Positions 1 to 64,000 of a DNA stretch of 64,000 nucleotides are shown piece after piece. The notes below the pieces were generated by a model. The model did not search any database. It was not told where the DNA came from and saw only the letters and a list, made by a program, of their open reading frames with translations. The translations under genes and the position numbers were made by a program. Source of the stretch: an uncultured Bacilli bacterium (lineage in GTDB: Bacteria; Bacillota_I; Bacilli_A; RF39; UBA660); the NCBI GenBank assembly GCA_934122275.1, contig CAKOWI010000001.1:64726-128725 (forward strand). The letters run 5' to 3'. Position 1 is the first letter of the stretch; every line of letters begins with the position of its first letter.

Positions 1-166
1 TCTTATTTTTCATCTTTTTGATGGTCTTCAGACTTTATTTTTAAATAAATTCATATAACTTTCCTGTTTATCTTACCCGTATATTATAACAAAGTGATTA
101 CAAACTCAGTATTTAAGAACTAAATAACAAAATAATTTCTATATTTAGGTTGCAAAAAAATAGTTC

Positions 167-1216
167 TTAGCTAGAACTATCATTATTATTTATTTTATTA
201 AACGTAAGTACTTTTTTTATTTTTTCTTCCATTTTTTCTTCACTATCTACATAAACCAAAGGACCAGATGCATTATTAATATTACCTCCGCCATTGTTTA
301 AAATATACATTATGTTATTTACTGCAATATCATTTTTACCTCTTGCACAAACTTTATATCCACCATCTTTTGTTTTTCCCGCAATAAGTACAGCATCACA
401 CTTATAATTAAGTGCATAATCAGCAGCTTTAGCTATCTCAGTTTCAGTATACACTCCATCACCTAAAACCGAAACCATAAACCTTAAATCCAGTAGTTTT
501 AAATTATCAACTAATGTATGAACCTTTCTATCACTTTCAAAATCAAGTGCAAAAAAGTCTTCAACCATATTTTGATCTGCTCCTTTATTTATCAAACCTT
601 TTACGGCATCTAGTGTACTTACATATTTATTCTTATTAAGTTTATTAGTATCAAGATAAATGCCTGCTAGAAGATATGTATACAAAATTTGATTTGTAGA
701 ATTAATTTTATATAAATTTAAAAGATAATACATTATTTCACTACAGCTAGATGTATTATTAATGACTAACTTTTTATTAGTTTTAATGGTATTTTCATCA
801 ATTGTATGGTGATCTATTATTATAATGTTCTTAAATTTTTTATATTTTCCTTCTAAAGAAGTTAAATAATCTTTATTAACATCAACCGTTATTAGTAAAT
901 CATTATCAGTTCTATTATTTTCATAATGGTCAGTTGTTATAACAATAAAAGTTTCTTTTATTCTATCAATCATTTGTAATACTTCATCTGATAAATCTTC
1001 TTCTTTATCATCTATTATTATATAAGATGCTTTTTTATGTTTTTTACAAACCACTGCTGCCGCTAAAAGTGATGCAACGGCATCATAATCTAATTTTTTA
1101 TGTGATGTTATAAAAACTTGGTTTGCATCATTTATATTACTACTTAAAATCTTTTTAAATTCACTAACTTGTTGTTTTACACTACTACCTTGCTTGGAAT
1201 TTTCCATTTCATTCAC
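167..1216 (-). CDS. DHH-family phosphoesterase (NrnA / DHH-DHHA1-like)
   Basis: 349-aa ORF with a DHH motif (NIIIIDHHT), upstream Asp motifs (DYDAVAS, TVDVN) and a C-terminal glycine motif NNGGGN resembling the DHHA1 GGGH. Confidence 0.7.
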   Translation of the reverse strand: MNEMENSKQGSSVKQQVSEFKKILSSNINDANQVFITSHKKLDYDAVASLLAAAVVCKKHKKASYIIIDDKEEDLSDEVLQMIDRIKETFIVITTDHYENNRTDNDLLITVDVNKDYLTSLEGKYKKFKNIIIIDHHTIDENTIKTNKKLVINNTSSCSEIMYYLLNLYKINSTNQILYTYLLAGIYLDTNKLNKNKYVSTLDAVKGLINKGADQNMVEDFFALDFESDRKVHTLVDNLKLLDLRFMVSVLGDGVYTETEIAKAADYALNYKCDAVLIAGKTKDGGYKVCARGKNDIAVNNIMYILNNGGGNINNASGPLVYVDSEEKMEEKIKKVLTFNKINNNDSSS

Positions 1217-1283
1217 CTGTAAAACTTATAATAACACATTAATAAATAAAGTCAATAAAGAAAAAAGTCTAAATATTGACTAT

Positions 1284-3455
1284 TTAGACAGGATCTATTA
1301 AACTTAGCGAAACCTTTTCTTTTTCTTTATCTATATCAATTACATAACAATCAATTATATCTCCTACACTCAAAATATCTGATGGATGCTTTATATAATC
1401 TTTAGATATTTTTGATATATGAATAAGTCCATCATTATGAAGTCCTATGTCTATAAACACACCAAAATCAATAACATTTCTAACAGTACCTTGCAACTTC
1501 ATTCCAATTTTTAAATCATCAATAGATAATACATCACTTTTTAATATAGGCTGTGCATATTCATCTCTAGGATCTCTATTAGGTTTTTTTAAACTACTTA
1601 TTACATCTTCTAACGTATAGCAATCCGTACCTAATTTACTAGCATATTTTTCAACATTAATGTTATTTAACTTACTTATTAATGCATCACTTGCAATATC
1701 TTTAATATCAAACCTTAGTTCCTTTAATAAATTTAATGCAACATCATAACTTTCTGGATGTATACTAGTTTCATCTAGTATGTTTTTACCTTCCGTTATC
1801 CTTAAAAAACCAATCGCTTGTTCATATACTTTATCACTTAATAATTTCTTTTTCTTTATCTCTTCTCTAGAATTAATTTTACCATGTTCTTTTCTATAAG
1901 ATATTATTTTATCAATATTATTTTTCTTAATACCAGAAACATACTTTAATAAAGACTGAGATGCTGTATTAACATTTACTCCAACACTATTAACGGCTTT
2001 TTGTACAACAAAGTCTAAGCTTTCAGATAATTTTTTACCTGCTACATCATGCTGATATAGTCCTACACCAATACCTTCTGGTGGTACTTTAACAAGTTCT
2101 GATAGTGGATCTTGAAGTCTTCTTCCAATTGATACGGCACTTCTTTTTTCAACAGCTAAATCTGGAAATTCTTCTATCGCTATTTTTGATGCACTATATA
2201 TTGATGCACCAGCTTCCGACACAATTACATACTTACAAGAAAGATTATATTCTTTAATTAAATCAGCACAAAATTTCTCTGATTCACGAGATGCAGTACC
2301 ATTACCAATAGCGATTAAATCAACATTATATTTTTTTATTAATTCTAAAACTTTTAATTTACAAGAATTTAATGAATCATCACTAATATTTTTTAAGAAA
2401 GGTTTCACAACACATGAATCCATATAATTACCAGTTTTATCAATAACGGCTAACTTACATCCATTAATAAATCCAGGATCAAATGCAAGTACTACTTTTT
2501 CTTTCATAGGAGGTGTTAACAATAATGCTTCTAAATTCTTACTAAAGTTTTCAATCGCACTATCTACTCCTTTTTCTGTTAAATCACTTCTTATTTCTCT
2601 TTGTACAGAAGGATAAATAAGTCTCTTATAACTATCTTCTATAGCTTCTTTTATGTACTTAACACAAAAACTTTTTTCATCTTTTATGTTTTTATTTTGT
2701 AAGTATTCTATTATTCTTTCACTATCAATTTCTATTTTAACGTTTATAACGTTTTCTTTTTCTGCCCTATTTATTGCAAGAATTCTATGTGGTTTTATTT
2801 TATTTACTGCCTCACTATAGTCATAATACATTTCATAAATCTTATTTTCATCTTTAGCATCTTTTTTTACCTTTGACGTTAATATTCCAAACCTATACAT
2901 ATTATTTCTTATGTTCTTTCTGTAACTTGCATTATCGCTTATCCACTCTGCTATTATATATTTAGCACCTTCTGTAGCAGAATCTGCATCTTTAACATTT
3001 TCATTAATAAATTTTTCTGTTAACTTACTTACATCACCATTTAATGGACAAGACATAATTATTTTAGCGAGCGGCTCAAGTCCGTTCTTTATTGCATCTG
3101 TCGCTTTTGTTTTCTTTTTTTCCTTATATGGTCTATATAAGTCTTCTACTTCAACTAATTTAGTAGAATCCATTATTTGTTTTTTTAATTCATCTGTTAA
3201 TAGTCCTTTTTCATCAATTAACCGTATAACATCTTCTTTTCTTTTAAGTAAATTAACCTGATACTCATATGCATCTTCAATAACTTTTATTTGTTCTTCT
3301 GTAAGACCACCTGTTTTTTCTTTTCTATATCTAGCAATAAATGGTATTGTATTTCCTTCACTTAACATAGAAAGAGTTACATTAACTTGATTTTCAGTTA
3401 TATTTAAATTTAAGGCTATTTCCTTAATAATATTTTCGTTCATTTTATCCTCCAT
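1284..3455 (-). CDS. tex: Tex-like transcription accessory / RNA-binding protein with C-terminal S1 domain
   Basis: 723-aa ORF with the hallmark N-terminus TIPFIARYRKEKTGGL and a C-terminal S1 fold (GTVRNVIDFGVFIDIG..DGLIHISK). Confidence 0.85.
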   Translation of the reverse strand: MEDKMNENIIKEIALNLNITENQVNVTLSMLSEGNTIPFIARYRKEKTGGLTEEQIKVIEDAYEYQVNLLKRKEDVIRLIDEKGLLTDELKKQIMDSTKLVEVEDLYRPYKEKKKTKATDAIKNGLEPLAKIIMSCPLNGDVSKLTEKFINENVKDADSATEGAKYIIAEWISDNASYRKNIRNNMYRFGILTSKVKKDAKDENKIYEMYYDYSEAVNKIKPHRILAINRAEKENVINVKIEIDSERIIEYLQNKNIKDEKSFCVKYIKEAIEDSYKRLIYPSVQREIRSDLTEKGVDSAIENFSKNLEALLLTPPMKEKVVLAFDPGFINGCKLAVIDKTGNYMDSCVVKPFLKNISDDSLNSCKLKVLELIKKYNVDLIAIGNGTASRESEKFCADLIKEYNLSCKYVIVSEAGASIYSASKIAIEEFPDLAVEKRSAVSIGRRLQDPLSELVKVPPEGIGVGLYQHDVAGKKLSESLDFVVQKAVNSVGVNVNTASQSLLKYVSGIKKNNIDKIISYRKEHGKINSREEIKKKKLLSDKVYEQAIGFLRITEGKNILDETSIHPESYDVALNLLKELRFDIKDIASDALISKLNNINVEKYASKLGTDCYTLEDVISSLKKPNRDPRDEYAQPILKSDVLSIDDLKIGMKLQGTVRNVIDFGVFIDIGLHNDGLIHISKISKDYIKHPSDILSVGDIIDCYVIDIDKEKEKVSLSLIDPV

Positions 3456-3496
3456 TTAATCAAAATAAAAACACTAGCAATTGCTAATGATAAAAT

Positions 3497-3811
3497 TTAG
3501 AATTTTTTTCTTTTTATAAATATTTTTACTACAAAGAATAAAAATATTGCCATTATAACTACATATACCCAAATAAGTACAGTATTAAATATTCCAGATG
3601 TATATTTATTTACAACTGCAGGTATTGATGCTGGGATATAAGTTTTTATAAAAGCTCTTATCTCTTTAATTGGTACATATCCATTTATTAAATTAAGTAT
3701 TCTAAATAATATATCTATCATTCCAAATCCAAACATATAAGTCTGAAATCTTTTTGAATATATTATTACAAATACTAAAAGTACTACTAGCACAACTAAA
3801 TCTAAATACAT
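3497..3811 (-). CDS. small integral membrane protein, unknown function
   Basis: ORF with three hydrophobic segments. I prefer the ATG at 3811 (MYLDLVVL...) because GGAGG lies 7 nt upstream; the track ORF extends to 3844. Confidence 0.45.
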   Translation of the reverse strand: MYLDLVVLVVLLVFVIIYSKRFQTYMFGFGMIDILFRILNLINGYVPIKEIRAFIKTYIPASIPAVVNKYTSGIFNTVLIWVYVVIMAIFLFFVVKIFIKRKKF

Positions 3812-3915
3812 TATAACCTCCATATGATATAAAAATAATAACATATTTTAACGTAATATACAATCGATTAAGGACAAAAAAAGAACTCTTATATAATAAG
3901 AGTTTTGTTGCATAA

Positions 3916-3992
3916 ATGGTGGACCGTTAGGGATTCGAACCCTAGACCCACTGATTAAGAGTCAGTTGCTCTACCAACTGAGCTAACGGTCC
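3916..3992 (-). tRNA. tRNA-Lys (anticodon CTT), CCA encoded
   Basis: The reverse complement folds as a cloverleaf: GGACCGT acceptor, GCTC/GAGC D-stem, anticodon arm ACTGA-CTCTTAA-TCAGT, T-arm TAGGG-TTCGAAT-CCCTA, then ACGGTCC-A-CCA. Confidence 0.9.
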
Positions 3993-4048
3993 ATGTAAAT
4001 TACTTAATAAGTATAATACAAAATATTTAAATTGTAAATACTTTTATA

Positions 4049-4125
4049 TGGTGGACGCTATAGGACTCGAACCTATGACCCCCTGCTTGTAAGGCAGGTG
4101 CTCTAACCAACTGAGCTAAGCATCC
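4049..4125 (-). tRNA. tRNA-Val (anticodon TAC), CCA encoded
   Basis: Reverse complement: GGATGCT acceptor, anticodon arm CCTGC-CTTACAA-GCAGG, T-arm ATAGG-TTCGAGT-CCTAT, then AGCGTCC-A-CCA. Confidence 0.9.
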
Positions 4126-4209
4126 ACTTGCATAAGTATTTTACTACAAGTTTTTTAAAATAGCAATTCTTTTTTTTAAAATGTGATTAAATTCGTATGA
4201 AATTTAATT

Positions 4210-4563
4210 TTATCCCACACTAGGTATTCTTACAATCCATTTTGTATAACATTTAGTTTCATTAGTTATTTTTCCAGATACTTTAAAACTTTTAGAACTT
4301 TTAAAATAAGTAACTTCTGATGATGAAGCACTATCGTCTTTAGTTAGTTCAGTTGTATATGCAGTAATTGGATTTCCATTTAAAGCTATACTAAGCCTTG
4401 CACATCCTTCCTCGGTGAAAAAAGAAAACCAACAAAATCCTAACAAAAAAAACATAATTAAAACATTGATTATTTTCATTCCAGCTTTAATCAAAAGAAC
4501 AACAGCACCTATCACCAATATTAAAACAATCCACTTTGTTATTTCAGTCATCATAATCATCAC
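4210..4563 (-). CDS. membrane-anchored hypothetical protein
   Basis: 117-aa ORF with two N-terminal hydrophobic helices and a soluble C-terminal half. No recognisable motif. Confidence 0.4.
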   Translation of the reverse strand: MMIMMTEITKWIVLILVIGAVVLLIKAGMKIINVLIMFFLLGFCWFSFFTEEGCARLSIALNGNPITAYTTELTKDDSASSSEVTYFKSSKSFKVSGKITNETKCYTKWIVRIPSVG

Positions 4564-4602
4564 TCCTATTATATTATAATTTTTATATAAAACTTTTATT
4601 CA

Positions 4603-5295
4603 TCATAAAGTACGTACATCATAAGTGTAACTATTATTTAGTGAAAAATCAACATCATCAACGATTTTATTAACGTAACTTTCTAATTCTTTAACGTTAC
4701 ATGCTAAATATACCACGTTTATGTTTTCACTTTTTAATTTACCAAGTATTTCATCATCAACATAACAACCATTAAAAAACACAGCATTTACTTTAGCATT
4801 ATCTCTTTTTAATCTATCAATCTGTTTTAGCAGTTTTTTTCCTATATTCTTATACTTAACAATCTCTAATAACCTATTATTTTTTACTGTATTTAAGTCA
4901 TCTGCATCTATATAATTATTCTTATTTCCAATTATTTGTTCTGCAACTTTAACCTCACAATAATTATCTACTCCATTATTATCTCTAAAATATAAGTCAG
5001 CTTTCATTTGTTCTTTACCGCTTTCCATATAAATTGGAAACTCATTATAAACATTATAACCTAATCCACTATAATAATTTGTTGCAAGTAAATTACCATA
5101 TATACCAAGTAAGTTTTTAGATAATTGTTTTTTACTATTCTTATTTTGATTACTTACTAATTTATCATAAAATAACATAACTAAATCTATATTCATCTTT
5201 CTTGCTAAATCAAAAACCGATGTAGATACTCCGCACTCTATCATAATATTTTTGACTTGTAAATATTTTTCTTTATTAATAGTAACCCGTTTCAT
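4603..5295 (-). CDS. hypothetical protein with a possible YraN / PD-(D/E)xK nuclease-like core
   Basis: 230-aa ORF. The segment GNLLATNYYSGLGYNVYNEF...KADLYF...NYCEVKV resembles the YraN-type pattern (G..A..yL...Gy.i...N....D.....vEVK). This is inference from motif spacing only. Confidence 0.35.
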   Translation of the reverse strand: MKRVTINKEKYLQVKNIMIECGVSTSVFDLARKMNIDLVMLFYDKLVSNQNKNSKKQLSKNLLGIYGNLLATNYYSGLGYNVYNEFPIYMESGKEQMKADLYFRDNNGVDNYCEVKVAEQIIGNKNNYIDADDLNTVKNNRLLEIVKYKNIGKKLLKQIDRLKRDNAKVNAVFFNGCYVDDEILGKLKSENINVVYLACNVKELESYVNKIVDDVDFSLNNSYTYDVRTL

Positions 5296-5410
5296 ACTAC
5301 ACCTCTATATTATTCTATCATATCATTCATTGTTAAAACAGAAACAAACTAAATATTTGGCATAAATTTACATTTTATTATATAAAGTTATCATATTATT
5401 TAAGTTTATA

Positions 5411-5419
5411 TGCTATAAT
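5411..5419 (+). promoter_or_regulatory. extended -10 promoter element (TGCTATAAT) for the 5440-7404 operon
   Basis: TGnTATAAT lies 21 nt upstream of the ATG at 5440, with the GAGGTGA RBS in between. No good -35 element. Confidence 0.4.
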
Positions 5420-5439
5420 TAAGTGCATGAGGTGATAAT

Positions 5440-5955
5440 ATGGCAGAAAGCTTAGTACATACTTTTCTAGGATTATTTGATGGTTTAAAAAATATTCCAT
5501 ATGGAAAGGAATTAATAGTTTTTATAATTTCATTAATGCCAATATTAGAATTACGTGGTGGTTTAATAGCGGCAGCATTATTAGGATTAAATATAGTCCC
5601 TTCATTTATTATTTGCTTAATAGGTAATTTACTTCCGATACCATTTATTTTATGGCTCATTACTCCCATTTTTAACTGGCTTAAGAAAACTAAACATTTT
5701 AGTAAAATGGTAAATAAAATAGAAAAGAAAGCTTTAAGAAAGAAAGATAAAATAGAAAAAGCAGAGTTTTTTGGACTTTTATTCTTCGTTGGTGTTCCAC
5801 TACCAGGAACTGGTGGATGGACTGGAAGTTTAATAGCAGCTTTAATTAATATGGATAAGAAAAAAGCACTTTTAGCGATTACTCTTGGTGTTATTTTAGC
5901 GGGTGTTATAGTTGGAAGTTTGTCTTTTGGACTATTAAAAGGAATTTTAGGATAA
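5440..5955 (+). CDS. small multidrug-export-like membrane protein (COG2426 family)
   Basis: 171-aa polytopic ORF with PILELRGGL and GVPLPGTGGWTG motifs characteristic of this family. Confidence 0.6.
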   Translation: MAESLVHTFLGLFDGLKNIPYGKELIVFIISLMPILELRGGLIAAALLGLNIVPSFIICLIGNLLPIPFILWLITPIFNWLKKTKHFSKMVNKIEKKALRKKDKIEKAEFFGLLFFVGVPLPGTGGWTGSLIAALINMDKKKALLAITLGVILAGVIVGSLSFGLLKGILG

Positions 5956-5967
5956 GGATGTGTTAAT

Positions 5968-7404
5968 ATGAATGATAAACAAGTAAAGGAAATAACTAGT
6001 CGTGATACTGATTTTGCACAGTGGTACACAGATGTTTGTAAAAAAGCTGATTTAGTTGATTATTCATCTGTTAAAGGAAGCATGATAATAAGACCATATG
6101 GCTATGCAATTTGGGAAAATATGCAAAGTATATTAGATAAAAAATTTAAAGAAACTGGACATTTAAATTTACAGATGCCTATGTTTATACCAGAGAGTTT
6201 ACTTCAAGTTGAAAAAGATCATGTTAAAGGTTTTGCGCCAGAAGTTGCTTGGGTAACACATGGGGGTTCAAATAAATTAGAAGAAAGAATGTGCATTAGA
6301 CCTACTTCAGAAACACTATTTTGTGAACATTTTAAAAAAATAATTAATTCATATAGAGACTTACCACTTTTATATAATCAGTGGTGTACAATAGTTAGAT
6401 GGGAAAAAACAACAAGACCATTTTTAAGAACAAGGGAAATACTTTGGCAAGAAGGTCATACAATGCACTCTAGTGAAAAAGAGGCAATAGACGAAACACT
6501 TAGAATGCTTAAAGTTTATGAAGATTTCCAAAGAAATGTTTTAGCGGTTCCAGTATTTACTGGTAAAAAAACAGAAAAAGAAAAATTTGCGGGAGCTGAG
6601 GCTACTTATGCTATTGAGGCTATGATGTATGATGGGGTTGCACTTCAAACTGCTACATCACACTATTTCGGTCAAGGTTTTGCAAAAGCATTTGATATTA
6701 AGTTTTTAAATAAAGACAATAAATATGAAATTCCATATCAAACTTCTTGGGGATCAACAACTAGAATGATTGGTGAAATAATAATGGTTCATGGTGATGA
6801 TAGAGGTTTAGTTCTTCCACCTAGAATTGCACCATATAAAGTAATTATAATACCTATTGGTGATGATGAAAAAGTTACAAATGCAGTTAATGAAATTAAA
6901 AATGATTTAAATGAATCATCAATTTCATATAAAATAGACGATTCCAAAAAATCTCCAGGATTTAAATTCGCAGAAGCAGAAGTTAAAGGATACCCTATTA
7001 GAATAGAAATTGGTAAAAGAGATTTGGAAAATGACATTGTAACAATAGTTAGACGTGACACTTTAGAAAAGCAACAAGTTACAGTTAATGAGGTCATAAT
7101 AAAAGTTAATGAACTTTTAGTAAATATTCAAAATGATATGTATAAGAAAGCATTAGATAGAAGAAATAGTATGATATATAATGTAGATACATATGAAGAA
7201 ATGAAAGAAATAGCTAAAAATAAAAACGGATTTATATATACAAATTGGTGTGGCAATGAAACTTGTGAATTAAAAATAAAAGATGAGCTTGGTTTAAAAT
7301 CAAGATGTATGCCTTTTGATAATGCCGAACCCGATGGTGATAAAAAATGTATTTGCTGTGGTAATGATGCCAAAACAAAAATATATTGGGCTAAACAGTA
7401 TTAA
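5968..7404 (+). CDS. proS: proline--tRNA ligase (archaeal/eukaryote-like short form)
   Basis: 478-aa class II aaRS. N-terminus ITSRDTDFAQWYTDV...VKGSMIIRPYGYAIWE, motif 2/3-like blocks, and a C-terminal Cys cluster (CGNETCE...CICCG). Confidence 0.95.
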   Translation: MNDKQVKEITSRDTDFAQWYTDVCKKADLVDYSSVKGSMIIRPYGYAIWENMQSILDKKFKETGHLNLQMPMFIPESLLQVEKDHVKGFAPEVAWVTHGGSNKLEERMCIRPTSETLFCEHFKKIINSYRDLPLLYNQWCTIVRWEKTTRPFLRTREILWQEGHTMHSSEKEAIDETLRMLKVYEDFQRNVLAVPVFTGKKTEKEKFAGAEATYAIEAMMYDGVALQTATSHYFGQGFAKAFDIKFLNKDNKYEIPYQTSWGSTTRMIGEIIMVHGDDRGLVLPPRIAPYKVIIIPIGDDEKVTNAVNEIKNDLNESSISYKIDDSKKSPGFKFAEAEVKGYPIRIEIGKRDLENDIVTIVRRDTLEKQQVTVNEVIIKVNELLVNIQNDMYKKALDRRNSMIYNVDTYEEMKEIAKNKNGFIYTNWCGNETCELKIKDELGLKSRCMPFDNAEPDGDKKCICCGNDAKTKIYWAKQY

Positions 7405-7431
7405 CTTATGATTAAGTCATAAGTTTTTTTA
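7403..7431 (+). terminator. rho-independent terminator after proS
   Basis: Hairpin AACTTATGA / TCATAAGTT followed by a T-run. Confidence 0.65.
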
Positions 7432-7461
7432 TTTTGGATATTATAATAATGGTGATAAATT

Positions 7462-7908
7462 ATGTTAAACAAAGAATATGAACAAGCATATAATGCTTCA
7501 TGTTTAAAAATAGCTAAAGCTTTAGAAAACGAATATAAAATATTAGTTACAGATGGAGAGTTAGGAAACTTTGAAATAAAAATTGAAGAAATTAATGGTG
7601 AAAAAGTAAATGATTATCTAAGTATTTGCTTTCAAAAACAAAATGGTGCGTTTACCGTTATAGCAAATAAAAATATTAGTGATGATATAAAACAAAAACT
7701 TCTTAAAGATATTTCTTTTGAACTTAAAATCAATCCAATTGCATCATATAACTTTAAGGATCTTAAAGACTATGCAGTTTATCATTTTGAATATTATATA
7801 GAAAATAAAATTATAGATAATCAAAAAATAATCAAAGATTTAGAAAGTATGGATGAAATAGAAAACGTAAATTATAGTCCAATTATAAGTCGTCATATAA
7901 ATTTTTAG
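7462..7908 (+). CDS. hypothetical protein
   Basis: 148-aa ORF with its own RBS region. No recognisable motif. Confidence 0.45.
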   Translation: MLNKEYEQAYNASCLKIAKALENEYKILVTDGELGNFEIKIEEINGEKVNDYLSICFQKQNGAFTVIANKNISDDIKQKLLKDISFELKINPIASYNFKDLKDYAVYHFEYYIENKIIDNQKIIKDLESMDEIENVNYSPIISRHINF

Positions 7909-8004
7909 AAACTTAACCGTAGCAAGTTTTATAATTTGCTTCTTTTTATTGTAATTAAAAAACCTACAATATATAATTATAGGTCTATATTTTTTATTTA
8001 CATT

Positions 8005-8832
8005 CTACTTATTGTTATATTTGAATAAAGCAGATGGTCTATGTCCACCACCAGTTTGTATCTTATCTGTCTTTTCTACTTTATTTGCAATTATTCTTCT
8101 AAATGCAGGATCAAGTAACTCTTTACCAAGTATTACTTCGTATACTTGCTGTAACTCCCCTAAAGTAAAATACTCTGGCATCATATTAAATACTATATCC
8201 GTATATTCTATTTTATTTTTTAATCTTTCAATACCACTTACTATAACTAGTGGGTGATCGAATGCTAATTTATCATTTTTAATTATATTAAAATCATATC
8301 TGTCAGTTGTTTTATCTCTTAGTTTTTTGCCAACCACAAACTTAATTTCCTCTATTCCATTATCTAATGTAACATTATATGATTTCTCATCTTCTAGCAT
8401 AAGAACATTAAACCAAGATGCATTAGCACTAAGATTATCTCTTAATCTATTTTTATCTACTAAAGCCATATATGAAGTAGATATAACGCGCATTCTAGGA
8501 TCTCTTTTTATATCACTAAAAGTATATAACTGTTCAATATAAATATCTTTTAAGTTAGTTTCTGCCCTTAATACTCTTTTAGCGGCTTCATCTAATGTTT
8601 CATCAATTCTAACAAAACCACCTGGTAAACACCATTTATCTTTAAACGGATAATTATCTCTTTTTACAAGTAAAATACTAAACTTTTTTTCTGATAACTT
8701 TCTATAATTTCCGGTATCCTCGTTTGATACACTCATAATTAGTATATCAGTTGTCATTGATAATTTTTCAAAAGCATTAGAATCATATTCTTTTAAGAAC
8801 TCTTCTTCACTGCTATATACCTTACCATCCAT
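8005..8832 (-). CDS. nrtR: NrtR-like regulator (degenerate Nudix domain + C-terminal winged helix)
   Basis: 275 aa. The Nudix-like box LPGGFVRIDETLDEAAKRVLRAETNL lacks the catalytic REUXEE glutamates. It has a C-terminal wHTH-like tail and is the last gene of an NAD salvage operon, which is the classic NrtR context. Confidence 0.7.
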   Translation of the reverse strand: MDGKVYSSEEEFLKEYDSNAFEKLSMTTDILIMSVSNEDTGNYRKLSEKKFSILLVKRDNYPFKDKWCLPGGFVRIDETLDEAAKRVLRAETNLKDIYIEQLYTFSDIKRDPRMRVISTSYMALVDKNRLRDNLSANASWFNVLMLEDEKSYNVTLDNGIEEIKFVVGKKLRDKTTDRYDFNIIKNDKLAFDHPLVIVSGIERLKNKIEYTDIVFNMMPEYFTLGELQQVYEVILGKELLDPAFRRIIANKVEKTDKIQTGGGHRPSALFKYNNK

Positions 8833-8859
8833 TTTATCACTCCCTATAAAGAAATTATA

Positions 8860-9351
8860 TCATAAACATTCATATTCTTTTATACTTAATATCATATTAA
8901 TTACTTCATTTATAACTAACTTTTTATTTTCCATTCTACTCCCTTTAGTAGCCTCTACTTTAGAGTTATAATACCTATTATTATCTTTATCATATATAGA
9001 AATAAATACTATGTTATCTTCTCCGTAAGGATTATTTTTGTCCACTTTGTTTAACTTACCAGTAATTCCAACTCCTAAGTTACTGTTTGCAAACTTTGCT
9101 ATATTATAACTCATTTCATTTGCTGTTTGAATACTATAAACAGAGTATTTATCTATTATATCCTTTGATACACCCATCTTGATTTTATATTCATTTGAAT
9201 AAGTTACCGCACTAAACTTAATTATATCAGATGCACCTTCTATATTAGTAATAGCATTAGCTACTCCACCACCAGTGCAAGATTCCATCGTTGATATCGT
9301 TTTATTATTTTCTTTTAGTTTTTCCACCAAGTATTTTGCATCCATTTTCAT
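8860..9351 (-). CDS. pncC: nicotinamide-nucleotide amidohydrolase (CinA C-terminal / PncC domain)
   Basis: 163 aa. N-terminal LVEKLKENNKTISTMESCTGGG matches the PncC signature (..ESCTGG..). Its start overlaps the upstream gene by 47 nt. Confidence 0.8.
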   Translation of the reverse strand: MKMDAKYLVEKLKENNKTISTMESCTGGGVANAITNIEGASDIIKFSAVTYSNEYKIKMGVSKDIIDKYSVYSIQTANEMSYNIAKFANSNLGVGITGKLNKVDKNNPYGEDNIVFISIYDKDNNRYYNSKVEATKGSRMENKKLVINEVINMILSIKEYECL

Positions 9352-10177
9352 TTATCCTTTCGTTAAATTTATTTAGTATGTCATTAAAGTAATCTGGTAT
9401 ATATTTTTTTATTTCTTCTTTAATTTCTTTAGGGATTCCATAAAATTGTTCTGAAATGGATCCTACCATACATGCTATTGTATCAGCATCCCCTCCTATG
9501 GAAATTGCCTTTCTAATTGAATCTTCAAAGTCATTAGATTCTAAAAATACATATATAGCTTGAGGAACAGATGAGATAGCTCTACTTGTAAATTCATAAT
9601 TTTCTTGCAAATCTTTTAAGTCAAAATCAAGACTAAAATAATTATCTTCTATATATGATTTTATCTCTTCTTTAGAACTATTATTCTTAGCCATAAAAAT
9701 AGCTACCGAAAGAGCTTCGGCACACAAAATAGCCTCTCTATTGTTATGTGTTGGAATGGTTGCTTCATAAACTTCTTTTTTCAGCTCTTCTACATCATCA
9801 ATTAAGACTGGTAATGAGCTTATTCTCATAGCACAACCGTTTCCGTAACTACCATTTAATTCTTGGTTATAAAGCCAGTTTACAAAACCCTTACCAAACC
9901 TACTTCTACCATATAAGTCAAGACCTTTTTGTACTTCTCTTAAACCATATTCCCTCAAACATTCTGCGTAACTTTTTCCGTTTAAATAAGCATCCGCTAC
10001 TGCAATGGTTAAAATACTATCATCTGTTACTGATGAGGATTTTGGAAACAAAGGAATACTCCTATTTAAAACCATTCTTCTTTCTTCTGCACTTACTTTA
10101 CTTTTCTTTAGTTTTTCTAATACTTCTTTTACCTCATAAGTAGAGCCTGCACAATCACCTATTATTGCACCTAGCAT
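9305..10177 (-). CDS. ADP-ribosylglycohydrolase family protein (DraG/ARH-like)
   Basis: 290 aa. N-terminal GAIIGDCAGSTYE and C-terminal GGDADTIACMVGSI match the two metal-binding signature regions of the ARH family. Confidence 0.8.
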   Translation of the reverse strand: MLGAIIGDCAGSTYEVKEVLEKLKKSKVSAEERRMVLNRSIPLFPKSSSVTDDSILTIAVADAYLNGKSYAECLREYGLREVQKGLDLYGRSRFGKGFVNWLYNQELNGSYGNGCAMRISSLPVLIDDVEELKKEVYEATIPTHNNREAILCAEALSVAIFMAKNNSSKEEIKSYIEDNYFSLDFDLKDLQENYEFTSRAISSVPQAIYVFLESNDFEDSIRKAISIGGDADTIACMVGSISEQFYGIPKEIKEEIKKYIPDYFNDILNKFNERINENGCKILGGKTKRK

Positions 10178-10194
10178 AAAATCACCTTCTTTAA

Positions 10195-10755
10195 TTACAT
10201 ATATAAGCCTTTTTCCTTTATATATTCTAACACAAAGTTATCTATATAACGATTATTTTTGCTTAGTTTATTATTTTTAATCATGTTTCTAATCATTGTA
10301 GAAGATACATCTAAAATAGGTAAATCATATACGATTTTATAATTTTCTATTTTATATTTTTTTACATAGCATTTAATATTTATATCGCCTCTGTTTATTA
10401 TAATAAGTTCATGCTTTAATAAGTTCTTATAATCGTGCCATTTGTTAAAATTTACTATATTATCTGCTCCAATAATTAGTGAATAACAATTATTATCCAT
10501 TGATAAGTCATCAAAGATTAAAGAAGTATACGTATAATTATTATGTTTTTGATCTATAATGATGTTTTTATTTTTATACATCTTAAGCATATTTATTCTG
10601 TCATTTGTACTTATTAGGTCGTTTTTATTCCAATAATTACCAGTTGGAATTATAAGAACCTTATCTACGTATTTATTTTCAATTAAATGATTAACTATTT
10701 TAATATGTCCTTTATGTACCGGATTAAAACTTCCTACGTATACTCCTATTTTCAT
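10195..10755 (-). CDS. nadD: nicotinate-nucleotide adenylyltransferase
   Basis: 186 aa with GSFNPVHKGH (the GxFxPxHxGH nucleotidyltransferase motif) and a C-terminal SST.IR motif (VSSTMIRN). Confidence 0.9.
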   Translation of the reverse strand: MKIGVYVGSFNPVHKGHIKIVNHLIENKYVDKVLIIPTGNYWNKNDLISTNDRINMLKMYKNKNIIIDQKHNNYTYTSLIFDDLSMDNNCYSLIIGADNIVNFNKWHDYKNLLKHELIIINRGDINIKCYVKKYKIENYKIVYDLPILDVSSTMIRNMIKNNKLSKNNRYIDNFVLEYIKEKGLYM

Positions 10756-10757
10756 AA

Positions 10758-11525
10758 TTAGATGCTCCTTTTATATGTTGGAATGTTAAACTTATGCAAA
10801 TTATTATTATGAAGTTTTTCTATCTTTTTTCTTGTTGTTTCATCAACTTTCTTTTTATCTTCCATATAATCTGCAATATCGCTATATTTAACTCCTATTT
10901 TATCCTCATCAGTTTGATTAGATAATCCATCACTTGGTGCTTTATAAAGCACTTTTTCTGGTACTTTTAAATACTTTCCAATTTTAATTACTTCTTCAAC
11001 CGTAAAATCTGCAATTGGTGAAATATCGTGAACTGAATCCCCACCTTTAGTAAAGTATCCAACGTATAATTCACATTTATTTGAAGTGCCCGCAACTATA
11101 TATGGTTTTCCTTTTATGCTTGTATAAAGTGCTGCTAAGTAATATAAAGTAGTCATTCTAAGTCTTGGTTTAGCATTTATATCACTGTTTTTAGTTTCAT
11201 CACTATTAAATTTTCCTAATTTATCTGCTTCCTTTTTTAATGCATCAAAGGTACTTGTAATATCCATGTTAACTAGTTCAAATCCATAATAGTCGCTAAT
11301 TAATTTTGCGTCAGACTTATCCTCTTCATTTGAATGGCAAGGCATTGTAACTCCTAATACATTTTCCTTTCCAAGTGCTTTTGTAAATAATGCTGATACA
11401 ACAGCACTATCTTTACCACCTGAAATACCAATAACGGCACCTTTCAAATTATTTTCCTTATAATAGTTTCTAATAAACTTAATTATGTTATTTGTTTCTC
11501 TTTTAACATCAAATTCTTTTTTCAT
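10758..11525 (-). CDS. nadE: NH3-dependent NAD+ synthetase
   Basis: 255 aa with the PP-loop GISGGKDSAV (SGGxDS). Confidence 0.9.
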   Translation of the reverse strand: MKKEFDVKRETNNIIKFIRNYYKENNLKGAVIGISGGKDSAVVSALFTKALGKENVLGVTMPCHSNEEDKSDAKLISDYYGFELVNMDITSTFDALKKEADKLGKFNSDETKNSDINAKPRLRMTTLYYLAALYTSIKGKPYIVAGTSNKCELYVGYFTKGGDSVHDISPIADFTVEEVIKIGKYLKVPEKVLYKAPSDGLSNQTDEDKIGVKYSDIADYMEDKKKVDETTRKKIEKLHNNNLHKFNIPTYKRSI

Positions 11526-11529
11526 CTTT

Positions 11530-12126
11530 TTATCTTCCCTTCTTTATATATTTTTTAGCTCTATTAAGTGCAATTATCGCATTACAGCCTTCAATGTAAT
11601 TCATATCAACAAGTTCTAGAGCCTCATCATAAGTGCATTCAAAATATTTTATATATTCGCCTTCATCTAGGTTTTGATTTTTAAGCCACCTGCACCCGGT
11701 TGCAAGAAACGTTTCATTATATGCTGAAGAGCATCCCATATCCTGATAAAAACCGCCCATATTAGTTAACTTATCTGGAACTAAGCCTGTTTCTTCTTCT
11801 AACTCCCTTAATGCAGCAACATAAGAATCTTCACCATCTTCTATGTATCCAGCTGGAACACCTATCCCAACAGTTCTTTTAGAAAACACTCTAGGTTCAA
11901 CGGTTAATACAACGTTATTATCAGATGTAACAGGTAGTATTATTGCAGCACTACCATCTTTATTATTTTTAAGTATCTTTTCTCTAGTTATTATTTTATC
12001 GTTATTTAAACGGCACCTATAAACTTCGCTTCTAATAAACTTAGGTTCTTTAGTAAGTTTTTCTTTTTTTATTGTTTTTAAACTATCAATTATTTTTTCT
12101 AACTCTTCTATTTTTTCTTTTCTCAT
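11530..12126 (-). CDS. NUDIX hydrolase, probable ADP-ribose pyrophosphatase
   Basis: 198 aa with a complete Nudix box GYIEDGEDSYVAALRELEEETGL, located in the NAD operon. Confidence 0.75.
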   Translation of the reverse strand: MRKEKIEELEKIIDSLKTIKKEKLTKEPKFIRSEVYRCRLNNDKIITREKILKNNKDGSAAIILPVTSDNNVVLTVEPRVFSKRTVGIGVPAGYIEDGEDSYVAALRELEEETGLVPDKLTNMGGFYQDMGCSSAYNETFLATGCRWLKNQNLDEGEYIKYFECTYDEALELVDMNYIEGCNAIIALNRAKKYIKKGR

Positions 12127-13610
12127 TTTTTAGCACCTAAACTTTTAGCATATCCACTGTTTTCTATTGCAGTTTCACTAACCTTTCTAGTTGCATCATA
12201 AAGCATATACTCTTTTAACTCTCTTTCCTTTTCACTTAAATCAACATAATATGTATGAGGATTAGAAATGTCAGTTATTCTATCAGTTAAAGTTTCAAAC
12301 TCGCTATCACAATATCTTTTCCTTTCTTCTATGCTAGGAATATTATAAACTAACTTACCATCTTTAAATATTGGAACCTGTAATTCTCTTACGTAATAAT
12401 CTTCAATTTCCGTTTTCTTCCATGGATCTTTATCACTAACTAAAGTATATTTATCAAGAGGAATTTTCTCATCACTAGTTGCTATTACATCTCCTAAAAC
12501 TTTTTGTGTATCCGCATCATAAAACCTATATACCTTCTTGTATCCCGGGTTAGTAGTTTTAACCGTGTCTCCAGATACTTTTACCTTTGGTAATATTTTT
12601 CCATCTTTTTCTATTGCAACTAATTTATATACGCCGCCTACTCTTTCCTTTGCTGCCGCAATATTATCTCCAGCACCAATAGAATCTATTTTTGCTCCTT
12701 TATTTAAGTAATCTTTTATACTATATTCATTAAGACCGTTGGATAAACAAATCTTTGCATCATTAAAGCCTGCATAATCAAGCATTTCTCTAGCTGCTTT
12801 TGATAAATAAATTAAGTCACCTGAATCTATTCTTATTCCTTTTAATTTATAACCATTAGGTATTAAATACTCTTTTGCAACACGAATTGCATTTGGAATA
12901 CCACTTTTTAAAGTATCATAAGTATCAACTAAGAATACACAGTTATCAGGATTACTTTTAGCATATGCCATAAACGCTTCATATTCCGTATCAAAAGCCT
13001 CAATCATACTATGTGCCATTGTTCCCATTGCTGGGATGTTATACTCTTTAGCAGCATATACGTTTGACGTTCCAACACATCCTCCGATGTATGCATACTT
13101 ACTTGCTTCGTTAGCTGATGATGTACCTCTTGCTCTTCTTGCTCCAAACTCCATTACTGGAATGTTTTTAGCTTCGTTTGTAATTCTTTTCGCAGCAGTT
13201 GTAACTAAAGATGCATGATTGAAGTGTGCTAGTATTGCTGTTTCAATTATTTGTGCTTCTATTATAGGAGCTCTAACCGTAATTACTGGTTCATTTGGAA
13301 ATACAGGAGTACCATCTAAAACAGCACTTATATCACCCGTAAATTTCAAATTCTTAAGGTATTTTAAGAATTCTTCACTAAGGCCTTCCTTTCTTAAATA
13401 GTCTATGTCTTCATCAGTGAATTTAAAGTTTTTAATATACTCTATTATGTTATCAAGACCATTTGATATAGTGTATCCTCCTTTAAATGGATTTGCTCTA
13501 AAAAACACATCAAAGTATGCTATATCATCTTTCTTTCCATTTTCAAAATAAGTTTGTGACATTGTAAGTTCATAAAAATCAGTCACCATAGTTTCGTTAT
13601 TATTTTTCAT
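12123..13610 (-). CDS. pncB: nicotinate phosphoribosyltransferase
   Basis: 495 aa. N-terminal TDFYELTMSQTYF and the central MEFGARRARG block are typical of Firmicute NAPRTase. Confidence 0.9.
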   Translation of the reverse strand: MKNNNETMVTDFYELTMSQTYFENGKKDDIAYFDVFFRANPFKGGYTISNGLDNIIEYIKNFKFTDEDIDYLRKEGLSEEFLKYLKNLKFTGDISAVLDGTPVFPNEPVITVRAPIIEAQIIETAILAHFNHASLVTTAAKRITNEAKNIPVMEFGARRARGTSSANEASKYAYIGGCVGTSNVYAAKEYNIPAMGTMAHSMIEAFDTEYEAFMAYAKSNPDNCVFLVDTYDTLKSGIPNAIRVAKEYLIPNGYKLKGIRIDSGDLIYLSKAAREMLDYAGFNDAKICLSNGLNEYSIKDYLNKGAKIDSIGAGDNIAAAKERVGGVYKLVAIEKDGKILPKVKVSGDTVKTTNPGYKKVYRFYDADTQKVLGDVIATSDEKIPLDKYTLVSDKDPWKKTEIEDYYVRELQVPIFKDGKLVYNIPSIEERKRYCDSEFETLTDRITDISNPHTYYVDLSEKERELKEYMLYDATRKVSETAIENSGYAKSLGAKK

Positions 13611-13683
13611 TATTATCGTCCCTTCTTTTTAACATTTTATTAATACCAGATTATATTTTTTTAAGACCTATTTTTGGTCCTTT

Positions 13684-14265
13684 CTATTTATATTTTTTTA
13701 ATATTTTTACGCCAGCTTGACCCATAAGTTTATAAGCCATACTGTTATACTCATCTCTATTATGATTTATAGCATCATAAGTATCACAAGCATTAGTTGG
13801 TACTATAACTTTAACATTCATATCATTTTCATCAAAGTAATTTACAAGTGGTATAGCAAGATTCATAACACATATATCAGTACATCCTCCAGCTAACACC
13901 ACTTCCTTTAAGTTTTTCATACCACTTATATCACTCATAAAATTAGGAGCAAAAATGGATGATGTTGAATTTTTCTTATAAACGTTATCTTCATCTACGT
14001 ACCTATAAAATTCATCTACGATTAATGCTTCACTAGTACCTTCTATACAATGTTCAGGAAATTTTAGAAATTCCTTACTATTTTTATGGTGAGATTCTTT
14101 TATAAAAATTACTTTATCATCATTTTTTATAAATTTTTCTATCAGGCTTTCTATCTCTGGTATTAATGCTTTCATATAAGGTGTATGCATAACCCCTTCC
14201 TTTGTAAAGCCATTAACCATATCAACAACAATTAACATTTTTTCAATATCTTCCGCTCTCTTCAT
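13684..14265 (-). CDS. pncA: isochorismatase-family hydrolase, probable nicotinamidase
   Basis: 193 aa with LIVVDMVNGF (Asp), a conserved Lys region and the catalytic Cys in AGGCTDICV. It is the first gene of the NAD salvage operon. Confidence 0.75.
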   Translation of the reverse strand: MKRAEDIEKMLIVVDMVNGFTKEGVMHTPYMKALIPEIESLIEKFIKNDDKVIFIKESHHKNSKEFLKFPEHCIEGTSEALIVDEFYRYVDEDNVYKKNSTSSIFAPNFMSDISGMKNLKEVVLAGGCTDICVMNLAIPLVNYFDENDMNVKVIVPTNACDTYDAINHNRDEYNSMAYKLMGQAGVKILKKYK

Positions 14266-14280
14266 AATTTCTCCCTTCTT

Positions 14281-14307
14281 ATGTTATTATCATTTTATTA
14301 ATAACAT
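14281..14307. promoter_or_regulatory. palindromic candidate operator 1 (ATGTTATTA-N9-TAATAACAT) in the pncA leader
   Basis: Perfect 9-bp inverted repeat immediately upstream of the pncA RBS. It shares a TGTTA...TAACA core with operator 2. Confidence 0.45.
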
Positions 14308-14336
14308 AGTTTAAAAAATAATTCAGACTTTTTCTC

Positions 14337-14367
14337 ATCTGTTACTAACATTATATTAATAACAGAT
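14337..14367. promoter_or_regulatory. palindromic candidate operator 2 (ATCTGTTA-N15-TAACAGAT) overlapping the pncA promoter
   Basis: Perfect 8-bp inverted repeat spanning the spacer and -10 of the promoter below. Confidence 0.45.
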
Positions 14368-14378
14368 AAATTTGTCAA
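14350..14378 (-). promoter_or_regulatory. consensus sigma-A promoter of the NAD salvage operon
   Basis: On the minus strand: TTGACA (14378-14373), a 17-nt spacer, then TATAAT (14355-14350). Confidence 0.65.
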
Positions 14379-14419
14379 CTATTTTTTGAAAAAAACTTAC
14401 AATAAAGTAAGTCTTCTTG

Positions 14420-14980
14420 TTAATTATATCCTTTTTTCTTATATTCATCAGATAATTCTTTAAATCTATTGTAATGAACTACCTCTCTTTGTCTAAGCCA
14501 TAACAGTGGACCTAGTATATCAGGATCATTAGTCTGATTAATTAAATTCTCATATACTGCTCGTGCTTTTTGTTCTGCTGCCAAATCTTCTTCTAAATCT
14601 GCTATTGGATCACCTGTTGTAGATATATAGTTTGCTGTCCAAGAATCACCATTTGAATTGCATGGAAATAACGATAAACCATGTTCTGTATAATGACCCA
14701 AAAGACCTGCTTTATCTAATTCTTCTATTGTTGCTCCTTTCATCATTTGATGTACCATTGTACATATCATTTCAACGTGTGCAAGTTCTTCTGTACCTAT
14801 ATCATTTAATAACGCACGTCCCTTACTATCTGGCATTGTATATCTTTGATTTAAATATCTAAGTGCTGCACCAAGTTCTCCTTGAGCACCACCATATTGA
14901 CTAATTACTGCTTTAGCCATCTTTAAATTTTTATTTCTAATATTTATTGGATACTGTAACTTTTTAGAGTACTTCCACAT
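14420..14980 (-). CDS. cotJC: spore coat protein CotJC (manganese catalase family)
   Basis: 186 aa. QYGGAQGELGAALRYLNQRY and EELAHVEM match the di-Mn catalase / CotJC signature. Confidence 0.9.
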   Translation of the reverse strand: MWKYSKKLQYPINIRNKNLKMAKAVISQYGGAQGELGAALRYLNQRYTMPDSKGRALLNDIGTEELAHVEMICTMVHQMMKGATIEELDKAGLLGHYTEHGLSLFPCNSNGDSWTANYISTTGDPIADLEEDLAAEQKARAVYENLINQTNDPDILGPLLWLRQREVVHYNRFKELSDEYKKKGYN

Positions 14981-14994
14981 AAAAATTCCCCCTT

Positions 14995-15477
14995 TTACTC
15001 ATTCCAAGGCCAAGGTTCATTTATCCAAGACCATGGAGTCATATTTAGTCCACTATCATCAGATAAATCTATTGGACCATATCTTTTTTCATACTCATCA
15101 GTTAATTTTTTAGCATCATTATTATACTTATTGTACAAATTTATTGCATATGAATCATTAGGATGAGTATCTAAATATAAATTTATATCATGAGCCATAA
15201 AACACATCTCTTGCACTTTATATAGCATCATATCTCTTTCATTTGTAATATTAGGTTTTATATAAGTCATATTCTTATATGGCTCGTATTTATTTGATTC
15301 TATATTTCCCTTTAAAAAGCCTTCACTAGGATTTAAAAAATTAGTTTGATTCACATTTTCGTTTTGATTTACCATTGATTGCATATTATTTAAATCAAAA
15401 CTTTTTTGTACTGCCGGCATCATATATGTTCTTATTAAATTACTACCATCCATATAATTAAAATAGTCTTCTCTCAT
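14995..15477 (-). CDS. cotJB: spore coat protein CotJB with a CotJA-like N-terminal extension
   Basis: 160 aa. The C-terminal half (MMLYKVQEMCFMAHDINLYLDTHPND..YNKY..L..EYEKRYGP) is a CotJB domain. The N-terminal segment NPSEGFLKGNIESNKYEPYKN resembles the CotJA motif (eAL..GT.F..L..PY). Confidence 0.75.
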   Translation of the reverse strand: MREDYFNYMDGSNLIRTYMMPAVQKSFDLNNMQSMVNQNENVNQTNFLNPSEGFLKGNIESNKYEPYKNMTYIKPNITNERDMMLYKVQEMCFMAHDINLYLDTHPNDSYAINLYNKYNNDAKKLTDEYEKRYGPIDLSDDSGLNMTPWSWINEPWPWNE

Positions 15478-15554
15478 TATTTTTACCTCCTAGCCTATTA
15501 TATACATCTATAGACATAGTGCATGGGCTTAAAGCATATAAAAAGATGAATTAA

Positions 15555-16586
15555 TTATTCACCTTCATTATATTCATCATAAATATTTCCAAGTATTTCT
15601 TCAACTGCATCTTCAAGAGTTATAATACCAACGGTTTTATCATCTTTAACTACTATTTTCATTTGAATGTGTTCCTTTTGCATATCTGCAAAAACACCAT
15701 CTATTTTTTCTTTATGATCTATTTTTCTAGCTTCAAATAATATTTTTTTCAAATCAAATTCACCATTATTCTTCTTATATATTATGTAGTTTTTAACATT
15801 AAATATTCCTATTATATTATTTGAGTCTCCATTATAAACTGGATATCTAGTAAACTTAGAATTCTTAATTATATTAAGTATTTTTTTAGGACTATCATTT
15901 GCATTAAGCATAACACATTCACTAATTGGAGTCATAACTTTATCAACTGATGTATCATTAAATTTAAATATATTAAATATATATTCTTGTTCTTTTTTTT
16001 CAATTATACCATCTCTTGTTCCAGTTAATATTATCCTTTTTATATCTTCTTCAGTAAAGTTTTCTTCTCTTTCTTCTATTTTAAGTATCTTACAAATAAA
16101 GTTAGTTGAAACCGAAAGTAATTTTATTAAAGGGTAAAATATAATTTGCATTGCACTTATTAAATTAACTGAAAAACTAGCTACTCTAAATGGATTAGAT
16201 AATGCTATTTTCTTTGGAACTAATTCTCCAAATACTAAAGTAAAATAAGATAATACAACAGTTATAATAATAACTAGAAAAGTTGATGTAAAGCTTTTAC
16301 TTATTATTAAGAATCCTGATTCCATTATTTTATCAGCAAATGTTGATGCTGCAAAAGCACTAGATAAAAAGCCAGCTAAAGTTATTCCAACTTGTATTGT
16401 GGATAAAAAATTACTTGGATCATTTATTATTTTCCTAATTTTCTTAGCATTCTTTTTCTTTCTTTTTACCATTTTATCAATTTCATACTTTTCAAGAGAT
16501 ATAAATGCAATTTCACTTGCAGATAATATTCCATTTAATAATATAAGTATAATTAATAATAATATTTTGTAAAACATTATAGACAC
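15555..16586 (-). CDS. DUF21/CNNM transmembrane + CBS-pair protein (HlyC/CorC-type, lacks the CorC C-terminal domain)
   Basis: 343 aa with an N-terminal 4-TM DUF21 region (SASEIAFISL) and a CBS pair (VDKVMTPI..., ..IGIITLEDAVEEILG). Confidence 0.85.
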   Translation of the reverse strand: MSIMFYKILLLIILILLNGILSASEIAFISLEKYEIDKMVKRKKKNAKKIRKIINDPSNFLSTIQVGITLAGFLSSAFAASTFADKIMESGFLIISKSFTSTFLVIIITVVLSYFTLVFGELVPKKIALSNPFRVASFSVNLISAMQIIFYPLIKLLSVSTNFICKILKIEEREENFTEEDIKRIILTGTRDGIIEKKEQEYIFNIFKFNDTSVDKVMTPISECVMLNANDSPKKILNIIKNSKFTRYPVYNGDSNNIIGIFNVKNYIIYKKNNGEFDLKKILFEARKIDHKEKIDGVFADMQKEHIQMKIVVKDDKTVGIITLEDAVEEILGNIYDEYNEGE

Positions 16587-16690
16587 CTCTTAAGTATTTT
16601 ATCACATAAATGTAAATTATTCATTTATATTTTATTATATTCTATATATATAACATATTTGTACGATTTTATTACCTAATATGATTATTT

Positions 16691-16719
16691 TTGTTAATTT
16701 TAATTTAGTATGATATAAT
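16691..16719 (+). promoter_or_regulatory. sigma-A promoter driving the retron ncRNA and RT
   Basis: TTGTTA (16691-16696), a 17-nt spacer, then the extended -10 TGATATAAT (16711-16719). The predicted start falls at about 16725, at the a1 repeat. Confidence 0.6.
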
Positions 16720-16723
16720 AAGA

Positions 16724-16884
16724 ATGCAGTAGTGATTGGAATTATTTTCCTACTTTAACGAGTCGTTAAGGGACTAAATTAATTAAGACGATTAAATAGT
16801 AATACTTCAAAGGACTAACCTACACGTACGTGTAGAAGCTTCGCTTAAGTCCATTTCCATATTACTATATTGTTAGTACTGCAT
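16724..16884 (+). ncRNA. retron msr-msd non-coding RNA (candidate)
   Basis: a1 ATGCAGTA (16724-16731) is the perfect reverse complement of a2 TACTGCAT (16877-16884). There are msr-like hairpins at 16738-16750 and 16755-16769. A long imperfect msd hairpin is formed by 16796-16804 / 16860-16868 and GGACT/AGTCC (16812-16816 / 16848-16852), with the apex palindrome CTACACGTACGTGTAG (16820-16835). It lies directly 5' of a retron-type RT. Confidence 0.6.
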
Positions 16885-16901
16885 ATAAAGGAGGTAGTAA
16901 A

Positions 16902-17849
16902 ATGTGGAAATACATAACAAAAAAAGAATGTAACCTATTTTTACTATCTCTTAACTTATTTAATTGTAAAGAAAAAAAGAAATATATAAAAACTATTTAT
17001 TCTATTAGTAATAACGTAGAAAAAAACTACAAAGTCTATAGAATTAGAAAAAGAAATGGAAAATATAGAACCATATATGAGCCTAACAATATTTTAAAAC
17101 AAATTCAAAAAAGAATTTTATGTAATATACTTAATAATAAGTCAATCTCAAAATATGCCAAAGCATATTATAGAGGAGCTAGTTTAAAAGAAAATGCAGT
17201 TAAACATATTAATAAAGAACTTATCTTAAAACTAGATATTAAAGATTTTTTTGAAAACATAACTTTTTTTAATGTTTATGACTCATCTTTTCCTATAGAA
17301 TACTTTCCTAAATCTGTTGGTATGCTTTTAACTTATTTATGTACTTATAATAATCACTTACCACAAGGTTCACCAACTTCTGCCTATATATCCAATTTAG
17401 TTATGAAAGAATTTGACGATGAAATAGGTTCTTGGTGTGATGAAAACAATATATCATACACAAGATATTCGGATGATATGACTTTTTCTGGTAATTTTAA
17501 TCCTAAATATGTTATAGAGAAAGTTAGAAAAATGTTATATAAACTAGGATTAAGTTTGAATAATGATAAAATACATGTAATAAATAAATCACAAAGTCAA
17601 AGTGTTACTGGAATTGTAGTAAATGAAAGAATCCAAACAAGCAAAAAATATAGAAACAAAATAAGGCAAGAAATATATTATATTAGAAAATTTGGTTTAA
17701 TTTCTCATTTAAAAAGATGTAATATTAATGTTAATTATGAAAAGTATTTAAACTCACTATATAGTAAAATTCTCTATGTTTTACAAATTGATCCAACTAA
17801 TAGCGAATTTATACTATACAAAGAATTTATCAAAGATTTAAAAAGATAA
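16902..17849 (+). CDS. retron-type reverse transcriptase
   Basis: 315 aa. RT motifs LPQGSPTSAYISNL and RYSDDMTFSG (YxDD), plus the retron-specific NAxxH (NAVKH) and VTG (QSVTGIVVNE). RBS AAAGGAGG. No maturase, endonuclease or other fused domain. Confidence 0.85.
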   Translation: MWKYITKKECNLFLLSLNLFNCKEKKKYIKTIYSISNNVEKNYKVYRIRKRNGKYRTIYEPNNILKQIQKRILCNILNNKSISKYAKAYYRGASLKENAVKHINKELILKLDIKDFFENITFFNVYDSSFPIEYFPKSVGMLLTYLCTYNNHLPQGSPTSAYISNLVMKEFDDEIGSWCDENNISYTRYSDDMTFSGNFNPKYVIEKVRKMLYKLGLSLNNDKIHVINKSQSQSVTGIVVNERIQTSKKYRNKIRQEIYYIRKFGLISHLKRCNINVNYEKYLNSLYSKILYVLQIDPTNSEFILYKEFIKDLKR

Positions 17850-17990
17850 CTCTTTTATAATTTTTATTTATGACTATTGGCACTCATTTGAATCATTCTA
17901 TATAAATACTATGTGATTACTTGGAATATATATGAGCACCTATATCCAGGCACAAAAAATAACTTAATAAACAAAATTAATTAATATATT

Positions 17991-18021
17991 AAAAACCCTT
18001 ATTTTATAAGGGTTTATTTTT
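17991..18021. terminator. bidirectional rho-independent terminator
   Basis: Stem AAACCCTTA (17993-18001) / TAAGGGTTT (18007-18015), flanked by an A-run and a T-run. Confidence 0.7.
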
Positions 18022-18024
18022 ATA

Positions 18025-18138
18025 TGGAGCGAATCACATACATGTTACGAACTAAGTTCTCTTTCTAAAAATATTATATATGTATTGTTATTAAATTTCA
18101 ATAGGCATATGGAAAAAAATGCACTTATATAGTATAAT
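18025..18138 (+). repeat. cassette left-end module L1 (tRNA-Gly 3'-end core TGGAGC + conserved promoter region)
   Basis: TGGAGC-N14-TTACGAAC-N6-CTCTTTC-N6-TATTATATA...TTCAA...TATGG...TATAAT. It is collinear with 22323-22438, with the -10 at offset about 108-110 in both copies. Confidence 0.75.
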
Positions 18139-18177
18139 TTTTATAGTTTAAAATTAGTAAAAGTTCGGAGGATATAT

Positions 18178-19599
18178 ATGAAGATAGGAATAGATATAGA
18201 TAATGTTCTATCTAATTTTAATGATGTATTATTAAACGAATATAAGAAACATGATAATGCAATAAATGGCAAAGGTATAGTTCATCAAGATTTATATATT
18301 AGAGATATGTTTAATTGGGATAAAGAATATGAAAAAAATTTTTATAAAGAAAATATTGAGTATTTTGCAAGCCTATTTGAACCGATTGAAGAATGTTCTA
18401 AATATGTAAAATTATTAAAAGAAGAAGGAAATACAATTTATATCATTAGTGGTCGAGATAATGGTGAATATTCTAACCCATATAAAATGACCATTGATTG
18501 GTTAAAAAAATATGATATTGTTTATGATAAATTATTTTTAGTAGATGCTTATAATAGTCATTCAAAAACAGAAATATGTATAGAATACAATATTGATGTA
18601 ATGATAGATGATTCTAAAAGAATGTGTAAGGACATAAAGGATAATGGTATTAGAGCATTACTTATGGATACACCATATAATAGAGATACAAATGAATTTG
18701 AAAGAGTTAATTCATGGAAAGAAATTTATAACAAATTATCTAACAAAAAAATTAATGTGATACTTGATACAGATACTTATAATGAATGTGATGACCAATT
18801 TGCATTAGCCTATTTAATTAAGTCACAAGATATGTTTAATATTGAGGCAATTACAGTAGCACCATATTCTCATACAAAAAGAGATGTAAAAGTAAAAGAT
18901 GGACAAGAATTAAGTTATAATGAAATTTTAAAGATATGTAATTGGTTAAACTTTGATACAAATAATAAGGTGTTTAAAGGTTCAATGGATTACATTCAAA
19001 ACGGTTATGATGAGAAAAATGATGCTGTAAATAAAATTATAGAAATTGCTTTAAAAAATAATAAAACTTATATATTAGGGATTGGTGCTATTACTAATAT
19101 TGCTTTAGCAATAAAAAAAGAACCAAAAATAGTAAACAAAATAGAAATTATTTGGTTAGGTGGCAATGAACTTGGCTACAAAGATAACCTTGAATACAAT
19201 TTTAGACAAGATGTTGAAGCAGTAAAAATAGTATTTGAGTCAAAAGCGAAGTTAATTATACTTCCTTGTAAAAATATTGTTTCAGAATTAAGAATTGATA
19301 TTAATACTTTAAAAAAATATTTAGAAAACAAATCAGAATTGTGTAAGTATTTAATTGAAAGATTTTATAATGATGGATATCATGGAATACAAGAATCAAG
19401 AGTAATATGGGACATAGCTGTTATAGCCTACATGATAAATAAAAATTGGTTTGAAACGAAACAAATAAGTTGTCCAAATATAAGAAAGGATACTTCTTAT
19501 GAAGTGACGGACAATAGACATAGTATTACTTTTGTTACTAAATTGGATAGAGACAAAATATACAAAGATTTATTTGAGAAACTAGGTGAATTGCAATGA
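18178..19599 (+). CDS. fusion protein: HAD/NT5C-type 5'(3')-deoxyribonucleotidase + IUNH-type nucleoside hydrolase
   Basis: 473 aa. N-terminus MKIGIDIDNVLSNF (HAD motif I DxDxV as in NT5C-family deoxyribonucleotidases) with DD later (VMIDDS). The C-terminal half starts VILDTDTYNECDDQFALAYL, which is the nucleoside hydrolase aspartate cluster DxDxxxDD. Confidence 0.75.
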   Translation: MKIGIDIDNVLSNFNDVLLNEYKKHDNAINGKGIVHQDLYIRDMFNWDKEYEKNFYKENIEYFASLFEPIEECSKYVKLLKEEGNTIYIISGRDNGEYSNPYKMTIDWLKKYDIVYDKLFLVDAYNSHSKTEICIEYNIDVMIDDSKRMCKDIKDNGIRALLMDTPYNRDTNEFERVNSWKEIYNKLSNKKINVILDTDTYNECDDQFALAYLIKSQDMFNIEAITVAPYSHTKRDVKVKDGQELSYNEILKICNWLNFDTNNKVFKGSMDYIQNGYDEKNDAVNKIIEIALKNNKTYILGIGAITNIALAIKKEPKIVNKIEIIWLGGNELGYKDNLEYNFRQDVEAVKIVFESKAKLIILPCKNIVSELRIDINTLKKYLENKSELCKYLIERFYNDGYHGIQESRVIWDIAVIAYMINKNWFETKQISCPNIRKDTSYEVTDNRHSITFVTKLDRDKIYKDLFEKLGELQ

Positions 19600-20129
19600 G
19601 CAGAATAACTTTAATAACATATTTTGATGAAAAGCAATTAGATATAATTAGTAAATTTTTAGAAAACATCAATTTGAAAATGTGTAAAGTTCCTTATGGT
19701 ATAAATGATAATAAAAGGTATGAAATTGATAATCTACCATATCATTTTACAATATTTGCAACAGATAAAATAAATCAAAATAAGTTATTAGAAATTGCAA
19801 AAAACACAAAAATGAAAAAAATAAAATTAAAAATTAATAAAGTAAAAATCGAAAATATTAAAAATGGTAGTTTTATTCTATATTTTGGAATTGAAGATAA
19901 TTGTTTTATGAAAAATCTGCAAAGGAATTTTTATGAAGTAATACCAGAAGAAAAATATAATCCTGACAATTTTAATTTTCATATGACTTTACATATAGAT
20001 AAAAGTTTTAATATAGTAAATAATCTAATTGAAATGATACAATTAAAATTTAAACCATTTTCTATTGAATTTAATAAACTAACATTATATGATTACCCTG
20101 GTGAAATAATTGAAACTATTGAATTTTAA
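19596..20129 (+). CDS. 2H phosphoesterase superfamily protein (LigT/CPDase-like)
   Basis: 177 aa with two HxT/S motifs at the expected spacing (LPYHFTIF and FNFHMTLH). Its start overlaps the upstream stop (ATGA), implying translational coupling. Confidence 0.65.
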   Translation: MSRITLITYFDEKQLDIISKFLENINLKMCKVPYGINDNKRYEIDNLPYHFTIFATDKINQNKLLEIAKNTKMKKIKLKINKVKIENIKNGSFILYFGIEDNCFMKNLQRNFYEVIPEEKYNPDNFNFHMTLHIDKSFNIVNNLIEMIQLKFKPFSIEFNKLTLYDYPGEIIETIEF

Positions 20130-20157
20130 AAAAATATTAGTAAATAAGGTGGTATAA

Positions 20158-20766
20158 ATGAAACTAAATAGTAAAGAAGCAAGAAAGCTTTTAGAAAAAG
20201 AAAGAGTTAATCAAAAAGATGATAGATGGATAGAACACTGTATATCTGTAGGTGATAGTGCTGGAAGAATTGCTAAAGCATTAAGTGAAAATAAAATTAA
20301 TGTGGACATAGATAAAGCAATTACTCTAGGGTATTTACATGATATTGGCAAGTATAATGGAGAGTCACAGGGACATGTTATGAGAGGATATGAATACTTA
20401 AAAAATAAAGGTTATGATGATGAATATGCTAACATCTGTTTGACTCATTCATATTTAAATAATGATGTAGTGTGTACAGCTGGAGGAGTTCCAAATCCAA
20501 ATGATAATACATTTTTAACAAACTTTATAAAAAATCATGAATATACTATAGAAGAAAAAATAATAAATTTATGTGATTTGATGTGTCCACAAGGAAATAA
20601 AGTATTTACAATTGATAAAAGGTTGGTTGATATAATGATTAGAAGAGGCACATATTCTAATACTCAATATCATATTAAAGAAACATATAAATTAAAAGAA
20701 TATTTTGATAATCTGTTAGGATATAATCTGTATGACTTGTTTCCGAAAATAAAAGAAAATTTATAA
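20158..20766 (+). CDS. HD-domain metal-dependent phosphohydrolase
   Basis: 202 aa with H...HD signature residues (IEHCISV ... LGYLHDIGKY ... H..LTHSY). Confidence 0.75.
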   Translation: MKLNSKEARKLLEKERVNQKDDRWIEHCISVGDSAGRIAKALSENKINVDIDKAITLGYLHDIGKYNGESQGHVMRGYEYLKNKGYDDEYANICLTHSYLNNDVVCTAGGVPNPNDNTFLTNFIKNHEYTIEEKIINLCDLMCPQGNKVFTIDKRLVDIMIRRGTYSNTQYHIKETYKLKEYFDNLLGYNLYDLFPKIKENL

Positions 20767-20966
20767 AAGGAATTGGGAACTTCCTATAATAGAATTTGTT
20801 TGTGAGTACGAATTCATTGCTGTCTAGACATAGATTTTATTCCCATATTTTCTAAAAAATCAAAAAGAGGATTAAATTATTTTCGTAATTTTTTCCTCTT
20901 TTTGATATTATTTATTATAAAATAACTCACGAACTTTTAAGCCCGTAAGTTGATTTCAAATGGAGC
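20767..20966 (+). repeat. cassette right-end module R1 (terminator module ending in the TGGAGC core)
   Basis: About 200 bp, collinear with 24127-24332 at roughly 75-80 percent identity by eye (GGGAA.T..CC.ATAAT.GAATTTGT...GAGTAC.GATTCA.TGCTG.CTAGACATAGATTTTA ... ACGAAC..TTAAG.CCGTAAGTTGATTTCAAATGGAGC). It contains the hairpin AAAGAGGA/TCCTCTTT plus a T-run. Confidence 0.8.
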
Positions 20967-21108
20967 GATTGTCGTAGTTATCTACAACTCTTTTTCAATA
21001 ACGAAAGAATACATATAATCTTCCGTTGCTAGATATAATATACCATGTTTTAAGTATTTATGTAATAATTTTTTGTTCATTTTACAATCTTTCGCACAAA
21101 TTTTAATT

Positions 21109-21843
21109 TTATTTATTAGCTATATCTATTAAATTTTCAAAATATCTAACCCTATTATCTAATGTAATTTTTATTTTATTACTATTTATCAATCTGTTTA
21201 TTAAATAAACATACAGTATATCATGTAGATATATGTTTTGTATTAATCTTCCCACTAGTTCGCATATCTTAACTTTACCCATTGATTTTAAAGTGTCTAT
21301 AATATAATCATCATAAAAATCTATTGAAACTGATTTAACATTTCCAGAATCAATCACTCTTAAGTCAGAATTTTCATCAATTAATTTGTTCCAAATATTT
21401 ACATTGTTATTTATTTCTTCATTTGTTAATTTATGCTCTAATTCAGATAAATTTTTTAGTTCTTCTTCTCTCATTACGCTAGGAGATGGATAATCATTAT
21501 TATAATCATCACAATATAGAACATATAATTCATAGTTATAATCTTTTATAATACTGCAAACATATAACATAATTAAATATGAATAAATGTCTTTTCTACC
21601 AGTCCATACTCTTATTTTATTTTTTTGTTTTATGTTATCAATAATAACATTATATTCTTGTTCAAAATTGATACTTTTGTCTTCTAAGCATAATTCTTTT
21701 GGTATACTAATTTTATGATTTCTACAATTAGATAAATCCCCTACATTAAATAAGACATTTAGCATTAGCATATTATCATTAAGTTTACTGTTTTTCATAG
21801 TATAGTAACAAGAATTTCCAAATATTATTTCCAAAGTATTCAT
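21109..21843 (-). CDS. DUF1835-like protein, unknown function
   Basis: 244 aa. The N-terminus LEIIFGNSCYYTMKNS resembles the DUF1835 start (hIvFG.SaaGsLK). This is a weak call from memory of the family. Confidence 0.4.
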   Translation of the reverse strand: MNTLEIIFGNSCYYTMKNSKLNDNMLMLNVLFNVGDLSNCRNHKISIPKELCLEDKSINFEQEYNVIIDNIKQKNKIRVWTGRKDIYSYLIMLYVCSIIKDYNYELYVLYCDDYNNDYPSPSVMREEELKNLSELEHKLTNEEINNNVNIWNKLIDENSDLRVIDSGNVKSVSIDFYDDYIIDTLKSMGKVKICELVGRLIQNIYLHDILYVYLINRLINSNKIKITLDNRVRYFENLIDIANK

Positions 21844-22322
21844 CTTTTAACAACTCCAATCATTCTCATAAATTACTATTTGTGCATCACTTTTATAATC
21901 TAATTATACTACTTTTTGATGTGTTTTAATAGTATCATTAACATATGTAATCTTCTAGTTCTACTAATTTAATTTTTTTACTTAAATTACCTATGTAAAT
22001 ATCAGTAGAGTAATTAAATGCTAGAAAAGTAGTATCATTTATAATGATTTTATGCGATTCTAGGTAGTTCAAATTAGTGTTGTTAATACGTTTGATACTA
22101 CATACTACCATTGATAATCTTTGATGTAGTGTGGCAAAACTCACAAATAAACTCTATACGTTGTTTTAAACTACTTTCCATTTCTAACTTTTGTGTAGTA
22201 AACTTTATCATAAAATGCACCATCCTTTCTTGGTTAATTCTTCTGTAAACACAAAAAATCAACCTGAACGGATTGATATATATGTTAAGTTTAAACTCTA
22301 AAAGTTCGAACAGATTCCTCAA

Positions 22323-22438
22323 TGGAGCATTTAAGCTACAGCTTACGAACCACAATGCTCTCTTTCCAAATTTATTATATAGTAATCCCCATATTTTTTC
22401 AAGGAAGTATGGGAATTTTTTGTATTTTATTGTATAAT
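22323..22438 (+). repeat. cassette left-end module L3 (TGGAGC core + conserved promoter region)
   Basis: TGGAGC-N14-TTACGAAC-N7-CTCTTTC-N6-TATTATATA...TTCAA...TATGG...TGTATAAT, homologous to 18025-18138. Confidence 0.75.
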
Positions 22439-22468
22439 AATTTCAAGAAATATCTTGGAGGTAAAAAC

Positions 22469-23272
22469 ATGACTGATGAAGCATTAGAAATCACAAAAGA
22501 AGTAGCAAAAGTTGTTGCAAAAGATTTATATAATGATGGATTAAAAGGAACTGTAACTCAAACAGGAGCAATAGTAGAATCTATTGTTGGATTATTCAAT
22601 AATGTAGTTTTTTATCCAGTAAAAAAAGCAAATGCATTATTTAAATATAAACTAGAAGATTTCAAAAATGATTTAGAAACTAGACTGAATTCTCTTCCTG
22701 ACGATAAGATAGTAGAACCCGATTTAATGGTAGCAGGTCCTGCATTAGAATCATTAAAATATACATATGATAAAGAAGAACTTAGGAATATGTATTTAAA
22801 TTTACTAGTATCTTCTATGAACAAAGATACTAAGGATAAAGCACATCCTAGTTATGTAGAAATAATTAAGCAATTAACGCCACTAGATGCTAAAGTTTTT
22901 AAAAGATTAAATGATGTCGGACAGGTTGCTTGTGCACATCCAGTTTTAAAACTTGATAATACAAATAAAGTTTACGTTTCTGCATATCCTAATTATATAG
23001 TAGAAGAATTACTTGATTTAGGTGATGAATTTGATATATCAGCATCTGTTTCTAATTTAATAAGACTAGGTTTAATTCATCATGAAGATAACAGTATAAA
23101 TGGTTATAATTATGAAAAATTTAAAAGTTTCGATATTATTATTAGAAATAAGCAAAAGCTAGATAACCTGAATAATTCTGAAGGAAATGGAATAACTACC
23201 AGTGTAGAAATTCAAAAGCAAGTTATTATGAAAAATAATTTTGGTGAACGCTTTGCTGATACTTGCTTATAA
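22469..23272 (+). CDS. Abi-alpha (DUF4393)-like abortive-infection family protein
   Basis: 267 aa from the ATG preceded by GGAGG. The pattern AKDLYNDGLKG..., PALESLKYTYDKEELRNMYLNLLVSSMN...AHPSYVEIIKQLTPLDAKVFKRL matches my recollection of the Abi_alpha consensus (..eelr..fanLLa......hPsf.eil.qLsp.eA..L). The track ORF start at 22322 lies in the repeat module and is rejected. Confidence 0.55.
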   Translation: MTDEALEITKEVAKVVAKDLYNDGLKGTVTQTGAIVESIVGLFNNVVFYPVKKANALFKYKLEDFKNDLETRLNSLPDDKIVEPDLMVAGPALESLKYTYDKEELRNMYLNLLVSSMNKDTKDKAHPSYVEIIKQLTPLDAKVFKRLNDVGQVACAHPVLKLDNTNKVYVSAYPNYIVEELLDLGDEFDISASVSNLIRLGLIHHEDNSINGYNYEKFKSFDIIIRNKQKLDNLNNSEGNGITTSVEIQKQVIMKNNFGERFADTCL

Positions 23273-23289
23273 AAAAGGGAGGCTGAATA

Positions 23290-24126
23290 ATGGACAAAAT
23301 AGCAATAATATCAGACATACATGGTAATTTAGAAGCATTAAAATCAGTATTAGATGACGTTAAAGAAAGAAATATAAATAGAATATTTTGTCTTGGGGAT
23401 ATAATTGCAAAAGGAACTCATCAACAAGAGTGTGTTGATTTAGTTAAAGAAAATTGTGATGTTATGCTTAGAGGTAATTGTGATGAATATTTTACTAGTG
23501 ATATTGATTTATTAACTAAAACACAATCAGAAGTAGATAGAATATTTTGGAACAAAAATAAATTAAATGAAGAAACTAGAAAATATTTAAGTAATTTACC
23601 TTATTGTTATGAATTTTATTTGAGTGGTAGACTTGTAAGATTAGTTCATGCACATCCTGAAAAAATAGATAAATTTGTAGGAAATATAGATAAAATTGAT
23701 AGATTGTATGAATTGTTTTTGACAAGTTCTAATACGATTTCTGATAAGAAAGCTGATGTTTTAATATATGGTCATATACATACTCCATATATTCAAAAAA
23801 TATATAATAGAACGATTATAAATACAGGCTCTGTTGGTAATGCTATTGATGTCTTTAGAAATGATGAAAAAGATGGAGATGTTAAAAATACAACTGTAGC
23901 TAATTATTTAATTTTATCTGGTAACTTTAATTCTAAAAATATTGATGAAAAAATTTCGTATGAACTAGTATGTGTACCTTATGATATAGATATGGAATTA
24001 AATGATAATGATGACAATATTGAATTTGAATCATATGAAGAAGAAATTAGAAAAGGCAAATACAGGGATATGGCGAAGATTTATAAAAGTTTTGAATTAA
24101 GAGGTATAGACAAGGATAAAATATAG
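23290..24126 (+). CDS. calcineurin-like metallophosphoesterase
   Basis: 278 aa with motifs ISDIHGN, LGDIIAKG, RGNCD and YGHIHTP. RBS GGGAGG. Confidence 0.8.
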   Translation: MDKIAIISDIHGNLEALKSVLDDVKERNINRIFCLGDIIAKGTHQQECVDLVKENCDVMLRGNCDEYFTSDIDLLTKTQSEVDRIFWNKNKLNEETRKYLSNLPYCYEFYLSGRLVRLVHAHPEKIDKFVGNIDKIDRLYELFLTSSNTISDKKADVLIYGHIHTPYIQKIYNRTIINTGSVGNAIDVFRNDEKDGDVKNTTVANYLILSGNFNSKNIDEKISYELVCVPYDIDMELNDNDDNIEFESYEEEIRKGKYRDMAKIYKSFELRGIDKDKI

Positions 24127-24332
24127 AAAATAAGGGTATGGGAATTGCCATAATGGAATTTGTACGGGAGTACAGATTCAGTGCTGGCTAGACATAGATT
24201 TTACTTTCAAATTTAAAAATATAAAAAAAGAAGATTAAATTATTTTGATAATTTTTCCCTCTTTTTTTATAGTATTTATATAAAATAAAAACTTACGAAC
24301 AATTAAGTCCGTAAGTTGATTTCAAATGGAGC
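24127..24332 (+). repeat. cassette right-end module R3, abutting and including the tRNA-Gly 3' end
   Basis: Homologous to 20767-20966. It ends in TGGAGC, which here is the genuine 3' end (GCTCCA) of tRNA-Gly. Confidence 0.8.
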
Positions 24333-24400
24333 AGGTGAGGAGAATCGAACTCCCGTATCAAGCTTGGAAGGCTTGGGTTCTACCATTAAACTACACCTGC
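24327..24400 (-). tRNA. tRNA-Gly (anticodon TCC), CCA encoded
   Basis: Reverse complement: GCAGGTG acceptor, anticodon arm CAAGC-CTTCCAA-GCTTG, T-arm GGGAG-TTCGATT-CTCCT, then CACCTGC-T-CCA. Confidence 0.9.
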
Positions 24401-24546
24401 ATCAAGTAGGCATTATTAATTATACCTATTTTTGATTTAAAGTCAATACTTTTCGAATTATTTCAAATATTTTTTGAACATAAATCCTATCTTCGTCATT
24501 GTCCCCCAGCATTAATATATTTTTAATATTAACATATATACACAAT

Positions 24547-25635
24547 TTATTCTTGATATCTAGATATATTTAAAATTATTCCCATACTAATTAATGTAAT
24601 TATTAAACTAGAGCCACCATAAGAGAAAAATGGAAGTGTAACACCAGTTACTGGAACTAAACCTACTACTACAGATAAGTTAAGTAATGTTTGAAAAGAT
24701 AACTGAAATATAATACCAAACACTAAGAATTTAGCAAATATATCTGGTGCTTTAATCGAAATTTTAATACTTCTTAAAATTATTATTAAAAATAATATTG
24801 CAACTGTTATTATTCCTAAAATTCCTAACTCTTCAGATATAATTGAAAATATAAAGTCAGTTTGAGGTTCAGGTAAATAGAAATGTTTTTGAATGGATTT
24901 ACCAAAACCAAGACCAAATAATCCACCAGGACCTATAGCATATAGAGATTGTATAGCTTGAAATCCAGTTCCTAAAGGATCACTCCACGGGTTTAAAAAA
25001 GAAACTATTCTCTCCATTCTATATGGTGCCATTATTATAAGAATAACTGCCCCTACTATACCTATCATTCCAAGCTTAATAAAGAAAGAAAAATTAACGC
25101 CAGATATAAAAAGCATAGCTACTATTGTTAATACTAAAATTGTTCCAGTTCCAAAATCTGGTTGTAACATAATAAGTCCAAAAGTAAACATAGTTACAAG
25201 TAAAATTGGAAAAGCTCCCTTTGTTACCGTTTTCATTTGTTTTGGATTATTATATATATATTTACTAGTAAATATTATTAGTGCAAGTTTCATAAACTCA
25301 CTAGGTTGAACACCAAGTCCACCTATTCCAAACCAGCTTCTAGAACCGTTTCTTACTGTACCTATTCCCGGTATTAAAACTAAAACCAATAAAATTAAGC
25401 AAATAAATAGTATAGTATTTGATTTTTTTAGATAATAAGTATATGGTATCTTACTTACAATTATCATTAATACAATACCCATTAAAAAAAAGGCACTTTG
25501 CATTATAACGTAATGCAGTTTATCATTAAACTTATACTCTGCCCACACACTAGATGCAGAATAAATCATTATTATTCCATATACACAAATTAAAAATACG
25601 GTTATTATTAATTTTATATCCAGTTTATTTTTCAA
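24547..25635 (-). CDS. FtsW/RodA/SpoVE-family peptidoglycan glycosyltransferase
   Basis: 362 aa, about 10 TM segments. Motifs QPSEFMKL, PDFGT and LPVTGVTLPFFSYGGSS. Confidence 0.85.
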   Translation of the reverse strand: MKNKLDIKLIITVFLICVYGIIMIYSASSVWAEYKFNDKLHYVIMQSAFFLMGIVLMIIVSKIPYTYYLKKSNTILFICLILLVLVLIPGIGTVRNGSRSWFGIGGLGVQPSEFMKLALIIFTSKYIYNNPKQMKTVTKGAFPILLVTMFTFGLIMLQPDFGTGTILVLTIVAMLFISGVNFSFFIKLGMIGIVGAVILIIMAPYRMERIVSFLNPWSDPLGTGFQAIQSLYAIGPGGLFGLGFGKSIQKHFYLPEPQTDFIFSIISEELGILGIITVAILFLIIILRSIKISIKAPDIFAKFLVFGIIFQLSFQTLLNLSVVVGLVPVTGVTLPFFSYGGSSLIITLISMGIILNISRYQE

Positions 25636-25704
25636 CTATTTCATCTCCTATTACTAATTAAAAATATTCTAAATAAGCAAAAAAAAGAACGCATTAAACG
25701 TCTT

Positions 25705-27186
25705 TTATAACTTAAAACTTATAGAAAATAGTACACCATCACCCTTATTTATAACCTTACAATTTCCTTCATGCAAATCTACAATTGCACGTGTTATTGT
25801 AAGTCCAAGCCCAGTTCCTTCTTTATTTCTTGAACTTTTATCTTTATAATAAGAATTAAATATGTTTTCTAAATTTTTATCACTAATATTATCACCTGTA
25901 TTAAATACATCATAATAGAAATAATTATCTTTAATATAAGTATCTATTTTTATTACTTTATCATATTTGCAGAACTTTATTGCATTAGTTAATATATTTT
26001 CTACAACCTTTGTAAACTGTTTTTTATCCAAGTAAACTTCCTTATAATCTCTTATACTCTTTTTCACTGTTATGTTACTATTAACTAATTTAACATTTAA
26101 CTTTTTTAGTTCCTCTTCTATAACATCTTTAGCATTAAATTTTTCTTTATTTAATTTTATATTTCCACTTTCTAATTTTGATAATTCTAAAAACTCATAG
26201 ACTAAATCACTTAATCTTTCAGATTCACTAATAATTAAATCTACATTCTCTTTATTTTCTTTTCCCTTAACTTCATCTTTTAATAACTGTCCATAACCTG
26301 AAATTATAGTAAGTGGTGTTTTAAATTCATGTGAGATATTTGCAATTAGTTTCTTTCTAGCAGTTTCTTGTTTTTCTTTTTCTATCAAATCTTGTTTAAG
26401 CTTATAATTAGCTTCTTCTAGCTCTTTAATAGTTTCTTCAAGCTTATCACTCATTTTATTAACATTGTTAAATAAATCGCCTAATTCATCATTAGAATTA
26501 ATTGATATTTTTTTATCAAATCTCATATTAGATATGTCATCAGTTACATCTTTTATTTCATCTATTTTTCTTCCAAAAAGTTTAGATATAAAATAAGAAA
26601 TAATAAGTAATATTAAAAATGTAATAACAGAAGTTAATAAAATTATAACCAAAGTTGTACTAGCATCCTTCTTTAAAGATTCAATAGAAGAAGATATTAT
26701 AGTGTAATTATCATCTATTTTTCCAATTAAATGAAGATCATAACCATTTTCATAATAGTTTTTTAATATTATAATTTCACTTTCTTTATCTTTTAAACTA
26801 TCTAATAATATTAAATCTAAACTAGTAAATTTACTTCTTGTTTGCTCATTTAAAATACTATATGTTAAATTATAGTCTCTATCAAATACTTTTACTTTAA
26901 TTCCTCTATCATTTGCATTATATATAATATTTACTAACTCATCTTCATCTTTGTAATTTCTTTTCACATGATAATATTCTCTTTTTAACTCTCTTTTTTC
27001 TAGCCATAAATAAATATCATTAATTGATAACTTAACTACAATAAAATTAATTAATATATTTAATATAACAAATAATCCAACTAGAAAGAATACTTTAGTT
27101 CTAATTGATACTCTTTTATTTTTATACTTATTTAATAAAAACGTACCCTGTTCCTGAATATGTCTTAATATATTTTTTTTCTTCAT
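25705..27186 (-). CDS. sensor histidine kinase (2 TM, HAMP, HisKA, HATPase_c)
   Basis: 493 aa with H-box ISHEFKTPLT, N-box NAIKF and G-box GTGLGLTI. The annotated start overlaps the upstream response regulator by 59 nt. Confidence 0.85.
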   Translation of the reverse strand: MKKKNILRHIQEQGTFLLNKYKNKRVSIRTKVFFLVGLFVILNILINFIVVKLSINDIYLWLEKRELKREYYHVKRNYKDEDELVNIIYNANDRGIKVKVFDRDYNLTYSILNEQTRSKFTSLDLILLDSLKDKESEIIILKNYYENGYDLHLIGKIDDNYTIISSSIESLKKDASTTLVIILLTSVITFLILLIISYFISKLFGRKIDEIKDVTDDISNMRFDKKISINSNDELGDLFNNVNKMSDKLEETIKELEEANYKLKQDLIEKEKQETARKKLIANISHEFKTPLTIISGYGQLLKDEVKGKENKENVDLIISESERLSDLVYEFLELSKLESGNIKLNKEKFNAKDVIEEELKKLNVKLVNSNITVKKSIRDYKEVYLDKKQFTKVVENILTNAIKFCKYDKVIKIDTYIKDNYFYYDVFNTGDNISDKNLENIFNSYYKDKSSRNKEGTGLGLTITRAIVDLHEGNCKVINKGDGVLFSISFKL

Positions 27187-27772
27187 CTATTTTCTTTCTT
27201 ATTCTTTTTATATTAGTATCAACTACCCTATCATCACCAAAGTAATCTATTCCCCACACTCTATCTAATATTTGATCCCTTGTTAATACAACATTAGGAT
27301 TACTAAAGAAATATTCTAAAATTAGATATTCTTTTTTAGTCAATTTTATCATCTTACCATTTTTCTTAATAGCTCTTTGTTCCTTGACTAATTCTAAGTT
27401 ATTGGTATTTTCTATATCTATTAATTTCTTTATTCTCAATAATAATATTTCTAAATTAAATGGCTTTGTTATATAATCACTTGCACCACTTTCTAATCCA
27501 TCTATTTCATCTTCATCTTCACTTTTTGCAGTTAACATTATAATTGGCACATCACTTACTTTTCTTATTTCTTTAGTAGCTGCTACACCATCCATTTCTG
27601 GCATCATAACATCCATTAATATAAGATCTATATTGTCTTTATTCTTATTAAATAGTTCTACACCTTTTAAACCATTTTCAGCTTCTACACACCTAATATT
27701 ATATTTACTTAAATATTTACTTATTATTGTTCTTATTTGTTTTTCATCTTCTACTATCAATACTTTAATCAT
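27128..27772 (-). CDS. OmpR-family response regulator
   Basis: 214 aa. Receiver domain (VEDE, phospho-acceptor Asp in LILMDVMMP, LTAK) plus a winged-helix output (LTKKEYLILEYF...GTGYVF). Confidence 0.85.
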   Translation of the reverse strand: MIKVLIVEDEKQIRTIISKYLSKYNIRCVEAENGLKGVELFNKNKDNIDLILMDVMMPEMDGVAATKEIRKVSDVPIIMLTAKSEDEDEIDGLESGASDYITKPFNLEILLLRIKKLIDIENTNNLELVKEQRAIKKNGKMIKLTKKEYLILEYFFSNPNVVLTRDQILDRVWGIDYFGDDRVVDTNIKRIRKKIDEEKKYIKTYSGTGYVFIK

Positions 27773-27863
27773 AGCATCACCTCTATTAGCTATACTATTA
27801 TATATATTTGTTTAAAATGTGTCAAAATTAGTAATTAGTATTATGAGTCAAAAAAAGAAGAAA

Positions 27864-30050
27864 TTACTCCTCAGTATTTTCTTCTTTTTTCTTATCTAAA
27901 TCATCTTTAATTTTATCTTTTACTAATACTTCTTTTCTAGATAAATTAAGCTTACCATTTTTATATCCAGTAGCCTTAACAATTATTTCATCACCTATAT
28001 TTACAACATCAGATGTTTTAGCTACTCTCTTATCAGACAATTGTGAAATATGTACTAAACCTTCACAACCTTCCCAAAGTTCAACAAAGCATCCCAATTC
28101 TTCTATAATCTTAACTACACGTCCTGTGTATATTTTTCCAACTTCAACTTCTTTAACTACGTTTTTTATCATGTTAGCAGTTTTTTCTATTATCTCTTTA
28201 TCTGTATGATAAATAATTACTCTTCCATCTTCTTCTATATCTACCTTAACAGCATTCATATCAGTTACTGTTTTAACGTTCGAAGCTTCAAGAATAATTT
28301 TAGTAATCATTTCTCCACCTTTACCAATAACATCTTTTATTTTTAAAGGATCAATAGTAAATGTATATGTTTTTGGTGCATATTTACTAACTTCACTTCT
28401 TGGCTCTTTTATCTGATTAGTTATAACCTTTAATATTTCCATTCTAGCTTTTTTAGCTTGTTCCAAAGCTTCCTTTAGTATCTCTTTAGTAATACCTTTT
28501 ATTTTAATATCCATTTGAAGGGCACAAATACCATCTTTAGTACCTGCAACTTTAAAGTCCATATCTCCTAAATGGTCTTCCATACCTTGAATGTCAGTTA
28601 AAACTGTATAATCATCACCATCAGTAATAAGTCCCATTGCAATACCTGCAACTGGAGCTTTTATAGGTACACCTGCAGCCATTAAAGCCATACAACCAGC
28701 ACAAATAGATGCTTGTGATGATGAACCATTAGATTCTAATATCTCTGATACAACACGTACTGTATATGGAAATTCTTCTTCTGATGGCATAACCTGTAAT
28801 AATGCTCTTTCACCTAATGCACCATGACCTATTTCACGACGACCTGGAGCTCCATAACGTCCAGTTTCACCAACAGAAAATTGTGGAAAATTATAGTGTA
28901 ACATAAATCTTTTTTCGTCTTCTGGAGAAAGGCCATCTATTATTTGATGTTCCCCAAGTGCTCCTAGTGTTACAACAGATAAACTCTGGGTTTCACCACG
29001 TGTAAATAAAGCCGAACCATGAGTTCTTGGAAGTAAATCTATATCTGTTGAAAGAGGTCTTATCTCAGTCATTTTTCTTCCGTCTGCTCTTTTTTTCTCT
29101 TTAACCACTATCTTTCTAAATACTTCATATTCAACTTCTCCTAAACATAATTTAACCTTTGTTAGAAGTTCGTTTAATTCTTCTTTGTCTAATTCTTCAT
29201 TTTCATATTCAAACTTAGCTACTACATCTTCCTTTATTTTATCTATTGCAGCATATTTTTCCAATTTATCTTTAATACGCATTGCATTATCAAGAGGTTC
29301 TTTTGCAAGTGAATATATTTCTTCTTTAAGTTCATCTGTTATTTCTAGAGCTTCGTACTCCATCTTTTCTTGGCCTATTTCTTTTACTATTTTTTCTTCA
29401 AACTTAACTAGTTCTTTAACAGCATCATGGCCAAACATTAATGCATCAAGCATATCTTCTTCACTAGCTTCTTTAGCTCCAGCTTCAACCATATTAATCG
29501 CATCCATTGTTCCAGCAACAGTTAAGTCTATATCGCTTTCTTCCATCTCTTCAACACTAGGATTAATTATAAACTTTTCATTAACTCTTCCTACTTTAAC
29601 ACCTGCTATTGGTCCATCAAAAGGAATCTTACTTATTGATGTTGCAATAGATGATCCAAGCATAGCAGTTAATTCTGGTGAATTATTTGGATCAACTGAT
29701 AAGATTGTATTTACAACTTGTACTTCATTTCTAAAGTTTTCAGGAAATAAAGGACGCATTGGTCTATCAATCATTCTAGCAGCAAGTGTAGCTGCATCAG
29801 TTGGTCTTCCTTCTCTTTTTATAAATCCACCTGGTATTTTACCTACTGAATATAACTTTTCCTGGTATAAAACCATTAAAGGAAAAAAGTCTGATAATAT
29901 ATTAGCAGTTTTACTAACAACAACAGTCGATAAAACAACAGTATCACCGTATCTAACTAATACTGCTCCATCTGCTTGCTTAGCCAATTCTCCTACTTCT
30001 ACGGTTATCTTTCTTCCTCTAAAGTCCATTTCAAAAATTCTTTTTTCCAT
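27864..30050 (-). CDS. pnp: polyribonucleotide nucleotidyltransferase (PNPase)
   Basis: 728 aa with two RNase PH domains ([14 protein letters not shown]), then KH and S1 domains ([15 protein letters not shown]). Confidence 0.95.
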
Positions 30051-30108
30051 AATATTCTCCTTCTATATATAAAAAGACACCCAAAAAAGAGTGCCTACTT
30101 TTATCAAA

Positions 30109-30375
30109 CTACTTTCTTAATCCTAACTTCTTAATTAATTCACGATATCTATTAATATCAGTTTCCTTTAAATAATTAAGTAAATTCTTTCTCTTACTAA
30201 CTTTCATTAATAAACCTCTGTTTGAGTGAAAATCATGAATGTTTGTACGAAAATGTTCAGTTAAAGCATTAATCTCTGTTGTTAAAATAGCTACTTGAAC
30301 TTCTGGTGAACCTGTATCACCTTCATGAGTTGCATATTTTTTAATAATTTCTTGCTTTACTTCTTTCTTTAACAT
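30109..30375 (-). CDS. rpsO: 30S ribosomal protein S15
   Basis: 88 aa with [15 protein letters not shown]...H..D.HS.RGLL. Confidence 0.95.
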
Positions 30376-30379
30376 AATA

Positions 30380-30460
30380 TATCCTCCTTATTTTAATAAT
30401 ACACCTAATTCCAAGACATGGTTAGGAGTACTCTCCAATACCCTAGAACAGGTAACAATA
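30380..30460 (-). promoter_or_regulatory. structured rpsO 5' leader (possible S15 autoregulatory element)
   Basis: The minus strand has adjacent hairpins GGAG-AGTA-CTCC and CCTAA...TTAGG immediately upstream of the RBS AAGGAGG. The functional assignment is inference. Confidence 0.3.
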
Positions 30461-30561
30461 ATAATATACACTTATTTTACAGTTATTGCAAGTGTTTTTA
30501 AACAATTTTACACTATATACAAATATATGAAAATAATATTAGTTTTATTCATACTTTACAT

Positions 30562-31413
30562 TTAAATAAACATTTTATATGGCTTTATCTTATTTTTATC
30601 TTTAATATACACTTTATATATTGCAATTATATTACCATTATACGTAAATGCCACTAAATCACTATTATAAATATTATTTAAAATACTACCATATTTAATT
30701 TTATCATATAATTCTTTACTAACTTCAACTCTATTTAAATTCATAAGAGCATCATTTATCGATATACTTTTATAACTGCCATTAGCTAATTCTTCTAATG
30801 TATAAGAATCTTTTATATCAAAAATTCCTTGCCTTATTCTTAATAAATCACTCATAGAACCAATTATACCAAGTTTATCATTTATATCTTTGATAAGACT
30901 TCTAATATATGTTCCTTTTGATACAGTAACTTTAAATTGATATTTGTTATCACTAAATTGTAATAACTTAATACTCTTTATCTTAACTAATCTTTTTGGC
31001 AATACAACATCTTTGTTTTCTCTAGCATACTCATATAGCTTTTTTCCTTTAATCTTAACCGCACTATATATAGGAACTTCTTGTTCATATTCTCCTATAA
31101 ATGAATTTAAAGTATCAATTAAATCATGTTTATCTAAGTTTACATTTTCTTTTTTTATTATATTACCATCAACATCCAAAGTATCAGTTAATATACCAAG
31201 CTTTACAGTTGCTATATATTCTTTGTCATCACAAGTTAAGAGTTCAACTAGCTTAGTTGCTTTACCACAGCATAAAACAAGTACACCAGTTGCAATTGGA
31301 TCAAGTGTTCCTGTATGACCTATTTTCTTTGTATTTAATATTTTACATGCTTTATTTACAACATCTCTACTAGTTAATCCTTTTTGCTTATTAATAATTA
31401 TTATTTCATCCAT
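30562..31413 (-). CDS. truB: tRNA pseudouridine(55) synthase
   Basis: 283 aa with GHTGTLDPIATGVLVL containing the catalytic Asp. Confidence 0.9.
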   Translation of the reverse strand: MDEIIIINKQKGLTSRDVVNKACKILNTKKIGHTGTLDPIATGVLVLCCGKATKLVELLTCDDKEYIATVKLGILTDTLDVDGNIIKKENVNLDKHDLIDTLNSFIGEYEQEVPIYSAVKIKGKKLYEYARENKDVVLPKRLVKIKSIKLLQFSDNKYQFKVTVSKGTYIRSLIKDINDKLGIIGSMSDLLRIRQGIFDIKDSYTLEELANGSYKSISINDALMNLNRVEVSKELYDKIKYGSILNNIYNSDLVAFTYNGNIIAIYKVYIKDKNKIKPYKMFI

Positions 31414-31475
31414 AATATCACCAAAGCTATAATAACATAATAAAAATTAAAAAAGAAAGTAAAACATACTTTCTT

Positions 31476-33170
31476 TTACATTTTTTTAACATATGGTAAT
31501 TCTGAATCATTTATCTTAATATTTTCTATATCATCATCAGTATATACATATTGTTTTTCATTACTTTGTTTGTATAGACAAATATTATATATTTCTTCAC
31601 AATATGCTTTTTTAGTTAATTCATCTAACTTACTATTTTCTATAAATTCTTTAACTTTTTTAGCATATGCCCTTAATTCATTCTCATCACATTCAATGAT
31701 TGAAAGATTCTCCATATATTGTTTTATAATGCAGATAGTTCTTTTTTCATCAGCATAAATCTCATCCATCTCTTTATTTATCATGCTTGAAAGGTTTTTA
31801 TCGACACTACTTACAACTTTATTAGCTCCATTTATAAGTCTTTTTTCTTGATTATCATCACTTAAGCCTTCTTTAAATAATTTAAATCTTAATTTATTTA
31901 ATTTATTTGAGTTTATAAATAAAGTTCCACTATTTACAATGTCTCTTTCATGATAAATATCAGTTTGTTCTGCTGCCTTTTCTACATTACCATTATCTTT
32001 AGATTTTTGAATTTTTCCTAGTAAATACTCACCATATTTCTTTGTTCTACGTATAAGTCTTACAGGAAATGCTATCATTTCAGAGATAATAGTTTTAAAA
32101 CTTTTATTATTTTTCTTAACATATTCATCATCTTTTGCTATGTCAGCTTTTCTTTTTTCTTGAATCTGAATATTATTTTTATCAATTATTTTTTTGATTC
32201 TATCTCTTATAATTATTCTCTTATGATCATCTTTCCATATATCATCATTATATTTTAATAACTCAAATCTTTTTGATAACTCTTCAACCTTGTCAGAATC
32301 TAATAAATCATTGTTTTCTAATTTGTCACTTAATTCTTTAGATAATGCAACAAAATCAATTTTATTTTTATTAGCAACCTTATCAAATCCGTTACTTAAC
32401 ATTTCTTTTTCTTCACATTCAGGTAATGATTTTAATAGTGTATCAGCCATATTCCAAACTTTTTTATCTAAACAAGTAGCAGCTAATTCTATAGATTTTT
32501 TAGTATCAATTAAATTTCCTATTAAATTAGATTCTTTATTTAATTCTTCTTTTTCTTTTACAGAATCATCTAAAGCTCCAATTAAGCTTCTAGCATCAGT
32601 CAATGTTTTTTCATCAAATGACTTTCTAGCTTTTTTTAACATATCTACAATATTTTTATAATCACTAGAATTATTTAAATTGTTTGTATTATTATCTATA
32701 CTAGAGTAAGAAACAATAATGTTTTCTATACTTGGATGTGACATTAAATATTCTCTATAAATTGTTTCCTCTAAACTCTTATATTTATCATCTAATGGCA
32801 TAGAAGAAATTAACTTATAATATTCATATTTAGCTTTATTATCTTTTAAAATCGTCAACCATTTAGCTTGTTTAATTATTTCTTTTCTTATTCTATTTTT
32901 TATTTCTCTTAACTCTATTTCTTTTTGTTCTTCTAAATTTTCTAATTCATCATCCATATACATTGAGTAAGATGGTGTTTTTGAATAGTCTCTAACGACT
33001 TCGGTCTTTAATTTAGAATACTTATCAGTTATATTTTGACTTTCTTTAATAATATCATTAATCTTAATTATGTTATTTTTTCTTATTTTTTCTAAATCAA
33101 ACTTTTGTTCATTAGGATTATACCTTTTTTCAAAATTATATGTTCCCTTATTATAATATCTATCGTACAT
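31476..33170 (-). CDS. large K/E-rich coiled-coil hypothetical protein
   Basis: 564-aa ORF, strongly charged and heptad-like in composition, with no enzymatic motif recognised. Confidence 0.5.
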   Translation of the reverse strand: MYDRYYNKGTYNFEKRYNPNEQKFDLEKIRKNNIIKINDIIKESQNITDKYSKLKTEVVRDYSKTPSYSMYMDDELENLEEQKEIELREIKNRIRKEIIKQAKWLTILKDNKAKYEYYKLISSMPLDDKYKSLEETIYREYLMSHPSIENIIVSYSSIDNNTNNLNNSSDYKNIVDMLKKARKSFDEKTLTDARSLIGALDDSVKEKEELNKESNLIGNLIDTKKSIELAATCLDKKVWNMADTLLKSLPECEEKEMLSNGFDKVANKNKIDFVALSKELSDKLENNDLLDSDKVEELSKRFELLKYNDDIWKDDHKRIIIRDRIKKIIDKNNIQIQEKRKADIAKDDEYVKKNNKSFKTIISEMIAFPVRLIRRTKKYGEYLLGKIQKSKDNGNVEKAAEQTDIYHERDIVNSGTLFINSNKLNKLRFKLFKEGLSDDNQEKRLINGANKVVSSVDKNLSSMINKEMDEIYADEKRTICIIKQYMENLSIIECDENELRAYAKKVKEFIENSKLDELTKKAYCEEIYNICLYKQSNEKQYVYTDDDIENIKINDSELPYVKKM

Positions 33171-33250
33171 TCAAATCTCCCCCTCTTTGTTTGAATGCCA
33201 TATATAATAGCACTTTAATATTCATTTGTCAATAAAAAAAGAAGAATATT

Positions 33251-34618
33251 TCATCCTCTCATTTTTTTAAATACTAAATAACCTACAATTGCTATTACAA
33301 GCATTATAATAGATAATATTATAACACTTATTTTTCCACTTTTGTTTTCTACTGTTTGATTAGTAAAATTATCGTCTGTATATAGTTCATCTATATACTT
33401 TTCATAAGAATCAGTTAAGTAATATCTCTCTTTTCCACTAAATATACTTTCAAAGTAGTTTTTAAAACTTACTGGAATCTTACTTTTATGTTTATTATAT
33501 ATTTTTTCTATGTCATTTATATTAGCATCATCATCTATCTTTGTATCTGTTAATAATTGTAATGCAGTTATTGCAAATGCATATAAATCAGTTTTTTCTG
33601 AAACAATTTTATTAAATGGATCTTTATATTTGTTAGCAATTTCATTATTTATTGCATTTTCTTTTACCACAAATGCATCACAATCAATTAATTTAACATT
33701 TCCATTTTTATCAAAGAAAATATTATCCGGATTTAAATCACATATGTATATATGTTTTTTATGTAATTTCCTCATCACATCTTCTATTAATTTTAATTTA
33801 TCTATCTTTTCTTCAAAACTATACTTTTCACTGTTAGCTAAAAGTGAATTACCATCTGGCAAATATTCCATTATATATCCTACAAATATTCCATCATAAT
33901 AAACTAAATTTTTAGGTTTAACAATTTCATCTACATCTAAATTCTTAATTACTTTTATTGTTTCTTCTCTATCTTTTATATAAGTAAATGAAGTAGAAGT
34001 AAACATCTTAAGTATTCTTCCGTCTTGAGTTAAATATATATTTCCAGATCTTCCAGAAGCTATTTTCTTAATTAACTTAAGATTTTTATAATCAATTGAA
34101 TCAGGTAAAATATTTCTAAATTTATCGTTTAATCTTCTTACACTTACAGCAGTTACAACGTTAATACTTAAGATATTTCCATCTTCATTCATTCCAACTT
34201 CATAAAAGCCTATATTATGATACATAGAAAGCATTTTAGAATCATGCTCATCAACACTTGATAAAACATTCCTACATCCAACTTCTCCAGCTATATATAT
34301 AACACCCTCAATTAAAAGTGTCTCCATGTTCTTATCATTAAAGCCTTCATCAATATATAATTTATTAATTTCAACTTGTGAAACATTATTACTATTTTTA
34401 AATTCAAATGTTACATACCCTATTAACATTTTATTAGTTTGAATAACTAATGTTATCTTGTTTCTAAAATATTCAGGAACAATGTAATCATCAAGATCTA
34501 TTAAGCACTCTTTTTTCATTACATCACTAGAGAAGGTATTAACTATGTCGGCAAAAACATCAAAATCTGTTTCCAAAATACCCATATTTAAGTTTTCTTT
34601 TTTAACTAGATTTATCAC
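33251..34618 (-). CDS. GNAT-like domain + divergent Ser/Thr protein-kinase-like domain + C-terminal TM anchor
   Basis: 455 aa. Kinase-like elements are the G-loop SGRSGNIY, Lys in RILKMF, the catalytic loop ICDLNPDNIFF (HRDLKPEN-like, with His replaced), and LIDCDAF in place of DFG. The N-terminal ~150 aa are acetyltransferase-like (NIGFYEV). There is a C-terminal hydrophobic helix. Confidence 0.55.
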   Translation of the reverse strand: MINLVKKENLNMGILETDFDVFADIVNTFSSDVMKKECLIDLDDYIVPEYFRNKITLVIQTNKMLIGYVTFEFKNSNNVSQVEINKLYIDEGFNDKNMETLLIEGVIYIAGEVGCRNVLSSVDEHDSKMLSMYHNIGFYEVGMNEDGNILSINVVTAVSVRRLNDKFRNILPDSIDYKNLKLIKKIASGRSGNIYLTQDGRILKMFTSTSFTYIKDREETIKVIKNLDVDEIVKPKNLVYYDGIFVGYIMEYLPDGNSLLANSEKYSFEEKIDKLKLIEDVMRKLHKKHIYICDLNPDNIFFDKNGNVKLIDCDAFVVKENAINNEIANKYKDPFNKIVSEKTDLYAFAITALQLLTDTKIDDDANINDIEKIYNKHKSKIPVSFKNYFESIFSGKERYYLTDSYEKYIDELYTDDNFTNQTVENKSGKISVIILSIIMLVIAIVGYLVFKKMRG

Positions 34619-34690
34619 TTTATCACCGCCTATTGTTATTAATATAATTATAACCTTTTTTACATCATATTTCTACAAAAAACTAAAAAA

Positions 34691-34738
34691 AAGATTAAAA
34701 AAATACATCCATTTAGTATTTTTTTAATCTTTTTTTAA
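34691..34738. terminator. perfect 16-bp AT-rich hairpin terminator after rbfA
   Basis: AAGATTAAAAAAATAC (34691-34706) / GTATTTTTTTAATCTT (34716-34731), flanked by A- and T-runs. Confidence 0.65.
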
Positions 34739-35077
34739 TTATTCATTCATTTCTTTAATTATTTTTTCGATTTTATTACCATAATCTATTGATTCATCAT
34801 ATATAAACCTTAAATCAGGTATTCTTCTTATCTCTAACTTTCTTTTAACTAATTCTGATTTAATAAAGCCTTTTGCAGAATTTAAATCATGGATACACTT
34901 ATCTTTCTTATCTTTATCAAATACAGTGCAATATATCTGTGCTAAAGATAAATCAGTATCTAACTTAATCGCCGTTATAGTAACAAACTTTATATCTTCA
35001 TCATACACTTCATTTTGCAAAATATCACTTATTTCCTTCATTAGCATACTTGCTATTCTATTTGTTTTTAAACTCAT
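34739..35077 (-). CDS. rbfA: ribosome-binding factor A
   Basis: 112 aa with R.ASMLMKEISDIL...VTIT.....DLS.A.IY. Confidence 0.9.
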   Translation of the reverse strand: MSLKTNRIASMLMKEISDILQNEVYDEDIKFVTITAIKLDTDLSLAQIYCTVFDKDKKDKCIHDLNSAKGFIKSELVKRKLEIRRIPDLRFIYDESIDYGNKIEKIIKEMNE

Positions 35078-35079
35078 GA

Positions 35080-36318
35080 TTAACCTCCATATATTGGAAA
35101 CTTACTAGTTAATTTTAGTACCTTTCCCTTTAATTCATCTAATATTTTTTCATCTGAATAGTTAGTTAAAGCCTCTATTATAATTTGTGCTACTAAAATA
35201 AATTCATCTTCTTTAAATCCTCTTGTTGTCATTGCAGGAGAACCAATTCTTATTCCACTAGCTTTCATTGGACTTTCAGTATCATTTGGTATAGTATTTT
35301 TATTTACAGTAATACATATCCTATCTAAAATTTGTTCTGCTTCTTTTCCAGTAATATTAAACGATGATTTAACGTCAACTAATATAAGATGATTATCAGT
35401 TCCACCAGATACTATTTTAACACCATTATCTATAAAATAATTACTCATCGCTTTAATGTTGCTTAAAACTTGCTTTTGATAGCAAATAAAGTCAGGTTTT
35501 AATGCTTCATAAAAACATTGTGCTTTAGCTGCTATTACATGCATTAAAGGTCCACCTTGTATTCCTGGAAATACAGTCTTATTAATTTTTTTAGCTAATT
35601 CTTCATTATTTGTAAGAATTATTCCCCCTCTTGGTCCTCTTAATGTCTTATGAGTAGTTGATGTTACAACATCAGCATAATCTACTGGTGACATATGAAG
35701 TCCTGCCGCAACAAGCCCTATAATGTGTGCCATATCAACCATTAAGTATGCTCCGCATTTATCAGCAATATCTCTAAATCTTTTAAAATCAATTTCTCTA
35801 GAATAAGCGGACGCACCTGCTATAATCATTTTTGGTTTTTCTTTCAATGCAATTTTTTCTAAATCATCATAATCAATATAGCCATTTTCATCAGTACTAT
35901 ATGAAACTATATTATAATCTTGTCCAGAAAAACTAAGTGGATGTCCGTGAGTTAAATGGCCTCCGTTTGATAAATCCATGCCAAGAACTTTATCACCATG
36001 ATTCAATAAAGCTCTATATACTGCCATATTAGCAGAAGAACCAGAATGTGGCTGAACATTCGAATATTTAACTTTAAATAATTTTTGTAAATAATCATTA
36101 GCAATATCTTCTATGGTATCAACGTTTTGACATCCACCATAATATCTTTTTCCAGAATAACCTTCTGCATATTTATTTGTAAAAATACTACCTTGTAATT
36201 TTAATATTTCATTAGAAACATAGTTTTCAGATGCAATTAATTCGATATTATGATTTTGTCTTTCTAGTTCAAGTTCTAAAGCCTTTTCTATTTTTTCATC
36301 CATCTTATCACCATCCAT
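35080..36318 (-). CDS. glyA: serine hydroxymethyltransferase
   Basis: 412 aa with the PLP site [13 protein letters not shown]. Confidence 0.95.
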
Positions 36319-36372
36319 AAACTAATTATACATCAAAAAAGAAGAATCACAAATATTATTCTTCTTTTTTAT

Positions 36373-38514
36373 CTATCTTTTAATCTCTACTAATTCATAA
36401 GCTTCTATTATGTCTTTTTCTTTAATATCACCATAGTTTTCTAACGTAATACCACATTCAAAACCAGATTTAACTTCCTTTACACTATCTTTTTCTCTTT
36501 GAATTGAATTAATATTTCCATCATATATAACTATACCGTCTCTTATTACTCTTGCCTTTGAATTAGATTTAATTATACCACTTAGTACATAGCATCCAGC
36601 AATATTTCCTGTTTTAGAAAACTTATAGATTTTTCTTATTTCTGCCTGTCCTAAAACCTTTTCTTCATATTCAGGGTCAAGCATTCCTTTCATAGCAGCT
36701 TCCATTTCTTCAACTACTTTATATATAATATTGTGAAGTCTAACTTCAACTCCATATTCTTTCGCTACATCTAAAATTTTAGCTGTTGGTCTTACGTTAA
36801 AACCTATTATTATTGCATTAGAAGCATTAGCTAAAACTATGTCACTTTCTGTAATTGTACCAACGCCACTTCTTATAATATTAAGTTTACATCCCTCAAC
36901 ATCAATTTTTGATAAAGTATTTTTAACAGCTTCTTCACTACCTTTAACATCCGTTTTTAATACTATATTTATCTCTTTTAGTCCCTCTGAAATTTTTCCA
37001 AACAAATCATCCAAACTAATTGAAGCTGATGCTTTATTAGATTTTAATTTAGCTGCTAAACTTCTTTCTTCAGCTACACTATGTGCTTTCTTTTCTGATT
37101 CAAAAGCCATAAACTTATCACCTGCAGTTGGAACACCTGAAATACCGGTTACTTCAGCAGGCATTGATGGAAGTGCAAACGTAATTTCTTCTCCTAAATC
37201 ATTTCTTAGTGTTCTAACCTTTCCAAAGAACTCACCAACAACTATTGGATCACCTAATCTTAAAGTACCATTTTGAACTAATAAAGTAACAACAGATCCT
37301 ACATTCTTATCTAGCTTAGACTCAATTACAGAGCCTAATGCGTAACGTTTAGGATTTGCCTTTAAACCCTCCATCTCTGCTAATAAAAGAAGATTATCAA
37401 GCAGGTTATCTATACCTTCATGAGTCTTAGCAGATATATTTACAAATAAAGTATCTCCTCCCCAAGTATCTGGTGTAAGTCCCCTTTCACTCATTTCCCT
37501 CATTACTCTTTCAGGATTAGCTCCAGGTTTATCTATTTTGTTTACAGCTACTATAATTGGAACTTTAGCTGCTTTAGCATGATCTATAGCTTCTATGGTT
37601 TGTGGCATAACACCATCATCAGCTGCTACTATAATTATTACTATATCAGTAACTGATGCACCACGAGCTCTCATTTCAGTAAATGCAGCATGTCCTGGAG
37701 TATCTATAAAAGTTATTTTTTTATTCTTATAACTTACTTGATAAGCACCAATATGCTGAGTTATACCGCCAAATTCTCCATCAACCACACTACTTTTTCT
37801 AATTGCATCAAGTAAAGAAGTTTTTCCATGATCAACATGTCCCATTATAGTTACAACAGGTGGTCTTTCTTCTAGATCTTCTTCATTATCTACAACCTCA
37901 AAAGTCTCAAAGTTTGCTATATTAGTCTGTTCTTCCCTTTTTAATGTTTTATTATAATCCAAAGCAACAACAGAAGCATCATCAAATGATATGGAAGCAT
38001 TCATATTTGTCATTATACCAAGTAACATAAGCTTTTTAATTAATTCAGAAACTGGAACTTTTAATTCATTAGCCAATTCCTTAATTGTCATTCCATCTTT
38101 ATAAACTATTACATTAGTATCCTCACTTGTATCATTTGATACTAACTTTTCCTTACTTTTATACATTGCCTTTTTAGCACTCTTTAAATCTTTTTCTTTA
38201 TTATTCTTTTTTGCCTTTTTCTTTATTTTAGAAGAATCATTAGAAGTATGTTTTTTATCAACTAATGTATCCACTACTTCATCATAATAATCATCTAAAT
38301 CCATTTTCTTAATTATTTCTTCGTCAACTTCATTTTCACTAACAGATTCTTCTTCACTTGAAAAAGCATTATCTAATTCTACTATTGAATCATCATCCAA
38401 AAGATCATCTTCACCGTTAACTTGAATTTTTAAGCTTTCACATTTTTTTAAAACTTCATCCACGCTTAAATTCATATCATTTGCGTACTCTAAAACACTC
38501 ATCATGATACCCAC
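36373..38514 (-). CDS. infB: translation initiation factor IF-2
   Basis: 713 aa with the G-domain [19 protein letters not shown] and NKID. Confidence 0.95.
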
Positions 38515-38523
38515 CTCTTTCTT

Positions 38524-38790
38524 TTATTTATTATTTGCTATCAATATAAGTTCATCATATATTTCCTGAGGTATTAAAACCTCCAAATGCCTTTCTAAAG
38601 CTTTTGTTTCCATAGCCTTTTTTATAACATTAACGTCTTTTTTTAAGTAGGCTCCTCTTCCATTTGCCTTACCAGTTAAATCTACAGAAACTTCTCCCTT
38701 ATTATTTCTAACTACCCTAATTAAATCTTTCTTTTCACATTTTTCTTTTGTAACTATGCAAGATCGCATAGGTATTTTTCTCTGTTTCAA
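38524..38790 (-). CDS. ylxR: YlxR/DUF448 RNA-binding protein
   Basis: 88 aa with PMRSCIVTKEK..K.DLIRVV and GRGAYL. Confidence 0.85.
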   Translation of the reverse strand: MKQRKIPMRSCIVTKEKCEKKDLIRVVRNNKGEVSVDLTGKANGRGAYLKKDVNVIKKAMETKALERHLEVLIPQEIYDELILIANNK

Positions 38791-38804
38791 TTATATCACC
38801 TCAT

Positions 38805-39896
38805 CTATGATAATGCGTTTGTTAAATCTATGTTTTCCTCTTTTATTTGTTCTTCAGTTTTAACATCTATTCTATAATGAGTAAGTCTAGCTGCTAACTT
38901 TACATTTTGACCTTTTCTTCCAATTGCTAGTGATAAATTATCGCCTTCTGCAACTGCTAAAGCCTCTTTCTTCTTTTCATCTAATATGTATACTTTTACA
39001 TTTTTAGCTGGAGATAAAGCGTTTTTTATAAATTGAATTGGGTCTTTATCATATTTAACAACATCAATTTTTTCACCATTTAACTCTTTAGTTATATTAT
39101 TTATTCTAGAACCTTTTTCACCAATACAAGCTCCAACTGCATCTATAGATTGATCTTCAGAATAAACAGCTATTTTGCTTCTTGATCCTGGATCTCTTGC
39201 TACACTGTATAGCATAACAGTTCCATCACTAAGTTCTGGTATTTCTTTTTCAAGTAGACGCTTAACAAAACCATAATGACTTCTAGAAAGTAATATCAAA
39301 GGGCTTTTACCAGTGTTATCAATTTTAGTGACATAAACCTTAATTGATGATCCCATGGCAAGACTTTCACCAGGAATTAATTCTTTTTTAGGTAAAACAC
39401 CATGCATTCTGCCTAAATCAACATAGTAATTAGTAGCATCTTCTCTTGATAAAGTACCTACTAATAACTCTCCTTCTTTATCCTCAAATTCAGACATTAT
39501 ACTTTGTCTTTCAGCTTCTCTTACCTTTTGCACTAATATTTGTTTAGCTGTCATAGTAGCTACTCTACAAAAATCTTTTAAAGATACTTCTTCTTCTATT
39601 GTTTCACCTGGTTTTATGTCAGGTACTATTTTTTTAGCATCTTCTAATAATATTTCTACTGAATCATCATCTTCATCATCACTTCCGTCACTATACTCTG
39701 TAACAACTTTTTGATATGAAAATCCTTTTATTTTTCCTGTAGTTTTATCAATTTCTATTCTTATATTAGGAAGACCAGTTTCTTTCGTATAAGCCTTTTG
39801 TAATGCTTGAGTCATTCCATCAAATATTACTTCTTCAGAAATATTCTTCTCTTCACATATATCCTTTAAAGCTTTTATAAATTCTTTATTATTCAT
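38805..39896 (-). CDS. nusA: transcription termination/antitermination factor NusA
   Basis: 363 aa with the NusA N-terminal domain, S1 and two KH domains (GACIGEKGSRI, AIGRKGQNVKLA). Confidence 0.95.
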   Translation of the reverse strand: MNNKEFIKALKDICEEKNISEEVIFDGMTQALQKAYTKETGLPNIRIEIDKTTGKIKGFSYQKVVTEYSDGSDDEDDDSVEILLEDAKKIVPDIKPGETIEEEVSLKDFCRVATMTAKQILVQKVREAERQSIMSEFEDKEGELLVGTLSREDATNYYVDLGRMHGVLPKKELIPGESLAMGSSIKVYVTKIDNTGKSPLILLSRSHYGFVKRLLEKEIPELSDGTVMLYSVARDPGSRSKIAVYSEDQSIDAVGACIGEKGSRINNITKELNGEKIDVVKYDKDPIQFIKNALSPAKNVKVYILDEKKKEALAVAEGDNLSLAIGRKGQNVKLAARLTHYRIDVKTEEQIKEENIDLTNALS

Positions 39897-39897
39897 T

Positions 39898-40155
39898 CTA
39901 ATTACCTCCCTTTTCTAATGAACAAACATCAAGTACATAAGCATCTTCAAATTCATCTTCTATTTTGTCAACAATTGGATTAATTATACTAGTTGCCTTA
40001 ACACAAGTGTCAACATCAACAAAAGGTTCTTTATCAATTACTATTCTTAAATAATAAGTATTACCCTCTTTAACATATTCAACTTCACATAACTTAATAC
40101 CTTCATCTAAAAGAGGTTTTTCAATTAGTGATTTTACTTTTTCATTCATTACCAT
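39898..40155 (-). CDS. rimP: short RimP-like protein (N-terminal domain only)
   Basis: 85 aa in the canonical position before nusA. It has the N-terminal RimP fold pattern (L.EVEYVKEGNTYYLRIVID), but the ORF stops where the usual LEVSSPG motif and the Sm-like C-domain would follow. Confidence 0.55.
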   Translation of the reverse strand: MVMNEKVKSLIEKPLLDEGIKLCEVEYVKEGNTYYLRIVIDKEPFVDVDTCVKATSIINPIVDKIEDEFEDAYVLDVCSLEKGGN

Positions 40156-40343
40156 CTCTCCTTAATTATAAAGAGTAGGAAACTTCTCCTACTCTTTTTT
40201 CTCCTTCTCATCTACGTGTATTATAACATAAAACAAATATATTTCAATACACATTTATATTTTTTGCCATGCTTTTCTCTACTTTTATACAAAAATTCTA
40301 ATATTTGATAATAATACTACATTTTTTATAATAAACAACAAAA

Positions 40344-41108
40344 ATGTTTTCTTTTTATGTTATAATCAAAAATAGAGGTGATTTGGTGTTAGATGATATT
40401 ATAAAAAATATATATGACAAATATTTAAAGAATTGGGTTAAAAATAATTATAAGTATTTACTAACTATATTACTTTATGTTATGTATCAATGTGATTTTA
40501 TAATGAACTTGATAAATTTAACTAACATTAATTTAAGTGCACTACCAAGAATAGCTAGAATTTCAATTTTAATTATAAACTATCTTATATATGTGTTTGC
40601 AATGATTTTTATTTTTTGGAAAGATATAAAAAGATGTATCAAAGATTTAAAAAAAGATTTTTCATCTAAAGCACTACTAGGATTAAATTGTTGGATTATA
40701 GGATGTCTTGTTATGACAATTTCATCAGTTATAATTAGTTTAATAACAGGTAATAGCACATCTACTAATGAAGTTTTAGTAAGGCAAAACATTAAAGTTG
40801 CTCCTATATTTATGTTATTTTTATGTACTGTAGTAGCTCCTATATTAGAAGAAATGACATTTAGAAAAGCACTTTATGGTTTGATAAAAAATAAAGTAGT
40901 ATTCATAATCTCAAGTGGTGTTATATTTGGTCTACTACATATAGCTGGTAGTTATAGTGGTCCTTTGGATCTTCTTTATGTAATACCATATGGTGCAATG
41001 GGATGTTCATTTGCATTCTTACTTACACAAACCAATAACATCGTTTTACCAATAGGTATTCATATGATACACAATTTTATTTTAGTGTTATCCCAAATAT
41101 TGAGGTAA
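40344..41108 (+). CDS. CPBP-family intramembrane glutamic protease (CAAX-like)
   Basis: Motifs APILEEMTFRKALYG (EExxxR), FGLLH and HMIHN. The true start may be a few codons downstream (GAGGTG RBS near 40375). Confidence 0.8.
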   Translation: MFSFYVIIKNRGDLVLDDIIKNIYDKYLKNWVKNNYKYLLTILLYVMYQCDFIMNLINLTNINLSALPRIARISILIINYLIYVFAMIFIFWKDIKRCIKDLKKDFSSKALLGLNCWIIGCLVMTISSVIISLITGNSTSTNEVLVRQNIKVAPIFMLFLCTVVAPILEEMTFRKALYGLIKNKVVFIISSGVIFGLLHIAGSYSGPLDLLYVIPYGAMGCSFAFLLTQTNNIVLPIGIHMIHNFILVLSQILR

Positions 41109-41112
41109 TAAT

Positions 41113-41946
41113 ATGAGTGAAAAAACAGAAAATACTTCAGTTAAAACTGTAAGAAAATTAAAGTTTAAATTTAAAGTTATATTATTTTTAGCATTTGTTG
41201 TTATATATTCCTTTTTTATAGGAACTAAGGGTATTTTTATAATTGATTATCCAGTAAAAGACAAAAACATAAATAATGATTTAAATGGTGTAAAAATACT
41301 TCAATTTTCTGATATACATTATGGATATGGTAAAAATAAGAGTGATGTAAAAAAGATAATTAAAAAAATAAATGATGCTAAAGCCGACATTGTAATATTT
41401 TCAGGTGACTTAATTAGTAATAAATACAGTATTAATTCTGATGAAGAAAAATTCCTATCTAATGAACTTAGCAAAATTAAAGCAACCTATGGAAAATATT
41501 TTATAAGTGGCGAAGAAGACTTCGAAAATGCAAAAAATATCTTTACAAATTCTAATTTTATTAATTTAAATGATAGCAATGAGATAATATACATTAATAA
41601 GTCATCAATTTTACTATCAGGTGGTAAGGATTTAGATAATTTCTTTAAGGATAATACCGATAATTTGCCAAATTATAAAATGTTGGTTCTTCATGACCCT
41701 AACGATATTGATAATTTTCTAAAATATAATTTTGAAATGGCAATGGCTGGTCATACTCATAATGGACAAATAAATATTCCAAAGTTAAATGAATTATTTA
41801 TAAAAGGAAAATATAAAAATGATTATCAAAAAGTTAATAACACAAAATTATTTATAAATCCTGGAATTGGTAATAAGGTAATTAAAGCAAGATTGTTTAA
41901 TCATCCAACAATTTTCTTATATAGACTTGAAAAGACATCAAATTGA
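41113..41946 (+). CDS. membrane-anchored metallophosphoesterase (YkuE-like)
   Basis: 277 aa with an N-terminal TM and motifs FSDIHYG, SGDL and AGHTHNGQI. Confidence 0.8.
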   Translation: MSEKTENTSVKTVRKLKFKFKVILFLAFVVIYSFFIGTKGIFIIDYPVKDKNINNDLNGVKILQFSDIHYGYGKNKSDVKKIIKKINDAKADIVIFSGDLISNKYSINSDEEKFLSNELSKIKATYGKYFISGEEDFENAKNIFTNSNFINLNDSNEIIYINKSSILLSGGKDLDNFFKDNTDNLPNYKMLVLHDPNDIDNFLKYNFEMAMAGHTHNGQINIPKLNELFIKGKYKNDYQKVNNTKLFINPGIGNKVIKARLFNHPTIFLYRLEKTSN

Positions 41947-43149
41947 TGCCTTTTTTGTTGGAAGTATTATTTTAACGGTTGTTCCTTCATTCTTTTTCGA
42001 TTCATACTTCATTTTACCACCATGTCTTTCTACTATTTCTTTAGAAAAACAAACGCCTAATCCGGTACCATTTTTTTTAGTAGTATAAAATGGTGTTCCA
42101 ATCTTTTCTAACATTTCATCATCCATTCCGGAGCCATTATCAGAAATGGTAATAACATATTCAGTTTTATTGTTAATTGATTTTAGACTCACCCTTCCAC
42201 TTTCCTTTATTGATTCCTTTGCATTTTTAATAATATTAATTAAAACTTGTTTTAGTCTATTATAATCACCATTTATGTATACTTCATCATCTGATAAATC
42301 ATAATCAAATGCTATATTATTATTAAATATCATTTTAGTTTCATCACATACATCTTCTAGTAACATTTTTATGTCCATTTCATTTTTATCTATATTAAGT
42401 TTTGATACATCTTGAAAGTCCTTTAACAAAACAAGTGTTCTGTCTATTTCTTGATCTATTATGTTTATGTATTTATTAGCTTTACTAGTATTTCTTATAT
42501 CAAACATTTCTAAATATCCCTTACATACCGCTAACGGATTTTTTATTTCATGAGTAATTTTAAAAAGTGATTGGTAAAGTGTTTTTTCTTTAGTTATTTC
42601 TTCAAAAGATTGATACATATTTACTATTGACTCTAGCTTTTTATATAATACCGAAATAAGTTTGCATAAGAAATACATAAGAATTATATAAATTAATATA
42701 TAAGGATAATTTTCAAAATTAATTATTTCATCACTAAATAAAATAGACACAATTAAGCTAGCTATTACGTTTAATATTGCAAATACATTAATAAAGTCAT
42801 ATTTTAGGAAACGCCTAAATAAAATAGTTGCAAAATAAATAACTATTAATGCATATAAATTAATATTTAAATAATAAAATAATGAAAACGACAAAAATAC
42901 GGATAATATAATACTTGATATAAAATCCTTTTTTAAAAGAGAAAATACAAATAATATGTTAAGTATTGCAATTAAATATATATCTATACTTCCAAATTTC
43001 AAACATAAGTATAAACTAGATAATAGAGAAAGTAGGAAAAAAATGTTTTTTTCTTTTTCATATGTCACTTTATTATATATTAAGTATACGTAATAGCATA
43101 GTAATGGAACAAATAAATAAATCAAATTCAAAAAAATAGATGTAATCAT
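41938..43149 (-). CDS. orphan polytopic sensor histidine kinase
   Basis: 403 aa with about 5-6 N-terminal TM helices, H-box THEIKNPLAV, N-box NAKES and G-box GTGLGV. No adjacent response regulator. Confidence 0.8.
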   Translation of the reverse strand: MITSIFLNLIYLFVPLLCYYVYLIYNKVTYEKEKNIFFLLSLLSSLYLCLKFGSIDIYLIAILNILFVFSLLKKDFISSIILSVFLSFSLFYYLNINLYALIVIYFATILFRRFLKYDFINVFAILNVIASLIVSILFSDEIINFENYPYILIYIILMYFLCKLISVLYKKLESIVNMYQSFEEITKEKTLYQSLFKITHEIKNPLAVCKGYLEMFDIRNTSKANKYINIIDQEIDRTLVLLKDFQDVSKLNIDKNEMDIKMLLEDVCDETKMIFNNNIAFDYDLSDDEVYINGDYNRLKQVLINIIKNAKESIKESGRVSLKSINNKTEYVITISDNGSGMDDEMLEKIGTPFYTTKKNGTGLGVCFSKEIVERHGGKMKYESKKNEGTTVKIILPTKKASI

Positions 43150-43243
43150 ATAATCTTCCCTTCTTCATGAGAGAATTATATAATGCCATCTATGTAGAAA
43201 TTTGTCGAACAATGTAATTTTAAATAAAAAAATGTAACTTTTT

Positions 43244-43555
43244 CTATGAATTTAGCTCTTCTATACACTTTTTTAGCTTTTTTGCATCATCTTCGAATAT
43301 TATTTTTAAAGTATTATCAATCTCAACTATTCCTTTTGCGCCTAGTTTTTGTATTCCTTCTTTATCAGCTTTAGAAACGTCCTTTAATGTCACTTTAAAC
43401 CTAGATACACTAACTTCCATGTTTGTTATATTTTTAATGCCACCTAAATACTCAACTAATTTATTAGCTTCATATTTAAAATCTGGCTTATTCGCTTTGA
43501 TTACAACAAGTGCAATTAAAATAAGCACTATACCTATTATTATATACTTTGTCAT
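43244..43555 (-). CDS. membrane-anchored PTS EIIB-like domain protein lacking the phospho-Cys
   Basis: 103 aa. YLGGIKNITNMEVSVSRFKVTLKD aligns with the EIIB(Glc) signature alGG.eNI......C.TRLR..v.D, with Cys replaced by Ser. It has an N-terminal TM. Confidence 0.5.
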   Translation of the reverse strand: MTKYIIIGIVLILIALVVIKANKPDFKYEANKLVEYLGGIKNITNMEVSVSRFKVTLKDVSKADKEGIQKLGAKGIVEIDNTLKIIFEDDAKKLKKCIEELNS

Positions 43556-43706
43556 TTATATCACCTAACCTAATCAAAATTATATAACAAGTGAGAAAAA
43601 AAAGCAAGTAAGCAATTTTTTTCTTCAACAAAGGGCTTTTTTAATGGTACTATTTACTACTTTTAGAATAAGCTACTAGTGAAAAAGATAGAAAGGGTGA
43701 AATATT

Positions 43707-44114
43707 ATGTGTGATAATTCTAATTCTAGTTCAAAATGTAACTGCATCGCTGAAATATTAAAAGTTATAAACATTCTTCAAAGCGAAGTATGTCCTGGTG
43801 ATAGTTGCTTAGAAACTTGTACAAGAGCTTACTTCGGACCAAATTCATCAGTTGATTTTAATACAAGACCTGTAACATTATATACTTGTAGTGGTACAGC
43901 AATAAACATGCCAGTATCAAATAATCCAGGAGAAGAGACAACTTCAAATATATTCAGAGTTGAAAAAGTAGACGGATGCTGTGCAACACTTAGAGTATTA
44001 CTATACAACTCAGATACTAGTACCTATACTGCAACTAATTCATTCTTTACAGTAAATACAGATTGCTGCAGTTGCATAAAATGTTTAGCTGATACTTACG
44101 TTGAAGGTGTTTAA
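43707..44114 (+). CDS. CotY/CotZ-family cysteine-rich spore coat / exosporium protein
   Basis: 135 aa. IFRVEKVDGCCATLRVL matches the B. subtilis CotY/CotZ block FFRVEK..DCCATL.IL. It also has an N-terminal C.C..E.L..I...Q and a C-terminal CC.C..C. Confidence 0.75.
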   Translation: MCDNSNSSSKCNCIAEILKVINILQSEVCPGDSCLETCTRAYFGPNSSVDFNTRPVTLYTCSGTAINMPVSNNPGEETTSNIFRVEKVDGCCATLRVLLYNSDTSTYTATNSFFTVNTDCCSCIKCLADTYVEGV

Positions 44115-44135
44115 AAAGGCCACTTAATGTGGTCT

Positions 44136-44444
44136 TTATTTTATGTTATAAATATCGTTTAAATTAATCTTATTTCCTTCCAGAGTTATTAAATAGTCAT
44201 CTTTTATACCAATTACTTTTTCTTTTATATTTTCACCATTTTTGTACAGAATAGTAATATCAGCCTGATAAACAAAATTTGGGCTTTCAAAAATTTCATT
44301 CAATTTTTTTATAAGTTCAGTTATAGAAATCTTATCTATTTTATCCGGCATGCTAGTATTTTTATGAACATAAAACTCTTTTTGAACTGATGACTTTATT
44401 TTATCAATCTTATTTTTATATATTTCTGGAAATTTATCCTTCAT
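44136..44444 (-). CDS. hypothetical protein
   Basis: 102-aa ORF with no motif recognised. Confidence 0.4.
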   Translation of the reverse strand: MKDKFPEIYKNKIDKIKSSVQKEFYVHKNTSMPDKIDKISITELIKKLNEIFESPNFVYQADITILYKNGENIKEKVIGIKDDYLITLEGNKINLNDIYNIK

Positions 44445-44510
44445 ATAGATTCCTCCTACAAAATATATATATGATTATTATTATATTAAATACCGAATAG
44501 AGGTGAAAAA

Positions 44511-45614
44511 ATGAAAAAAATTAATTATGGTATTATTATTCCTATTTTTATCTTTTTTATAATAAGTATAATTTCAATTTATAGTACATCAATTAATTCG
44601 AGTAATATATTATCTAGGCAAGTAATCTACTATATAATTGGGTTTGGTATAATAATTTTATTTCAAAAAATAGATACCAAAAACATATTTAAATATACCA
44701 TCTTTTTTTATATATTGGGAAATATATTACTTTTGCTACTTCTATTCTTTGGAGAAGAAATAAACGGTTCAAAGTGTTGGTTTGTAATACCAAAAGTTGG
44801 ATCTTTTCAGCCAAGTGAATTTATGAAATTAATTCTTATAATTATGAATGCAAATATATTTGAAATGTATGATAGAAAAAACGAAAAAAGAAGTATAAAA
44901 ACAGATGTCAAGCTTTTCTTCACAATCATGATTATAACCTTAATACCATCAATTTTAACGTTTCTAGAACCTGATACTGGTGCTATTATAATATACTTTC
45001 TAATATCATTTGTAATGTTATTCTCATTTGGAATCAAAAACATTATTTTTATAGTAATCATTGTTATTTCTTCAATTTTATTAGCTGCGTTTTTTTATTT
45101 TTACTTTAACTATCAAACTAAATTTATAGATATTTTTGGAACATCATTCTTTTATAGAATTGATAGAATACTGGATTGGTCTAACAAAAGCGGAATGCAA
45201 CTTACTAATGCACTAGCATCAATTAAAGCAGCTCACCTATTTGGATTTGGTATAGGAAAAACTCCGATATACATACCAGAACGACATACTGATTTTATAT
45301 TTTCAATATATGCAAGTAATACTGGACTAATTGGAGTTATAGTTTTAATAGTTACTATTGCCATATTTGATGTTTGTATTCTTATAAAAGCAAATGAATT
45401 ATATGTTAAAAAATATAAATTTGTAATAATCGGTTTCTTTGCTATGTTGTTATATCAACAAATTCAAAATATTGGTATGAATATAGGACTTCTTCCTATA
45501 ACTGGAATTACACTACCCTTTATAAGTTATGGAGGTTCTTCTTTATTGTGTTACATGACAGGTATTGGTATTATTTTAGGTCTTGATAAAGCAAAAAAAT
45601 CAACTAAAGGATAG
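44511..45614 (+). CDS. FtsW/RodA/SpoVE-family protein (second paralog)
   Basis: 367 aa with QPSEFMKL, PDTGA and LPITGITLPFISYGGSS. Confidence 0.85.
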   Translation: MKKINYGIIIPIFIFFIISIISIYSTSINSSNILSRQVIYYIIGFGIIILFQKIDTKNIFKYTIFFYILGNILLLLLLFFGEEINGSKCWFVIPKVGSFQPSEFMKLILIIMNANIFEMYDRKNEKRSIKTDVKLFFTIMIITLIPSILTFLEPDTGAIIIYFLISFVMLFSFGIKNIIFIVIIVISSILLAAFFYFYFNYQTKFIDIFGTSFFYRIDRILDWSNKSGMQLTNALASIKAAHLFGFGIGKTPIYIPERHTDFIFSIYASNTGLIGVIVLIVTIAIFDVCILIKANELYVKKYKFVIIGFFAMLLYQQIQNIGMNIGLLPITGITLPFISYGGSSLLCYMTGIGIILGLDKAKKSTKG

Positions 45615-45860
45615 TTGATTTTGCAATTACAAAGTATTAGTAAAATCTATTTAGATTATTTTTCATTAGAATCCGTTAACTTAATTAATTAAGATACTAA
45701 TATTCATTAGTATCTGACTGTTTGAAATATCATTATTTATTGATTGCTTCAAATACAGACAATCGTTTTTGTAAATCAGAGCTTATCGATATTACGAGAA
45801 AAATAGACAATTTATAAAAAGTGTGCTTAATGATGTGTTTAAATAATATATGTATAATAA

Positions 45861-45882
45861 AAACCCTCAAAGGTAAGGGTTT
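45861..45882. terminator. hairpin terminator flanking the tRNA fragment
   Basis: AAACCCT / AGGGTTT stem with flanking A/T runs. This is the same tRNA-end-plus-terminator architecture seen at 17991-18030. Confidence 0.5.
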
Positions 45883-45893
45883 GCTTCTTAATA

Positions 45894-45917
45894 TGGTGAC
45901 GCGTATGGGATTTGAAC
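45894..45917 (-). repeat. orphan 24-nt tRNA 3' fragment = prophage attachment-site remnant
   Basis: The reverse complement GTTCAAATCCCATACGCGTCACCA is a T-loop half, acceptor 3' strand and CCA. The upstream sequence cannot complete a tRNA. Confidence 0.65.
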
Positions 45918-46094
45918 TATATATAATTTTAAAGTTTGTTGCTATATAAGGTTTTGCTGAATTTTTCTTTATTCTACAACGTTTTAATATAGTCTTAATG
46001 TCAATGTCACATTGTTTAAATCAATACTAGTTTGACATGAAACAAGACCAAAACAAGACCAAAGTTAAGAAAAAAACATTGACACAAAATTTAT

Positions 46095-46247
46095 TTAATT
46101 CTTTGCTGAAAACAAATACCAGCCATTAATTAAATATTCAATTCTATCATCATGAATAATGTAAGATACTCGTCTAATATCATTATTGTATTCTTTAAAG
46201 TATTTTTGAGCGAATTGTTTTAACTCTACTCTATTCATATTTTTCAT
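46095..46247 (-). CDS. small hypothetical phage protein (not in the ORF track)
   Basis: 50-aa ORF MKNMNRVELKQFAQKYF... with a strong RBS GAGGGGGG 7 nt upstream. Confidence 0.35.
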   Translation of the reverse strand: MKNMNRVELKQFAQKYFKEYNNDIRRVSYIIHDDRIEYLINGWYLFSAKN

Positions 46248-46338
46248 AATATCCCCCCTCAAGCGAATATAGTATCATACTTGATTGTAGAAATTTGTCG
46301 TAATATAAAAAAAGACCTGGAAATTAATCCAGGTTTTT

Positions 46339-47028
46339 TTAATATCTAAATCCGTATTCAACTAATTTTGCTAAAGTCTTAGGACCTGTACATCCATCTG
46401 CTACAAGTCCAGTTCTTCTTTGAAATTCTTTGATACTTGCAATTAAGTTTGGTCCATATAAGTTGCCTAAAGCCTTAACTGATGTATAACTTGGGAATGT
46501 CTTTCTCATGAATGAAGCTATCTTCCCTACATTAGTGTTATTGTCTCCACGTTTAAAGTAACCTCTAGCTGGCAAAAAGTTATTAGTACTAACTGGTGTA
46601 CTAGCTTCTGTATATGAATATTGTTCAGGATTAATATATTGTCCATTTGATAAATTTACTATAGATAAATGAAGGTGTATTCCTGTAGCTTTTCCACTCA
46701 TACCAGTATATCCTATCAGAGTACCTCTTGATACTGTTTGCCCTGCTTTACAATTAACACTAGATAAGTGATAGTGTAACATTTTAACATTTAATCTAGG
46801 ATATTTAATCCATACATATTTACCACCTAGCTTATCAGTACCAGCGCTTAATACAATCCCATTTTCAAGGGCATATTGAGGTATTTTAGCCCCATATGTT
46901 CCATAATCCGTTCCATTGTGAAATGAGCTCGTATTGCCTGCTTTTGTACTTATAATACGCCTCCAACCGAATGAACTTGTCACACAGTGTTTTGCATTAT
47001 TGAAAATTATATTAGTTATCTTGCTCAT
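46339..47028 (-). CDS. endolysin: M23 peptidase + C-terminal PG_binding_1 domain
   Basis: 229 aa with HNGTD (HxxxD) and GIHLHLS (HxH), and a C-terminus FQRRTGLVADGCTGPKTLAKL. Confidence 0.85.
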   Translation of the reverse strand: MSKITNIIFNNAKHCVTSSFGWRRIISTKAGNTSSFHNGTDYGTYGAKIPQYALENGIVLSAGTDKLGGKYVWIKYPRLNVKMLHYHLSSVNCKAGQTVSRGTLIGYTGMSGKATGIHLHLSIVNLSNGQYINPEQYSYTEASTPVSTNNFLPARGYFKRGDNNTNVGKIASFMRKTFPSYTSVKALGNLYGPNLIASIKEFQRRTGLVADGCTGPKTLAKLVEYGFRY

Positions 47029-47125
47029 CTACTGTCACCTCTTCTATATCTTCTGGAATTTCTGGAACTTCTCCATACATTTCTTTTAATTCCTCTTCTG
47101 TTAATTCTGTTTTAATTTCTTCCAT
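47012..47125 (-). CDS. small acidic lysis-module ORF (not in the track)
   Basis: 37 aa, MEEIKTELTEEELKEMYGEVPEIPEDIEEVTVDEQDN. Its start overlaps the holin stop (TAATG) and its end overlaps the endolysin start. Confidence 0.25.
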   Translation of the reverse strand: MEEIKTELTEEELKEMYGEVPEIPEDIEEVTVDEQDN

Positions 47126-47292
47126 TACTCTTCACCATTCTTTCTTGTAAAATAATAAGTTATTATAGCCATTGTTATCGCCATAAATGTTTCCATTTCA
47201 ATTTTACCCATTATTGCAAGTGCACAAGTTACACCACAAAACATTAATGATAATATTGATTTTAATTTTAATAAATTTAATAAGTTTTTCAT
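47125..47292 (-). CDS. putative holin (not in the track)
   Basis: 55 aa with two hydrophobic segments (SILSLMFCGVTCALAIMG, TFMAITMAIITYYF) and a charged C-terminus RKNGEE. It has a TAATG overlap with the upstream gene and sits just before the endolysin. Confidence 0.5.
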   Translation of the reverse strand: MKNLLNLLKLKSILSLMFCGVTCALAIMGKIEMETFMAITMAIITYYFTRKNGEE

Positions 47293-47558
47293 TATTTACC
47301 TCCATGTTCTAAATCTTCTATTCTATGATTTATTACTTTTATCTGTTCTTCAACAACTGGCATACGTCTAGCAAAGTTATTATGTTCTCTGACTTCTCTA
47401 GTTAGTTCTGTTATTTTTTCATCAGTAACTGCTTGATTTGTCTTAACTTCTGATTTAATATCACTAACAATCTTTTTATTGGCACTAACATTAGTAAAAA
47501 TAACAGCTATAAGCGATAATCCGCCTGTTATTAAAGATCCTATTAATCCATCACTCAT
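47292..47558 (-). CDS. membrane-anchored coiled-coil lysis-module protein (XhlA/holin-accessory-like)
   Basis: 88 aa with an N-terminal TM (LIGSLITGGLSLIAVIF) and a C-terminal coiled coil. Confidence 0.4.
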   Translation of the reverse strand: MSDGLIGSLITGGLSLIAVIFTNVSANKKIVSDIKSEVKTNQAVTDEKITELTREVREHNNFARRMPVVEEQIKVINHRIEDLEHGGK

Positions 47559-47567
47559 TTTGACCTC

Positions 47568-48029
47568 CTAATAATAAATTCTATAATCATAACGTACTCC
47601 AGCTACAAAATTAAATGAATTTGTGAATGTGATTGAATATGAACTATCGGTCACGCTGCTTACACCATTTGAATTCAACCAATGTAAAGTGGATGTGTTA
47701 GTCCAAAATACAGTTTCATAATTGTGTACAGCATCATAAATTATAATTTCTGGTTCAAGTTGTGTAATTTTTGAACCAGGTTGTCTAGACACAATTATCA
47801 ATTTTGGTGGATGTTCTAAACCTGTTATAGTTAATGTTTTACCAGCAGATGCTACAACACTACCAGTCATATAATCATAACTACCACCTTGCGCAATTAA
47901 AGTACCAGTTATTTTATTACCATATTTATCATAAGCAGTTTCACCACTTGCTAAAGTTTCAGCACTTACCGTGCTATCTGTTAAATCTAGTAATACATCA
48001 TTACCAGACACAAATTTGTTATATGCCAT
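47568..48029 (-). CDS. phage tail-fibre-module protein
   Basis: 153 aa. The N-terminal VLLDLTDSTVSAETLASGETAYDKYGNKITGT motif is common in Firmicute prophage fibre accessory proteins. Confidence 0.4.
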   Translation of the reverse strand: MAYNKFVSGNDVLLDLTDSTVSAETLASGETAYDKYGNKITGTLIAQGGSYDYMTGSVVASAGKTLTITGLEHPPKLIIVSRQPGSKITQLEPEIIIYDAVHNYETVFWTNTSTLHWLNSNGVSSVTDSSYSITFTNSFNFVAGVRYDYRIYY

Positions 48030-48465
48030 TATTTACCTCCTGTGTAGTTTTAAATGTTATTCCATAATCATTAGTTTCAGAATTTGCAAATTTAACCGTA
48101 GTTCCATAATCATTTTCTTCTGTTTCGAATACTGTGGAACCAGTTGATTGCAAAGCAGTACCCGTCACACCCATAATTGTTTTACCAGATACAATATCTT
48201 CACTATTGATATTTGTTATCGTTACTTTTGATAAACCATAATAGCCTTGCCCAGGTTTCATTACAGAGCCTGCATTTGATGCACTTACTGTACGTTCTTC
48301 TAATTTCTTACCAGCTAAAATATTAAGTCCTGACCACGAGGTAACACCATCACCTATTTTTAATAAGTTGTTCGTTGTGTCAAACCCTATTTCTCCGAGT
48401 GCTAAAATAGGGTCATATGTTGCCCAATTAGTAGCAGTATCTTTTCTCAAAATTATTTGATTCAT
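48019..48465 (-). CDS. tail fibre protein with an Mtd/HylP-type N-terminal motif
   Basis: 148 aa with RKDTATNWATYDPILALGEIGFDTTNNLLKIGDGVTSWSGL. Confidence 0.5.
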   Translation of the reverse strand: MNQIILRKDTATNWATYDPILALGEIGFDTTNNLLKIGDGVTSWSGLNILAGKKLEERTVSASNAGSVMKPGQGYYGLSKVTITNINSEDIVSGKTIMGVTGTALQSTGSTVFETEENDYGTTVKFANSETNDYGITFKTTQEVNNGI

Positions 48466-48653
48466 TTTTGCACCTCCATTATTACAAACAAATTATTCCA
48501 TGAAGTAACTCCATCACCTATCTTTAATACTTTATTTGTTACATCATATCCAAACTCACCTATCCTTAAAATAGGATTATACTTTTTCCAATTATCCGAT
48601 GTGTCACTCCTAAACGTTAATCTAAAACTATTTATCATGCCATTTACCTCCAA
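48462..48653 (-). CDS. short paralog carrying only the fibre N-terminal motif
   Basis: 63 aa. FRSDTSDNWKKYNPILRIGEFGYDVTNKVLKIGDGVTSWNNL duplicates the motif of the next gene. Confidence 0.4.
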   Translation of the reverse strand: MEVNGMINSFRLTFRSDTSDNWKKYNPILRIGEFGYDVTNKVLKIGDGVTSWNNLFVIMEVQK

Positions 48654-49473
48654 ATTGTTCGTAAACTCTGATTATTTCCATTTCCATGACGTGACTTATT
48701 ATATTTGAACCTGCTGCATTAGGATGGAACTTGCTTCCAGAATCATTGCCAGCACTATCTAAGCAATAATTTTTTCTATATGTACTAAACTTAAATGATA
48801 ATCCTGCATTTTTAGCCAAATCGAAACATGGAATTGAGAAGTGAGCGCATACTTCTTTCATTGCATTACCATACTCAAAAATTGTTTTGCCATCACCATT
48901 TTTATCATTTGAAAAACTTTCTTGCACTGCATACATTGGAGTAAAAAATAATATAGGTTTATTAGGAAATCTATTCTTTAAATAATAAACTAATCTATAT
49001 AATCCTTTATAGAATGTTGATTGGTTTTTAGGTCTAACAACCGAGTCATATTCTGTCGTAAATGTACCTAAAGCAACACTCCAATTCCAATCGTTAACTC
49101 CACCAAGTACAGTTATCATGTCTATATCATCTGGAATTTGTTGAGCCCTTGTAAAGAAGTCTTTAATATCGTCACCTCTATCAAATGAAATTGTAGAACC
49201 ACCTACCCCAAAGTCACCGTGGTCAGCCATACCATTTGGATATAATAATTTAACTTTTGGGTTTCTTTGTGCTATCCAATATGGATAGTTGTTCGGTCTA
49301 CCTTTTAAATCCGTTATACTGTCACCTAATGCAACCCACTTAATGACCTTCTTTTCTATTGGTCTTTTAGCAGTTAATGATGCACTACCACATTCCAGCT
49401 TACTACCATTTGTGACTATATTGAAATTTGGTGTACCTATAGTCTTGTTTTCAATTATAACCGACATTACCAC
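48628..49473 (-). CDS. SGNH/GDSL hydrolase (tail-associated esterase)
   Basis: 281 aa with block I VALGDSITD, block III GGVNDW and a C-terminal FHPNAAG. Confidence 0.75.
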   Translation of the reverse strand: MVMSVIIENKTIGTPNFNIVTNGSKLECGSASLTAKRPIEKKVIKWVALGDSITDLKGRPNNYPYWIAQRNPKVKLLYPNGMADHGDFGVGGSTISFDRGDDIKDFFTRAQQIPDDIDMITVLGGVNDWNWSVALGTFTTEYDSVVRPKNQSTFYKGLYRLVYYLKNRFPNKPILFFTPMYAVQESFSNDKNGDGKTIFEYGNAMKEVCAHFSIPCFDLAKNAGLSFKFSTYRKNYCLDSAGNDSGSKFHPNAAGSNIISHVMEMEIIRVYEQFGGKWHDK

Positions 49474-50192
49474 TTACCTCCGAAACCTTCTATTGTTTCT
49501 TTGATTGAATCTTCAATTAAATAACTTATTCTTTCGGAACCAACAGAATTTAAATGATAGCCATCGGCATAAAAAGTAGAAGCTCCTGTAGTAGTCAAAT
49601 TAGTGACACTTGATTTTGAGTATAAGTCACAAACTGGTATAGCAAAATTTCCAGCAACTTCTTTAATTGCATCTACAAACTGTTTTAAAGTGTTACCATT
49701 TGAATTAGTACCCGTACCTATTGTTGGTGTTAACACCAAAATTGGAGTTGTTGAATATGCATTTTTTACTGAATATAGTAATCTATATAATCCTTTATAA
49801 AACGTAGGATTAGTTGTAATATCACTATAATCTGTTGTGAACTCTCCAAGTGTTATACTATTATTCCAATCATTAAATCCAGCTAAAATACATATGCAAT
49901 TTGTACTTGATAACGATTGAGATTGAGTATATAAATCATTTGTTAAAGTAGCTGATTCTGTAGCTAAATTAGTTATATCTAAATTAGGATTTCTTGTTTT
50001 TATCCAATAAGGATAGTTATTAGGATATGTATCTAAACAAGTTAGGTAGTCACCTAATAAGGTGATTTTATGCTGCTTTGACTCACTATGAGATATATTA
50101 GTTAAGTCAGCAGTACCACCACTTATAACATCTCCAGCCTTAATAGCATCACTACCATTTGTGGCTATTATTTTATTACCTATAATTATCAT
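49467..50192 (-). CDS. SGNH-like paralog with the nucleophile Ser replaced (GDY)
   Basis: 241 aa, collinear with the upstream paralog (NNYPYWI, FYKGLYRL.Y..KN shared). Block I reads LLGDYLT, and block V DGYHLN (DxxH) is retained. Confidence 0.65.
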   Translation of the reverse strand: MIIIGNKIIATNGSDAIKAGDVISGGTADLTNISHSESKQHKITLLGDYLTCLDTYPNNYPYWIKTRNPNLDITNLATESATLTNDLYTQSQSLSSTNCICILAGFNDWNNSITLGEFTTDYSDITTNPTFYKGLYRLLYSVKNAYSTTPILVLTPTIGTGTNSNGNTLKQFVDAIKEVAGNFAIPVCDLYSKSSVTNLTTTGASTFYADGYHLNSVGSERISYLIEDSIKETIEGFGGKW

Positions 50193-51022
50193 TAAATCAC
50201 ATCCTTTTTGTACACTAGTTTCGAACCTACATAAATTTCTTTTACTGGTTTTTTGCCTACGTAAGCATTAGTTGGAATTGTTGAATTGCCAATTTTTATT
50301 TGAGTATTTTTGGTAAATTTAGCAGTGTATGATAAATTCGTTGTTATTGAACTTGCTGATACTGTGTATGTATTCACTGTTGAAACTGTTGTGCCAGAAC
50401 TATTTATCCACTTGCTAAATGTATAGCCATCTCTTGCTGTTGCCATTAAAATCACATCATTAGGGTTCTCTGGGTCAACAAGTCCATCATTTGGACTTAC
50501 TGAAACTTGTCCAGCCCTACTGTCACAACTTGCTGATACTACAAAATTTGAAGTTTCAGTATAATTAACAACAAAATAGCAATGGTCTAAAAATGCATAT
50601 CTAAAGCCAGCATCAATATATATCCCAATATCTTTGTTTAACTGCCTAGTTTGAGCATCATAATATGATATTGGAATAGAAACCTTATATTCTTTAGTAT
50701 CATAAACTGTTACAGCTGAATGTGATTCTAAATTACCACCTGATTGATTAGAAGTATTTTTGTCATACATTCTTACATAAAAAGTACCAGATAACATAGC
50801 TATCCAAGCATTATAGTATAAATCTATACTCGATATTATCCAGTTCTTACGGATGTTATCTGATAACAATTCTTGATTAATCTTAAGTATTCCAGCTCCC
50901 CAATGAGATGCGGCTCTTCTGTCAGTTGGAATTGTATCCCAACCAGATAATGCTTTAGCCCCAGAATTAGTTAAATAATTGTCCTTTGTTATGTGAGATG
51001 CTGGTATAATTGCAGTTGCCAT
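50192..51022 (-). CDS. tail fibre/baseplate-associated protein with a Listeria-Bacteroides-type repeat
   Basis: 276 aa. The C-terminal ARDGYTFSKWINSSGTTVSTVNTYTV resembles the GYtFsGW repeat. Confidence 0.45.
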   Translation of the reverse strand: MATAIIPASHITKDNYLTNSGAKALSGWDTIPTDRRAASHWGAGILKINQELLSDNIRKNWIISSIDLYYNAWIAMLSGTFYVRMYDKNTSNQSGGNLESHSAVTVYDTKEYKVSIPISYYDAQTRQLNKDIGIYIDAGFRYAFLDHCYFVVNYTETSNFVVSASCDSRAGQVSVSPNDGLVDPENPNDVILMATARDGYTFSKWINSSGTTVSTVNTYTVSASSITTNLSYTAKFTKNTQIKIGNSTIPTNAYVGKKPVKEIYVGSKLVYKKDVI

Positions 51023-51030
51023 AATGCCTC

Positions 51031-52008
51031 CTACACGATAAATGTGATTATATTATCGTTATCCTCTAAAGAATCTGTTGAGTCTTTAACTTGAATAATA
51101 TAGTCTCCAAATTGATTTACATCTTTTTCATCAGTCACATTGTAGATTGTATTTGTATCTTTTTCTGTAATGGCATCATATTGTGCTTTAGTGCCTACCC
51201 AAACCTTTCTCGATGTTAAATTTTGGTCTTTTATTGCAACAGTTTGTAATTTGTTATTATCATCTTTTGTTATAGTAGCATTATCAACTTCAGCACTTGA
51301 ACCACCTTGTATTTCGATATTGCCCTCTCCCTCAAGTGACTGGTTATTTATTGTCTTGATCTTTTGAATAGACGAATCAGCCTTATCTAAACTTGACTGT
51401 ACGGAACTTTCTAAATCAGATTTAGGAATACCATCAGTTGGCTTACTATAAGTGCCAGTATTAGACGTATATCCGTCTGGATTTGAGCTGTTATATGGTG
51501 TATAACCTAATGCGTCTGTCACATCCTCTTTTGATATTGATTGTAAAGCGGTTGCTCCTTTGCTTGCTCCAGCTCGAATTGCTTCTAAATCGTTTATAGA
51601 ATTTTGCTTTGATGAATCATGATAAGTATTATCTATAAAGTTCTTATCATTTTCTAATTCACTCAACTTTGCTGGAATGTCAGACGGATTTGCTTTCTTG
51701 TTTATTAGTTCTTTTAAAGCTGTATCATCATAGTTATTTAATTCACCGAGTTTTTTCTTATCTTCATCAGTATAATTATTATCCGTATGTACATAATTAG
51801 TATCCTTAACGAAATCTTGAGTTATTCCCAAATCAGATAAAGACTTATTGCCACTTAATTCAACATCATTTATCTTAGGTTTATTATCTAAATCATTATA
51901 ATCGTTCGATGATCCGCCACCCGTATTTATAATTTTAACATCATGCCCTAAATCACCAATTTCAACCTCATTGTAAAACTCTAAATTACCAATATTAATT
52001 TCCGTCAT
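51031..52008 (-). CDS. tail fibre protein
   Basis: 325 aa. NDYNDLDNKPKINDVELSGNKSL and HTDNNYTDEDKKKL motifs are typical of Firmicute phage fibres/BppU-like proteins. Confidence 0.6.
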   Translation of the reverse strand: MTEINIGNLEFYNEVEIGDLGHDVKIINTGGGSSNDYNDLDNKPKINDVELSGNKSLSDLGITQDFVKDTNYVHTDNNYTDEDKKKLGELNNYDDTALKELINKKANPSDIPAKLSELENDKNFIDNTYHDSSKQNSINDLEAIRAGASKGATALQSISKEDVTDALGYTPYNSSNPDGYTSNTGTYSKPTDGIPKSDLESSVQSSLDKADSSIQKIKTINNQSLEGEGNIEIQGGSSAEVDNATITKDDNNKLQTVAIKDQNLTSRKVWVGTKAQYDAITEKDTNTIYNVTDEKDVNQFGDYIIQVKDSTDSLEDNDNIITFIV

Positions 52009-52327
52009 AAATAGTATCCTCGTCGGTTATTTCAAATTGTGATTTTAGAGTTTTTACAGTTCCGTCTTTTAGTGTGCATTCAATATCAAAATTATAAATT
52101 CCATAGTCAAGTTCTCTAGTGTCTTCTGGTTTAAATTCACTATGCCAATAATCTTCTTTAAATGTAAAATCTTCTTTGTTTTTATTAAAAAGAATTGTTG
52201 ATGATTTTAAGTTATACTTCCGACATGTTAATATTAGTGTTTTAATATTCTCACTTAAAATGCTTTTTCCGTCTTTATCAGTTATTTTAAATTTAAATGG
52301 TTGCGTATCTCCTCTTATAAATTCCAT
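51995..52327 (-). CDS. phage hypothetical protein
   Basis: 110-aa ORF in the tail module, with overlapping start and stop to its neighbours. Confidence 0.45.
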   Translation of the reverse strand: MEFIRGDTQPFKFKITDKDGKSILSENIKTLILTCRKYNLKSSTILFNKNKEDFTFKEDYWHSEFKPEDTRELDYGIYNFDIECTLKDGTVKTLKSQFEITDEDTIYDGN

Positions 52328-52328
52328 A

Positions 52329-52541
52329 TTATTCCTCCTCAGTTTCAGTGTGTTCTCGTATTACTTGACGAGCTTCTTCTCTTTTGTTTAAGGTTTCAGT
52401 ATAGTCATTATCTAATTCCTTACCTAAAAATTGATATTCAATTATCTTGTTAGCAATATAATCAGTATCTATCAAATATTGCTTTGATTTATATAGTTCA
52501 TTTTCTTTTTCATCAAAACTTTCCTCTATCATTATTTCCAC
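52329..52541 (-). CDS. phage hypothetical protein (acidic)
   Basis: 70-aa ORF in the tail module. Confidence 0.4.
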   Translation of the reverse strand: MEIMIEESFDEKENELYKSKQYLIDTDYIANKIIEYQFLGKELDNDYTETLNKREEARQVIREHTETEEE

Positions 52542-54319
52542 CTTCCTATCGCAATATATGACACACCAAAATTTCGAGTTGCTTCAGTTCCTCTGCCAAT
52601 TTGTATTCCACCAGGGCTTTTCTTTGAGACAAGATTAACTTGATCATTCATCAAAAAACCCGTCCAGTCGCCTGCGGTAATTGCATAAGAAATCTTGGGT
52701 GTTTCAATAAATTGTTCAATAAAATCATCAAAAACAAAACTGTTGGTCCCCGATGTGTACAAATAACCCCAAGTGTTCGTAACTGAAACACTTGCATTTT
52801 TATATCCAGTTTGTATCATGGTGCCATCGTAAAATTTAAGACAAGTATTATCTCCAACAACTTTATTTTCTATAACTTGATTGCCATTTACTTGTAACAA
52901 TCCTCCAACGTCTTCATCATATTTACCCATTATTCCAACACCATTTTTATGAAGTGCAATATTTGGAATACCACCTCCAAAAGTGTCTGTAAATGTTACT
53001 TCTGAAAGCTCATCCTTGATTAACACTTCTATTTCATAAGAATTACCAATATTGAATCCTAATGTTTCTGTATCGCCTTTAATAAGACCGTCATATGAGT
53101 AATTGCCTTCACTTACTGTTAAAGTTAAGTCATTATAATCTGACCATTCATTAGTACCTTTAACTCTATATCTATACTTTGAATATTTAATTGAATTGAT
53201 AACAGTACCAAAATTGATTTTATTAAATGTTCCATCTATTTTGAGTGTTACATCTTTTGATACACCATTTGTTCTTGCTACAGATATATTTCCTTTAGCA
53301 ATGACACTATACGGAATAAAGTTTGTAGCTTGTTTACTTACTAATTTAGAATTATTACGACTATCAATTGCATAAACATTTATTGTAGATGAATCAGCAT
53401 TATTAACAGTTCCATTAACGTCACTATCTGAACTATATGTAATGTCGACTGGATTAGCTGCTCCAATAGAAGCTCTATATTTACTTAAAGTAGCTTCTTT
53501 ATTAGCTGTTGCTTTCATGCTTGATGGTATTGTTACTTTTACATTAGAATAACCTTTTACTATCGAAGTATTGCTACCTGTTAATGCTACTGTCTTTTCA
53601 TTAACATCAGCAAAGTTAAAATTATTAAATGTAGGTTCACCATTAACGATTGTCATCGTTTTAGTAACTGATGAATAATAATAAGTGCCACCTATTGTCG
53701 TTCTCAAATAAAATTTAACTTGCATAGAATTACCAGTACAAGCTTGTCTTAATTTAACTCTTTCATCATCTGTCAGATTAAATGTATAACTTGTACCAGT
53801 TTTAGGTACATCTCTATAACCAGCATAAGCTACACTACCATTTGTATCGTGTATGCTTAGTACCAATTGACTAACGGCATCACCCGCAGGATTTGAATAA
53901 TTTACTGTAGGATTACTTTCATCATTAAAGTCGGAAGCTGATGTAATATTTGCTTGTCTTGGTATATCTGGAGCCCATAAATTACCAGATGTACTACCAC
54001 TCATGTGATAACTACTAGCACTTATTGATACTGACCTACCAGGCCAACTACCGTCATTGTTATGGTAAACTGTTATATCTTTTTCACCTAAAAGTGTATA
54101 TCCAGGATAATATCTATAAGAACCTGTTTTTACCGTAGTACCATCTATGCTAAAACTTGACGAACTAGAGCCAACTGATGTACTTCCACCATAATAGAAA
54201 TAAGCTCTTAATTTAAATGTACTATAATTGCCATCCGTACTTTGTCCTGTACGTTCATAAGTTCCTACAAATGCAGTTGAATAACTACCACTTATTCGTG
54301 CAAATTCTGTTCCATTCAT
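52532..54319 (-). CDS. putative receptor-binding / baseplate structural protein
   Basis: 595 aa, Ser/Thr/Gly/Asn-rich with beta-rich composition, lying downstream of the Tal-like gene. Confidence 0.5.
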   Translation of the reverse strand: MNGTEFARISGSYSTAFVGTYERTGQSTDGNYSTFKLRAYFYYGGSTSVGSSSSSFSIDGTTVKTGSYRYYPGYTLLGEKDITVYHNNDGSWPGRSVSISASSYHMSGSTSGNLWAPDIPRQANITSASDFNDESNPTVNYSNPAGDAVSQLVLSIHDTNGSVAYAGYRDVPKTGTSYTFNLTDDERVKLRQACTGNSMQVKFYLRTTIGGTYYYSSVTKTMTIVNGEPTFNNFNFADVNEKTVALTGSNTSIVKGYSNVKVTIPSSMKATANKEATLSKYRASIGAANPVDITYSSDSDVNGTVNNADSSTINVYAIDSRNNSKLVSKQATNFIPYSVIAKGNISVARTNGVSKDVTLKIDGTFNKINFGTVINSIKYSKYRYRVKGTNEWSDYNDLTLTVSEGNYSYDGLIKGDTETLGFNIGNSYEIEVLIKDELSEVTFTDTFGGGIPNIALHKNGVGIMGKYDEDVGGLLQVNGNQVIENKVVGDNTCLKFYDGTMIQTGYKNASVSVTNTWGYLYTSGTNSFVFDDFIEQFIETPKISYAITAGDWTGFLMNDQVNLVSKKSPGGIQIGRGTEATRNFGVSYIAIGRWK

Positions 54320-54329
54320 TTATACCACC

Positions 54330-56324
54330 TCACATTCTCGTAAACCATGTTTGGTCTCCGACTTCTGAAATTAAGGTGCTACACATTTGAGCTTTATTCT
54401 TTACTATTAATTCATTCGTACTTAATCCCTTATCAGTAAAGTAAGCTATTGTTTCTTTTTGTAAAGTTAAAATTTTTATTCCATTTGCGTTAGCTTTGAA
54501 TATAGTTTCCATATTTGTAGAAGTGATTGTTATACCTTTTGAAATATTAACTGTTTCAGTTGTGGTCTCATTTGCATTTTGAGAATATGCTAATTTGACA
54601 GCTCCTTTATTTGCCATTAGGTCATATACTTCTACTCCACCATTAGCATTACATTTAAATTCAATTTTAAGATGTCCTGTTGTCACTACAATTGGTTCTA
54701 CTATATATTCATTAGTTTCACTATCTTTTTCACTAGTATAAAATTGTTTATAATCTGTACTATCTAGTTGATATTCTTTATCATTTATAACAACACTTGC
54801 TACAGCTTGACTAATTAGTTTCTTATACCAAAAGCTTATTGAATAATTGCCATTTGGTACTTCTTGTTCTTGTGATAGAGTACTGTTTAATAGCAATATC
54901 GAATTACTATTAGAAGCTTCATCATTTGATTTTCTTAAAGCTTTTCCACCCCAGAATTCATATGGATTAGTTTCTTTATCTTCTCCATCATTTTCAAACC
55001 ATAATCCAGTATTTCTAAATATATTATTACCTCCTGCTTCACTAAAGGCATTTGTTATACCTGATTCAGCAGTTTGGAGCAATTCATCCATACTGGTTTT
55101 GTTATAATAGTTGTTAGTAATATCACTTTGTATATTTTCTTGTTTAATCGTTATTGAACGTATTTCCCCTTTTTGTTTATTAACTTCAATTTGAGTATTT
55201 CTTAAAGCTTCTCCTAAAGAAATATCTTGTTTTGTCTTTATCTCCTGTTCAGTTGGAGCTGGGCTTTCAATAACGCTTGTAAAAGTTCCGTCAAATGTAA
55301 AATTATGTTTTAATACATAAGTATCAAAATATTCTGTTTCACTAATATAAACCCTGATATATTTTCCGAGTTTTAAAAACGGTTTTCCATAATACGTTGT
55401 CAATTTGCAGTCAACGTATTTCATCCCTTTAACTTTATTCCATATTGCATTTATTGCTTGTTGTCTTAATTCCGCATTATACAAAATATAATCCTCACTA
55501 ATTGTTATAGAATGTTCACCATTAGTTGCTATACTTTCGTCATCTTTAATTGTTACATTTTCATCATCTACTTGACTATTTTTTATAATCAAACAATTGA
55601 TAGGCCCACATACAATCTTCCCACCTTCGACGCTACTATAATCATTTAAGTTAAAAACGTAATCTGGTTCGTCGTTATCGCTTAACCAACATAAATCAAT
55701 TTTATTAGTATCATTATCAATATCAATGAAAGAACAAGATATTTTAGCAACAGTTTGTAATACAGTTCTATTCTTCTCACCATTTGTAAATGGATTGTCA
55801 GTAATTGGAATTGTACTATTTGTAAATGTTGTTGTTACTGGCGTTAAACCAAGCTGTTCACATACATCTGCATAAAGGTCTGATAAAGTCTTATTGTCGA
55901 TAGAATAATCAATATTACACACATATTTTTTATCTAAGTTAGTATAAAGGTCGTCATATGCCGTAATTTGACTCATATTTGCCGTTATTTCGTTATTTGG
56001 ACGTTCTACAGTATATTTACCCATATTTATGTATTCGTTGCTTAAATCGGCGTATTTTACCCCTATTTGGGCTTGTATGCTTTTATCAGTTAAGTTGTTT
56101 TGGTCATCTATGAAATTAGCTTTCAAACATTTGGCATATACAGAACCAATAATATTGCCATCTACATAACAACCACTATCTATTTCAAAGCTTTGTAAAT
56201 TGTTAGAATTAGTAATTGGTGTTTCTATTCCATCTACAATTATTTTTCCTAAACGGTTAGCATTTGCTCTATTTTTACATTCATTTATAAAATCTGTACT
56301 TGCCATAATCCACCTACAATTCAA
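54330..56324 (-). CDS. tail-associated (Tal-like) minor structural protein
   Basis: 664 aa in the canonical position after the distal tail protein. The N-terminal region resembles the phage minor structural / prophage tail endopeptidase family. Confidence 0.6.
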   Translation of the reverse strand: MNCRWIMASTDFINECKNRANANRLGKIIVDGIETPITNSNNLQSFEIDSGCYVDGNIIGSVYAKCLKANFIDDQNNLTDKSIQAQIGVKYADLSNEYINMGKYTVERPNNEITANMSQITAYDDLYTNLDKKYVCNIDYSIDNKTLSDLYADVCEQLGLTPVTTTFTNSTIPITDNPFTNGEKNRTVLQTVAKISCSFIDIDNDTNKIDLCWLSDNDEPDYVFNLNDYSSVEGGKIVCGPINCLIIKNSQVDDENVTIKDDESIATNGEHSITISEDYILYNAELRQQAINAIWNKVKGMKYVDCKLTTYYGKPFLKLGKYIRVYISETEYFDTYVLKHNFTFDGTFTSVIESPAPTEQEIKTKQDISLGEALRNTQIEVNKQKGEIRSITIKQENIQSDITNNYYNKTSMDELLQTAESGITNAFSEAGGNNIFRNTGLWFENDGEDKETNPYEFWGGKALRKSNDEASNSNSILLLNSTLSQEQEVPNGNYSISFWYKKLISQAVASVVINDKEYQLDSTDYKQFYTSEKDSETNEYIVEPIVVTTGHLKIEFKCNANGGVEVYDLMANKGAVKLAYSQNANETTTETVNISKGITITSTNMETIFKANANGIKILTLQKETIAYFTDKGLSTNELIVKNKAQMCSTLISEVGDQTWFTRM

Positions 56325-56757
56325 TTACCGCTTGTGAGGCAGGATTATATAGTTCTACAAGTCCATCTGGTGTTTGATAAGGTAGCATTGCTTGGGCTGT
56401 TCTATCACCACGATAACAATTTATATGTTTCCACTTTTTTGTGAATGGGTTTAGGAAATCAACACCTAACGTTGGTGCTTTTATAATCTCAGAGTAAAAA
56501 TCAACTACTTCATCTTCTGTAAGTGGTCTTGTAACTAAATCAAGTCGCCATTTAGTATTAATGACATTGAGAACCATTGTTCCATCAGCATTAGTTGTAT
56601 CACGTCCACTATTTTTTGAAACATCATACCAAGCAACTTTTGACTGATTTGACAAATATTTAGATATATCTACTCCATTTAATTTGACTTTAGATATAAC
56701 AAGCACAGGGCTTGATAATACATATCTATATCCATTATTGGTAAATTCTTTTATCAT
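56314..56757 (-). CDS. distal tail (Dit-like) protein, short form
   Basis: 147 aa in the canonical position between the tape measure and Tal genes. Confidence 0.45.
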   Translation of the reverse strand: MIKEFTNNGYRYVLSSPVLVISKVKLNGVDISKYLSNQSKVAWYDVSKNSGRDTTNADGTMVLNVINTKWRLDLVTRPLTEDEVVDFYSEIIKAPTLGVDFLNPFTKKWKHINCYRGDRTAQAMLPYQTPDGLVELYNPASQAVIEL

Positions 56758-56832
56758 TTATTTCACCATCTTTCAATTTTCCCTTTGAAAGAAAGTGCTA
56801 CACATGTTATAATTCTGGTATAGGAGGGCTTT

Positions 56833-57321
56833 ATGAAAAAGTTATTGATTTTAGTAGTGTGTTGTTTATGTTTGTGTGGGTGTGGTAATGACTTTGAAGG
56901 TTATAATTACAATTCGAGAACTTCTATAACTACGTCAAGTATTACAACATCAAGAAGTACTACACAGAAAACTAATATTACTGTCGAGAATAATGATTAT
57001 GATTTTGATATTTCTTTAAAAGAAATGTCAGAAATATATTACAACAACGAACTTGATGGAAACAAAAAGTTTTTTGGAAAAAAAGTAAAAACAAAGGCAA
57101 AATTCAATCAAGTAAGTACTGGAACTTTTAGTGGACTTATAGCATACTTTGATGAATTAGACTCAATATATGGTATTTATTGCGTTAGTTTTGACAAAAA
57201 AACAAAGAATAAATTAAATACGTTTAATCGTAATGAAGTTTTAACCGTAATAGGTACTGTTGACACATTATCAAGTTCCTCAATAAAGTTCAAAAATTGC
57301 AATATTAATAAATCATCTTAA
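56833..57321 (+). CDS. lipoprotein with OB-fold (tRNA_anti-like) domain; prophage moron
   Basis: 162 aa. Signal peptide plus lipobox MKKLLILVVCCLCLCGC. The mature part, ISLKEMSEIYYNNELDGNKKFFGKKVKT...VLTVIGTV, resembles the tRNA_anti-like OB family. It is the only plus-strand gene in the tail block. Confidence 0.7.
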   Translation: MKKLLILVVCCLCLCGCGNDFEGYNYNSRTSITTSSITTSRSTTQKTNITVENNDYDFDISLKEMSEIYYNNELDGNKKFFGKKVKTKAKFNQVSTGTFSGLIAYFDELDSIYGIYCVSFDKKTKNKLNTFNRNEVLTVIGTVDTLSSSSIKFKNCNINKSS

Positions 57322-57333
57322 ATTACTTTTTTA

Positions 57334-59499
57334 TCAAACTGGTATATTAATTGGACATACACCAGTTTGTTTTGTTCTTTGGTTTATTCTATCAACAATC
57401 GTTCCTTCATCGGTATGTACATGAACATCAATTTCACTAGATTGATTGTCAAATTGGCTCATAGCCTGTGACATTCCATTTATAATGAATTCTTGTAATA
57501 TTGAACAATCTGGATTAATATTTTTTATTGATTCTGGAATGTCATAATTTAAATTCAGTTTATATTTTGCATCCGCAAATGTTTTTTGTGTTTCTTCAAT
57601 TAAAGTTTCAGCTGTTCGTTTTAGTTTAGGGATTTCATCTTCCATTCCTGTTAATATACCATCTGTTGTATAATTACCTACTTTTGCATCTATTACAAGT
57701 CTAGATGGCGAATGTATTCCCAAAGCATCTTTTATACCGGATACAAAGGATTTACCCCAATTTTTTAATTTTCTTCCAAAACCAAACATACCATCAATTA
57801 TTCCATCTAATATATTGATGCCTAAGTGTTTCCAATCAATTTGTTTTATAGCATCTTTTGTTTTATTCCATAAATTGACACCAAAATTAGCAAGTGCTGT
57901 TCCTATATTCAATATTCCATTTACTATTCCAATCAACACTTTTTTACCTAATTCTAACCAATTAGTTTTCGTAATAGTTTTCCACATAGTTCCTACGGCT
58001 TGGCCAGCATAATAGAAAAATTTGTTTGGAAGTTCTTTCAACCAAGTAACGATTTCAGTCATTTTATTTATTGCTTTAGGAACAAAATCAATTATTGAGT
58101 TTATTATATTTTTTACTGCAGTTGCAAAAATTTCATTAACTTTTGAGAACCAAGTTTTCCAATTTTCGAATAAGTTTATAGCCATCTTTCCCATATCTTC
58201 AAAGGCTTTATTAAAATCGCCATGTATTAAATCAGAAATTATTTTACAAGTTCCACTTATAGTGTCAAAAATATTAGAAAATACAAATACAATAGTTTCA
58301 TATATTGTTTTGACTACAGCTACAACTTTTTCTTTCATAATATTCCATATAGGTTTAGTGATGCCCCATATTTCAGATACTGTAGATGTTATGACCCCAA
58401 ATAAATCCTTAAATAATCTGGACACAGATGATACCATATCGTTAACTTTATTTTTGAAAGTATCGTTTGTATTGTACGCATGTATTAAAGAACCAGTCAA
58501 AGCGACAACCCCTGCTATTATTAGTCCTAATGCGCCCGTTGAAATTCCTAAAGTTGAAGTCAATCCACTAAAACCACTAGACAGTAACCCAAGTTTGGAT
58601 GTTACGGATGTAAATACAGTTGATAATGTGCTGAATAATTTAGATATTCCAGTTAATTTTGCAAACTTACTTAAAATTCTAAATAAATTGACAAAACCTA
58701 ATGCAATACCTAAAGAGGCCCATAATTTTCCTTGAGTATTCAACCCTTTCCACCATTTAATGATGTTAGATAGTGTTTTATCAATTCCCCCATACTTCCA
58801 CGAAACTTCGCCAGTTAATGGGTCTATTTCTTTTGTAAAACCTAACCATTCCATTATTTTGTCTCTTATCTGAGTGGCTTTCATCTTAACTTTATCCATA
58901 CCATTATCGTAACCTTTAATGGCATCTAACAATCTCTGATCTATTCCACCAGATGTGCCTCCTGAGCCACTTGAACCACTTCCACTATTTTTGTTTTCGT
59001 CAATGTTATGTATCTCATCAAATCCCAAAACTTGTCTCTTTAATTCTTTGACTTTTTTACCTGCTTTGTCAGCACTACTACCCACTCCACCTAATGAATC
59101 AGTGTATTTATCTACTGATGCAATTCCAGTATTATAATCTTTTAATTTAATACCAAACATAGATGCTATTGCTTTTGTCACTTCTTTTATTACCATTAAT
59201 ATTGCATTGGCATACGGTAATATTTGAGCAAATGCACCAATAAACAGACTTGATAACGCAACCTTAGTTTCGGTTAACTGCTGTCTGAATATTTTCATTT
59301 GGTTACTTGGTGATTCCAAATTGTTTGCAAAGTCACCCATCGCTATGTTTGCTTGTTTTAATGTCGCTATATATCTAAGGATTTCTTTTTCAGCCTGAGA
59401 TAATTCTTTTACTTTTTTATCTATACCCAGTGAATCAAGTATAGGTTGCATTGATGTTTGAGTAACATCAATCCCATATGATCTTAAAGGCTTTGTTTG
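57334..59499 (-). CDS. tape measure protein, exon 2
   Basis: The reading frame continues from exon 1 (..EALRAGVYAG | QTKPLRSYGIDVTQ..). It has hydrophobic G/S/T-rich central segments typical of TMPs. There is no RBS before the track's ATG at 59511. The exact 3' splice site (59499 or 59508) is unresolved. Confidence 0.75.
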   Translation of the reverse strand, partial: QTKPLRSYGIDVTQTSMQPILDSLGIDKKVKELSQAEKEILRYIATLKQANIAMGDFANNLESPSNQMKIFRQQLTETKVALSSLFIGAFAQILPYANAILMVIKEVTKAIASMFGIKLKDYNTGIASVDKYTDSLGGVGSSADKAGKKVKELKRQVLGFDEIHNIDENKNSGSGSSGSGGTSGGIDQRLLDAIKGYDNGMDKVKMKATQIRDKIMEWLGFTKEIDPLTGEVSWKYGGIDKTLSNIIKWWKGLNTQGKLWASLGIALGFVNLFRILSKFAKLTGISKLFSTLSTVFTSVTSKLGLLSSGFSGLTSTLGISTGALGLIIAGVVALTGSLIHAYNTNDTFKNKVNDMVSSVSRLFKDLFGVITSTVSEIWGITKPIWNIMKEKVVAVVKTIYETIVFVFSNIFDTISGTCKIISDLIHGDFNKAFEDMGKMAINLFENWKTWFSKVNEIFATAVKNIINSIIDFVPKAINKMTEIVTWLKELPNKFFYYAGQAVGTMWKTITKTNWLELGKKVLIGIVNGILNIGTALANFGVNLWNKTKDAIKQIDWKHLGINILDGIIDGMFGFGRKLKNWGKSFVSGIKDALGIHSPSRLVIDAKVGNYTTDGILTGMEDEIPKLKRTAETLIEETQKTFADAKYKLNLNYDIPESIKNINPDCSILQEFIINGMSQAMSQFDNQSSEIDVHVHTDEGTIVDRINQRTKQTGVCPINIPV

Positions 59500-60336
59500 C
59501 ATTACATTCATATAAGTTCGCTACTCTTATACCGTTCTCCTACGAACTGCTATATATTTCCATATAGATTAGACTATATCTTCATCTTTTCAGATGTTCC
59601 CCACTTCCACTCGCTTGAGTGTACTCCGACGCCTCGGATAGTCGTTAGCGGTTTCTTAACAATATTTCCAAATATAATTTTTATGTTGTTTCTTTTCACC
59701 ACGGCATACTTCTGAAATATGTCCTTGCGAAAAACCGGTTTGTCTTTTCGCTTCATTTGCTGATGGGTATATTTTAATTAATTTCATATCCATATCATAT
59801 TGAGCCACTTTTTTTGAACAACCATCATTTTTCATAATTCTTAATTTGTTTTTTAATGCGTGATTATTCTGTTCCTTTACAGTTGCCCATTCAAGATTAG
59901 AAATACAATTATTTTGTTTGTTTCCGTCTATGTGATTTACTGTTGGTTTGTTTTCCAAATTTGGAATAAACTCAATAGCAACTAGTCTGTGAACTCTTCT
60001 ATATATTCTTCTATTGTTTTCACATAAGCAAACTCTAAAATAATTATCCTTATCTTTAAAATTTTTTAAATTTCTATATCCATTCGCTAATTTTTTCCTT
60101 ACATTTCCCAAGTTTGATATTTCGTAAGTTTTCGTTTCTGATATAGTTTTCCATGTTTCTTTCATAAGTTATCACCAACTTATGTGTATCACATTATCCA
60201 CTACACTTTCACTACAGTCTACATATATTGTTAAGATTTCCGACGGGATTGCCTTCAACTTTACTTGGTAAGGTGTTCCCCGTTTTCAAGGAATTGTTTT
60301 TGTATATTATTTCTAATACACCGAGCCATTTTATTA
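59500..60336 (-). mobile_element. group I intron carrying an HNH homing endonuclease
   Basis: P1 can form between the exon end CGGGU and the intron GCUCG, with a U.G pair at the splice site. P7 candidates are GACTAT (59643-59638) / ATAGTC (59577-59572) within the hallmark AAGATATAGTC box also present in the Tetrahymena intron. A P8-like hairpin CACTC-AAGC-GAGTG is present. The ORF is looped out 5' of P7. Confidence 0.75.
59656..60165 (-). CDS. HNH homing endonuclease (NUMOD4 + HNH_3 + IENR/NUMOD1-like tail)
   Basis: 169 aa with WKTISETKTYEISNLGNVRK (NUMOD4), HRLVAIEFIPN...VNHIDGNKQNNCISNLEW (HNH), and a C-terminal YPSANEAKRQTGFSQGHISEVCRG. Confidence 0.85.
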   Translation of the reverse strand: MKETWKTISETKTYEISNLGNVRKKLANGYRNLKNFKDKDNYFRVCLCENNRRIYRRVHRLVAIEFIPNLENKPTVNHIDGNKQNNCISNLEWATVKEQNNHALKNKLRIMKNDGCSKKVAQYDMDMKLIKIYPSANEAKRQTGFSQGHISEVCRGEKKQHKNYIWKYC

Positions 60337-60960
60337 ACCCGCGTATACGCCAGCCCTTAATGCTTCCGCGACCTTATCTTCGCTTTTGTTATATAATGAC
60401 GCCAAATCATAAGTTAATTTAGTCATTGTTTCAGACATTATTGCAGAATATTTATCTTTTATACCAACAGTCTCACCCATTGATTGAAATATACCTTGCA
60501 TATATAATGTCTCTGTTTTATTAGTTCCAAATTTTTCATTTAGTTTATATTGAAACTGTGTTGCTGATTTGCCTAATTCTGAAAATGTTTGTTTTCCATT
60601 TTTTTCAATATTGTCAAATACAACATTAAACAAGTTCAATTGTTCAGTATAATCAACTGCTTCATTCATCCAACCAAGTAATGATTGTGTTAGTCTTTTA
60701 ACACCAGTAAAAGTAAATACCGACTTTAATGCACTTCCAAGTTTATCCGTACTAGATGTTGTCTTGTCAATCGTATTTTTTAGCTGATTAACATTTGAGT
60801 TAGCATTATTAACAGAACCAGTTTTCAATTTACTGTCAATGCTAGAAACAGTTCGTTCCAAATTAGTTAACTTTGATACTAGTTTATCAACATTTGATAA
60901 CGCTTCTTGGGCTTTTGATTGAATTTGGAGTTCTAATGTTTGTTCATTCATTCTTTTCAC
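60337..60960 (-). CDS. tape measure protein, exon 1
   Basis: 207 codons with an N-terminal coiled coil, ending ..ALRAGVYAG directly before in-frame TAATAA, which I interpret as the intron 5' end. Confidence 0.75.
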
Positions 60961-61315
60961 CTACCTTTTTGGTCGTTCCCTTTTCGGTAGTGCTATTTTT
61001 AAATTTATTTTGTATTTCAGTTATTCGCCCTTTTAACTTAGCCACTAATATATCACTTTCATTTTTTATTTCTTTTTTAGTATCAAAGCCATATGGTTTT
61101 TTAGAGTATTCAACATTTGCCTTACAAAAAGTTTTGCTAAGTGCCACTATAAGTGCTTCAAGATTATACGCACCTTGTAAGTGGGCTCTCGAGTTAAATA
61201 TCTCTTGTTCTTCTTTTTGTCTTGAATAATAAGAAAAACGGTATGCCCAGAATAGGTCTGGGTTATCTTCCCAAAACTCTTTCACAGACATACCGTATGT
61301 AATTGCCATAGGCAA
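60944..61315 (-). CDS. tail assembly chaperone, frameshift extension (T part of G/GT)
   Basis: This frame is -1 relative to the upstream chaperone and stays open from about 61458 through the G stop codon to 60944. The track start is a TTG. Confidence 0.45.
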   Translation of the reverse strand: MPMAITYGMSVKEFWEDNPDLFWAYRFSYYSRQKEEQEIFNSRAHLQGAYNLEALIVALSKTFCKANVEYSKKPYGFDTKKEIKNESDILVAKLKGRITEIQNKFKNSTTEKGTTKKVGEKNE

Positions 61316-61380
61316 TAAATCATAAAACCAATCTGTTAAGTTTTTATATTGCTTGCCTTTGTCTTCATTAGTGTCTTCGT

Positions 61381-61719
61381 CTAAGCTTCGATTATCTCTA
61401 GTTCCTCGTTGTTCTCCGTCGAGTCTATATCGGCTAGGGCACTCATAAAAGATTGATATTCTTCAATGGCAAACTTAACTACTTTGGCTGGATTTTTACC
61501 ACTTTTTTGATAAGTTTCCATTAATTTAAGTGCTAAATTAGGATTAACATCTTTATGATTAGCAACGAATAAACTTGTCCATACCAAGTCATAAAATGTA
61601 ACTGGCTTTTTATCAAACTCTTCTATACTAAAACCCATTGCTTCAAGCCATTTAATACTATCCCTATTCATTTCTAAAGTATAATCTTTGTCATTAATTT
61701 TTAATTTTAATTTCTTCAT
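61381..61719 (-). CDS. tail assembly chaperone (G)
   Basis: 112 aa in the canonical position between the major tail protein and the tape measure. Confidence 0.55.
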   Translation of the reverse strand: MKKLKLKINDKDYTLEMNRDSIKWLEAMGFSIEEFDKKPVTFYDLVWTSLFVANHKDVNPNLALKLMETYQKSGKNPAKVVKFAIEEYQSFMSALADIDSTENNEELEIIEA

Positions 61720-61743
61720 TGTCTTTCCCTACTTTCATTATTA

Positions 61744-62172
61744 CTAGTTTGTTTCTATTAATGCTGTAACTTCTGTTGTTGTTTTATATGCTGGAGCAAC
61801 ACTTGGTACTGTGTGTAATGTACATTCAATTACACCACCAACAGAAACTTCATTAATCCAAGTTTGTAATGAGCCTTTATATTGAACTCCTGTTCCATCT
61901 GGTAACTTGATTAATATATCTTTTTGTGTATTGTCACATTCTGCTTTTACTGCTGTTAAATTAGCATCACTATAGTTATAAGTGAAATCCATTTCTCCAG
62001 TATCTGCTCTATCAGCAACATATACTTTAACAGTGTCACTTGATGTAGTAGTCTCTACTGTTCCACCTGCTTGTCCAGTTGCAGGCATACCTTTAACTGC
62101 TACTAATTTTTCTTTTGGGAATTTTGCGTCAGTTGTATCTTTAACTCTAATTTCAATACCTAAATCTATCAT
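61744..62172 (-). CDS. major tail protein
   Basis: 142 aa, T/V/G-rich and beta-rich, placed before the chaperones, with a strong RBS. Confidence 0.6.
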   Translation of the reverse strand: MIDLGIEIRVKDTTDAKFPKEKLVAVKGMPATGQAGGTVETTTSSDTVKVYVADRADTGEMDFTYNYSDANLTAVKAECDNTQKDILIKLPDGTGVQYKGSLQTWINEVSVGGVIECTLHTVPSVAPAYKTTTEVTALIETN

Positions 62173-62226
62173 TATTTATTCACCTCTCATTGTAATTTCC
62201 CTTACAATTTGAAGTGCTACATTTGT

Positions 62227-62658
62227 TTAATTCGGATAAATAACTAAATTATCTAATCCATATTTTGTATCTAACTTGCCAGTTATTTTAACTATATTTC
62301 TATGTACATTAGAATCAGCATTTATTGCGTCTAATTCTGTTTTAATGGTTACATGATAATTATTTTTGAAATAATTAACTACATGTTTAGTAACTTCATT
62401 ACAGACAGTTCTTTTTGATGCTTTTCCACTTGTCATTGAATAAACATTTATTTCAATACCGAATGTATAAGTTTCTTCTCCATAACTTAAATTATTATAT
62501 TTATTAGTTACTGGAAGTAATTTAACTGGTACTATAGGAAATACTTTGCTTTGTTGTGGCATTGCTTTTGTAACTGTTGGTTTATATATTGATTTTTCTT
62601 CAACATATTTTTTTAATTCTGGGAAGATTTTATCTTCAAATATATTTTCAACTATCAA
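62227..62658 (-). CDS. tail terminator / tail completion protein
   Basis: 143 aa, assigned from its position in the head-tail joining module. Confidence 0.45.
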   Translation of the reverse strand: MIVENIFEDKIFPELKKYVEEKSIYKPTVTKAMPQQSKVFPIVPVKLLPVTNKYNNLSYGEETYTFGIEINVYSMTSGKASKRTVCNEVTKHVVNYFKNNYHVTIKTELDAINADSNVHRNIVKITGKLDTKYGLDNLVIYPN

Positions 62659-63164
62659 TATAAATCACCTACTGTCTTTCTTATTTCAATGTCAACTATG
62701 TTTCCTATTTCACTTTTAATATCTTGAAATGCACTATAGAACATATGCCTACTTGGTAAACCTCTAGTCCAACCATAAGTACCATCTTCTTTAGGATACT
62801 TCCAACCTTTTTCACCATGTTCATTAACATCATATTTCCATGATTTAAAAGGTCCATCTGGATTAGGATGAGGATTATTAGAACCTACAATTCCTGTACC
62901 CATTTCGTTAAAAATGATAACCATATCATTAGTCCATACTCTACCTGTTTTTGTATCATCATCATATTGCCACTGTATTTGACTTGTATGATTAGAAATA
63001 CCATTAGCATAGCAATGTTCTAGCACCTTGTTATACATCATCTCTGTGGCATATTTAACAGCATTGTCAACACCTTTTGAGTAGGCTTGATAATACTTAT
63101 TCAGTAAATTTTTTGCTTGTTTTAGGCTTTCTTTTGATAATTCCATCGTTAGAACTGTTTTCAT
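62655..63164 (-). CDS. HK97 gp10-like head-tail joining protein
   Basis: 169 aa, assigned from position and size. The true start may be the internal Met (MELSKE...). Confidence 0.5.
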   Translation of the reverse strand: MKTVLTMELSKESLKQAKNLLNKYYQAYSKGVDNAVKYATEMMYNKVLEHCYANGISNHTSQIQWQYDDDTKTGRVWTNDMVIIFNEMGTGIVGSNNPHPNPDGPFKSWKYDVNEHGEKGWKYPKEDGTYGWTRGLPSRHMFYSAFQDIKSEIGNIVDIEIRKTVGDLY

Positions 63165-63306
63165 TTTCTACTTTAGCCTCTTTTGTTTTTTCCTCTACAA
63201 GTTTATAACCTGTTTTAATGTAATCATCTCTTGTTTTTTCATCAAAAACTACTATTCCATTTGTAAATTTGTACATATTGCACCTACTTTCCTGTAAGTT
63301 TTTCAA
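63097..63306 (-). CDS. small phage hypothetical protein
   Basis: 69-aa ORF overlapping both neighbours. Coding status is uncertain. Confidence 0.3.
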   Translation of the reverse strand: MKNLQESRCNMYKFTNGIVVFDEKTRDDYIKTGYKLVEEKTKEAKVENENSSNDGIIKRKPKTSKKFTE

Positions 63307-63667
63307 AATATATAATTATAACTGAATTACCATCTCTTGGTGGTAATAATCTATAGTTAGCATTATCTCCATGATTTTCTTCTCCTTCTGGTGTTGCACC
63401 ATCAAGATAAGCCACATCAAACTCTTTAAATTGACCTTGATATGATATAGGAATAACTGCTTTTTTCATAACACTTGCTTTTTCTCCAAACTCTGCAATA
63501 TCAGCATCAGTATTGACTGGTTGATAATTAAATTTATATGGCTTATTATTTGGCTTATCGTATACATTAATCTCATTACCTTCAATATCTAACTGCGTAC
63601 CACTTTTACTTGCTATATAAACATCTTTAACCCATTTTTCAGGGTCTATATTAACTATTGGTATCAT
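63284..63667 (-). CDS. head-tail adaptor / head closure protein
   Basis: 127 aa, assigned from its position after the gp6-like connector. Confidence 0.5.
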   Translation of the reverse strand: MIPIVNIDPEKWVKDVYIASKSGTQLDIEGNEINVYDKPNNKPYKFNYQPVNTDADIAEFGEKASVMKKAVIPISYQGQFKEFDVAYLDGATPEGEENHGDNANYRLLPPRDGNSVIIIYFEKLTGK

Positions 63668-63984
63668 TTAGGAATACCCGCCTTTGGCACTAATTCTCCT
63701 AATAAATCACTTGATAATAATGAAGTTAAAAATTGAACTGACAATCCATTTTCACTATAAGATTGATATCCAATTCTTTCCATTGCTTTATATAATTCAG
63801 TAGCACATCTTGTTTGCCAATTTGCTAATCGTTTGTTATTTTTAGCATCTATTGTTGTTTTTGTTAAATCATAAGGATAAAGTGTATTTAGAGCTACAAT
63901 TTCTGCGTCATCTAGCTTTAATTTAAACACATCATCTTTTGACTGGTTGGCTACATCGCCTAAGATTTCTAGTCGCATTTTCAT
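63664..63984 (-). CDS. gp6-like head-tail connector protein
   Basis: 106 aa. The N-terminal pattern DDVFKLKLDDAEIVALNTLYPYD is typical of the phage gp6-like connector family. Confidence 0.55.
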   Translation of the reverse strand: MKMRLEILGDVANQSKDDVFKLKLDDAEIVALNTLYPYDLTKTTIDAKNNKRLANWQTRCATELYKAMERIGYQSYSENGLSVQFLTSLLSSDLLGELVPKAGIPK

Positions 63985-64000
63985 TAATTGTTCATCTTGA

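Follow-up and report, generated by a model that had tools for sequence, protein, structure and literature searches.

Group I introns in tape measure protein (TMP) genes, including introns that carry HNH endonuclease genes, are already documented in prophages of the Bacillus cereus group and in the Vibrio phage ICP1. TMP genes of B. cereus-group prophages harbor IA1/IA2 introns at three sites; the introns TMP-IVS1, IVS2, IVS3a and IVS3b are related and have been fitted to different sites via P1, one of them (IVS3a) encodes an H-N-H endonuclease, and the endonuclease gene has been lost in some copies (Tourasse and Kolsto 2008, PMC2504315). In ICP1, RNA-seq and RT-PCR demonstrated splicing of an HNH-3-interrupted TMP, endonuclease content differs among isolates, and nuclease genes are found at boundaries of genetic exchange; the same study describes TMP as a 'frequently interrupted gene' (Barth et al. 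2023, PMC10448857). These precedents place the intron described here in a known kind, and they contradict the view of a preliminary description of this DNA that TMP is a less usual intron host.

The window, a 64,000-nucleotide stretch of DNA from an uncultured Bacilli bacterium, contains one end of a prophage. Judged from its sequence, the TMP gene of this prophage is very probably interrupted by a mobile IA2 group I intron, related to the td intron of phage T4 and bearing an HNH homing endonuclease gene (Table 1). Like the B. cereus-group introns, it belongs to the IA1/IA2 groups and lies in a prophage TMP gene family with several insertion sites; it differs in TMP family and hosts, and most copies at its site retain an intact endonuclease gene. 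By description, the TMP of ICP1 is likewise in two fragments around an HNH_3 endonuclease gene, but ICP1 is a lytic phage of a Gram-negative host, and splicing is demonstrated there and predicted here.

Gene callers report three separate ORFs at the locus (205, 169 and 725 aa). PHROG tape measure families match exon 2 with E values down to 6.4e-38, tblastn retrieves annotated TMPs, and the gene has the tail-module position expected of a TMP, which follows the chaperone genes: in relatives the upstream neighbors carry DUF5055 in the same order, and a phage tail-tip protein is encoded downstream. The likely start of exon 1 is ATG 60951, preceded by GGTGA, in agreement with homologs that begin MNEQT, whereas the ORF lister begins at GTG 60960. 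Megablast of the whole TMP gene against the phage collection gave no match, and thus no close isolate phage was available for comparison. CotZ and SpoVE-type genes place the host broadly as a low-GC spore-former.

Comparison with intron-less alleles defined the insertion to the nucleotide. On the minus strand, the TMP frame ends ..RAGVYAG-TAA (TAA 60336-60334) and resumes as QTKPLR.. at 59499, 837 nt on. Intron-less homologs are continuous across the site (..RAGVYAG/QTKPLR.., with the slash at the insertion point), and at the DNA level read ..GCTGGT/CAAACAAAGCC..; the empty site of allele L024 is ..GTATACGCTGGG/CAAACAAAGCCTTTG... Splicing in silico yields a 926-aa TMP with no internal stop that aligns without gaps, at 97% identity, to the intron-less product P0146 of L024, itself exactly 926 aa; 203 of 205 exon-1 residues are identical. 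This gapless match sets the intron limits at 60336 and 59500: the 5' splice site follows U60337, and the last intron nucleotide is G59500. G59500 directly precedes CAAACA, where intron-less alleles resume, and a terminal G is present in nine of nine introns at this site. An in-frame ATG (59511) lies 12 nt before exon 2, inside helix P9.2; it has no Shine-Dalgarno sequence at usable distance, the nearest AGGAG being 25 nt upstream. The preliminary description had already noted the stop after ..EALRAGVYAG, the resumption of the frame downstream lacking a ribosome binding site, and the G before the 3' exon. Its proposed splice sites are correct, and its overall reading, a group I intron with an HNH homing endonuclease in a prophage TMP, is the best supported.

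Table 1. Predicted features of the interrupted TMP gene (window coordinates)
Feature	Coordinates	Strand	Description and basis
TMP exon 1	60337..60951	-	205 aa, MNEQTLELQ...RAGVYAG
Group I intron, subgroup IA2 (T4 td-like)	59500..60336	-	837 nt; start UAAUAAAAUGGCUCGG, end UGAAUGUAAUG
P1	60322..60341	-	exon CGGGU 60341..60337 with internal guide GCUCG 60326..60322 (from intron nt 11); covariation
Ribozyme 5' half	60225..60321	-	covariation and T4 td alignment
P2	60321..60302	-	
P3 5' strand	60293..60288	-	
P4	60283..60278 with 60248..60243	-	
P5/P5a	60273..60252	-	
P6 5' strand	60242..60240	-	
P6a 5' strand	60236..60225	-	
Homing endonuclease gene	59656..60165	-	169 aa, NUMOD4 + HNH_3 + NUMOD1, I-HmuI-like; Pfam, PHROG, PDB
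Ribozyme 3' half	59500..59665	-	covariation and Rfam
P6a 3' strand	59665..59654	-	
P6 3' strand	59651..59649	-	
P7 5' strand	59643..59638	-	GACUAU
P7.1	59637..59626	-	
P7.2	59621..59608	-	
P3 3' strand	59602..59597	-	
P8	59596..59583	-	
J8/7 and P7 3' strand	59582..59572	-	AAGAUAUAGUC
P9	59567..59550	-	
P9.1	59547..59534	-	
P9.2	59532..59510	-	
TMP exon 2	57334..59499	-	721 aa + stop, begins QTKPLRSYGIDVTQ
Mosaic patch around insertion site	58900..60437	-	comparison with near-isogenic intron-less L024

The RNA fold was examined in nine distinct introns at the same site, the window copy included, with ORFs removed; a genome scan yielded only six loci, and most of the introns were collected protein by protein. 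A full IA2 fold comprising P1-P9.2, P7.1/P7.2 and the P3/P7 pseudoknot fits all nine, with 15 helices supported. Pairing was found in 98.3% of cells versus 35-45% with partners slid, and compensatory changes at 25 of 85 pairs versus 0-6 in the slid controls. None of 500 shuffles attained the observed values. Common ancestry of the nine introns inflates this shuffle control and has a smaller effect on the slid-partner control and on the numbers of pairs and pair types. The helices with compensatory changes are P1, P2, P3 (4 of 6 pairs), P4, P5, P6, P6a, P7.1 (3 of 4), P7.2 (2 of 5), P8, P9 and P9.2. P7 is invariant and agrees with the Rfam consensus. The core helices P3-P9 form in all nine introns, the window copy has no disrupted helix, and its P7, J8/7 and P4 strands are identical to those of the eight relatives and T4 td. 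In P1, U60337 pairs with G at the splice site, a wobble invariant in 9/9 sequences, and at exon position -4 eight sequences have a G-C pair and L011 has A-U. The structural elements picked out in the preliminary description take their places in the fold: CGGGU/GCUCG as a covarying P1, GACTAT (59643..59638) and ATAGTC (59577..59572) as the two strands of P7, the latter within a core box AAGATATAGTC that matches the Rfam group I consensus gAAGAUAUAGUC, and the hairpins CCGA-GGCG-TCGG and CACTC-AAGC-GAGTG, which covary in relatives, as P7.1 and P7.2. The covariation controls and the Rfam E values exclude chance as the source of these features.

Subgroup IA2 is reportedly set apart, in the scheme of Michel and Westhof (1990), by two additional hairpins, P7.1 and P7.2, that follow P7 and precede the 3' strand of P3. 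Both lie there in the window intron, arranged as in T4 td, and helix order is alike in the two introns. End to end, the ribozymes align with 62% identity over 270 columns: blocks AAACGGGGAAC and CAAUCCCGU in the 5' half are identical, blocks CUAACGACUAUCC and GAUAUAGUCU match exactly or almost exactly, and the 3' ends (UGAAnnUAAUG) resemble each other. P1 of td likewise forms on an exon ending GGGU, and its endonuclease ORF is likewise looped out of P6a. The two introns differ in the sequence and length of P5, P8 and P9.1, in host gene (TMP in a prophage of a low-GC spore-former versus td in a coliphage) and in endonuclease, which is HNH and I-HmuI-like here and GIY-YIG (I-TevI) in td.

At the Rfam gathering threshold (50 bits for RF00028), the whole window and eight related loci gave no group I match. 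A local scan of the window scored 37.3 bits (E 1.2e-7) on the 3' core, below the cut-off because the 510-nt ORF splits the core; the 5' half of this alignment extends into the ORF and is uninformative. The ORF-less ortholog L011, a 309-nt insert at the same site, matched the full model at 60.1 bits (E 5.9e-15). The covariance-model search suggested in the preliminary description falls short of the gathering score for the window and exceeds it for the ortholog, with covariation as independent support for the fold. At this threshold the group I model misses ORF-containing phage introns, and default filters missed even the ORF-less one. By blastn, the 3' ribozyme half shows similarity to sequences in many of the 591 phage records matched, where it falls under genes that include thymidylate synthase, terminase and ribonucleotide reductase.

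The ORF, which is placed in the P6a loop (intron nt 113-671) and has its stop codon within the P6a 3' strand, encodes a putative homing endonuclease. Both domains previously assigned to this 169-aa product exceed Pfam cut-offs, HNH_3 at 40.1 bits (2.9e-10; cut-off 24.8) and NUMOD4 at 39.4 bits (6.9e-10; cut-off 23.4), and NUMOD1 scores 23.2 bits (cut-off 22.8). A PHROG HNH endonuclease family matches at 1.9e-44. The protein is homologous over its full length to I-HmuI, the nicking HNH endonuclease encoded in the DNA polymerase intron of Bacillus phage SPO1 (PDB 1U3E chain M; residues 5-168 versus 3-170, E 1.1e-18). The proteins are of similar length (169 aa here, 174 aa in I-HmuI), about one third identical by eye, and share a layout of NUMOD4-type N-terminal sheet, HNH and C-terminal helix-turn-helix; the target here would be a TMP gene. 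Orthologs in five other intact introns at the site are 70-80% identical, and all intact orthologs keep the motif VNH.DGNK.NN...NL.WAT. Residues of the HNH motif have assigned catalytic and metal-binding roles. The H-N-N motif aligns with that of I-HmuI at its His and at both Asn (VNHIDGNKQNN..NL versus VDHKDGNKDNN..NL), but the catalytic His is preceded by Asn in the window protein and all same-site orthologs and by Asp in I-HmuI (NH versus DH), and endonuclease activity cannot be assumed for this reason. Unlike exon 2, the gene has its own Shine-Dalgarno sequence (GGTGA, 6 nt upstream). In the window this sequence sits in the loop of a hairpin of -8.1 kcal/mol; the hairpin is not conserved among relatives, so translational control of the endonuclease was dropped as a candidate and is not claimed.

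Three other accounts of the interruption were weighed. A free-standing HNH gene might have split the TMP gene, with each half made as its own protein (translation of the second starting at ATG 59511) and the two assembling without splicing. The three ORFs reported by gene callers and the in-frame ATG just ahead of exon 2 invite this account, but we consider it highly improbable. The ORF is flanked by approximately 330 nt of non-coding RNA whose conservation and covariation describe a complete group I fold, and the ORF-less ortholog retains an insert that passes the Rfam group I cut-off. Moreover, the putative start lacks a Shine-Dalgarno sequence and is buried in P9.2, and comparison with intron-less alleles gives nucleotide-exact boundaries, U occupying position -1 and G the intron terminus. 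Elements of another class, namely a group II intron, an intein or an IStron-like intron-transposon chimera, were considered since they also interrupt phage and clostridial genes; no evidence in their favor was found, and their probability is negligible. Stop codons break the frame, which rules out an intein; the sole ORF encodes the HNH endonuclease, with neither a reverse transcriptase nor a transposase encoded; and group I is the only Rfam family whose model the RNA matches in the local scan.

A further account accepts the group I intron and holds that it or its endonuclease no longer works, which would leave the prophage defective and unable to make TMP. A single prophage end in the window, the lack of any sign of inducibility, decayed endonuclease genes in relatives L021 and L011, and the Asn in place of the I-HmuI Asp are all in keeping with such a relic. 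Nonetheless, decay of this kind is very unlikely for the window copy, given its intact helices, the identity of its P7, J8/7 and P4 strands to eight relatives and T4 td, a full-length endonuclease ORF with conserved HNH motif, and two open exons that are 97% identical to the intact allele.

For the favored reading, a mobile IA2 intron in the TMP gene, we infer the path of splicing from facts established for this intron class. The TMP gene would be transcribed as a single pre-mRNA in which P1 arises by pairing of the guide GCUCG with the exon-1 end CGGGU and places a U-G wobble at the splice site. The core, made up of the P4-P6 and P3-P9 domains, would bind an external guanosine that attacks after U60337; terminal G59500 would then enter the G-binding site in P7, and the exons would be joined as GCGGGU/CAAACA. 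The ligated junction GCGGGU/CAAACAAAG would give one 926-aa TMP containing the peptide ..AGVYAGQTKPLR.., while translation of unspliced RNA would end at the UAA made by the first three intron bases. The subsequent steps draw partly on the present data. The endonuclease, translated separately from the P6a loop, presumably nicks or cuts intron-less TMP alleles, and repair would copy the intron and flanking exon DNA into them, leaving a co-converted exon patch.

Occupied and empty alleles coexist at the window's site. The endonuclease gene is full length in the window, L005, L006, L008, L016, L017 and L019, decayed to a 46-aa remnant in L021 and absent from the intron of L011; the site is empty in L001-3 and L024. 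Exon DNA from approximately -100 to +599 nt of the junction is approximately 17.6% diverged from L024 versus approximately 1.7-1.8% in the rest of the gene. This diverged patch of roughly 700 nt, centered on the insertion site, fits co-conversion and parallels the position of ICP1 nuclease genes at exchange boundaries. A donor sought in 11 related loci was not found, none exceeding 80.5% identity in the tract, and the patch could therefore come from ordinary recombination rather than homing.

We tentatively suggest, at somewhat less than even probability for the proposal as a whole, that in this TMP family, which occurs in prophages of gut Bacilli and clostridia-like bacteria, the conserved N-terminal region is a three-site intron hot spot within approximately 200 nt, and that the window and L024 preserve a natural record of recent homing by a nicking-type endonuclease. 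Under this proposal, site A would hold the td-like IA2 intron with HNH endonuclease, and sites B (16 nt downstream) and C (approximately 190 nt downstream) a related second pair of inserts that carry GIY-YIG endonucleases and use the same 5' exon motif, ACCAU; most sampled alleles would be occupied at one site, and the occupied window and empty L024 would be a near-isogenic pair keeping an asymmetric co-conversion tract of approximately 700 nt. Local Rfam scans of a site-B insert (L007) and a site-C insert (L004) gave nothing at E <= 1, so their possible group I nature is read from visible P7-like and P7.1-like motifs and clean U/...G/ boundaries.

The locus extends a known pattern, the presence of homing introns in conserved parts of TMP genes, to a further lineage, and opens no new question. 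For annotation, ORFs of 205, 169 and 725 aa would become one spliced 926-aa TMP and an intron-encoded endonuclease; unless merged, they make the prophage appear to carry a broken tail gene. The same interruption is present in at least 55 of 103 related protein clusters, and hence this mis-annotation probably recurs widely in assemblies of gut metagenomes.

The tape measure protein (TMP) gene of the prophage is split into two minus-strand ORFs flanking a 169-aa ORF (see table). As noted in the preliminary description, the reading frame stops after ..EALRAGVYAG and resumes without a ribosome-binding site: no Shine-Dalgarno sequence lies within range of ATG 59511. GGTGA lies 6 nt 5' of the ATG of the 169-aa ORF. 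The exon-1 ORF matches TMP weakly and the exon-2 ORF strongly (PHROG families to 6.4e-38); because homologs begin MNEQTLELQ, ATG 60951 is the likely TMP start. An exact-sequence lookup placed the exon-2 ORF in one 90% cluster with 926-aa proteins, and homologs reading through as ..RAGVYAG/QTKPLR.. (P0001, P0002, P0009, P0023) were retrieved with a query peptide joining exon 1 to exon 2. The junction in intron-less genomic alleles L001-L003 is GCTGGT/CAAACAAAGCC, and the in-silico spliced TMP (926 aa) matches intron-less P0146 with 97% identity and 0 gaps. These alleles and the gapless match therefore delimit an 837-nt intron. Alignment to intron-less homologs, the check proposed earlier, fixes the 5' splice site after U60337 and the final intron base as G59500, the G already noticed before the 3' exon; both are canonical for group I introns.

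Features, site-A insert states and identity to the empty allele (positions are those of the window unless a locus is named; identity segments are in nt from the insertion site)
Feature	Location	Strand	Remark
TMP exon-1 ORF	60960..60334	minus	ends ..EALRAGVYAG-TAA
Intron, 837 nt	60336..59500	minus	intron-less alleles and P0146 alignment
Endonuclease ORF, 169 aa	60165..59656	minus	between both TMP ORFs
TMP exon-2 ORF, 725 aa	59511..57334	minus	..QTKPLRSYGIDVTQ.. from 5th codon
Site-A insert with 164-176-aa HNH ORF	L005, L006, L008, L016, L017, L019
Site-A insert with 46-aa NUMOD4 remnant	L021 2625-3051
Site-A insert without ORF, 309 nt	L011 3107-3415
Identity to L024	-500..-101		99.8%
Identity to L024	-100..-1		94.0%
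Identity to L024	0..+599		80.5%
Identity to L024	+600..+1199		96.8%
Chromosomal genes NusA, histidine kinase, CotZ, FtsW/RodA/SpoVE-type	up to about 45.6 kb
NusA	38805-39896
FtsW/SpoVE-type	44511-45614
Peptidase_M23/PG-binding protein	46339-47028		first after host genes

A td-like IA2 structure was written on the window sequence and compared across nine distinct same-site introns aligned with the P6a loop stripped. All modelled helices (P1, P2, P3, P4, P5/P5a, P6/P6a, P7, P7.1, P7.2, P8, P9, P9.1 and P9.2, with P7 pseudoknotted with P3) form in all nine. Overall, 98.3% of 757 cells were paired versus 35-45% with partners slid by 1-3 columns, both-sided changes occurred in 25 of 85 pairs versus 0-6 in slid controls, and the observed covariation values were reached by none of 500 shuffles. 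The predicted P1, CGGGU with GCUCG, was confirmed; in the ORF-less intron L011 the exon base and guide base of one pair change jointly from G-C to A-U. Two small hairpins described previously proved to be P7.1 and P7.2, both of which covary. The endonuclease gene is enclosed by P6a, a helix of 12 bp (UCUUAACAAUAU with AUAUUGUUAAGA) whose 3' strand includes the stop codon of that gene.

The T4 td intron (L023), whose query sequence matched T4 records at 100% under td and I-TevI annotation, aligns, with its ORF removed, to the whole length of the window ribozyme (62% identity over 270 columns). Element order is the same, the P4 strands and the J6/7-P7 and J8/7-P7 blocks are identical or nearly so, and the ORF occupies the same loop. 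The two ORFs encode unrelated endonucleases, the GIY-YIG enzyme I-TevI in td and an HNH enzyme in the window. The latter has NUMOD4, HNH_3 and NUMOD1 matches, all above Pfam cut-offs, bearing out its earlier NUMOD4/HNH_3 assignment, and can be aligned over its full length to I-HmuI (PDB 1U3E; E 1.1e-18). Six intact same-site orthologs, 70-80% identical to it, all carry the motif VNH.DGNK.NN...NL.WAT. Where I-HmuI has Asp before the catalytic His the window enzyme has Asn; activity is therefore probable but not certain. Its Shine-Dalgarno GGUGAU sits in a hairpin loop (window 60166-60186) on a 7-bp core stem, AUAAGUU/AACUUAU, that ends at the AUG (minimum-free-energy fold 9 pairs, -8.1 kcal/mol). 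Neither L019 nor L021 has this hairpin and L005 has a weak one, so a role as a conserved control element is unlikely.

At the gathering threshold, Rfam matched three tRNAs and no group I intron in the whole window. A local permissive scan gave Intron_gpI at 37.3 bits (E 1.2e-7), in which P8, J8/7-P7 and P9 align well and the 5' half, forced into the endonuclease ORF, is meaningless. The model search suggested earlier thus recovered the 3' core, but below the cut-off of 50. The intron's 3' ~150 nt resemble DNA in many of 591 matching phage records, over genes including Bacillus phage thymidylate synthase, AR9 terminase and Brochothrix A9 ribonucleotide reductase; such genes are classic group I hosts. 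Relatives from metagenome assemblies carry inserts at exactly the window's site (site A) in several states. In L021 and L011 the endonuclease gene is seen at successive stages of decay. The ~30 nt at the 3' end of the ORF (..ATTACATTTGGAAATATAAAAACTATTAA) survive in L011, since these bases form the 3' strand of P6a. The L011 intron was missed by the gathering-mode scan with default filters, but reached 60.1 bits (E 5.9e-15; L011 3097-3365), above the Rfam cut-off, with the same full model when the search was confined to 400 nt.

Collectively, the boundaries, covarying fold, and td and I-HmuI alignments support the original proposal of a TMP gene interrupted by a group I intron with an HNH endonuclease; the insert is very probably td-like IA2 with an I-HmuI-like gene, and we infer that it splices and homes. 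TMP had been considered a less usual host, which precedent contradicts. In B. cereus-group prophages, IA1/IA2 introns occupy three TMP sites; homologous introns recur at different sites, some copies lack an endonuclease gene, and one encodes an H-N-H endonuclease (Tourasse and Kolsto 2008, PMC2504315). TMP is described as "frequently interrupted" by Barth et al. 2023 (PMC10448857), who demonstrated that the phage ICP1 TMP, interrupted by HNH-3, is spliced. The present interruption is therefore another instance of a known phenomenon, with a TMP family and host group that differ from the earlier ones, and its main value lies in correct annotation and a well-resolved allele series.

Among 103 homolog clusters, site A is occupied in 55 (sequence ending exactly at VYAG), 10 stop at QTKPLxx, which is site B, 16 nt downstream, and at least 14 diverge past ..ANTI, which is site C, about 63 aa downstream; uninterrupted sequence across the three sites is clear in about 5. 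The site-B insert (..QTKPL/RSFG..; L007 about 3147-4258, also L014 and L015) differs from that at site A. Its deduced boundaries are ACCAU/UAACAAUAUAG ... AUAAAG/UAAGAAG, its core GACUAU...AGAUAGUC, and its 252-aa ORF has a weak GIY-YIG match (20.7 bits, cut-off 22.6) and an I-HmuI_NUMOD-like match. The site-C insert (..ANTI/ESPSNQ..; L004 about 4478-5646, also P0003-P0017) has a 305-aa GIY-YIG/NUMOD1 ORF. Local scans gave no Rfam match for either. Both have near-identical 3' cores, GIY-YIG-type ORFs, clean U/...G/ boundaries and a preceding ACCAU exon motif, and appear to be a single intron family adapted to two sites, paralleling TMP-IVS1 and IVS2 of B. cereus (PMC2504315).

Compared with the empty, near-isogenic allele L024, the gene has 160 mismatches, of which 123 lie within -100 to +599 nt of the insertion site. 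The patch is asymmetric (window 58900-60437), with ~17.6% exon divergence from L024 and about 97-99.8% identity elsewhere. Flanking-exon co-conversion during homing would leave such a patch, which also agrees with a report that nuclease genes mark exchange boundaries between phages (PMC10448857). No donor was found among 11 related loci, so ordinary recombination could also be its source.

The window looks like it holds one prophage end in a low-GC spore-former, with a probable chromosome junction at about 45600-46340. GDSL-family proteins and a tail-tip protein also occur from 46.3 kb on, and tail genes run to the window end. No integrase occurs at this prophage end within the window; the integrase end lies outside it. 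Wedged between TMP and the next tail gene, on the opposite (plus) strand, is a 162-aa ORF (56833-57321) with a lipoprotein-like N-terminus (MKKLLILVVCCLCLCGCG) and a weak tRNA_anti-like match. Kept at the same position in L024, it could encode a moron or superinfection-exclusion lipoprotein.
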